A DNA stretch of 63,933 bases, counting the filler, from Collodictyon triciliatum (taxonomy: Eukaryota): the NCBI GenBank assembly GCA_043381765.1. It is 4 parts of 4 records of this genome, joined end to end, with 100 filler letters (N's around TTAATTAATTAA, not from the genome) between each part and the next. Parts side by side here need not be neighbours in the genome. Positions count along the whole stretch, not along the records: positions 1 to 26,182 come from JBHJMP010001024.1; 3 more parts are not named here. One strand, given 5' to 3'. The notes beneath the pieces were generated by a model that saw nothing but the letters and a program-made list of their open reading frames with translations, was not told the DNA's origin and made no database searches. This document shows, piece after piece, positions 1-63,933 of the stretch (its first letter is position 1; every line of letters begins with the position of its first letter). The position numbers were made by a program, and so were the translations under genes.

Positions 1-92
1 AAACAAAAACAAAAACAAAAACAAAAACAAAAACAAAAACAAAAACAAAAACAAAAACAAAAACAAAAACAAAAACAAAAACAAAAACAAAA
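1..92. repeat. (AAAAAC)n microsatellite
   Basis: Direct reading of a perfect hexamer array at the window start. Confidence 0.95.
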
Positions 93-164
93 AATAAAAG
101 AACAAAAAAACAAAGAAAAGAAAGCCTATTATCGCTCAATCAAGCGGGACTCCACGCAGCCCCA

Positions 165-3469
<3,305 letters not shown>

Positions 3470-3955
3470 GCTGCGGCGAGGAACTTTGTTTGCATGTGGC
3501 CTTCTCTGCTGTAGAAATATCGTGTGTGTCTGCGTCTGTGTGCTTGGTGGATGCCTTGGATTGTGGGGTGTTGGCTGTCGTTTCGTGTGCTTTCATGAGA
3601 GAAGGCGGTGTGTTTTATCGAAGAGGAAAAATATGATTCGTTATTCAGTCCCGTAAATAAAAACATAATCGGTCCTAAATAAACATTTTCACGCACCACC
3701 TACTCAAAGGAGATGAATAGCGAATATTATTATTGTTATTACTATTATTATTATTTCAGGTTTTGGTGGTGCTCGTCGGTTCATCTCACAAATACAGGTG
3801 GTTCGTGCTAAAATGTGCGGCTTGAGCACGAACTCGATATATATTTGTTTTTGGTTAGATTTATGCTGTGCCTCGGGTTCTTGGAGGTATGAAAATAGTG
3901 GAACAGAAACAGAAGAAACCCTCGTTTTCTTTGGAATTATGCGGTTTTTTTCGTA

Positions 3956-4977
3956 TTAATCATCGATTTTCTCGTCATCTCCATCTGTGATACCATCCTC
4001 GTCTTCATCGTCGTCATCGTCGTCGTCCAAGTTGTGCTGGTTTTTTTTTAAATATATATATATATATGTAATTGGTATTGGGCGAGAAAAGTAAGAGGAT
4101 ATTCGGAATCAAAAAAAAAGGAGTTGTTACAATATTTACTCGCAGAGGACAAATATATATCCTAATCATACTAGTGACTGTGACTGTTGTTTTTGAATTG
4201 AAAGGGTTCGAGTCATACTTTCTGCCTTTTGGAGCGGCGCTGTGGTGTAGGCTTCGATTTCTTCTTTGCAGCCCGAGATTGCTTTGCACCTTATGAGGTT
4301 GAAATGGAAGGTTATTATTTCGAGATATGAATTGCTCCTGAGAATAAGAAAGAAGGAAAAGAAAAGAAAAAGAAGATTGTTGAGGAGCTGAGGGTTCTGG
4401 TAATGGGGTGATATTTTGATATTCGCATAGGATTGATGTTCTCTGTACGAAAAGCTGCTTGGTCTCGTCTTGGGGATGGAAGTCTGTTGTTGGATTTTCG
4501 GCATATTGGACAATAATACTATGAGATGGGTTAGTAAATATATATATATATATATGATTTTGCAAAGTGCTGATGAAGAAAAAAACAAAATGGAATAAAA
4601 CGAAATAATAATTGCCCATGAAAAATCGGAGCGTTTCAAGAAACACTTCACACATTAAGGTATTTTTGATAAGGTTAGTGCACAACTCAGAAGCAACCAT
4701 TCATGGTGGATGTAAGGCATACTTGGAGGTGGTTTGGTGTCGCGTCGTCATAAAGCTTCACATCATACACGTGGTCGCAGGAGGCATGAACCCAACGGTC
4801 ACACATGTCACAGCAAATCCAGGCCTAGGTGGTTGATTATCATAGATTAGATGGCTATTTTTATTCAAATTTTTGTTTCCAGAGTGACAATTAACAAGGG
4901 CTGATATCCAGAAACGTTTGCACACTGGTCATCACATCATGGTATCAAATCAGATAACGAAGGTTACGGAGGATTTT

Positions 4978-5071
<94 letters not shown>

Positions 5072-5132
5072 NNNNNNNNNNNNNNNNNNNNNNNNNNNNN
5101 NNNNNNNNNNNNNNNNNNNNNNNNNNNNNNNN

Positions 5133-5183
<51 letters not shown>

Positions 5184-8100
5184 ATGAGGCTCCACTTTAT
5201 CATCCTCGGATGCCTTTTCGTCCTTTTGGTATTGACGTTTGCACACGGGACACCTGTGCAAATAAAAAAAAATCGGTTGGATGTGAACCATGTTAAACAG
5301 TCTGAAGAATAATGAAAGAAAGACAGAAAGGAAATTCATAGTGGTGGAGTATATAAGTAGGAAATTAAAGAATCACTTGTCTTCGGCGATGTGCTCAGTA
5401 GAAACCCCTCCTTTTTTTTCGGTTATACAAGATGTAATTGTTTGTTTTTTTCAATTTAGACCTTACATTTACCGTATACAAAACAATAAATGAGGCGAAA
5501 GAAAATATGATGAAGAAGGGGGAGTAGCGAATGAAGAAACCCAACAAAAGGGACATACGTACCTCTCTTGCTGGACGATTCAGACCTATGACGAGCTGGT
5601 GTAGCCTTCGAAATGGAGAGGGCAACGTGTTTGTTTGTTTGTTTGTTTGTTTGTTTGTTTGTTTGTTTGTTTGTTTGTTTGTTTGTTTGTTTGTTTGTTT
5701 GTTTGTTTGTTTGTTTGTTTGTTAAAGTATAACACTCATAAAAATAATATACTGCAGCAGGCAATCAGAGCGATGGATATTGTTACAAAAACATATTATT
5801 TACAGATGGCTGAGATGTTCTCGAAGTCGATGACCTGCGAGTAGATGAACCGCGTTGCACATGATTGTCATTTGAATCCGAATCAGTCTAAATATGAGTT
5901 CGAAATAGATAGATCGATTTGGATGGGTACGTAAGATTCATTGCATTATATTATTCACAATGGTACATTTAAAATGTGGTATAGTAAACTAATAAGCGTT
6001 TTTTGTATCACCTTGACATTTCCTCGACTCGAAAGAGATGTATTTATAGCATCTTTTATGGTTTCTTTCGACAATTGCGCTATGTCTGCCTTGACCCTTC
6101 TGCTGGAATTCTATGGAGGAATCAAAGGACGGAAGAAAGAGTATTGATGAATGGCCCAGAGCTTGAGAAAAGAGAATAAAGTAATTAAGAAAAAAAATCA
6201 GCTAAAGATGTAACAGCTCACTCAATGTAATTTTGCAATATTTTCGAAAAGAATTAATACAAAGACGATAGGTAAATTTTCAACAATATGAATTATCTGA
6301 AAATATTCTCGTTGGCACAGCACCAAAAGAAATAATAACACCTTAGTCAGGTGCTCATACACTTCATCTACAGTGGGTGTGTCTAGCTGGCTGACAACAG
6401 AGTTTATAACTGTAAAAGTAAATCGAAATGCATTTTTTTGTGTCTATTGCATAAATGAATAATTGTGCAGCGTTGATGAGGATGAATTTTGCTAGTGAGT
6501 AATCAAAGAAAAGAACAAGAAAAGAGAATTTGGATCAAACTTGACTGTAGATCAATTTCGAGCTTTGGGGTGCCCTTCTTCGCATTGGAGGAGCCCTAGT
6601 TTGTAAGAATATTCATTTGAAGAGAGCATATTTAGAGACTGCTTAATGCGATTGACTTAATTCAGAAAGGAAGACATTGATTTATTTGATGAATGCAGAG
6701 GCAATGTGACAGTAATAAAAAAAAAACCAAACATTCGATTTTTCCACCGAACTCTTCTCGCTGGACCTTGAGGATGCATGTTTCAAAACAGGCGTTGTGG
6801 TCCCCTTCTTATCTTCAGACTTAGATTGTATTTGGCCGGGTGAATGCGTAATCCAATATAATGTAGAGGCAAGAGAGTGGACTTATTAACCTTCAAAATC
6901 TCTCTTCTGAACTTTTGCCGATTTCTTCTCTCTTTTTTCTGCACTAAAAAAAATACTGGAAGAATGCATGTTGGAGTTGAAGAAAAACTTACCTTAACTG
7001 GTGTATAGTCACCGTCGCTGTTTGCAGTGACGAGTGTCGGGCGAGATACGCTCGTTGGCGTGCTCGTCGGGATTGCACTTTGTGTGTGGGTATGCGCGGT
7101 GGGGCTGGTGATGGCAGGTACAGGGGTAGTTTGCTGTTGTGACTGTGGTTGTTGTAGCAGTGTCTTGGATTTAACTACCTCCTTTGATGAATTTGCTTTT
7201 GTCTTCAGAGGCTTATGTGCAAACTTTGTCCCTTTCAGATACTAAGTATGAATTGTTTGAATTAGTGACGAAAGTTAAATAATAAAGAATCATATTGAGT
7301 GATTGTATGCATTCATTTCCCCCTCGTCTCTAATTTTAACCTAGTTACTGTGATAGGCTGCTTCAGCGCGATGGAAAAAAAGTATTATTGAACTTACATC
7401 ATCAAGAAAGTCGTGAAGCCTCATATAAATGATATCGCTTTCTGAATGTAAAATAACTCATTTTATTTGTTTGAATTATTTTTTATTCAATTTTGAATTT
7501 AATGCAGCCAATCACCATATAATATAAGTATCCGATTAAATTTTTGATACTTTATAAAGTAACAAAGTTTACATAGTATGCTATATTCTTTGGAAAAGTA
7601 AAAGGAACCTTTCTTCTGCTGACCGTTTTGTTGATTAGGAGAAGATGTTTGGTTTGCGGTTATAGGGTTGATACGAGGACGCCCATTCTTTGTTTTTGTA
7701 TCTTCTATAGGTCCGGGATTCTTCAATAATTAAAATGGTGTATTTTTAGACAAGAGAAACTGTTGAAATTAGCATTAATGAGTGGTTTTCTTTGTTGAGA
7801 AAAAATGAAGATGAAAATAGATGGAAACATTGAAAGCATAAAAAGAATGCAATATTAGAGAAATTGTAAGCGAGAAGAAATACCCCTACGTTTATTATTT
7901 CAATCTGCTTCGCATACAATTCTTTCAGCTGGAGTAGCAACATAAATAAAAAAATAGAAATGGTTGGGTGTCATTATTACACAGAAATACGACCAACCAG
8001 TCGCATTTTATGGATCAATCATTAGATAACTAACTAGATATATCAACGATATAAACAGATATGAATGCATTTGGTTGTATCGACCGTGGATTGGATCCGA

Positions 8101-9193
8101 CCGATTACTCCATGATTGAGACTATCCGGGTGAGAGACAAAATACATACATGCATACACACATTTAAAGGGAGAGAGTCAACACAGACAAACCTGCATCA
8201 TTCTGCCAAAGACTTCATCTTCGGTCGGCTGCGCATCTTCTTCAGCGTCGTTATCTCCAAAAAGATCCGCCCCGTCGTGAACGCAGCAGCAACGATTGCG
8301 ATCCGTAATTCGTTCGCGTTTCGCCCGCCGACTTGAACCCGTCTTCGTGCGGGGTGTTCGAATCGTTTCTGTTTGTTTGAGGGGTGCAGACTCAGCTTGG
8401 GAGAATGATGGAAGAAGAATAGACTGGAAAAGAAAAAGAAAAAGAAAAAGAAAAAGAAAAAGAAAAAGAAAAAGAAAAAGAAAAAGAAAAAGAAAAAGAA
8501 AAAGAAAAAGAAAGAAAAGAAAAAGAAAAGGAAAGAAAAAGAAAAGGAAAGAAAAGGAAAGAAAAGAAAAAGAAAAAAAGAAAAAGAAAAAGAAATGTAT
8601 TGTACCCATCGTTGCGCGATTTGTCGAGTCCCGATCGCGCGCTGAAGCATCGAATGGAAGTGAGTACCAAGAGAATCGAAAATGGGGGCATTGACGGCTT
8701 CAGTGTAACTTTTTTTCTTTTTTTCTTCTGTATTTTGTATTTCTCTTTTGTTTTCTTTTTTCCTTTCTCTGGTACCCTGTTGCAATATCCTTTTCGTTTT
8801 CAACCTCGTTCTTGTTAGCAATTGGAAACGATTATCACACACCCCCACGAAACAAACAAACAAACAAACAAACAAACAAACAAACAAACAAACAAACAAA
8901 CAAACAAACAAACAAACAATACAAACAAACAATACAAACAAACAATACAAACAAACAATACAAACAAACAATACAAACAAACAAACAAACAATACAAACA
9001 AACAAACAAACAAACAAACAAACAAACAAACAAACAAACAAACAAACAAACAAACAAACAAACAAACAAACAAACAAACAAACAAACAAAACCAAAACAA
9101 CTCAACTCAACTCAAATACCCAAAGAAAAGAAGTAGCCAATATGTTAAAAGCGGGCACTGTGGATCGGACAGAATTCGAGCGACAGAGTCCAT
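3956..9193 (-). CDS. PHD-finger nuclear protein (multi-exon) with acidic C-terminal tail
   Basis: Exons at ~5194-5254, 4723-4824 and from ~4518 downward join into CPVC..DDK|AWICCDMCDRWVHASCDHVYD..NHLQ|YYCPIC, a C4HC3 PHD finger. A basic exon (AAKKKSKPTPQRRSKRQK) and an acidic last exon ending at TAA 3956-3958 follow. Upstream exons run through 5.5-8.8 kb; start ATG 9193 is tentative. Confidence 0.75.
8427..8594. repeat. (AAAAAG)n intronic microsatellite
   Basis: Direct reading. Confidence 0.9.
8850..9090. repeat. (AAAC)n microsatellite with AAAC-AAAC-AAT variant units
   Basis: Direct reading. Confidence 0.9.
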
Positions 9194-9414
9194 AGCGCCG
9201 GACTCAGCAGAACTGCGTCGAGAGGCGAGGCGAGGCGAGGCGAGCGAATCAAGACTGTTCACAGCACCGCTCAAAGCTGCGAGATGCGGTTGTTCATCGT
9301 AGCCTGGCCGCTTTATTGCTGCGCGGAAAAAGGAGTCGGGGTTGGATATCGACAGACTTTGTCCATCGCGTTTGGACACAGTCCCCTGCTTTCAGGCTTG
9401 AAGAGAGCCACGCG

Positions 9415-15100
<5,686 letters not shown>

Positions 15101-15499
15101 ATATACATGCATACAATTATATATATAATGGATTGATACGCAACTCGATGGTATTTTGTGGTGCTACAGTCAAGAAAAATAATAATCACGGTAATTTCCA
15201 GAATTATTCACATCACACAGCCGACCAAACTTTCGGCGAATCGTCCGATCTGATTCGCTTAAACTAAACCTGCAAGAAGCCGGGTTTAAATAAAGCAGAA
15301 AAGAGATCGGAATCTGCCTCAAAGAAAACGCTGCGAACAAAAACCAGCCAAAGATAAGTATCTATGGTATCAAGTAGAAAGATACGCATTTCATTGGGGT
15401 TTGAAACAAGTAAACGATTCCTTAATATTAAAGGCAACCATTCTCGCTTTCAGTGATTTAATAGTACGGAAGGCTTTCTTGTCTGAAACGTAAAGAAAG

Positions 15500-17082
15500 A
15501 TGACAGCAAAGGCATGGGTTCTAGAGGACGCAGATTTCTTTGTCGAGACACAAAGCGGCGAGAAGGTGCGCATAGAGTCGAGTCTTATAGAGGGCGGTAT
15601 CCTTCGATGGACGTGCGAGTGTCTCCCGGACGAAAGCGGGCTTTGCAAGCATATAATCACATCGCTGCTCAAGAGTGCGGTGAGGTCTGTCTATGACTCC
15701 CTGAAGCCTGTGAGTCTGCCTCTCTATCTGCAACTGAGGAAAGCATATATATTTATATACATGTAGAAAAAAATATTATACACGACAAGACATGGAGTTT
15801 AAAAATTCACTTTGTAGTCGGCAAACAGTCCTCGGAAAGTTCGGTTTCACGATCATCAGGGATATTTGCAGCGCAGCGATATGGCCTCCAGAAATACAAC
15901 CCCTAAGCATCAGAGACATGCAGAATGTAATTCATCAGACTCCCATCTAGTTATCCAAGAGGAGAGATCCGCTAAGAAAGACGAAAGAGGGTACCTTGAA
16001 AACGAAAGATCAGTTGCCGCTACATCTTGTTCCTCCCTCACATGCATCTGCCACGCCTCCACAAAGAAGCACATATATGTAGCGTTTTAAAATGGGTTTA
16101 TTTTCAATTCCCCAGGCCATATGAGAGAGGACACTTTGATCATCTCAAAGAAAAAGGTCCACAAATAAACGCGCAAAGCTTCAGATACCCAAACAGCAGA
16201 GATGATTTCACTGAGCGGATGAACAATCCAATAAAAAGAAATTGGGAGCCCAACCCAGTCTATGAGGTCCAAGAAGAGCATAGCCCCGTGAAGAAAAGTC
16301 GAGCGATTAATGGTAAGGACAATCTATATTCCCTATCGGCATCCGCAATAATTGTTCATCATCGCTAAAAATGGATTATCTACCCCAAACCCAACAGATG
16401 CGAGTACAGTCAGAGCCCCGCAAGGCTTCAGGAACCAAAAACCTCATCAATTCGGCGAAGTTAGCAGCGGACACAAGGTAGTTTAATGGGGTTTACAAGT
16501 GCGAGGAACTAGACCGATTCCTAACATAGTATCCCACTATAGCCCATGTCCGACTGGGTTGAGACCCAAGATTACATTCACTCCAAACCATGTCCGACGG
16601 ACACAGCATGCCACAGAAAATCTTACAAGTAATTCGACGTATTCTTTTCATGAAACAGAAACAAAAGAAAACACACGATGGAAATGTTTAGACAGATCGT
16701 AATGATACTTTTGAGTCACAGTAACATAATCCCTCAGATTCCAAGAGCACGCATCACTCGCAGACACCCGAGCAACCAAACAACCACTCGCACAAAGGCA
16801 ATTGTGCAACGATGAGGCATCTGAAGACTCTGTCCTCAGCTTTTATCTTGATCGCTTCAAGAAGCCGGTTCACCAGCCCAGCAAGGTGAGAAGACGAATC
16901 GACTCGGGTTGAATCATGAACCCATTGAAGCGTCGTACTGCGCAAAAGAAAAGAAAAAGAAAAAGAAAAAGAAACATATTTTGAAAATACCATGAAATAA
17001 TACTTTCCACGAAATACAGAGCCCAGTCACACACCGCCCCATCCTGCGGCGCACATATGCGTCATGTACACCGACGGAGTAG
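15500..17082 (+). CDS. SWIM zinc-finger gene or pseudogene (multi-exon)
   Basis: WTCECLPDESGLCKHII matches the SWIM CxC..CxH pattern. Downstream GT-AG exons at ~16115-16313, 16398-16477, 16543-16628, 16738-16884 and 17020-17082, but not all phases reconcile. Confidence 0.5.
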
Positions 17083-17949
17083 ATTCACCTCTGCTTGATC
17101 GGAGACAAGATAAGAAAGGTTAATGACTGGAAAATAGAAGAAGTATTCGTGGCGACGTCTGCATTTCTCCATCAACCCACATATAAAGCTATGCATGTAC
17201 TTCAGTCACACAGATATGAATGAAAAGAAAAGAGAAAGCGTGATTTGGACGTCGGCAGGCTTGTCTTCTCTTCTTTTATTGAGAGACACGTCACATATAT
17301 TCAATCCCTCGCCAGTGCAACGCGCTTCATCAGATATCAGAGATCGAAATAAAAAAAAATTATAATTGGTGTGTATGCTTTGCATCGGTAGTTTAAAATC
17401 CTGTGGAAAAACACATGAAAAGAATTCGAATAGAATAAATATTAGAGAATAGCAAATAGGGAAAGGTAAAGCACAACTCCCATATTCCATTTAGCATCTC
17501 TTATCGGAACTGGGCTCTTCCTGCGGCTGCCATGTCTTCAAATATCAAAGATGTTCTTTGGGTAAATAATAATTTCACTAATCGCACAACCAACCAGGAT
17601 TTCTGCATCGGTTAAATTGTGGCACTCGCAAGTTTCATTCCCAGTCAGGTTGTGTTGCGAAATATCGGAGGGCTTTGGAATGTGTCATACGAACACCAGA
17701 AACTCTACTTCTGATTGGATTATATTCGATGGATATCTAAAAAGTCTCAAAGTACTCAAGAACTCTACGGATAATGACAGAATGTTAGAGGTCAGTCTTG
17801 GAATTAAATAATTTGCAGGTGTCTAGGGACTTTGTACTTTATTTCGATTCAATTTCCGATTTAAATAGTCAATGTATTCTTTAGAGCTTAATCCTCTAGT
17901 GAACAAGATTTTGCTCCTCAAGGAGTCAATTAACATGAACATTTCTAAC

Positions 17950-18272
17950 TTTATTTTCTGTCTTTTTTCTTCCTTTCAATTTTGTGCAGGATAATTGGAG
18001 TTTGGCTTTGGTTCGCTAGCCATCGTGTGCACGGATACTACTTGTTGGCCGGGTGGTGGAGAAGGAGTCAATAATCAGGTATTGCATCCTGCGGTTTGGC
18101 CTGTAGCCTGGGTCTTGTGCTTGCATGAGAGAGACAAGGCGAGGTTGAATCTCTTTCTCGGCTTCTTTCCACATGTCTCTTCTCACAGGGTCTGAATAAT
18201 AGAGAACGTGCAGGTGGCGAAGGAAACTGTTGAGGAAAGAGATTTGTATGATGTCATCCAGCCTATTATCAG
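17950..18272 (-). mobile_element. 5'-truncated 3' end of a non-LTR (L1/Tx1-like) retrotransposon
   Basis: Clearly aligns with 57410-57703 over ~290 bp; A-rich tail on the minus strand; shares its terminal ~60 nt with the TSD-flanked copy at 24671. Confidence 0.7.
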
Positions 18273-19448
18273 TAATTCACATGTGAACGCACATTGTTTC
18301 CTGATATTGGACTGTGTGTATACTGGCACTAAAGGAGAACATGGAGTCGATTCGTTGAGTTGGAGTGCTACAGGCTGTCTTTATAATCTTGCATAGTTTC
18401 CTACGCCTAAAGAATAAGTTAGAGATTAAATGACCCATTAGTGCGCAAGAGGCTCTTTTTGGACAAACAAACAAACAAACAAACAAACAAACAAACAAAC
18501 AAACAAACAAACAAACAAACAAACAAACAAACAAACAAACAAACAAACAAACAAACAAAGGTAGACAGATAGATTAGTAAATGTTATTTTGACAATTGTT
18601 GGTGTTTGGGATCAAATAAGAACATCGTGGAGGCTGTTTTGCCCANNNNNNNNNNNNNNNNNNNNNNNNNNNNNNNNNNNNNNNNNNNNNNNNNNNNNNN
18701 NNNNNNNNNNNNNNNNNNNNNNNNNNNNNNNNNNNNNNNNNNNNNNNNNNNNNNNNNNNNNNNNNNNNNNNNNNNNNNNNNNNNNNNNNNNNNNNNNNNN
18801 NNNNNNNNNNNNNNNNNNNNNNNNNNNNNNNNNNNNNNNNNNNNNNNNNNNNNNNNNNNNNNNNNNNNNNNNNNNNNNNNNNNNNNNNNNNNNNNNNNNN
18901 NNNNNNNNNNNNNNNNNNNNNNNNNNNNNNNNNNNNNNNNNNNNNNNNNNNNNNNNNNNNNNNNNNNNNNNNNNNNNNNNNNNNNNNNNNNNNNNNNNNN
19001 NNNNNNNNNNNNNNNNNNNNNNNNNNNNNNNNNNNNNNNNNNNNNNNNNNNNNNNNNNNNNNNNNNNGCCTGTTATAATAATAGGCATTCATATAACATT
19101 AGGGAGAAATATTCCAAAAAGATAAACCAAATAATAATAATGAAATTTTTACAATTTGATTTTTATTGATACTTTAATATGAGAATATTTTCATTAAACT
19201 ATAGTAGAATGGGCCTTATGAAGATCAGCGATGACGGGTGATTAACAACTAAAGAAACATGCTGAAATGATATTTTTTTGATGGATTAACATATACTTTA
19301 TACATTGGCTTACTTTTTTTTTTAATCAAAAAAAGCACTACTTGTTTTGACTCATAGATCATACTTTGGTGATTTAAATGATTTCACAAAAATAATACTT
19401 TGCGATTCTCAAGTATAACTATATTTTCCGCTTAGATGCTTTAAACCT

Positions 19449-22400
19449 ATGGTTATTTCTTTAGTAATCATCTTAATGGTTTCATCAACATCTGCTCATC
19501 TATTTGAGAGGTAAGTCCTAACTTTTTTATTATAATAATCATTCCTTTAAATTTGTGAAAAATGTTGATATTTTGGCTTTGGTTTGGAGTTTTGTCCATA
19601 TTTTATTTTAAAAAAATTTCATTCACAACTTTCACTTTATATAGTTGTCAGTATAAAACAAATGATTTACTGTCAATGAAAATGGAGGATGCTTTCAAGA
19701 TCTTACTCAGTCACTATGAAAAAAATTGCCTTTATGCCAACCAATGTTATGAAAGAAACCCATCAAAGGTGTTTGTTAATGGCGAACAAAGGAATCTAGA
19801 CTTTATGATAAGCTTTAGTTCATGGGGTCTGGAGAGAAAAAATTTTGTGGATGAAATTAACTTCTACCAAAAACAGCATTACCACCATTTAAATGGACTC
19901 AAAAATTCGACATCTATTAGTCCAAGTGAGAAATATTCTGGAGATGGCGTAACATATCAATATCAGCAACTTGTCAAACTGTACGATCTATTCAACGGTG
20001 ATAATTGGTTTAACAAGAACGGATGGAATGATGAAAAAATACCTCTATGTGATTGGTATGGAATAAAATGCCACCGATTATGTACTCCTGAGAGTTATTT
20101 GGTGAGGTTTAAATATTACATTCGACCAAATTATGCCTACTCACAATCACTATTATAGAACAACACCTGCCCTGTGGTCAAAATAGAGCTACCATTCAAT
20201 AATCTTTTTGGCGACATCGAATCCGCGGTTCTGATTCTCCAACAATTTCCTTTTATTTCGACGCTGGATTTTGAGTTTAATTTTATTTTCGGAAATCTTC
20301 CTGATTTTCATCTACCGGCGATTATCAAATTAAGCCTCTACAGTAATAAAATTACTGGAACTATTCCAGATTTCAAAGGAATACCAAATATAGAGTATTT
20401 GAGATTAGACAAAAATGAATTAGATGGGTTTATACCCAATTTTTCCATGATTCCAAAAATGAATGTTTTGTCTATCGGATCAAGCAATAAGCTCACAGGT
20501 TCTTTTTTTTTTTTTTTAAATATAAAAATCACAGGGATGTAAACATTTTTTCTAAATTGAAATTTCTTGCAGGAACCTTGCCAGATTTTTCTTACATGGC
20601 CCTCATTCAAAAACTATATATTCTTGAAAGCGGAATTTATGGTTGGTATTATTAATCGATAATAGCCCATTATTAATTGAAATTACTGAATCAAGTTTTA
20701 TTTAGGAACGATACCAGATTTCGGTAGAATTCCAATTATTAAGATTCTTTATCTCACGGATAATCAGCTTACTGGTAAGGGAAACTGCTGTCCAAAAAAT
20801 TGCTTTTGTTTTACATTTTGAAGAGGCACATTCAAGTTTTAAAATTCTCCTGTTGAAAAATTTTATTTTATTTAGGAACAATCCCAAGATTTAGCTCAAC
20901 CCCCATGATCCAGGGGTTGTATATGGAAAAAAATTTCTTAAATGGTTAAAAGTAAAAACATTGTATACCATTTTGTAACTCACTAACTCAAGAAATCTAG
21001 GAACAATACCCGAATTCTCAAATATTCGAAATGCAAAGGAAATCTACGTTCCCTTCAATAGGTTGACTGGTTGGTTTTCATATCGATTTTATGTTTCAAT
21101 TCCATTCTAATTTACTAGTACAGGAACAATCCCAGACTTTGGTCATATTCGACTTGTCAATGAAATATATTTTCACGGGAATCAACTAAAAGGTTTGTAA
21201 CTTTATCAAGTTTATAAAATAGTGTTAATTTTAAAATAAAATTACTGCAGGAAATATACCAAACTTCAAAAATATACCAAGGGTTCAAGTGGTCTCATTC
21301 TACCAAAATTATCTCAGTGGTAAATTTAGGCAATTTAAAGAACATACATGACTTTGTACTGACTTCTTCATATAGGAACGATTCCAAACTTCGATGGCAT
21401 TCCAAACTTGAGAAAGATTTTCCTGCATAATAACCAGTTGTTTGGTAATTTATTTATATTTTTATACAAATACTTTTTACTAATCATTTCATTAGGAAAT
21501 ATTACAAATTTCAGTTCTATTCCAATTATTGAGGAGATGTATCTACATTCCAACCAACTCGAAGGTATACAATAAAATATTCCATTAATTAACTTATTTG
21601 CTGAAGTTTTTAATTTGCAGGAATAATACCGAACTTCAATGAATTACAGCTAATTAAAATTCTCTATCTGTCTGATAATCAACTGTCTGGTAATTGATAA
21701 CAATTTCAAATTTTACATACGATTATGCTTCGATTCCAAAAGCTCAACTTTTCTGATTTTTTAAGGATATATTCCAAACTTCAGTGACATTAAAAGTGCC
21801 GAAGTCATGTATCTTTCTATTAACCAGCTGAATGGTAATCAAATGAATCTTTCGATTTCTATTTCATTTTTTAATTACTACACACAGAACCATCTAAAAA
21901 TTTTATATTGCAGGACCAATTCCCAATTTCAGTTTTATTCCACTAATCAAAGAGATCTATCTTGATAGTAACCATTTGAACGGTAATTTAAATGATTCAA
22001 AAAAATTATTGTACAATTCTAATGAATATTTTTTGTCTAGGAACCATTCCAAACTTCGACAGCATCCCCATGATTCGGATGATTTTACTTTTAAAAAATA
22101 AGTTACATGGTATGTTAAATGAACAGGTTAAATATAATTATATGTTCATTATTAATACTGATTTTCTACTATAGGAACGATCCCAAACTTTGTTGGAATT
22201 CCGCATATCGAGGAAATTAACGTGTCTAACAACTACCTGACGGGTAAGTTAAGATACCATTCTCTGTAATTAATTTATTGAATCAAATAATATTTCCAGG
22301 AATGTTATTTGACCTGGATAGCGTCACAAGTGTTCGAAGGATTCATCTTGATAAGAATCGTCTAAAAGGTAATATGAAGTATCTTATGGTGCACCTGAGA

Positions 22401-25261
22401 TTTCACTAATTCAATGAATTAGGAACAATTCCAAACTTTTCGCACACAAAAAAATTGGAATTCTTCTCTGCTTACGGAAATGAAATAGAGGGACATGTTC
22501 CCAGCTTTGAAAACTGCATAAATTTGAGGGAAATAGTATTATTCAGAAATAAATTGGATGGTACATTACCCTCTTTCAAACTTTTAAATATTACGCGAAT
22601 CGATATTAGTGAGAATTTAATATCTGGATTTATCCCGAATGATTGGGATATTCCATCAATAAAGTATATTGACCTTTCTTGGAACAAAATAAATGGTGTA
22701 ATACCAGGTTATTTTCAAGATTTGCAGTTACTAAAAACACTTGCTCTGTCTCATAATCGATTGCATGGAACTTTACCAGCCAGATTTTGGAATCTACCAA
22801 ATTTGGTCACCATCGATTTAAGCAATAATTCTTTTTCAGAAGATATTGGCATGTTTATCGCACCAGCCTATGATGAGGGAGCCTATATTTACCATTATGA
22901 AAACCTTATCCTTGACAATAATCAGCTATTTGGAGCGATCAATTGGAGGATTTATAACTCTGCTATTAACATCAAATCTTTAAGTGTAAGAGAAAATAAT
23001 ATTACAAAAATTGAAGAGCTCACAGGCTTATTAAAGTGGTCTACCTTTGATCTAACTGGAAATCCGATTACGGGAAGCATACCGGAATCATACAGCGGGT
23101 TTTCAAAGATGGAGTATTTGGGATTGAGTAATACTTTCTTGAATCATGGAAAATCAAATTTTCTCCCTAATTTCATGACTTACACAACACCTTTCAATTT
23201 GAAGGATGAATCAAGACGCTACTTGTGTCCATCAGTGGTTTTTGAATCTAATTTTATCGTTATGAAGGTTGATTTAAATCCGAGTTACTACAACTATGAG
23301 TTTTGCAAATGTTTGCCTGGATATTTTGGCTTTGGAGATAATTGTATTCAATGTCCGAGGGAATGTGATTGTCTAGATGGAGTATCACTATCTCTTTGTC
23401 GAGGTTCACCCAACGTGCACTCCATCAAATCGATTGTCCCTTGTCCAAGACCAGAATCATGCAGCACTTTAATTCCGTATAAACCTTCAAATTCAAGTAT
23501 GAAAGTACAAATAAATCATTTGTGTGATGAAGGATACGAAGGTCGAGTGTGTTCGAAATGCAAAGAGGATTACGGAAGCCGAGGTAGGTCATGTGTCAAA
23601 TGCGAAAAAGGGATTATATATTCCACTTTGATTCTCGGATCCTTCGGAATTTTCTTATTCCTCTGCTATCTGTATTTTTCAGACATATCAGCCTCAGGTA
23701 AATTAGATCGATAATTTATTTAGCAAAAAAAAAAAATAATCATTTTTGTAACGCTTATTTTTCAAACCGAAGTACTAATGATTTTGAACAGCAAAACTCA
23801 GAATTATTATGTTTCACATGCAAACACTCTCAATAATATCACCAGGATTTACTATATCAAATGAAGCTGATAGTTTCATTCACATATCTTCATCAATTGG
23901 TTCGGTTCAATTTCCAACCCTTTCATGTTTACTTGGAGAAGAAAATGAACTGCTTTATTTACTTTTCAGCTTTATGAGAGTGCCTTTCATTTTAATTGTT
24001 GGCTTGTTGACATATTATTTTGGGTACGGCCATATGCGAAACAAGGTAAAATCGAACCGATTAATAGTTGTATTTAATCCAATTCCATTCTTATCTTTCA
24101 TTTAAGTTTATCCAAATAATTCAATTTTTACAGGCTGTATTCATCACTTTGAATCTTCTTTACTTGATATACTACTCGATTTCAAGAGAAATTTTTGGCA
24201 TTTTTGGGTGTACAGTCTATGACAGTGGAGAGGACAAGTGGTATCTAAATTACAAACCCTGGGTTGAATGCCACCCGGCTTCAGTTGAATACAAGGAGCT
24301 ACTCACGACATCTGTCCCAATTTTTGTTTTGTATTTAGTTGGATTGCCCTTCTTTTCATGGTGGAAAGTCAATACCATGTTCGAGAGGCCAGGGTATGAG
24401 CCTGAAGCCCGATATGGATTCCTGTATTTACCTTACAAAGAGGTAATTTTTTATTAGATTTTCAATTTTTCTTTTCTTTTCTTTTTTATTTTATTTTATT
24501 TTATTTTATTTTATTTTATTTTATTTTATTTTATTTTATTTTATTTTATTTTATTTTATTTTATTTTATTTTATTTTATTTTATTTTATTTTATTTTATT
24601 TTATTTTATTTTATTTTATTTTATTTTATTTTATTTTATTTATCTCTGCTTCAAGAAAATAAAAACTTTCGATGGCTAGCGAACCAAAGCCAACATCTCC
24701 ACCATCCTGCACAAAATTGAAAGAATAAAAAAAAAAAGAAAATAAAAACTTTCATGCATAGAGTTTCAAGTACTGGGAATTTGTCACGATGACACGTCGC
24801 GTGGCCTTCTCATTTATTCTGAGTGTGATTCCATATAATTTGCCATCCGTATTCTTTTTGCTTCTGGTAATCGTAATTCAGGTCTGGTTTGATCATATTT
24901 CCATATTTCGATGTGAAGTTTGCACTTTCTGTTCGCTCTCTAAATTGGCATGACTGTGCAACAGGGCTCAATATGGATGCAAAAAAAATATGAGCCCTAC
25001 AAATCAAAGATCGAAAATCAAATGGAACTATCCAGTTTGCATATAATTCTTGTGTCGTTTTTTCTCTCACTTTTGTCAGCGCTCTTTGGGTCACAATGGT
25101 GGATTGGCTTTACACTGATTGGGATGAATTTAGTCTGGCTTCTTTATTATTCAACCATTGGTTTCTTCATTCCTCTTTACCGAAGTGGTTTCATCAAAAA
25201 GAAATTCATCAAGATGAAAAATTTCAAAAAGTCGTCCCTTACCGACCCACTGACAGATTGA
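19449..25261 (+). CDS. Signal peptide + LRR N-cap + ~20+ LRRs + Cys-rich region + multi-pass (~7TM) membrane receptor-like protein
   Basis: Exon 1 (19449-19510) MVISLVIILMVSSTSA; exon 2 LRR cap (WFNKNGW..LCDWYGIKC); exon 3 20159-20498; 14 exons of 69 nt (20573-22368); long exon 22423-23697 with LRRs and CKCLPGYFG/CDEGYEGRVCSKC; TM exons 23792-24045, 24134-24442, 24762-~24881 (YWEFVTMTRR) and 24965-25261. Confidence 0.9.
24481..24641. repeat. (TTTTA)n intronic microsatellite
   Basis: Direct reading. Confidence 0.95.
24671..24735 (+). mobile_element. 65-nt 3'-end LINE insertion with poly(A) and 18-bp target-site duplication
   Basis: GATGGCTAGCGAACCAAAGCC...CCTGCACAAAATTGAAAGAAT(A)n matches the reverse complement of ~17965-18024. 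Flanked by AAGAAAATAAAAACTTTC at 24653-24670 and 24736-24753. Confidence 0.85.
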
Positions 25262-25451
25262 TGCACAAAACCTCTTGAAGTGAAATAAAGAACAAGCAGT
25301 TTTTCAGCATTAGACTCTTTCCTCAGATATACTCTTTCACACATGTAAATGTTATCACCAAATGTTTTCTCTTGATTATTAATATTTAAATGTTGGCTGG
25401 CGGATGCAAAATTTTCAATAGTAGCCACTAACTATTCCAAATACTATTCGC

Positions 25452-26182
25452 GAGCATTTTTTTTGCCGTCCTTTGAAGTCTTGTCATCTGGACAGCACAG
25501 AACAAAAATACTTCTTGGCGATGGCGAAGAAGGACTGCGTCTGATAGAAAACGAAAGACTGGACGAATCGAAGGCTTTGCAAGTTGCAACCAGCTCCCCT
25601 GTTTCCAATGCTGGTGCGGAAAACCCCGAGTTTCACGTAAGTCTAGGAAGACCCGTGCAAGGAAGCCGCCTGCAAGTCTGTCTGATCGGACTGTATTTTT
25701 GCACGGGGTCGAGCAAGTCGTTTACAACAAGAACAAGGCCCGCAGGCTAACAGATGCGCTCGCCTCCTTCTTGAAAGCAAACAAACTTTGGGAAGAGTCC
25801 GTTCCAATTGCGCTTACCAGACAGCGAAAGCCTTTGCCTGATCGCCTTCCGCACTGCAGAAAACGCCCGAAAGTTTCTGGAACTGAAGCAGGTAAGTTTG
25901 ATCGATATTACAAGCAGCTTCAGCAGAAGCAAACCAACAGAGACCTCGGTGATGCTCTACCAATTACCGCTGGACGTGTGGCCGCAAATCCTTCGTGAGG
26001 AGCTGAAGCCGTTCAGACCGACCCACGTAGAGATCAAAAAGGACAAAGGCTTCTTCACAGACACAACCGTGGTGAAGCTTCTTTGTCACAAGAACCAGCT
26101 CCCTGCAAAGTTTACGGTCATGGGCAAAAAGTGTCCAAAGCGCATCCTCAAAGAGCGTCCGCCAGCCGCGAACAACGAACGA
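25452..26182 (+). mobile_element. 5' part of an L1/Tx1-like LINE: frameshifted ORF1 (RRM-type), cut by the contig end
   Basis: Intronless GC-richer block reading DRTVFLHGV..LASFLKANKLWEESV / RLPDSESLCLIAFRTAENARKFL..VMLYQLPLDVWPQILREELKPF..LPAKFTVMGK, the pattern of L1/Tx1 ORF1p RRM regions. Frameshift near 25805. Confidence 0.6.
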
Positions 26183-26282
26183 NNNNNNNNNNNNNNNNNN
26201 NNNNNNNNNNNNNNNNNNNNNNNNNNTTAATTAATTAANNNNNNNNNNNNNNNNNNNNNNNNNNNNNNNNNNNNNNNNNNNN
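26183..26282. other. Artificial contig-join spacer (N44-TTAATTAATTAA-N44)
   Basis: 100-bp spacer with a six-frame stop linker; identical at three positions. Confidence 0.95.
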
Positions 26283-26323
26283 TTTTTGTTTTTTGTTTTG
26301 TTGTTTTTTTCTTGTTTTTAAAA

Positions 26324-26357
<34 letters not shown>

Positions 26358-26506
26358 AAAACATCGGAATAGGCTGCTCTTGTAACAAGAATATTTCTTT
26401 TTGTGTTCTATTTTGCCGGTTTCCTTTATTTCGATTAAATGCCCACACAAAATAATAAGTATGTAACCAAAATCCAAACTGCGAATCAATTGGTATGGAA
26501 TTATAC

Positions 26507-29500
26507 CCATAATACGAATCGAGTCATCAACATTTCGGGAGAGAAATAGAGAACGCAGGTACGACGAGTCATCCGGATTGTGCAAAATCGGCCCAAGCAA
26601 GGAGCCTCTGCGAAGGTTATACATCCTGATCACCACATGTATTGTTCAAGTGAATTAGACATAATCGAAAATATATGCTTAGACTGAAAGACTGTTTCAG
26701 AACCTGATGATATGAAAGTTTTTTTTTGTAAAAAAAATAAATAATAATAATCATCATTCCTTGGTTTCATTAGAGTTTATAATGACAAATAAAATGATGG
26801 AAAAAGCTTCACCGCCTCTGGAGTGGTTGCAGGTGTTCTGGTATGACAAAAGTTCGACCTCGAGTTTGAGAATTATATCGCAGACAAAAAGTCACCATCG
26901 AATCATCCCTAAATTTCATTCAATAGCGATCAAATAAATTAATGTAAAATAAAATAAAATAAAAAGGTATTACAATTATAATAATAAAATAGCAACTATA
27001 TCGTCGTTCATTTCATAAAATTAAAAAGAAAAATATAAATGCAGCCAGCCGAAGCATGTATAACTGCACTAAATACAAATCTCTTACAAGGAGGATATTG
27101 CTTGTTTCTCAGAATATTTCATTGCTTTCAAAGCCAGATTTTTTGCCATCAAGACACTGGTGACTTCTGTATCAACTGATTGTAATACATCAGATATTAA
27201 ATCTGAAGTAAACAGTCTGTGGGTGACAACCCTACAAACTCTGCACGAAACCCGGTATTAAATTGAAATTATGAAATGACAGCAGTTAAAGTCAAGCATA
27301 TACACTTGTCGTATTTTAACAAATATATGAATATGTAATCACCTCTGATTATCGAAAGTTGTATATTTGATATTGAATTGAAAGTAAACATAGTCCGATA
27401 GGATATCTTCATCGTATTCGAAATAAATAGACAAAGATTGTCCAGGTTGTGCATCCCCGATTTTACAAACATGCTTGAAAATACCTATTTGGATTCAATT
27501 CTCAATTATCTGTACATAAATAGGAATACCTAGAAGAATGTTGCCTCAACGATATTAATGAATGATTTCTTTTTTTAAAAAAATAAAATAAAATGTGACA
27601 TAGGCTTCATATTAAATAGTTAAGGAGAAAGACTCATTTGCTTTATCTGATGCCAGTGTAATTAAAAAAAAAAGAGCAAGTGTGCTAGCGAAACCTGATT
27701 CATGCTCCTGCAAATCTTCCACGGCTTCATGAGTTGCCACAGGACCGATGATTTGAGATACCAGTATAGAGTCGGATGTGATTATTTCCAGAGACATGTC
27801 CCGACCACACGCTGATTTAATAAATATAGGATAAACACCATAGATGAGATGATATTGTCTCTGTTTAGATGAATATCAATTCGTAATTGGGTATTGGACG
27901 AAAAAAAATTATGATGTGCGAATATGTTCACCAAGGTAAAAACAAATTCAAAACATGAAAATAGGTCAGATGGAAATAAATCTGTTATTGTTAAGTTTTG
28001 AGCAACGAAGTCAGAGATATCATATGAACACGAAACGAATAAACCGTGCATCGACTCAAGGAAATCTGAAGCGTTTCTCTAAACTTTTCATCCCAACACC
28101 GACTCATAATAACATTTCCACCACAAGGAGCAGCAAGATTCTGAATAATAGGAATATTAAAAATGTTGTGCCCGCCACAAAACAAATCAATGGTGGCATT
28201 CAAAGAGGTTGCTTCCATTCCAAGGGCCTTGTAATAAGCTGTTGCTTTCTCCACAAGAAAGTTGTAATCCTGTTTTATTTTTAATATGTGCGTAAATATG
28301 TGCGAAGATGTAAAACTATCCTGTAGTTTGTATTGGAAGGGAACATACCAGCAAAAGACCCTCTTTGTTTTTTGTTTTTTTTTTATGTATATAATCGAAT
28401 CTTTCATTTCGAAAAAATATGAAGGTAATAAATATAATCTAGATAGTATACTTGATGTTCTTGGCGATCTGGGAGGCTTCCTGGACCGTAATTAGGTGAT
28501 GAATTGATGAAGACAGAAACTCGGCCTCCACATGAATACCGGCCTTTTGGATTGGAGATGCGAATGATTTCGATGGCAGTTTCGAGTGCAACTCCTAAAC
28601 ACCTAAGCTGCTTCACCTCTGGCGCGACGAGTGACCCTCGGATGACCTTTAACGATTTGATTATGTGTTCTTTTGAAGTCTGGAGATTTGCAAGATATCT
28701 TGAGCTGACATTGTCAGAAAGCAAGTGCTTCCCTTCTAGGTCAAGAGATTTAGACCCTAATAAAAAAAAATAGTCATTTTCTGAAACTGTATGCTATTAA
28801 GAAAAGATTATGTGGTAATGACTATCTGGAGCAGATTTTGAAAGTAAAAGCATATCGATTTTTTTTGTAAGACAAGAAAATGCATGTTTATTATTTTTTA
28901 TTTACCAGGAAGAATATCTGCACTGATGACGTCGCCAGACACTAGGTCGTATATAGAGACTGAGTTTGAAAATGTTACGAGGGCGATGCGTGAGTCTGGG
29001 GGAAGAGAATTGATGCTTTCGACTATGGCGTTTTTCAATAACTAAGCGAATAGAGCGACATTATTAGAGAAATGTTGGATTATGAGGATAGAAACAAAAG
29101 CAGTGAAAGTGAAAGTGTTATAAGTTCCTGACCAATTACTAAATCAAGGATTCGTGAACATTGGTAAGCATGGAAAGAATAAAGAAAATATCTTTTACAT
29201 TAACATAATACAGTAAGATATTAGTTGCATTACAATTTTCTACACGTTACCTCAAAATCTTTGCTCGGTGTGGTTATATCTAATATGAATATGTTGAGGG
29301 GTAATAGCGACGTGTAGTTTCCAGCAAGCTGTTCCAGGGTATATGGCTGATCGGTCGGGTCTTCAAACTCTACAACCTGTTACAAGTTCATTCATGTTAC
29401 CATTCATTCTGTCAATTTGAAGGTAGAATTTTATATTGAAAAACTGTTTGGGTATGAATAGAATATTAAGCCGGTATAATAGTGAATTAAATCAGAGTAT

Positions 29501-30739
29501 TCATTATTCTTGTTTCTTTGTGGATGAAAAAAAAGTTACAAGGAAGAAGATTAAAAAAACAAGGTATGGATATTTTTCACCTTCAATGTTGTTTCTGGAT
29601 AAGTTTCTGGTGACGAGTCTTCTTTTAGTCCTTGTGAAGGCTGGTTTGTTCGCCCGCAAAATGGGCATTTCCATGAGCCATCCAAGCCTACAGATTCCTT
29701 GAAGCGATTCAACACAGCAGTACAGTAATTGCAGCGAATGGGGGTTCGCAGTAATCGTGGAGGTGGGGATACTAAAGATACCAAAGGAGACAAAATGATT
29801 CCAAGTGGGAGTCGCATTCCAACATATGATGCATCTTCCTTCTGTGAAAAAAAAAATGAACCAAAAGTAAGATTAATAAGATATTCAAATGTGACAAAGT
29901 GAAAATGAGATGATATAAAGCTTTTATGAGAGTGTATGGTTGTTTTAAAATTGGTTGTCTTTATCATAGGACAAAGAAATGCAAGATGGTATTTTTTTAT
30001 TATTATTATAATGATGATGATAATAACCTTATCACTTTCTAGACACCCAATAAAGAGCAGAAAATTAATATTTAGTTGATTCTGTTTAAAATGAGCTTGC
30101 TTGTTTCGTTTTTGTAATAGAAAAAATTATATCAATGATCCATAGAGAAAGAAACTGTTCATTTAGTACTTTTATTTTCTTGTCTTTTCTTTTTTGATAA
30201 ACGAATATATAAACAACACAGGACTTTGAATCGAATAAAGGGGGAAAAAAATATAAACAACACAGGAGTAGAAGACCACCTTTTTTGCGCGGGATAGTGT
30301 ACATGCCAAAGGCAACTGGCGAATAATGCGGCCCATCCGAGGCTGTCGGAGCATATCTCCCATTTGCAGCCTGTAATTGACCAGGAGAAGATACATGAGC
30401 CTCAGGTATGACATAATGTGACTCAAAGGAGACCGCTGCAGTTGAAGCCAAGTCTCTATTCAAGCCAACATCGGCCGAGGCCGATCGATCTGTGTTTGCC
30501 AGAAGCAGCGGTCCACTTGGACCCGGAGAACTGACTCCACTTGCATCGGTTGCTGGCGACAAAGCAGAAAGTTGTCGAGAATAGGCCATGCTGATCGGAT
30601 TGACTCTGCGAGTTTCTTGCAGGGGCTGCGGAAGCGGTTGAGTCTGGGCCTTTGTATCGACTGTGGTCTCAGAGCCTTCAGAGAGAGTCGCAAAACTCGT
30701 CGCTGGGGCAAAAGATACGTCTGGTTGACCCGAATACAT
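26507..30739 (-). CDS. SEC23: Sec23-family COPII coat protein (atypical type), 3' end lost at the contig break
   Basis: Zinc finger CNYCTAVLN..WKCPFC, trunk motif RCLGVALETA and GPVATHEAVED, helical-domain MYNLRRGSLLGPILHNPDDSSYLRSLFL. Low-complexity N-terminal exon from ATG 30739. Confidence 0.8.
30224..30250 (+). mobile_element. Ultra-short poly(A)-tailed insertion, copy 1
   Basis: CTTTGAATCGAATAAAGGGGG(A)6 between perfect 17-bp direct repeats ATATAAACAACACAGGA (30207-30223, 30251-30267), inside a Sec23 intron. Confidence 0.8.
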
Positions 30740-31308
30740 CCCTTCGTGCTATGCTTTTTTCTGCGGTACGGGTTATTGGTAACACTCAAAGTGATTTGTG
30801 CAGATCGGGCTTTGCTTCTATGGTGAAAAAGAAAACAAACGAAAAGAAAAAAGAAAAGAAAAGAAAAGAAAAGAAAAGAAAAGAAAAGAAAAGAAAAGAA
30901 AAGAAAAGAAAAGAAAGGAAAAGAAAAAAGAAACACAAGCAAAACAAAACATGCAAAACAAAACGTGCATAACGAAAATCTGGCAACCAAAAATGAGGCA
31001 GAGGAAATGCAGATCACAGCGAATGGACGCACGAATCAGACGATAGACAACCCCATTTCGCGTCATGCTCTTTGCTTTCCACAGCGATAATCACCGGCCA
31101 TCACATTAACTCTGTCACAACAGATAAAGAAAAAGAGGTAAAAGAGACAAGGCAAGAAAGGAAAGGGAAAAAGGAGAGTATTCTTGCCCGAAGGGTTTTT
31201 TTTTAAAAAAAAAAAAAAAAGGATGAGAATGAGAACGTGAAAAAAGAAAAAGGGGATGTCAAAGCCAAACAGACAAAGACAGAAACAGAGACACAGCCAA
31301 GCAGCAGA

Positions 31309-32994
31309 TTACTTGGAGTGGTAGAGGAAGACAACACCAAAGACAAAGAAGCCCAGCATCATGGAGAAGTTTCCGGCATAGTACGGATAGGCGGCGACGA
31401 TGAAGCGCTCAAACTGGTCGTGGCGGAATGGGCGAACAGTCACCTGCTCTGCAAGGTCGACCCACGTGTATCCGAGGCGGTGGTGTGTGAGATGGAGCGT
31501 AAAGACTCCGTAGACATCGGGGATTTGGAAGGTCTTTGCAAAGACGCCTTGCTTGTTGTGCTCCATCCTGAGCCGGATGTATGGGTCCAGCATCACAAAC
31601 TCCATCTGCACAGAGTCAGACTCGTACGAAACCCACTCGCCGTTCACAAGCTCTTGGATATCCACACTGGCATGCTGTCGATGGGTGGATGTGTTCGTGT
31701 ATTCATAAAATGACGCATTCATGGATTCATGGATAGATGGGTTGATGGAAAGGGAAATATAAGAAAGACCGATCAGCATAAAGTGTATAAGTCTTCGTTT
31801 GTCAGCATACCAAATCCTGCTTGACGGTGTAGAGCGCAGGTGTTGTCTTGTCATCTTGGAAGTGGCGAAGGTTGGATGTTCGCAATAGACCACGGTCCTT
31901 AAAAGTCCAGTCAGCAAGTTGCAGAGCGAATTTTTTGTTTCCATACGGCTTGTCTGATTTCTTTGTGGAGACAGCATCAAAGAATCTGGAGAGAAAAGTG
32001 TTAATAACAAGGATATAAATATTTTATGTGTAAATTCTGTAAAGCCCGGTTGCTTTCCTCCCGTTCATTTTAATTTCATGTGGAGTGAAATCTATCTACT
32101 GATTTGTTTTTGTTTTTGTTTTTGTTTTTGTTTTTGTTTTTGTTTTTGTTTTTGTTTTTGTTTTTGTTTTTGTCTTATCACCCAAGTTCTGAATTCTCAA
32201 GATGGTCTAAACTAGATAAAGTAACATTACTTGTTGCTGAAAAGATCAAGAGAGCCGACTATTGAGACGCGGGCATTATTTCGTGCTTGCATCACCGAGA
32301 CCAAAGAAAGGGTTGTGCCCGCTTTGATTTTTCCAGATGGAACAGAACCCGGAGCGACAGAATAAGCTGTTTCACTGCCTTTCAACAAAGAAAATACCCA
32401 TGAGTTACGGGTGTCGATGGTGTGGCCAATGCCTTCAAATACGAGACCGTTCTCGGGAGTGTCGAAGATTATTGATTTTTCTGGGAAGTTATCGACCACG
32501 ATGGCAGTATGGTCGCCTCCATCAAGAGAATCCTCGTAGTTGAAATGGTCTGTGACGTACGAGTCAGCATCGAGGAAGCGCACGCCACAAGATTTGGTAA
32601 TGTCCCGAGTGGGCTCGGCCAGAGTCGGGCTAACTCCGACAAGAACATTACGCCCAGAGTCGATGAATTCGGTGATGGTGCTGGCAGAAACATTCCCTGA
32701 GAAGGCTATTGGTATATTGATGAGTCTTGAAAAATATTTTTTGGTTTTTTTACTTCGTATGTATTCGTTTCGTTTCTATGTTCCTGTTGTTTTATGAAAA
32801 AGAACAAACGGTTATTGATATTAGAGCTCGGATGACTTTCTATTTTAAAAAAACGAAAATATCATGGCAGATAATCATACTTGCAGCGCTTGGTGCAAAA
32901 AGCACTATGTTGTCGTAGATGTATTCGCCATACGAGACAATGTTCAATTCAGATGACTCCTCAGCAATCCAAAAGTCAAGGGTGTGGCCTTTCT
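31309..32994 (-). CDS. DDOST: Oligosaccharyltransferase 48 kDa subunit (OST48/DDOST/Wbp1); 5' exon(s) probably in the gap 33262-33788
   Basis: Diagnostic motifs QARNNARV, VQMEFVMLDPYIR, PDVYGVF, VTVRPFRHDQFERFIVAAYPYY and a C-terminal TM. Exons 32881-32994, 32231-32697, 31811-31953, 31309-31674. Confidence 0.93.
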
Positions 32995-34369
32995 CTGTTT
33001 GGTTATGTCAGAAAAAAAAAAGCTACATGTTAATATAAAAATCTATACTTGACTGCATGAGCATTTTAATTTTGCCTGTCAGTCTACGACCTCAAGAAAA
33101 GAGAATAAGTTCGAAACAAGTGTATCCATTTGAAGGAAAAGAAACGAAAAAAGGACATTTATTCATACAAAAAATGCCACTTACTGCAAACAGTATATTG
33201 CAAAGGACAAGTTTTGCGGGATCACAATAAAAAAAAAATTAAAGAGCACTGTACCTTTGAGNNNNNNNNNNNNNNNNNNNNNNNNNNNNNNNNNNNNNNN
33301 NNNNNNNNNNNNNNNNNNNNNNNNNNNNNNNNNNNNNNNNNNNNNNNNNNNNNNNNNNNNNNNNNNNNNNNNNNNNNNNNNNNNNNNNNNNNNNNNNNNN
33401 NNNNNNNNNNNNNNNNNNNNNNNNNNNNNNNNNNNNNNNNNNNNNNNNNNNNNNNNNNNNNNNNNNNNNNNNNNNNNNNNNNNNNNNNNNNNNNNNNNNN
33501 NNNNNNNNNNNNNNNNNNNNNNNNNNNNNNNNNNNNNNNNNNNNNNNNNNNNNNNNNNNNNNNNNNNNNNNNNNNNNNNNNNNNNNNNNNNNNNNNNNNN
33601 NNNNNNNNNNNNNNNNNNNNNNNNNNNNNNNNNNNNNNNNNNNNNNNNNNNNNNNNNNNNNNNNNNNNNNNNNNNNNNNNNNNNNNNNNNNNNNNNNNNN
33701 NNNNNNNNNNNNNNNNNNNNNNNNNNNNNNNNNNNNNNNNNNNNNNNNNNNNNNNNNNNNNNNNNNNNNNNNNNNNNNNNNNNNNNNAAATTGGTGTTTG
33801 TTGCGCGTTCGTAAATAACTTCGTAATGAATTTGCCTTTCGGGAGTTTTCTTCTTTTTTTCAATGGAAACAGTCATTACTGGAATACCCTATTTGCCTGA
33901 ATTTCATTGAATCCTTTTGGATGATCGAAATAAAGTTGGCCAAACGCAAACCTCCGTAAATCAGGTCTCTTGAAGGGCAACCAGCAAGCAACCAACACAC
34001 AGCCACTGCGCCTCACACAAAACCCGGAGGTTGATCACCAAGGAGTCAAAGCAACCAGCCAAAGAGTGCAGTACCGAAAAAAACAGTCAGAAATCAGAGC
34101 TCCTAAGAAGTTGACTAAAAGGAAATAAAGGCATTTGCGATGATGTATTCCATCTTGGTTTTTTAACTGTCTTGTCCAGTTTTTTTTTTTTTTATTCTTT
34201 CCTTTTAGCGTTCTCTTTGTTTTCTTTTCTCTTAAACTTTGCATATTTTTTTCTATCTTCTCAGCCTAGTGAGTATTTCCTTTACATTTCTGAAAAGTGT
34301 AAACTCATCTAAACTTTCCACTCCGAAGAGAAGCAAAAAGAAAAGAAGAGACCTCCGACTTGCCACGTC

Positions 34370-36372
34370 ATGACCCGCGTTTTTGTTGGAAATATCCCAA
34401 GTGACTTCCGCTCAGGAGAGGTTCGCGATCTCTTTGAAAAGTATGGCCGCATCAACCAAGTCGACGTGAAGGGAAGATTCGCCTTTGTGGTTTGTGACCC
34501 AATTCATGTTACTCGCTCAATCAGACTTCGCTCGGCCTGACCTTTCCACTATCTCTGAAGATACCACAGCCACAAGACTCTTTGTCTGCCACTTCTGATT
34601 CATCAGTGTCCAAGTTAAAATGAAACAATTAATCGAAGGAATTTGAGGATGAACGCGATGCCTCCGATGCTATCCGTGGTATGGACGGTTACCGTCTACA
34701 AGGAGACAAGATTGCTGTTGAGTTTGCCAAGGGCCGCCCCCGCGACTCCGGACGGTAAGTTGTCTTTAATCGCTCGTGCACATTATTCATCGTTTGTGAA
34801 ACAAAGGCTATAATTTTACCTTATGTATTGTTTTAGTCTACACTTTTTTCTTCCTTTTTTTTAAACTCAGGAGTGAGTATCCTCATATGAGAAGCGGAGA
34901 AAATTTTGTTATGGACCTCCTCTTAAGCCTTTTTTTTTTACTTTTTTTTTTACTTTTTTTTTACTTTTTTTTTTACTTTTTTTTTATTCTTCGATCAAGT
35001 CCCCAAGTCGAACAAAATCAAGCATTTTCTCTCTTTATTTTTTTAAGAAACGAAAATAACTATGGATGGATGGGTTTCTCTGTTTGAATATCTGGAGTGG
35101 GAAGGAGGAAACGTTGCATGAAAAAAAATGCTGTGTGACTCTGAGGAAAGGCTTTCCCTCTTGGGTGGAAGGGTGGTTCTTCAGATGATGTGTTGATTGA
35201 GCTCCTGCCCCTGGGTCTATCCGTGGATGCGCAGGGGATTCAACTCAACCGAGAAAATGACATGAAATGGAAACGAGGCTTGGCCAGCGAACACCGATTC
35301 ATTTCCTTCCCTTCTCTTGTTTGTGGGATCGTCTGTGTGAACTGGAAAAACGCGAATCTGTCTTCTCGGGAGTGGATTTTCCTGCCTTGCCCCGCAAAAG
35401 TCAACATACGAGACAAAGAAAAGCCGCACACCCAAGCAGCACCGTAAATCTCTTGTATATGTCACAAAATCATGTAGCAGCAAATCCAAGTACCGCGTTC
35501 TGGTGGAGAACCTCGCCTCTCGTGTCAGCTGGCAAGACCTCAAGGATTTCATTCGCAGAGGGACAAAGTATGTTCGCCGCACAGATGTCTTTGGCGACGG
35601 AACAGGGTAAGAGAAGAGCCACCCATATGTGCATACACATGACTAGTTCCTCTCACCATCTTTATCGTCTTCTAAATGAGTGTTCTGTCGTCGAATCCTT
35701 TCCTTCAATCGCCCATTGCCATTGTTGTTTTCCTGCATTTATATGTCTTCATTCGGTTTCCAGCATCGCTGAGTTCGACCAGGAAGGCGACATGCTTGAC
35801 GTCATCGACAAATTGGACGGTAAGGAATTCGAGGGCAAGGTTGTTCGCATCCGTGAGGTTCGTTTTTTTTGTTTTTTGTTTTTTGTTTTTTGTTTTTTGT
35901 TTTTTGTTTTTTGTTTTTTGTTTTTGAATCTGCCTCTTTATCTATCGTGTTCTCAAACCCTTGAAACCAAGTATACCTATCTCCCCTGTTTCTTTTCTTC
36001 CACCTCCCTTTTTTTTTCTTTTTTTTATAATTCTGAAGGTGTTGTGCACGTGAATAATTGCTGAACAAGATTGAACTACAGGATGACGGGCGCCCTCAGG
36101 AAAGACGCCGCTCTCGCTCTGCTTCCCGCTCGCCTCGTCGAGGAAGGTATGTGTCCTCGGCCATGCAACTGTGCCATCGCGAACCATCTCCGCACATACA
36201 CATACACACACAAACTCCTCTCCTTTTTGTTGTCTGGAGCGCATCGCCACAGACTCACCTTCTCCTCCAACCGCACAGCGACCGCCGCCGCCAACGCTCC
36301 CGCTCCCGCTCTCGTTCTCGTTCCCGCTCGCGCTCTCCCTCGCGCTCCCACTCCCGTTCGCCACGCCGCTAA
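34370..36372 (+). CDS. SR splicing factor with RRM + pseudo-RRM (SWQDLKD) + RS domain, SRSF4/5/6-like
   Basis: Exons 34370-34489, 34639-34754, 35478/35481-35606, 35764-35857, 36082-36146, 36279-36372 give MTRVFVGNIP..RFAFV|EFEDERDASDAI..|..RVLVENLASRVSWQDLKDF..RSRSRSRS. Confidence 0.93.
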
Positions 36373-36796
36373 GCGCTGCCGACACGCTGGGCAGCCTCAC
36401 GCTCCTTTTTCTTAATCACCTCTCCGCCTGTGCCGAATGAAGCACAGCACCCACCCAAGAGAACAAGAAATAAAGAGTTCAGGAAAACACATAACCATCG
36501 TCGCGTCCACAGAGCCATGGCCCAACTACAGTGCACGTCGGTAGGTTGTAGAATAAGGAAGCAAGAAGGAGAAGGGAATTGAGATAGGAGGGAAGGCTTT
36601 TCGTTTTTTTTTTTTGGTTGCTCGTGAGTCATCGTATATTTTCGTCCTTGAGCAATAATCTATCGCCGATGAAATAGGCAGGCCTGTCGCCGCCCTTCTT
36701 ATTCGCCTGCAGTGGGTTTATAGGTGTATAGCGTGCATGTTTGTGTATCTTACGCTTAGTAGGCCGCGACAAGCAGCAGCAGGAGATGGCTAGAGC

Positions 36797-38525
36797 CTAG
36801 TAGGGCGGGTAGCCAGGTTGTTGAGGAGGATACCCTGCTGGTGGGTAGCCAGGTTGTTGAGGAGGATAGCCAGCTGGTGGGTAACCAGGTTGTTGAGGGG
36901 GATAGCCAGCTGGTGGGTAGCCAGGTTGTTGAGGAGGATAACCTGCTGGTGGGTAACCGGGTTGTTGAGGAGGATAACCTGCTGGTGGGTAACCGGGTTG
37001 TTGAGGAGGATAGCCAGCTGGTGGGTAGCCCGGTGGAGGCGGGTAGGCAGTTGGTGGATAGGCGGCTGGTGGGTAATTCGCAGGTGGGTAATTCGCAGGT
37101 GGGTAGCTGGCTGGTGGGTAGTTGGCTGGTGGGTAGTTGGCTGGTGGGTACGCTCTTGGTTGGGCTGCTGGCTGGCCGTAGAATTGCATGGACTGCTGGG
37201 TCTGGTAAGCTGGCGCTTGGAAGCTGGCCTGCATGGGGAGCGGAACAGGGGCTGGTGTAGGGGTACTCGCTGGGGTTGCAGATGGGTTCTATGTTGGGAT
37301 GAACGTATCAGTATCTGGGTGTGATGATTGGATGATTGGATGATTGGATGATTGGATGATTGGGTGATTGGATGATTGGGTGATTGGATGATTGGATAAT
37401 TGGATAATTGGATAATTGGATAATTGGATAATTGGATAATTGGATGATTACGCTGGAAATGAACTTTGTGGTCACGTGGACTTTTCCGGCGCTCTTTGAA
37501 TGCTTGTCGATAATGGTGTACCACTGATCAGTGCTGGTGGAGCTGACGAGGATGCTGACAGGGATAGTGATGTTACCAATGTAATCATCGCTAAGCATGT
37601 CGGAGTCGTAGACTTCCAGAATGAGTGGGTGCGTCATGACCACAGAGCTGATGTTGCTGAGTATTGACATAAGAAATGTCAAAATAGTGGCTTCGGTATT
37701 GGTAATGAAAATGATGGCAGTTATATAGGGGAGCAGTATCATGCTGTAAAATGAAAATCATTTGCTTAAGCTATATTGCACAAGTGGACACGTGAGAAAT
37801 GAAAGAAATGAGTATTCGAGGCTAAATTGTTCAGAAAATGTGTTGGAAAAAGGAGGAAGTTGAAGAGGTGAAAAAATTGAGGGGGTTATGGCTTTGTTGC
37901 TTGTTGACAATTTACAATTTGAATTCCTGGTTGAAGACGGGATTTTTTCCTGCTCCGGAAGCTACTCGGGTTTTGTGGCTCACACCAAAGAGCTTCAGTT
38001 TGACGTACGGATCCATCTTGCCTGTTTATGGCGTTGTTAAATGAACCCGATAGTGTAGGTATTGATATGTGAACGACAGGACCTCAGAGGATAGCATAAG
38101 GTAGAATGAACCATCCATGTGAGGGGTGATGGCAAAATCAACAGAAGCCTACCAAAAAAGTCCTGATCCTTCAGCCCGCTCGCCTCAACGACTTTGATGA
38201 TGCAGAGAAAACGGGAAGTTTATATATTAAGTACTGACGAAATAAATACAAAAAAGTCTACAAAAATGATATCCTCTTTTGTATGAAATCTTTTCTTTTA
38301 TGAATAAAATAAAATAAAAGCTATGTGAGCAGAGGCTTGGGAAAAAACGTTAAAGAGTGGTTTCTGGCTCTTCATATATTTCTATCTGGTCAAAGCTTAC
38401 TCCTCAAGGGCTTCAGAAGGCAAAGGATACAAATCATAGTTGTGTGATGACTCATATAAATAATGTTAAAAATATTATGATAAAAAGTGAGACATACTAT
38501 TGACTGAGAGTTGTCCGGTGGCCAT
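36797..38525 (-). CDS. C2-domain protein with C-terminal XYPPX (GYPP) repeats
   Basis: Exons 38498-38525, 38153-38191, ~37917-38022, ~37452-37656, 36797-~37289: MATGQLSVNIVEASGLKDQDFFGKMDPYVK..NPVFNQEF..LEVYDSDMLSDDYIG, then ~6x PGYPPAGYPPQQ. Confidence 0.88.
37325..37449. repeat. Octamer (GGATGATT)n/(GGATAATT)n array filling an intron
   Basis: Direct reading. Confidence 0.9.
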
Positions 38526-38830
38526 CTGTGATCGTACAAAAGTGACTTGGGGTTTAGTGTTTGGCTTGTGAGTTTCCTATGGTCAAAAGTTTGTTATTGC
38601 CCTCATCGATAGAGATCTGGCTGAACTTTCACACGACGCAAGGGAAAGTCAAGGGTTTTGAGCAAAGGAAAGGAAAGGAAAGGCAACGCAAGCTTTGATA
38701 CAAGCAAAGACAGAGAGAAAAAGAATCATAATACCCTACAAAAAAAAAAACATCCATCATATTGCACAAGCTGGAAGGAAGAATAAAAAGAAGAGGGGAA
38801 AGAAAACGACAGAATCGTGCAACTTCTCGG

Positions 38831-39148
38831 GCGTGATAAATGAACCCACGATAGATCATTCTATGGCCACGTGACTCAGTGGTGAAATTAAAGCATTTGA
38901 AACTCAGCAAAGTGGATGGGATGGGAAGTCTGAGGATCGTGTTATCAGTTGCGTTTTTCTGGCTTCTGTCTCTTTGCTGGGCTCCGCGCAGACTAAATGA
39001 TCTTGTTTGGCCTCTGTGCTTCATAATCCAACGCCGACAACATCAGATTGGGTGCTGAAGAAGGAGGTTTCGATTGCTTGCCCAGCGTGTGCTAGTCATT
39101 AATGTGGAATTCATAGGTAGTACGAAACAGAAATTCGGCTATCAAACG
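38831..39148 (+). ncRNA. Candidate nuclear RNase P RNA (intact copy)
   Basis: CR-I-like GGGAAGTCTGAG (38923-38934) and CR-V-like ACAGAAATTCGGCTATC (39127-39143) form P4 AG(U)CUGAG/UUCGGCU with a bulged U. P1 CGUGAUA/UAUCA..CG, P2 AUGAA/UUCAU, ~320 nt, TTTT at 39179-39182. Confidence 0.7.
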
Positions 39149-40043
39149 TGGTCAACTGAGCGTATCATGGGTAATGTCTTTTATCTATTTATGGAATTTA
39201 ACTAAAACTAAATATATTTCATTATTGATTAATATTGAATGCTATTGTATATTGATATTAAACTAGCATATACAATAATAATACATAAAATGCAGTTGTG
39301 TGATTGAATTCGTAATGTGTCAGGTGATTTCCACTTCAGTCGGTCTATTGTTACCTTCCGAGCGGCGTGGCACAAAGCCGCCAATGACCCTGTAAGATAT
39401 AAGCTCGCATCAACTCTGGAACGGAAACACAACACGGAATATTTTTTGTTTTTGTTTCGCACAATATTATTTTCAAGTTACGCGCTAGTGTAGAAATATA
39501 GAGGAAAAGCGGGATCTAAAAAAAACAAAAACAAAAACAAAAACAAAAACAAAAACAAAAACAAAAACAAAAACAAAAACAAAAACAAAAACAAAAACAA
39601 AAACAAAAACAAAAANNNNNNNNNNNNNNNNNNNNNNNNNNNNNNNNNNNNNNNNNNNNNNNNNNNNNNNNNNNNNNNNNNNNNNNNNNNNNNNNNNNNN
39701 NNNNNNNNNNNNNNNNNNNNNNNNNNNNNNNNNNNNNNNNNNNNNNNNNNNNNNNNNNNNNNNNNNNNNNNNNNNNNNNNNNNNNNNNNNNNNNNNNNNN
39801 NNNNNNNNNNNNNNNNNNNNNNNNNNNNNNNNNNNNNNNNNNNNNNNNNNNNNNNNNNNNNNNNNNNNNNNNNNNNNNNNNNNNNNNNNNNNNNNNNNNN
39901 NNNNNNNNNNNNNNNNNNNNNNNNNNAGAAAAAGAATCATAATACCGTACAAAAAAAAAAAAACATCCATCATATTGCACAAGCTGGAAGGAAGAGTAAA
40001 AAGAAGAGGGGAAAGAAAACGACAGAATCGTGCAACTTCTCTG

Positions 40044-40361
40044 GCGTGATAAATGAACCCACGATTGATCATTCTATGGCCACGTGGCTCGGTGGTGAAA
40101 TTAAAGCATTTGAAACTCAGCAAAGTGGATGGGAGGGAAGCCCTGAGGATCGTGTTATCAGTTGCGTTTTTCTGGCTTCTGTCTCTTTGCTGGGCTCCGC
40201 GCAGACTGAACGATCTTGTTTGGCCTCTGTGCTTCATAATCCAACGCCAACAAGATCAGATTGGGTGCTGAAGAAGGAGGTTTCGATTGCTTGCCCAGCG
40301 TGTGCTGGTCATTAATGTGGAATTCATAGCTAGTACGAAACAGAAATTTGCCTATCAAACG
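40044..40361 (+). pseudogene. Second RNase P RNA-like copy with disrupted P4
   Basis: Same sequence, but CR-I reads GGGAAGCCCTGAG and CR-V reads ACAGAAATTTGCCTATC, losing the bulged U and several P4 pairs. Confidence 0.5.
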
Positions 40362-41141
40362 TGGTCAACTGAGCGTACCATGGGTAATGTCTTTTATCTA
40401 TTAATGGAATTTAACTTTAACTAAATATATTTCATTATTGATTAAAATTGAATGCTATTGCATATTGATATTAAACTAGCATATACAATAATAATACACA
40501 AAATGCAGTTGTGTGATTGGATTCGTGGTGTGTCAGGCGATTTCCACTTCAGTCGGTCTATTGTTTCCTTCCAAGCGGCGTGGCACAAAGCCGCCAATGA
40601 CTCTGTAAGATATAAGCTCGCATCAACTTTGGAACGGAAACACAACACAAAATATTTTTTGTTTTTGTTTCGCACAATGATATTTTCAAGTTACGCGCTA
40701 GTGTAGAAATATAGAGGAAAAGCGGGATCTAAAAAAACAAAACAAAAACAAAAAAAAAAAAAGATTCCCTGGTGCCTGTCTTGTTACATTATTCGATCCA
40801 AGAGAGGTGTTTTTATTATTTCTAGCGGTATCTTTATTAGATTTAGCGAAAGAAGGTTGCTGCTTCTAGCAAACACAATTAATTTTCAGGCCATTATAGC
40901 ATCACTCGCCAAAGAGGTCATGTAGGTATATCGAGAAAAAGATGTTGCGTTGAAATGAAAGAGTGAATTTAACAATCAATAAATATAGGGGTGTCTTATA
41001 AATGATGCCCCTTTTCACAAGAGATTTGGTAGCGAAGCTGTGACAGGATAGTAGATATTCCTCCTTATTCTTTTTTTATTCAAAGTGACTGAATGTGAAT
41101 GAACTGATTTACGACGATGGGAGCAGAAGCTATAGATATAT

Positions 41142-43424
41142 CTATGCCTTGCCAAGTTCCTCCTCCAATTCACGGCTAAAGTCATCTTGCCACGAAGAGT
41201 CTGTAAAATGGAAAGAGGTTGATGTTGTACCATTTTACTTTAGTGGCAAGAAGGATGGAATTTAAAATGAAGGGACTAAGGGCTTCGCTAAATGATTCTC
41301 TTCAATATCATCAAATCACATATGACTTTATGATATTGAAGCCTATACCATCGGCTTCAGCCCCATTCACGACTGGATTTTCAGTTGGTCCGATTTCGAT
41401 ATTCTCAAGCTCGGCGTTTAGTTCGTCCTCAATCGAACGGAGAGCGTCTGGATATGAATAGTCGTAAATATTCGTTTGAAATTTTTCTGAAATAAACCTT
41501 CCATCGCAAAATTCAACATAGGCTCAACGATTTCTAGCAAAACAAACAAACAAACAAACAAACAAACAAACAAACAAACAAACAAACAAACAAACAAACA
41601 AACAAACAAACAAACAAACAAAAACAATCCATCGAAATGCTGGTTATCAATACATCGCAAAAACTCATCGGGGTTTGATATAAATCATGAATCTATGTAG
41701 TTCGACCTTACCGGGTGGTTTAGATGAATCTTCCTCTGCATGTGAGCTTCCAGATGCCAGCTCTTGGATTTCTCTAATTTTCTTCTTCCACTCTGGTTCA
41801 TTATAATTGTAATATTGATTCAATACAACACTGTTACATGCCATTTCAAAGAATTTGTCTCAAGTATGACTTTGGTTGACTGATATTTTTTCTTTCAACT
41901 AAAAATGAAAGAAACAAAGAGACAATTATACCCTCTTCTTCGATGGAAATATTATCTCCGTCTACTTTCTCTAAGCAATTTATTTATGATGATAATATAT
42001 TATTCGAAAGTAAGATTTTAGAGAGGTTGTTATAATAATTTGTTATTGATAAAAAAGTATGGCTAATTGATTTTTCTTTCATACTTGCATAAGTCGGCTG
42101 TTCTCCCTGCAATTAAGAATATTAAAACTATTTAGCAAAAATATGATGAAAACTAATTCATCTCAGATATCCATAATAGATGATTGTAAGCCATAGTACG
42201 AATAGTATCATAGTAGGAAGATAAAACAAAAAATGACAAACTCTTTTGAGCATTTTGGTGATCTTTTCAATGTTGTAAAAATAATTTTTCCAGAACTTCG
42301 GCTCTTGTATCCTAAAATATGGTAAATTAATCAATCAGTGAACCAGAACCAATCAACCGACTATATGTAACAGTTATCTGTAGTTAGATTAGGGATTCAA
42401 AATGAGACAATCCAGCTGGGTTGGGGGAATATACTTTCTTGGGACCAAAGCAAAACGTTGCTTCTCCAGATTTGCGTCCAATTTCATGGTTTCGGTTATT
42501 ATACCGAGATTAGAGTCTAAATCAAATGCATATTCTTCATCACCTTGGGGACCATTCAGAAACGTGCCTTTTTCCTGCAATTTTTATTCAGAAATAAATA
42601 AAATAATGGATAACGATGAAAATATGGCTCAAAAACGATATTATTAAATGGTAATAAGGACCTTGAATCGAACAAAGGAAAAAAAGAATGTCGATATAAG
42701 GAAAACACCATTAAAAACAAAAATCGGCATATAGAAAAAAAGGAATGGAAATAGATAGTTATTTATGATTTATTCTTCTTTCAATTCATGAGATATGGCA
42801 CCTGTCTGAGTGATGTGTTGACATAGTAAGTAATGAAAAGGGGCCCTTACACAGCCAACGATCAGCGTATGTTCTCGGAGTTTGTCCTCCAGCCCTTTAT
42901 CACCAGCTGCAAACACAGACCATATCGGTAACACTGCCTGTGGTGTGGGCTCTAATATCCATTAATTTCCTGCTTAAATATTACTTCACAATGCAGTTGA
43001 GCCCATTAAAGACATTGAGCTTCCGGGCTAAACGATTAACACAACATAACACAAAAAAAAGTATGTGATCATGAAATTCAAAAATGTGCGTAAAAGGAGG
43101 TTCCAATATATCCAACAACCTGGCAGTTTGTCTGGGTTATCGTACTTGTCTCTCTCGCGCAGAAACTCTTCGTGTGTGGTTGCTATTTGTTCTTGGATTT
43201 TTGAAGTCACGCTATTTATAAAACCTATAGGATTGCACAGTTACAAATCTAAACATCTGAAAGTTTACAACGTCCTTATTAAACGATTGAAATGATTTCG
43301 CTTTGTAATATATGAAAAAGAACAAGAGAAGCTTATAAGAGGAAAAGAAGGGGAATAAGCATTTCATGTGCGCAGCCTTACCTCCGATTTGGCTTCCAAA
43401 GAACGAAGCGTTTTGACCCCACAT
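41142..43424 (-). CDS. BSD-domain protein (synapse-associated protein 1/SAP47-like)
   Basis: MKLDANLEKQRFALVPRK|IQEPKFWKNYFY is the BSD signature, preceded by a PW/LP motif region. Acidic tail ending ELEEELGKA-TAG at 41142-41144. Confidence 0.8.
42661..42685 (+). mobile_element. Ultra-short poly(A)-tailed insertion, copy 2 (diverged)
   Basis: CCTTGAATCGAACAAAGG(A)7 with degenerate flanking repeats AATGGTAATAAGGA / AATGTCGATATAAGGA, inside a BSD-gene intron. Confidence 0.6.
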
Positions 43425-43927
43425 TTTTTTCTCTAGACCTGGATACTTTTCTTCGTCTCTTTTTTTTTTTCTTGCTTGTCTCTCGTTCGCCCAGACTCCT
43501 GGTTTTTCCTTTGTTTTGTTTTCTGGTAATCCTTGCTGGCTTTTTGTTGTGATCTAGTGCAAACGTGTCTTCCATCAACAATAGTACAAAATAACGAAGT
43601 GGTATCAAACAATTTTTAATAAAAAACTATCAATATATGCAATATCGAATTAAAATGAATCGATATAACAAAAATTAGTGATACATAATGTTATTTTATT
43701 ATAATTTCCGTAAATAATATAAAGACCAAGTCCAAAAATGGTTTGAATTTTTGAAACTATTATGGAATAACTTAGGCCACAGCGAGGTATAAATTAAAAT
43801 TGTGTGATATAGTCCGATAATCCATCAACACATCACAAGCAACAAGGACAGAGCCACTCCTCATCACATCACAAGAATCACACCGCCGACCAAAACCGCA
43901 CCAAGTACATCATCCAAACCTGCTAGA

Positions 43928-45102
43928 ATGGAGGCCATCACACAGTCACAGTCCAATATCGACGCCAACGAGCCCATCCTCACAGTAAATCCGAACCGCT
44001 TCGTCATTTTCCCGATCAAATACCCTGAGATATGGAAGATGTACAAGAAGGCCGAGGCAAGGTTAGTGCCCCAAAACAAAACAAAACAAAACAAAACAAA
44101 ACAAAACAAAACAAAACAAAACAAAACAAAACAAAACAAAACAAAACAAAACAAAACAAATATTAATGGAATCAAGATAAACACTTTCGAATGAATCGAT
44201 ATCTCAATTATCATTCAAACTTCAGCTTCTGGACAGCCGAAGAGATTGACCTCGCTCAGGACCTCTCGCACTGGGCAAAGCTGACCTCAAACGAACGCCA
44301 CTTCATTACCCACGTCCTAGCATTCTTCGCTGCAAGTGATGGGATTGTAAATGAGAATCTGGCCCAACGTTTTTGCCAAGAGGTTCAGCTACCCGAGGCC
44401 CGCTGCTTCTATGGTTTCCAGATGGCCATCGAGAATATCCACGCCGAGACGTACAGCCTTCTCATCGACACATACGTTCGTGATGCTGAAGAGAAATCAC
44501 GCCTGTTCAACGCACTAGACACCATCCCGTGCGTCCAGAGAAAAGCCGAGTGGGCTCTACGTTGGATTACCTCATCTCAATCATTTGCGGAGCGTCTCGT
44601 AGCTTTCGCTGCTGTCGAGGGCATATTCTTTTCGGGAAGCTTCTGCGCCATCTTCTGGCTCAAGAAACGCGGTCTCATGCCTGGATTGACCTTTTCTAAC
44701 GAACTCATAAGCAGAGACGAAGGAATGCACTGTGACTTTGCTTGCCTCCTTTACTCCATGCTGCAGAACAAGCTATCTGAAGACCAAATCCGAAAGATTA
44801 TTTGTGACGCGGTGGATATAGAGAAGCAGTTTGTGACAGAGGCTCTCCCGGTGGACTTGATTGGGATGAACGCCAAACTGATGACTGATTATATTGAGTT
44901 TGTGGCAGACCGTCTTCTTGTTGCTCTCGGCCAGTGTAAAGCTTACGGTACCATCAACCCTTTCGATTGGATGGAGCTCATCTCACTGGAAGGCAAGACC
45001 AATTTCTTTGAAAAAAGGGTAGGCGAGTACCAGAAGGCCGGAGTCATGACCTCAACCACCAGCTCTTACAACCAGTCCTTCACTTTAGATGAGGACTTTT
45101 AA
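43928..45102 (+). CDS. RRM2: Ribonucleoside-diphosphate reductase small subunit (R2)
   Basis: Exons 43928-44061 and 44226-45102. Motifs [64 protein letters not shown] and terminal FTLDEDF. Confidence 0.98.
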
Positions 45103-45566
45103 TATCCCCATCAGTCAAAGAAATGCGGACAAACAAGAGCGTCATATTCATACCCTACATCTTTCCTGGCATTACCCATAATCTCTCCTTGTCTGCTATC
45201 TATTAACCACTCATTATCGTCGTTGTATTGGATTGAATCATGAAAAAAATCTCTGTACCAAGGGTGTTTTGAAATAGAATAAATCATATGCGCTACCCAC
45301 AAACTGATATCGAATTACAATTGCATCTGCTCACCATATCGACACTTCCCTTCCCTTCCCCACTCCAGCTTGCAAACAAATGTCTCATTTCCTTAGGTAT
45401 TTGGCGACTGATTGCTTCGGCAAGTCGACCGACTGCGGAACCTGTCAAGTACCAGGACTCTGGCTATATTCAAGAAAGGAAGCGAGACAGCAGCATTGAG
45501 CACCTTGCTGCATCCTCCCAGTATTCTATGTGGAGATTTAGAACAAAGACTCTTGGTGCAGTAGTC

Positions 45567-46379
45567 ATGAGCAGAAAGGCCGCGCAAATCTCCACAAGAG
45601 TAATATCATATCACATCCATGTTTGTAATTATCACATGATAATTTATGATTGCATAATCGTTGCACCCGCACTACTCGCAATATGCAGGGGTCTACCGCT
45701 GGTTCGTCTTATCAATCACCTGTTCATACCGGAGGAGATGGCGTTGTTCGCATATCTGTGCGTGCGAAGCCAAACTCTCACACAGAGAAACTAACAGGTG
45801 CATAATTACCTTTCCCCGTATATGAAGATTGATTCATTTCGTACATCGCCATCCCACCATTTATCACATGTAAAGTAATGGCAGCTGAATGTACGCTCAT
45901 CAGAATTGCCTCTCGTTGTTATCCACTATATTTTTGAATGAAGTAGAGTCCATCACACGGCAACTCTGTCTTCAATAATTATTTCAACGCGAGTTAAGCA
46001 TGAGAAGAAAAAGAGACTAACAGAATCGCTTAACAATAAAAACCACAGCTTTTACAAGAGACTGCATATTCACACTGCCTGTCTTATTTCTCTCTACATT
46101 TTATCTCACTAAGCGGGATTTGGTATTTATATCCTTTGCACATATCGCCCGACATTAGAATGGACAGATGAATACATCACACTTGCCGTAAACGCCCAGC
46201 CACGTGATGGAGAAGCCAACGACGCCCTTTCCAGTCTGCTGTCCGAACTTCTGCGAGTCCCTCGCCGAGATGTGCAGCTTTGTGTTGGAGGAAAGTCACG
46301 CAACAAGTTGTTTTCTGTTCGATGCTTGAGTGAGGAGCAGGTTCGAGAAAGGCTTCGTTCGCATCTACCAGATTCATAA
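45567..46379 (+). CDS. DUF167/UPF0235 (YggU/C15orf40-like) protein
   Basis: Exons 45567-45599, 45689-45797, 46159-46379: VRISVRAKPNS..LAVNAQPRDGEANDAL..LRVPRRDVQLCVGGKSRNK. Missed by the ORF track. Confidence 0.85.
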
Positions 46380-46443
46380 AACCAAAAGAAACGTGCTGAA
46401 CTCACGATTCTAAAAAGAAAGAATGTGCATTAGAATATTTGCA

Positions 46444-46471
46444 CTTTGGATCGAATAAAGGAAAAAAAAAA
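46444..46471 (+). mobile_element. Ultra-short poly(A)-tailed insertion, copy 3 (diverged)
   Basis: CTTTGGATCGAATAAAGG(A)10; weak flanking similarity AATATTTGCA / AATACTTTAGA; intergenic. Confidence 0.6.
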
Positions 46472-46599
46472 TACTTTAGAGTATTCCGTTTGTGCAGAAC
46501 GCCTACAGGCGAAACAAACCAGGTCCTTTGTAATTACTTGCTTTTGTCTTGTCGGCATATAACCTTGTGGCTGATCAGGAGCGCCCTTTGAAAGATTGG

Positions 46600-48912
<2,313 letters not shown>

Positions 48913-49417
48913 ATTCAGAAGATAAAGTCTTTTGAAGAAAACTTGCAAATTTGTTGCGAATATAAATTTTAATCATCGACCAATTGTCCCTATTTTGATT
49001 TGGTTTTTATTTTCGGCTTCAGTGCGCACGAATAATCTAGCTTTTTAGAAACAGATGTATATATGTCGACAAAAGATGTATGTCGAAGTCGCATCTATAA
49101 CACATACTTGTACAATATATATCTGTAAATAGCAATTGTATCTCGCCCAGTTACTACTTTTCATCATGAAAGTATTGCTCTGAACAGAAATATATTCAGA
49201 TTATAACACACTATATATATATATAGATAGTTCTGTCTATATGTAACTTATTTTGTGACAGAAGATTTGTTTTGTTTTTTTTATTGCGTTTGTGTTGCAT
49301 CAATTTTATTATAGGCCTTCTCTTGTCTTTGGAATCGAGAGGGGAGGAAGATATTACACTTGACAGAAGGACTCTGAGAAACACAAACTTTCGATGGACT
49401 TTGCTAGATATTACTTT

Positions 49418-49437
49418 TTCCTTTATTCGATTCAAAG
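49418..49437 (-). mobile_element. Ultra-short insertion, copy 4
   Basis: Reverse complement of CTTTGAATCGAATAAAGGAA between perfect 20-bp repeats ACTTTGCTAGATATTACTTT (49398-49417, 49438-49457). Confidence 0.8.
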
Positions 49438-49670
49438 ACTTTGCTAGATATTACTTTCACTCGACCTACTATTGTTGCATGGTATAATATTCTTATATTT
49501 TCCACAAAGGCTTTCAAAAATTCAAAAATCTTCGGTGAAATTTCGATTTCTTAATTTCTGTATATATCGTGCAAAAATAAAACGACATAATCAATAAAAC
49601 AAATTAAAAGAAAAAGAATAATGCAAACCAGAAGTGAAAGAATAAAACAAAACTCGAAAATAAAAAAAAA

Positions 49671-49693
49671 TTTTTCCTTTATTCGATTCAAAG
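49671..49693 (-). mobile_element. Ultra-short insertion, copy 5
   Basis: Reverse complement of CTTTGAATCGAATAAAGG(A)5 between repeats TCGAAAATAAAAAAA (49654-49668, 49694-49708). Confidence 0.75.
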
Positions 49694-49811
49694 TCGAAAA
49701 TAAAAAAATAAGCAAAAAAGAATAAGCAAAAAAGAATAAGCAACATTACTTAATGTTTCCCTCTATGATCTCGTTTTTTTTTTTTGAAAGAATTTTTTCG
49801 TGCCCCCATGA

Positions 49812-49911
49812 NNNNNNNNNNNNNNNNNNNNNNNNNNNNNNNNNNNNNNNNNNNNTTAATTAATTAANNNNNNNNNNNNNNNNNNNNNNNNNNNNNNNNN
49901 NNNNNNNNNNN
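49812..49911. other. Artificial contig-join spacer (N44-TTAATTAATTAA-N44)
   Basis: Same 100-bp spacer. Confidence 0.95.
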
Positions 49912-49938
49912 CCATCATCGCCATCATCGCCATCATCG

Positions 49939-50040
<102 letters not shown>

Positions 50041-50124
50041 TCATCATCATCTGCATGTCATTCAATTATTTCTAATCTCTAACACAAAGCAAACCCATAC
50101 TTGCTTCAATGGCATATATGACAG

Positions 50125-51357
50125 GATGTCCATATGATGCCGAGGGGAGACTTTTGTTCGAAAAAGTTGGACAGAATTTGCTCTCCGAATGTAATAGTCG
50201 ATGCTCGTGTGGGTCTGATTGCGGAAACAGAGTTGTCCAGAATGGAGCCAAAGTTGCCCTTCAGGTATGCTGACAAAGTTTGTGTGAATTTCCTTATGAT
50301 TCAAATGATTGAGGAAGCTTTTAGCATACATAAGATAGACGAACTGGTGACTCTAAAGTCGTTTTTCTCTCTCCTCCTCTTATTAGATTACCATATCTTG
50401 CTTTATATTCAATTTACTTTATACTTTCGATGTTGCAAGACCAATCATATTATACATGCATAGATATACAAAACCTTGAAAAAGGGATGGGGAGTCCGAA
50501 CGACCCAACCAATTCGTCGCGGTTTGTGATTATATTCCTTGCACAACCACCTCCTCCCTATTATCAAGAAAGTAAAATAAAATAAACAATCCGTTCCTCG
50601 CTCCATAACAAAAAGGAAGTATACTGAATATGCTTTTATTTTTATGTTTAAAAGTTTTTCCCTCATAGGTACGTTCGTGGGCCAGTATATTGGAGAGGTT
50701 ATCCCAAAGTCAGCTGGGAACGCGAGGGTCAAAAGCGAATATCTATTTGACATAGACGCAGCACGTCCAAGACATAAATATTCGTTTGTGAAATAGCTAA
50801 TATCATTGTGCATCTGCTTCCCGAAGCTGTGTTTTCTACAGAAAATTTTCATACACACAGAAGATTAATTGGTTAAGCATTTTTAAAATTTATTCTGTAA
50901 TTATCACGATTCTATTCCAGAGTTGATGCAGCGAAAAAAGGAAATGTGACCCGATTCTTCAATCACTGTTGCACCCCTAACTTGAGGATATTTAATGTAA
51001 ATATTGCCATCTGAAATCAAATACATACTTGTATATTGTATTTAATTATCGCATACTACAAAAATAGAAGAAAATAATAATAATAATAAAAAAAAAGAAA
51101 ATAAATAAATAGGTGATTTTAATCTAGCTCATAATGCCTAGCATTCAATACTCTTCTCTTCAACACTTTAATCCGATTCTCCTTCAATTCAGGTCCTTAC
51201 AGAAAGCTTGAACCACGAGCTTCATCGCCTCGCTTACTTTGCGACGCGTGACATACTGGCTGGTGAAGAGCTCACCTTCGACTACCAGTACGACACCAAG
51301 AAAAAAGAAGTTCCTTGTTATTGCGAGTCCAAAGAGTGCCGTGGCTTTTACAAGTAG
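50125..51357 (+). CDS. Pre-SET/SET/post-SET histone lysine methyltransferase, SUV39-like (5' partial)
   Basis: Spliced reading ECNSRCSCGSDCGNRVVQNG..|KGWGVRT..|FVGQYIGEVI..EYLFD..|VDAAKKGNVTRFFNHCCTPN|..FATRDILAGEELTFDY..CYCESKECRG, stop 51355-51357. Confidence 0.9.
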
Positions 51358-51831
51358 GGCCATGTCACACCCAAGAGAACCCAAGGAGGGAACCGCATCT
51401 AAAGCACAGCACCCAGGGCTCTCCTTCTCCACGCTCTCAGTGAAGCCTCCGAACAGACTGATTCTTAACCACCAACCCCACCCCAAGGCAGATGCTGCCG
51501 CAAAGAAATATCCCATTATAAACCTGCCAGAGCTTTCCCAGAGTCTGACTGCTCGCTTCTTTTGCAGACAGCTTGACGCGCCACCAACCAATAACAGCGG
51601 GGCGTATTCGTTACCTTGGTGATATATCACGGCCGCCAACGCGTTCTCCACAAATCGCGGAGGAGGTTAAGGAAGGCAGCATGACTCTGTTAAGAGGTTG
51701 TTGGGAGAGCAAACTCGTAAAGCATCCACGCAGGACAAAAGCCCCACCTTTCAAACATGACTCCTTCTCACTCCCCTGGCCTGTGCACGCCAAGCATTCA
51801 GTGTCCGACTCAGCTCTCTTGATCGCGAGGT

Positions 51832-52502
51832 ATGTCTGTCGACCAGACCCTGGCTACAAAGCTTTACACAGACTCTGTGGAGTGGCTTCCAAGCGAAACA
51901 GCGCTGCCGACTCTCGCAGTGGGCTTATATGAGTTGGAAAAGGACACTCGTCGTGGAGGTATTCTTATGGCCACGGTGTCGGACGCTGCTGGAGGCGATG
52001 GAAAAAGGTATATGTGCACGCATGCGTATGCATATGTGCGTATATATTATGTCCCAAGTTTCTATGAAATAATTTGGCTTAAAACGATATATGTGAGTTT
52101 CAGCTGCAGCAGAATATACTATTTTTTCTTCTTCTAATTCATCAGCTTTACGCAATATGATGCATGAATATGTAAACATCTAAATGTGAATTGCCGTCTT
52201 TTTTTTTTTTTAGCGTACTGATACTATGCCCATAGCTCATTAAAGCATTTAACAATCTTTTATGGTGGTTACCTACCTAGGGTCGATGTGGTTCATGAGG
52301 TAGAAGTTGCTGGGGTCCTGGACATGAAATGGTTTGTTTATTTAGTTGCTCTTTCATAGAGGATAAGGAATATAAGAAACTGAAAAGGCTAGAAGAAAAG
52401 GAAAACAAAGACGTTACCACCTCCTTTTATTTTTATTGTTATTATTATTATTACTATTATTATTATTATTATTACTATTATTATTATTATTATTATTATT
52501 AC

Positions 52503-52580
<78 letters not shown>

Positions 52581-54691
52581 TACTATTACTATTACTATTA
52601 CTATTACTATTACTATTACTATTACTATTATTATTTTTATTTTTATTTTTATTTTTATTTTTATTTAAAAGCTGCATTCAATACCCCATCATCTTGTGCA
52701 AATCGAAAGGAAGAATGATAAAATAGCAAACTGAATTGTATAGGAGATTATATCATAAAATTGACCATACCGTCTCAAATAGGACAATGATTCCAGCAAT
52801 TCCCAGCCCTATTCTTTGTGCTGGACTCGCTGATGGGACTGTTCAGCTCTATCAATTCGATGAATCCATGAATAAGGTTAGACTTCTGGCTCGAAGCTAC
52901 TGCTGATTTTTAACTTTATAAGCACATAATTCGAAAACATTAAAAATCAAAACAGTTGTTTAAAAAAAAACCCCGAAAAAATATTATGTTATATGAATTT
53001 AAGACATTATGAATAGTTGGATTTCGTGTCTGAGAGTTCTCTTGGTGGCGTATTATGTCTATCATTGGATTTGAACAATATTAACCGCGCTGAAAGGTTG
53101 AAATTTTACTGTAATTCTGCTCATTTAAGAAAAAAAAATTGAAATCTTTATAATAAACCAAGGACTTGAATATCATAAATAGCATTTTTTGTAAATACAT
53201 AAAATACCAATACCGTACGCTGGAGATTTCACCCACAAACAGTTTCATTATCGGTTTCCTCTTTCCTACCTATTTAGTGAGCCAAAGATTGTTGTTAGTC
53301 GAAATGATGGCGCCATCAGTTTATTGTCTCTTGCAAAAAGTGGTGTCGAGGAAAGCGAAACCTGGAAAGCACATGAGTTTGAGGCTTGGGTGGCTGCTTT
53401 CAATTATCATGACACTAATTTGGTTCTCACTGGCTCAGATGACTGTCTCATGAAAGGATGGGACGTGCGCGTCGATAAATCAAGACCGATGTTTATTTCA
53501 AAAACGTAAGAAAAGAAATATGTATTTATATATTTTAAAAAAAACCTACTTCTTGGTCGATTGCTTACCTTTTAGGCACAATATTTTTCATGTCTTTCGT
53601 TTCATGTTTCATCAGTTGTTATATGTAGTTTATGAAATATCCCGGCATTAGAGCAGCTGAACTTATAACAACGTCAATAATTTATTTTTTTGAAATGAGA
53701 TACTGTTTGGCCTCTAGTCACCCTTTTAATATGACACATTAGACATACAATGGGTGTTTGCAGTATCCAAAGCCACCCTCAAGAGGAGTTTATCTTGGCT
53801 ACTGGAAGGTATGTAGTATTATAACGCACTTATTCCAAGATACTAAAACTATTCCGCTAAGCGCTTTGATGCACTTTCTTCCTCAATATTCAGCTATGAC
53901 GAGTATATCAGATTGTGGGACACCAGGTCCTTTAAACGCCCTCTTCTGGAACAGAAGTTAGGTGGCGGAGTTTGGAGGATAAAGTGGAATTCGGTTAAAA
54001 ATAAGAAAGTGTTAGTTGCAACCATGCAGGATGGGTTCAAGGTGATTTTCGTCCATCACATTTCCCTCNNNNNNNNNNNNNNNNNNNNNNNNNNNNNNNN
54101 NNNNNNNNNNNNNNNNNNNNNNNNNNNNNNNNNNNNNNNNNNNNNNNNNNNNNNNNNNNNNNNNNNNNNNNNNNNNNNNNNNNNNNNNNNNNNNNNNNNN
54201 NNNNNNNNNNNNNNNNNNNNNNNNNNNNNNNNNNNNNNNNNNNNNNNNNNNNNNNNNNNNNNNNNNNNNNNNNNNNNNNNNNNNNNNNNNNNNNNNNAAA
54301 AAAAATTGGTGTGATTCGAGCGGGAAAAAAAAACCCTTCTTGTTTGTATTGGTGGATTAAACAATACAAGCCGAAACGAAACCATCAACGCACTCTCATT
54401 TTGTTTTCCTTGTGATTATCATTTAAATGGTGAAAACACAGGTGCTTCAATTTGATGATGTAACGGACGGAAAAGAGGGTACTTGATTGGTCGCTTCATA
54501 CATTTTAGCGTAGTGCGATTATTTTTGATACATATGTATTCTAAATTGAGTGCAATCTTGTAGCTTCTGTCATCCAACATATCAAGGAACGTTCGTCTCT
54601 GGCTTATGGCGTTGGGTGGGATGCCACTGGCAAACTCGCAGCCGGGGCGTCGTTCTATGATAGAGCACTCCATATCTGGGCTTGCGAATGA
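51832..54691 (+). CDS. DPH7: Diphthine methylesterase DPH7/WDR85 (WD40)
   Basis: Motifs DSVEW, AVGLYEL, GVLDMKW, AHEFEAWVAAF, TGSDD, HTMGVCSI, TGSYDE, GGGVWRIKW, SLAYG..W, SFYD..LHIW. Confidence 0.88.
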
Positions 54692-55316
54692 GAGGGGAAA
54701 ACCAAGGAAATAAACAAAGAATAAACCGTCTTGAAAGGGTGGCTGCCCGCACAATACCTGCAAGATCAAAAATATACTATTAAGAGGAAACAGGTATTAA
54801 GCACGCGATGAAGAATTCAGGAGCTCGGGTGTGCTCTTCGATTGAATCAATACGCGCTTATAACGATGGCCTAAGATTGGATTCCATACCAAGGAAAATG
54901 CATACATCCAGTAATAAAAAAAAAAGTGGTTGGTAGATGGAACGGTGTGTGAGTCAGTTTTTTTTTTTTTTTTTTGTTTATTGCTTCTGTCGCCAACTGA
55001 AGATGGGTTTGTTTGGTTAGGGTTCTTATTTTTGTTGCTGTTTCCTCTCCCGGCGATTGGCTTATAAGGCAAAAGGTCTATAAGAGAACAAGGTCGTCAG
55101 AACAAGACATTTTTACATAATAGAAGTGGCTATTCCACATATTTACGCAACTTCATGATAATATATATTTCTTACAAGGGAAAGCAATGAGTCTTCACGC
55201 CCTTCTAAATCGAGTCCCCCAGACACAAACAAAAGTAAGTGAACAGAAACTTACATTTCAGTCGCTCTACTGAATGGCCAAGATTACTCTTGTAATTCAG
55301 AGAACTCTTCAGCAGC

Positions 55317-55814
55317 TTATCTCCTGATCGCACTAAATTCTCTTTCAAAGTCAGACATCCCTACGAATCTTCCCTCACCCCCCGGCAAAGAAGCAGGTGC
55401 TGCTGCGGGGCAGTATGGTACATTTTTCCCAATTCTTCGAGATGATAGTTTTGGCACTGGCCGTAAAACACCTTCCTTATAAATAATTCGAGTTTTGTTC
55501 TGCTTCGGCTGGATGAATTCCCCCTGAATGCTTGCAGGCTTTTGCTCTGCTTTGCGATTGTCCTTACGCAAGTTTTTCATTCGGGAACGAGTCTTTGTCT
55601 TCAAGCGAACTGGTGGCGCTTCTTCTTGATCTTGCAATTCTCTTTCGAATTTTGGTCGCTATGGAATGTGAAGATTGTCAAACAAGTTAATGTATTATAA
55701 TCAAAGATATAACATGTGATTTTCATGAATTGTCAAGACATGAACAGGATTACAATCGAGAATGATTGTGGTATTGGACTTCTGTTTGTATCGTTATTCG
55801 TGTGAAGTGTTTTT

Positions 55815-55863
<49 letters not shown>

Positions 55864-57176
55864 CATTATTATTATTCCTATCATCACGTTAACAATTGGG
55901 ATTTTATGAATCTGAAGGAATTGCCTTGTCTTGGTCATCGAAGAAAGAGGGAGTCCCCCTCTTCCCAGGTAAAATGGAATCTTCATTTTTGTTTACTTTA
56001 AGGGGGGCTTCTTTACGATTTGATAGAAAGTTATAATCTGAAGATGAGTGCAGAGGCATGAATCCGTTGTCAACAAGATTTTCGGGAAAGACAGTCTATA
56101 ATCACGATACATTACACCATGTAAAAATGGTATCACTTACAGAAACGGATGTGCATATTTGATGGATGGAAGAGCAATATTAAATAATTATGTTACGTTT
56201 GTAATCTTTTGTTCGGAGATTTTGTTTGTCGATGGGTCACTAGTGGTATCATTTTTCGTCTCTGAGGGTGGTTTAGTCTCGGGTATATTCTGAAATTTAG
56301 CAGGTCGCTTTTGAATGACACGCGAGCGAGAATCCTGGTTGTCGTCATCATCATCATCACTTCCAGTCATATTCCGGGCGCTATTGCCTCTTCTTTGATT
56401 CCTTGCTGCAGAGGAAAGTTTGGAGTGAAGTTGAGGGCGTTCTATGACTCTGCCTGAGTCAAAGGTATCAGTGGAATGTGCTTTCGGACCCTTGGTAATC
56501 CGCTTCGCAATTTTTTCTGAGACTGCATCCGAAAATCCAGCAATAGCCTTGTTGTGGGGTACAAAATTTGCTCCAATACCAAGTCTACAAATGTTGTGGT
56601 TGAGTAAGAAGTGAGTCAAGGATCTCATTATCTATAATGTCTTTTGTCGACAGCAAAGAGTAATGATTTTCAGGACCTTCCATAAAAAATTGACAAAAAA
56701 AAAATCAATAAAAATAAAGTGTGTGTAGAAGCTGAAGGAGCCCAAGAGAATTAAAAAAAAAAGAAAAGAGCGAGCTACCTGGTTGGGCGAAGGGCTTGCG
56801 AATCATCTCCTTGCTCGTCGTGCTCTGGCTGCGCGTCGTCATCTGAGTTTTTTTTTGTTTTTTGTTTTTTCGTTTTTTGTTTTTTGTTTTTTGTTTTTTA
56901 TAAATATAGCGTGTCTTTTCAATTTTCACAAGAAAGCAAAAATATCTGTGCTTGATAAGAAAAAGAATAAGAAAAGAGGGGGTTGAAATAGAAGACAAAA
57001 ACAATTTCTGCAAAACTCTTGCGCACTGTCAACGAAGCAGAGCCGAAAAAAAAAAAGGAGTGGGTTGTAGTTGGAAGGAAACCTGCAAGGAGATACTTTC
57101 TGGCAAAGTCCTTAGCATCATCCTTGATCACCAGTGTTGTCTCTGCTCCTTCGTTTCCTCGCTTCGCTGCGGCCAT
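55317..57176 (-). CDS. Small basic/hydrophilic protein of unknown function (RPTRLGIGA and RSRMKNLRKDNR motifs)
   Basis: Exons ~57083-57176, 56779-56842, ~56197-56584, 55317-~55658 splice plausibly in frame. Confidence 0.6.
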
Positions 57177-57361
57177 CTCCTGTGCGACATCATGTCCTTT
57201 GTGTTAACTATTTTTTTCTTTCTCTTTCCTGTGCCTCTTGTGGTCTTTTCAGCTGTTTCCTTCCTCCGACTACACAACAGGCAACGCCGCGCGCAGAGTG
57301 AAAATCATGTCCAGTGATCAAAAATACTGATTCGGCCACTAATTTCTGGAGATATTCCCAT

Positions 57362-58050
57362 TTTAGTTTTTTTTTTCAGTTTCTTTTCATTTAATTTTTT
57401 TTCTATCGAATTTGTGCGGGATGGTGGAGATGTTGGACTTGTTTTTCTAGCCATCATTTGCATGGACGCTACTTGGTGGCCGGGTGGCGGAGAAGTAGTC
57501 GGTAATCAGCAATTGCATCCTGCGGTTTGGCCTGTAGCCTGGGTCTTGTGCTTGCATGAGAGAGACAAGGCGAGGTTTAATGTCTTTCTCAGCCTCTTTC
57601 CACATGTCTCTTCTCACAGGGTCGGAGTAGTAGAGAACGTACAGGTGGCGAAGAAAGCTATCGAGGAAAGAGATTTGTATGATGTCATCCAGCCTATTAT
57701 CAGGAATGGGTGGCTGATTGTTGAGTCTTGCTTTGCGTGAGTATATGCGCGCTATCCACATAGTCCATAGCAAATGGCCTCACGTCACCGCCCAGAATGT
57801 TTTTGCATCTGGATGCAGCTGTTGCAGAGAGCTCCAATATCGCCTGGATTGGGCCAACAGCTACAGCCGTCTTGAGTGTCAGTCGAAGAGTCTCACTGGC
57901 TGTTTTGCACAGGTTTTGAGCGAAGGACATTGGTCTCCTTGCCCTCTACTTTTTCATCACTGTGGTAGTATCTGAGCAAGCAGCTTGAACTTACCTCGAA
58001 AGTAGATGCAGCAGACGAGCGCATACAGGTCGCCTTTACTAGGAGCTCAT
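57362..58050 (-). mobile_element. Longer degenerate 3' fragment of the same L1/Tx1-like LINE (ORF2 C-terminus + A-rich tail)
   Basis: Aligns with 17950-18272. Encodes HLLWTMWIAR.., resembling the W-x-x-W-x-x-R motif at the end of L1/Tx1 ORF2; stops upstream; the 5' boundary is approximate. Confidence 0.65.
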
Positions 58051-58485
58051 TGAACGAAGGCTTGTGGCTGGTAAGCAGTTTGGGTGAACGAAAGCTTGGA
58101 CGCTTTCCGGGCCTGAATCAGCCCGGCGCTGTTGCTCTTTTAAGCCGAATCATCGGGTTAGGAAAGAAAAAGTGGCGCACCCACACTAGAGCGAGATTTC
58201 TTTGTCCTTTTATTGTCTTCAAAACAAAACCAGAAAAAACGGTAAGAAAAATGGGAAAATTACTCTGGAAAAGATTCTGATTGACTTTTTTTTGGGTTAC
58301 TTTTGTGAAGAGATGAAGAACATGGCTTTTCGTGCCATCAACCCGCCCCTACTTCGATTTTCCAAACAGAAGGAAAAAAAATAATCACAAAAGTGCGGAC
58401 TGGATGGGAATATACAAAGAAAAAAGAAGGAAAAAAATCGACGAACATGACACGATGTAGAGGGAGTCAGTTATGTGTGAAATAG

Positions 58486-60640
<2,155 letters not shown>

Positions 60641-60746
60641 GTTTAAAGGGAGGGGGGGGGGGGGGGGGGGGATCATTCTATGTGTCTTGGTGGTTTTTTT
60701 AAAAAACTTTTTTTTTTTAACTTATTAACCCAATTCACACAAAAAA

Positions 60747-60846
60747 NNNNNNNNNNNNNNNNNNNNNNNNNNNNNNNNNNNNNNNNNNNNTTAATTAATT
60801 AANNNNNNNNNNNNNNNNNNNNNNNNNNNNNNNNNNNNNNNNNNNN
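60747..60846. other. Artificial contig-join spacer (N44-TTAATTAATTAA-N44)
   Basis: Same 100-bp spacer. Confidence 0.95.
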
Positions 60847-60960
60847 GCGTCGCCATGTTGGGAATAACTTTGTGAATATCATATTTTCGGACAAAAAGCC
60901 TCGCGAATACGACGACCGCATCATATCGGTAAAATAGAACTGCATTGAAACCAGCGTCCT

Positions 60961-61404
60961 TTTTTCTTTTATCTTTTATCTTTTATCTTTTATCTTTTAT
61001 CTTTTATCTTTTATCTTTTATCTTTTATCTTTTATCTTTTATCTTTTATCTTTTATCTTTTATCTTTTATCTTTTTTTTTTATCTTTTATTTTTTATTTT
61101 TTATCTTTTATTTTTTATTTTTTATTTTTTATCTTTTATTTTTTATCTTTTATTTTTTATCTTTTATTTTTTCTTTTATTTTTTTCTTTTTTTCTTATCT
61201 TTTATTTTTTATCTTTTATTTTTTATCTTTTATTTTTTATCTTTTATTTTTTATCTTTTATTTTTTATCTTTTATTTTTTATCTTTTATTTTTTATCTTT
61301 TATTTTTTATCTTTTATTTTTTATCTTTTATCTTTTATCTTTTATCTTTTATCTTTTATCTTTTATCTTTTATCTTTTATCTTTTATCTTTTATCTTTAT
61401 CTTT
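60961..61404. repeat. (TTTTATC)n/(TTTTTTA)n heptamer array
   Basis: Direct reading. Confidence 0.9.
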
Positions 61405-61482
61405 GATCTTTCGTCTTTTATCTCTTTTTTTTTTCTTTTTACTTTTGTCATTTGTCTTTTGTCTTTTATCTTTTTCTTTTTT

Positions 61483-61514
<32 letters not shown>

Positions 61515-61599
61515 TTTTTTGTCTATATGCTGACACTTATGAGACCATACTCCAACTGCCAAAAAACGTTTCACAAGAGACCCTAGTAAATCAGATACT

Positions 61600-63500
61600 T
61601 GCCACCATCCGTCCTTCAACACGGGCCAATTCAAACTATGTGAATACGATTAACCAACTCCGATGACGGGCATACTTCCTATGTTTTGTGTTCCTTCGCC
61701 GCAAACATCCAAATCCCATCTTCTTTCCCATTCACATATGAAAACATCGTATCGAAGGATGACTGGCCATCCACGTGCGAGAGGGATAGCGCTTATCATG
61801 CCGATGTAAACATCTCATTTTATCTTGTGCGCTTCGCCGCAACAACCATAAACACAATGTGGGTGGAAGCAGCTGTTGCCCCTGTTCTGACCAAAACTTT
61901 TTCAGATAGCTTGCGTGCCTGCATCTACGCCTGTGCATCTGAATGTAATGGAACTACCTCCAACTGGGAGGAGCGTTCGCGACAGTGCAAGTGATTGAGC
62001 AGGCCGGCTTTGTGCCGGCACAGACGACGTCCTGAGAAAGCTCCGGCTGACGCGCTTCACACAACGAATGGTTATCAATAAATAAACAAATAAAAAAAGT
62101 AAAAAAAGAAATCATGTGGCGAATACATCTGATTGAAGCGGGTGGCGTTCGGACTCGCTCGCGTATTCATCTGCTTCGTTTCACTTCGAAAGACGCCATC
62201 ACGTCGCGCTCTGACAGGCTGTCATCCAATCATGATACTTGAGCAGCGAGTTGGTTTGCGCATCGGGATTTATTCACGCGCCACACATCGCCACACCGAC
62301 GTCCACAACAGAAATTCAGAAGAGAGGAGTTTGCTGTGACTATAAGGAAAGACATGAGAAATGAAATCAATGCAACGATGAACAGCAGTATTCGACGGGA
62401 GCACAAAGAAATGACAGGCCAGCAAGCTCGGAGTGGCAGAAGAAAATAAAAAATGGAAGGGGCAGGAACGTTGGCAGAGCGGGATTCTATCACGGCCATC
62501 AGAATCGACGAAGCGGACCAGCCACAAACATGACGGCGCATTCCTATCCTTGTGCGTCTTTGTCGAGCGCGCACTCGACGTCTTGCGGCAGCCTGGGGGG
62601 AACATGGGCTTCGAATGCCGGCGCTGCGAGGCGGATTCATGGATAGACTCTTGCACAGCGCGAATCCTCAGGTGTATGGGCGGCAATGGACGGCCAACCC
62701 ACCTTGAGCTGCTCCAGTGGGCGGCGCCTGTTGAACGCAGAGCGCGGCGCCCAGAACCGCTCCCACTTGTGGAGGAACGATCGTCTCCGCCGGATTGTAC
62801 TGAGTCTTGCTCAGGTTCAGCTGCGAACAGAGACGGACCGCCTTTTGTCAATATCGCAAGTTAAAACGTCTATCCCCATCGCTGAGTTTTTTTTTTGTCT
62901 TGATTCCGCTGCCATCCTGCTTACCGCTTTGGCGTCCCTCCACTGCCCCGCGGAGTCAAGGTTTGTGTTGCGAGACAAACGTTGCTTGGCTCCGCGGCGA
63001 GACGGTCCGGCTGCGGCCCAGCTTGCTGGTGGGACGAGGGCCACGGGATTCACAGGATGGCCTAAAGCGTGGCGAAACAGCCAGATGGATTAATTATGGA
63101 GCACATATATCACAAAGGTTGCCGTGATTGTAATGTATATTTTGCTGGTTGTTGTATGGTTGTTGAAAGGTATCTTCCTTGTGTCGAATATTCAGAGGTT
63201 TCTATGATAGTGATAGGCACGTCGAGATGCGTAGATTTTTTTTTTCTATATGCAGGGCTCGACGCGAGCCAGATGTAGGCTGCCTTGAATGAAATGGGCG
63301 CGCTGAGCGCTCGCGCAGTTCGAAGGGGCGGAGGATGCCCACACGTGCGGCACGACACCGGCATCGCGTGAGAACTTGACGAGAAGCTGCGTTTTCGTTG
63401 ATGGAGCAACTGCACGCCTGTTCATCTATGACGGGCACCTGATGAAGGTTGATTGTCGGCCCAAATCCAGCGTTATATTCAGTATATCGAAATTGATCGA
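61600..63500 (-). pseudogene. GC-rich degenerate coding-like region, possibly a decayed mobile element
   Basis: Protein-like minus-strand frames interrupted by many stops and frameshifts; only weak motif resemblance. Confidence 0.3.
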
Positions 63501-63650
63501 CACACACTGATGTCTATAGTAACCTCTTTTTTTTCTTTTTTTTCTTTTGGTTGTTTTTTTTGGTGTTTTTTCTGTGTTGTTTTTTTAAAGAAACACCGAT
63601 TACAAAAGATTCAAAGGATGCAAGGAATAAAAATAACAGCTTGCCTTGCA

Positions 63651-63770
63651 CTTCCGTCAGTGTTTGCCATGATCTCTTCTGATTTCTTGCGCAACTCTTC
63701 GAGCTTTTGGAATGCATCTTGCTTAAGCTTCTTCTCTTTGGCAAGGTCGATTCGCATGCGGGATAGTTCC
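63651..63770 (-). CDS. Coiled-coil exon of a gene extending beyond the window
   Basis: AG..GT-bounded exon ELSRMRIDLAKEKKLKQDAFQKLEELRKKSEEIMANTDG. Confidence 0.5.
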
Positions 63771-63933
63771 TGTTTAAATCAATTCATGCGATGCAGGAAT
63801 GCTTATCGTTAATGAATCAAACGAGGGGAAAATCAAATGTCCAGCACAATTAGAAATTAATGTGTCAGTAGTTATGATTACTATACTAAATATCTAAACA
63901 AACAAAACAAACAAAAAAATGAAACGTAGCGAA

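Follow-up and report, generated by a model that had tools for sequence, protein, structure and literature searches.

The window analysed here is a stretch of 63,933 nucleotides of Collodictyon triciliatum DNA and it holds a gene of 22 exons on the + strand between positions 19449 and 25261, encoding a product of 1359 aa in an uninterrupted frame. The coding sequence of 4080 nt has zero internal stops, and 21 of the 21 introns begin with GT and end with AG. Read from outside the cell inwards, the product is predicted to be composed of a signal peptide with a putative plant-type N-terminal cap, approximately 30 plant-type leucine-rich repeats (LRRs), most of them 23 residues long, then a stalk rich in Cys and finally a multi-pass membrane module. 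Fourteen exons carry one LRR each and join with 8 further exons into the 1359-aa protein. The exons are as follows, with bit scores from a profile built from the 14 repeat units.

19449..19510, + strand: exon 1; ATG at 19449, signal peptide, donor GTAAGT
19645..20101, + strand: exon 2; N-terminal region with putative plant-type LRR cap, acceptor AG, donor GTGAGG
20159..20498, + strand: exon 3; several intron-free LRRs, end phase 1, Pfam LRR_4 and LRR_1
20573..20641, + strand: LRR exon 1 of 14; AG/GT borders, 69 nt, phase 1-1, 35.1 bits, degenerate repeat
20706..20774, + strand: LRR exon 2 of 14; 43.5 bits
20876..20944, + strand: LRR exon 3 of 14; 43.7 bits
21001..21069, + strand: LRR exon 4 of 14; 39.8 bits, environmental contig 20984-21134 with 0 differences
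21124..21192, + strand: LRR exon 5 of 14; 45.5 bits
21251..21319, + strand: LRR exon 6 of 14; 37.9 bits, environmental contig 21210-21360 with 0 differences
21376..21444, + strand: LRR exon 7 of 14; 41.1 bits, environmental contig 21346-21550 with 0 differences
21496..21564, + strand: LRR exon 8 of 14; 43.6 bits
21621..21689, + strand: LRR exon 9 of 14; 39.0 bits, environmental contig 21509-21659 with 0 differences
21766..21834, + strand: LRR exon 10 of 14; 39.1 bits, environmental contig 21674-21824 with 0 differences
21914..21982, + strand: LRR exon 11 of 14; 42.5 bits
22041..22109, + strand: LRR exon 12 of 14; 43.0 bits
22175..22243, + strand: LRR exon 13 of 14; 41.5 bits
22300..22368, + strand: LRR exon 14 of 14; 32.7 bits, divergent repeat
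22423..23697, + strand: long exon; irregular LRRs, cap region, Cys-rich stalk, first membrane helix
23792..24045, + strand: membrane-module exon; from the gene model, collinear with homologues
24134..24442, + strand: membrane-module exon; best-conserved part, Cys-bearing outer loop, no Pfam family
24762..24881, + strand: membrane-module exon; from the gene model, W-E ... R-R motif
24965..25261, + strand: last exon; two membrane helices, basic tail and TGA stop, from the gene model and hydropathy

Gene model and one-repeat exons

The locus is a bona fide nuclear gene in intact form, and the protist that carries it is a close relative of the collodictyonid Diphylleia. The placement nearest to Diphylleia rotans also drew on the best match of the RNR small subunit. 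Short DNA contigs from four environmental runs showed 0 differences across exon-intron-exon stretches such as 21346-21550 and 21509-21659 and back the assembly, of which some of those runs may be the source. This comparison covered 19400-24440 with short, low-depth DNA contigs and listed no joints or indels. The first 19 residues of the product are hydrophobic with a mean hydropathy of 2.04. Exon 2 gave a weak match with Pfam LRRNT_2 (E 0.0011) of 19.6 bits, under the cut-off of 20.7 bits that was passed by the homologues P0007, P0008, P0009, P0047, P0066 and P0254. For the long exon, Pfam matches were found with LRR_8 (3.7e-19), LRR_1 and LRR_4, and its first membrane helix is a hydrophobic segment at residues 1005-1023. 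A (TTTTA)n repeat is present in the DNA of the gene region, and two unannotated repeat-rich ORFs near the gene have third-position G+C values of 0.37 and 0.42.

An earlier note on this DNA had placed 14 exon starts between 20573 and 22300, with introns that split a Gly codon, one LRR in each exon and intron-free LRRs on the flanks, and this geometry was borne out throughout. All 14 starts open 69-nt segments with AG before and GT after, and each of the 14 translates to 23 residues of the proposed LRR pattern. Every repeat exon opens with a GA that completes GGA, and all introns of the repeat exons are of phase 1 because the first G of the Gly codon closes the upstream exon. This codon is cut after base one by 15 of the 15 introns around the 14 exons, and the junction context (NNG/GA) is identical at every repeat exon. 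The exon boundaries lie at the Gly of G-x-I-P and each exon therefore equals one structural turn of the solenoid, while adding or removing one exon unit keeps the frame. Intron-free flanking LRRs were confirmed for exon 3 (20159-20498) and the long exon (22423-23697).

A six-frame scan of the window with the profile of the 14 units gave the units scores of 32.7 to 45.5 bits (E 6e-9 to 5e-13) and the units of exon 3 scores of 8.5, 26.3 and 11.7 bits, while the top score outside the gene on either strand of the 64-kb window was 8.2 bits. Leave-one-out scores were 22-40 bits for units 2-5 and 7-13, 16.6 bits for unit 6, 14.6 bits for unit 1, 5.6 bits for unit 14 and at most 27.0 bits for the flanking units. 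At the sequence level, the central units are closer to one another than to the end and flanking units.

The framework residues were conserved as first described, with Gly in 14/14 units, I3 and P4 in 12/14 each, and F6, N20 and L22 in 13/14 each. Variation at every exposed position had also been claimed, and this part did not hold: positions 8, 11, 14, 18, 19 and 23 have 7 to 9 different residues each among the 14 units, whereas position 16 is Tyr in 9 of them. Position 16 belongs to the LxxLxLxxN strand, which is usually exposed. The plant-type (PS) LRR class has the consensus LxxLxxLxxLxLxxNxLxGxIPxx, and the present repeats match this motif minus one residue (23 aa).

The 13 introns that separate the repeat exons range in length from 51 to 101 nt and have a G+C content of 23% compared to 36% in the exons. 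Of the 14 introns immediately downstream of a repeat exon, 11 contain a stop codon in frame, and retention of a further 2 would cause a frameshift. In 9 of the 21 introns, compared to 17% of shuffled introns, a CTRAY branch-site motif lies 9-18 nt upstream of the acceptor, and several donors are weak (GTTGGT, GTTAAA, GTTTGT and GTTCTT). Trimmed introns were no more alike than shuffles (12.78 vs 12.89) and their similarity is limited to the splice signals. As the introns have no mutual similarity, duplication of exon plus intron and very old intron gain are not distinguishable from them.

Age of the array and homologues in Diphylleia

The mean DNA identity among the 14 exons was 52.8% (91 pairs) with a maximum of 68%, and adjacent pairs averaged 52.5%, neighbours thus being no closer than distant pairs. 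Third codon positions were 37.6% identical and synonymous sites were saturated. Tandem Repeats Finder reported no array at the repeat-exon stretch. The profile scan showed no relic, inactivated or inverted LRR exon in the introns, on the minus strand or in the rest of the 64 kb, and spare exons within introns are excluded because of the 51-101 nt intron length. Overall, the array looks old and stable, not actively reshuffled.

The aligned homologues are all transcript-derived proteins of Diphylleia rotans, a freshwater predator. The spliced model is collinear with these expressed proteins, aligning at 36.5% over 1256 columns with P0003, 37.7% over 854 columns with P0002 (14 gaps) and 39.6% over 1036 columns with P0001; the 14-exon stretch required just 2 gap positions in about 375 columns. 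The long exon showed 41-43% identity with Diphylleia proteins across 98-100% of its length, and the nearest Diphylleia protein had 42% identity in the C-terminal region. No one-to-one orthologue was found. In per-repeat matching, just 2 of the 14 rows had their positional partner as the best match, and the diagonal beat most permutations (225 and 388 of 20000 reached it). Conservation of the repeat order is only loosely supported because this positional matching is weak.

The family in D. rotans is large, with 20 clusters looked up corresponding to approximately 19 distinct Trinity genes. It was seen mostly in Diphylleia transcripts, with single members in Anaeramoeba and a cercozoan, and no description of it was found in a literature search. 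Among the paralogues the spacing pattern of the flanks is fixed and the central run of 22-23-residue repeats varies in number, the counts being regex estimates. Ectodomain length varies even between close paralogues and, together with the differing repeat number, this indicates that whole repeats were gained or lost over evolutionary time.

Intron sites and retention in Diphylleia were read from the ends of protein isoforms, not from DNA. Isoforms P0325, P0327, P0342 and P0322 diverge exactly at an LRR Gly, and the split-Gly intron site therefore appears to be shared with Diphylleia. Other isoforms diverge at the positions of introns 19, 20 and 21 of the present gene; P0002 departs from P0301 at the intron following exon 23792..24045, and five isoforms diverge at the intron following exon 24762..24881. 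A scan for genomic loci of relatives returned one contig of 60% G+C, which matched by chance over 24 residues and contained no LRR gene. Skip or gain of a whole repeat was found in 0 of 34 isoform pairs. In one of these pairs, P0324 and P0009, a single Gly-to-Gly unit was replaced by an unrelated unit, and P0335 has a 12-residue deletion that starts at a Gly. The P0324/P0009 swap hints at exon-level variation and may also stem from alleles or paralogues that the assembler merged.

Membrane module and comparison with known systems

The coupling of an LRR ectodomain to a multi-pass membrane domain, also claimed earlier, was confirmed in the protein, where at least 6 hydrophobic segments follow the Cys-rich stalk. 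A full-library search with exon 24134..24442 found only 65 relatives at E ≤1e-3. Two models of the membrane module were confident (pLDDT 91.8 and 85.2). Foldseek gave no match at E ≤1e-3 for both models, the best VIA Z scores in two wide searches (6.3 and 6.8) were within the noise for helical bundles, and a profile search against PDB sequences produced 0 matches. The module appears to be a small family without a solved relative and with a weak link to Pfam PF06011. PF06011 had no match in the membrane exons of the present gene and matched 4 of the 57 relatives scanned, with only P0277 reaching the cut-off (28.9 vs 28.5 bits). In the two nearest Atlas clusters it occurs in 25% and 12% of the members, and when 5.8 billion proteins were searched with a profile, none of the 7 matches was annotated as PF06011.

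The Pfam scan of the exons and 13 homologues listed only LRR, cap, NIDO, FG-GAP and DUF7630 domains, plus a 7TM_transglut match below threshold in one of the homologues. The same scan showed no ROC or COR domain and none of the polycystin-1 domains PKD, REJ, GPS and PLAT.

The one-LRR-per-exon arrays of plant, brown-algal and vertebrate receptors are a textbook substrate of exon shuffling, and ERECTA is built in this way. The plant LRR-RLKs and RLPs share the plant-type LRR motif and, putatively, the N-terminal cap with the present protein and were its best matches outside the protist family. However, plant receptor kinases have a kinase, a single-pass anchor and a 24-residue repeat, whereas the present protein is multi-pass with a 23-residue repeat, and its exons gave no Pfam match with a protein kinase domain. 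LGRs join an LRR ectodomain to a rhodopsin-type 7TM membrane domain. The present protein is similar in having an LRR ectodomain and a multi-helix membrane domain, but its exons had no Pfam match with the rhodopsin-type 7TM, and no clear match emerged from the fold searches.

In the brown-algal ROCO genes (Ectocarpus and Saccharina), type I LRR exons carry one LRR each and are of equal length (PMC3341825 and PMC11378527). These exons open at the Gly of G-x-x-P with a split codon that leaves two bases, as they do here, and the plant-type LRR motif is common to both, while the exon length is 72 nt compared to 69 nt in the present gene. ROCO proteins are cytosolic ROC-COR GTPases, whereas the present protein starts with a signal peptide and combines a Cys-rich stalk with a membrane domain of the multi-pass type. 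ROCO loci also contain relic and inverted LRR exons in introns, which were used in Ectocarpus to argue for shuffling (PMC3341825); none were found at the present gene.

In vertebrates, the LRR exons of NLRP3 are phase-symmetric with 171 bp, one such exon being skipped (PMC6642158), and those of gonadotropin/LGR receptors are described as phase-symmetric in work cited in PMC11378527. The borders lie at an equivalent structural position in each repeat, as in the present gene, although NLRP3 exons contain two RI-type repeats each compared to one plant-type LRR here. Finally, fungal PF06011 'TRP' proteins (Flc1, TrpR and fission-yeast Pkd2) also combine a large extracellular region with a multi-pass module that follows it, and PMC9727806 describes Pkd2 as a stretch-activated, calcium-permeable putative channel. 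None of the fungal PF06011 members seen has an LRR ectodomain, and neither predicted model of the membrane module appears to resemble a solved TRP channel.

Origin and present behaviour of the array

The favoured explanation, with a probability of approximately 0.78, is an ancient tandem-duplicated and now stable, constitutive 14-exon LRR array in an intact receptor gene. The array most likely arose long ago by tandem duplication of an exon-plus-intron unit, probably before the split from Diphylleia rotans and before the subfamilies of the family split, and each unit would then have diverged independently. To judge from the homologues, the 14 exons are most likely constitutive at present. The LRR arc would bind a ligand outside the cell and relay this binding to the membrane module; its function may be the sensing of prey, pathogens or kin, as proposed in the earlier note.

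That note had further proposed a modular, diversifiable recognition surface. The phase-symmetric, exon-per-repeat structure behind this proposal is real, but ongoing diversification found no support at the locus, and we consider it unlikely that the symmetric exons are now skipped, duplicated, swapped or converted into a variable surface like that of brown-algal ROCO proteins. Exons of equal length and phase 1-1 permit such a process, and ROCO genes of Ectocarpus and Saccharina with the same exon register shuffle and splice alternatively (PMC3341825 and PMC11378527). At the present locus, however, no recent duplication was detected, as exon identity is at most 68% (third positions 38%) and neighbours are not closer than distant pairs; residual intron homology and relic, inactivated or inverted LRR exons were absent, and introns of 51-101 nt are too short for spare exons. 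The large D. rotans family, with its varying central repeat number, its one Gly-to-Gly swap and its one 12-residue deletion from a Gly, is compatible with diversification, but exon skipping, a further part of the proposal, is not seen in the 34 isoform pairs and the unit swap may come from merged alleles or paralogues.

Parallel intron gain, in which an intron-free LRR block took introns at one proto-splice site (…G/GA) in 14 repeats, is very unlikely. It would explain the flanking LRRs of the same register without introns, the introns alike in splice signals only and the uniform NNG/GA junction, but it requires 14 independent insertions at an identical codon position, and intron loss from the flanks accounts equally well for the intron-free ends. 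Distant Diphylleia paralogues appear to use the same site, as do brown-algal type I LRR exons, and the central units are more alike than the flanks, as expected from internal duplication. It is extremely improbable that the locus is a decaying or non-functional receptor copy whose regular structure merely survives. The third-position G+C of 0.36, compared to 0.48-0.68 in Pfam-domain neighbours and ORF 2174-3469, and several weak donors could be read in this way, but no stop interrupts the frame over the 4080 nt of the 22 exons, the splice sites are all intact, and conservation extends to the framework residues and to all family motifs of the stalk and the membrane module.

CRuMs is a supergroup with few sequenced genomes. 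A bolder and quite unlikely reading is a large undescribed receptor repertoire of Diphyllatea (CRuMs), a predatory lineage that branches deeply, in which the plant-type LRR arc is wired directly to a new, possibly ion-conducting, multi-pass membrane module and specificity is varied by Gly-to-Gly exon exchange, the route being mutually exclusive splicing or exon conversion, at which P0324/P0009 hints. If this were true, the split-Gly site common to brown-algal ROCO genes would point to an ancient plant-type LRR exon that predates the supergroup split. The one-LRR-per-exon architecture is already known and the present gene is a further example, with a locus structure that permits diversification and a sequence that gives no sign of it at present. 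Overall, the gene adds a clean one-LRR-per-exon example from CRuMs and brings to light a sizeable receptor family with a membrane module that has no solved relative. In addition, because brown algae have their intron at the same split Gly codon, ancient inheritance of this site can be tested against repeated gain.

Repeat exons and the splice model

The LRR gene is a real and unusually regular case of an already known gene architecture. A script check of each exon bore out the claim of the earlier note that 14 exons of 69 nt each encode one LRR: the length, the AG before and the GT after were found in 14/14 segments. Each repeat exon opens with GA, completing a GGA Gly codon begun by the last base of the preceding exon (14/14). 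The codon is thus split after its first base at every junction and every intron is phase 1. The flanking LRRs, in exon 3 and the 1275-nt long exon, are free of introns as had been claimed.

Features of the LRR gene
19449-25261, + strand: LRR gene, 22 exons
20573-22368, + strand: 14 one-LRR exons of 69 nt
22423-23697, + strand: long exon with LRRs

The repeat exons translate into 23 residues each, G-T-I-P-x-F-x-x-I-P-x-I-x-x-I-Y-L-x-x-N-x-L-x. The framework columns are near-invariant (G 14/14; F6, N20 and L22 13/14 each), and 7 to 9 different residues occur at positions 8, 11, 14, 18, 19 and 23. The claim that framework residues are conserved and exposed ones differ in every exon held except at position 16, the central one of the variable residues in the LxxLxLxxN strand, which is Tyr in 9 of the 14 units though the strand there is usually ligand-facing. 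If the usual LRR geometry holds, these Tyr residues line up as a ladder along the sheet presumed to face the ligand; P0002 and P0003, the homologues from Diphylleia, lack it. All six frames of the whole window were scanned with a profile of the 14 units, which scored its own units at 32.7 to 45.5 bits and gave no match above 8.2 bits outside the LRR gene on either strand. A chance origin of the repeat-exon pattern is excluded.

Adding three exons upstream and five downstream to the 14 repeat exons produced a 4080-nt frame of 1359 residues with zero internal stops, and GT...AG was present at 21/21 introns. The splice model is credible mainly because it aligns with expressed Diphylleia proteins across almost its full length, with just two gap positions over the 14-exon stretch.

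Alignment of the spliced model with homologous transcript-derived proteins
P0001: 39.6% identity over 1036 columns
P0002: 37.7% identity over 854 columns, 14 gaps
P0003: 36.5% identity over 1256 columns

The introns that flank or separate the repeat exons measure 51 to 101 nt, with 23% G+C compared to 36% in exons. An in-frame stop was found in 11 of the 14 introns following repeat exons, and retention of two more would shift the frame. The 51-nt intron at 21445-21495, which follows LRR exon 7, is a multiple of three in length and free of in-frame stops; its retention would add 17 residues and keep the frame. In 9 of 21 introns a CTRAY branch-site motif precedes the acceptor by 9 to 18 nt, compared to 17% of shuffled introns. 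Short environmental DNA contigs from four runs matched several exon-intron-exon spans with zero differences and no listed joints or indels, a point in favour of the assembly, which may, however, have been built from some of these runs. One low-depth environmental contig of run X1 matched near 21403 and then 20760 with 26 other letters between; its origin may be a paralogous LRR gene or another organism. Microsatellites are abundant in the window, with about 35 copies of (TTTTA) in intron 20 (24467-24641) and a (CAAA)n run at 18500-18560 directly upstream of the gene; there are also several N runs, e.g., gaps from 18627 to 19067.

The putative receptor protein and its membrane module

Pfam families LRR_8, LRR_1 and LRR_4 were matched on the exons, the plant-type cap LRRNT_2 fell below threshold (19.6 bits, cut-off 20.7) and the membrane exons matched no Pfam family. 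By hydropathy, the protein has a predicted signal peptide and, beyond residue 1005, six or more hydrophobic segments, in agreement with the proposed multi-TM receptor. The nearest proteins among 5.8 billion were transcript-derived, with 41-43% identity over the long exon and an identical overall layout, and exact look-ups showed Diphylleia rotans as the source of all ten top clusters. The next-ranked matches were plant LRR kinases and receptor-like proteins, through LRRs only. The neighbouring ribonucleotide reductase gene also had its best match in Diphylleia rotans (87% identity). These matches put the window within or close to the collodictyonids.

Third-position G+C of the LRR gene (19449-25261) was 0.36, compared to 0.48 to 0.68 in its housekeeping neighbours, the RNR small subunit, OST48, GIY-YIG and other genes (44167-45102, 31309-32775 and 2174-3469 were compared). 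This A+T-rich coding sequence may reflect low expression, fast evolution or a different origin. Two other ORFs were observed.

Other ORFs in the window
46534-47013, + strand: GIY-YIG nuclease domain, then a long trinucleotide repeat read as a Cys run in frame
36797-37288, - strand: tandem Pro/Gln/Gly/Tyr-rich units of the G-Y-P-P-Q-Q-P type in a 50% G+C stretch

Against 1.84 billion representatives, the most conserved membrane exon found only 65 proteins at E<=1e-3, of which 44 were covered by a Pfam scan.

Pfam content of 44 membrane-exon relatives
LRRs: 20/44, some preceded by FG-GAP or NIDO domains
No Pfam family: 19/44
PF06011 ('TRP', fungal Flc/Pkd2 family): 4/44, one also LRR-bearing and counted among the 20; only 1 at the curated cut-off
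Other families only: 2/44

In the Atlas, the module adjoins clusters with PF06011 in 25% and 12% of members. PF06011 was absent from 13 further homologues in the Pfam scan, and a profile search of a large protein collection added no relative bearing it; kinship with PF06011 is a lead only. Two AlphaFold models from family alignments were confident, with pLDDT of 91.8 and 85.2 and pTM of 0.86 and 0.85. For both, Foldseek found no solved structure at E<=1e-3 and the top VIA Z scores (6.3 and 6.8) were at the helical-bundle noise level, while the module profile had 0 matches in PDB sequences. These searches indicate a small family without a solved structure. LRRs are joined to the same module in P0270, a protein of Anaeramoeba ignava annotated as LRR-containing, and the module occurs without other parts in P0353, a relative from a cercozoan metagenome bin; the architecture thus extends outside collodictyonids, which are freshwater predatory flagellates. 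Judged by its parts, the protein encoded by the LRR gene may bind a ligand as a surface receptor, coupled to a multi-pass module that possibly conducts ions.

Age and possible diversification of the array

The 14 repeat exons showed a mean DNA identity of 52.8% (91 pairs, maximum 68%), with adjacent exons (52.5%) not above distant pairs and third codon positions at 37.6%. Tandem Repeats Finder called no array across the region, and a repeat finder gave exon-centred matches only, extending into the last ~17 intron bases (branch site and acceptor). With splice signals trimmed, 105 intron pairs showed no excess similarity (12.78, shuffled 12.89). Most central units were closer to one another than to those of the first and last repeat exons or to most of the flanking ones, which would fit expansion from within. 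In the most likely history, an exon-plus-intron unit would have been duplicated in tandem long ago, the units then diverging independently over a long time; parallel intron gain instead of unit duplication is less likely.

The earlier note had proposed a diversifiable recognition surface. This holds for the design, the symmetric exons allowing units to be lost, gained or exchanged without a frameshift; that the array is currently being diversified by such events is less likely. The receptor family is large, the repeats of 22-23 residues in its central run differ in number between paralogues while the flank spacing pattern is constant (regex estimate), and close paralogues in a tree of the C-terminal region differ in ectodomain length. 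Between the Diphylleia rotans isoforms P0324 and P0009/P0323, 98.9% identical elsewhere, one Gly-bounded LRR unit is replaced by an unrelated one (23 and 22 residues, respectively, one bounding Gly included), which may reflect mutually exclusive exons, alleles or merged paralogues. However, a profile scan of both strands of the window found none of the Ectocarpus-type signs, neither relic nor inverted LRR exons, the array holds no recent exon copies at its maximum identity of 68%, and the introns are too small to house spare exons. Whole-repeat loss or gain was seen in 0/34 isoform pairs from 15 Diphylleia clusters. When repeats were matched by position to P0002 and P0003, the agreement exceeded most permutations (225 and 388 of 20000 reached the observed value), but the positional partner was the best match in just 2 of 14 rows, so conservation of repeat order is only loosely supported at such distance.

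Intron positions across the family

Two papers describe the 'type I LRR exons' of brown-algal ROCO genes as 72 nt long and as placing the Gly of G-x-x-P first, their two opening bases belonging to a split codon (PMC3341825, PMC11378527), a register identical to that of the LRR gene. Within the searches made here, no earlier description of a one-LRR-per-exon architecture was found for the Diphylleia/Collodictyon lineage. Diphylleia intron sites were read indirectly from differences between Trinity isoforms, taken as retained introns or alternative acceptors. In the truncated isoforms P0325, P0327 and P0342 the match to the full-length sequence ends exactly at an LRR Gly, the 5'-extended P0322 joins exactly before one, and in P0335 12 residues are missing from an LRR Gly onwards.

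Isoforms diverging at intron sites of the LRR gene
Intron 19: P0002
Intron 20: P0313, within one codon
Intron 21: P0312, P0005, P0330, P0331, P0335

If these isoform ends do mark retained introns or alternative acceptors, the intron positions would be common to several subfamilies, and the exon-per-LRR plan would predate the diversification of the family.
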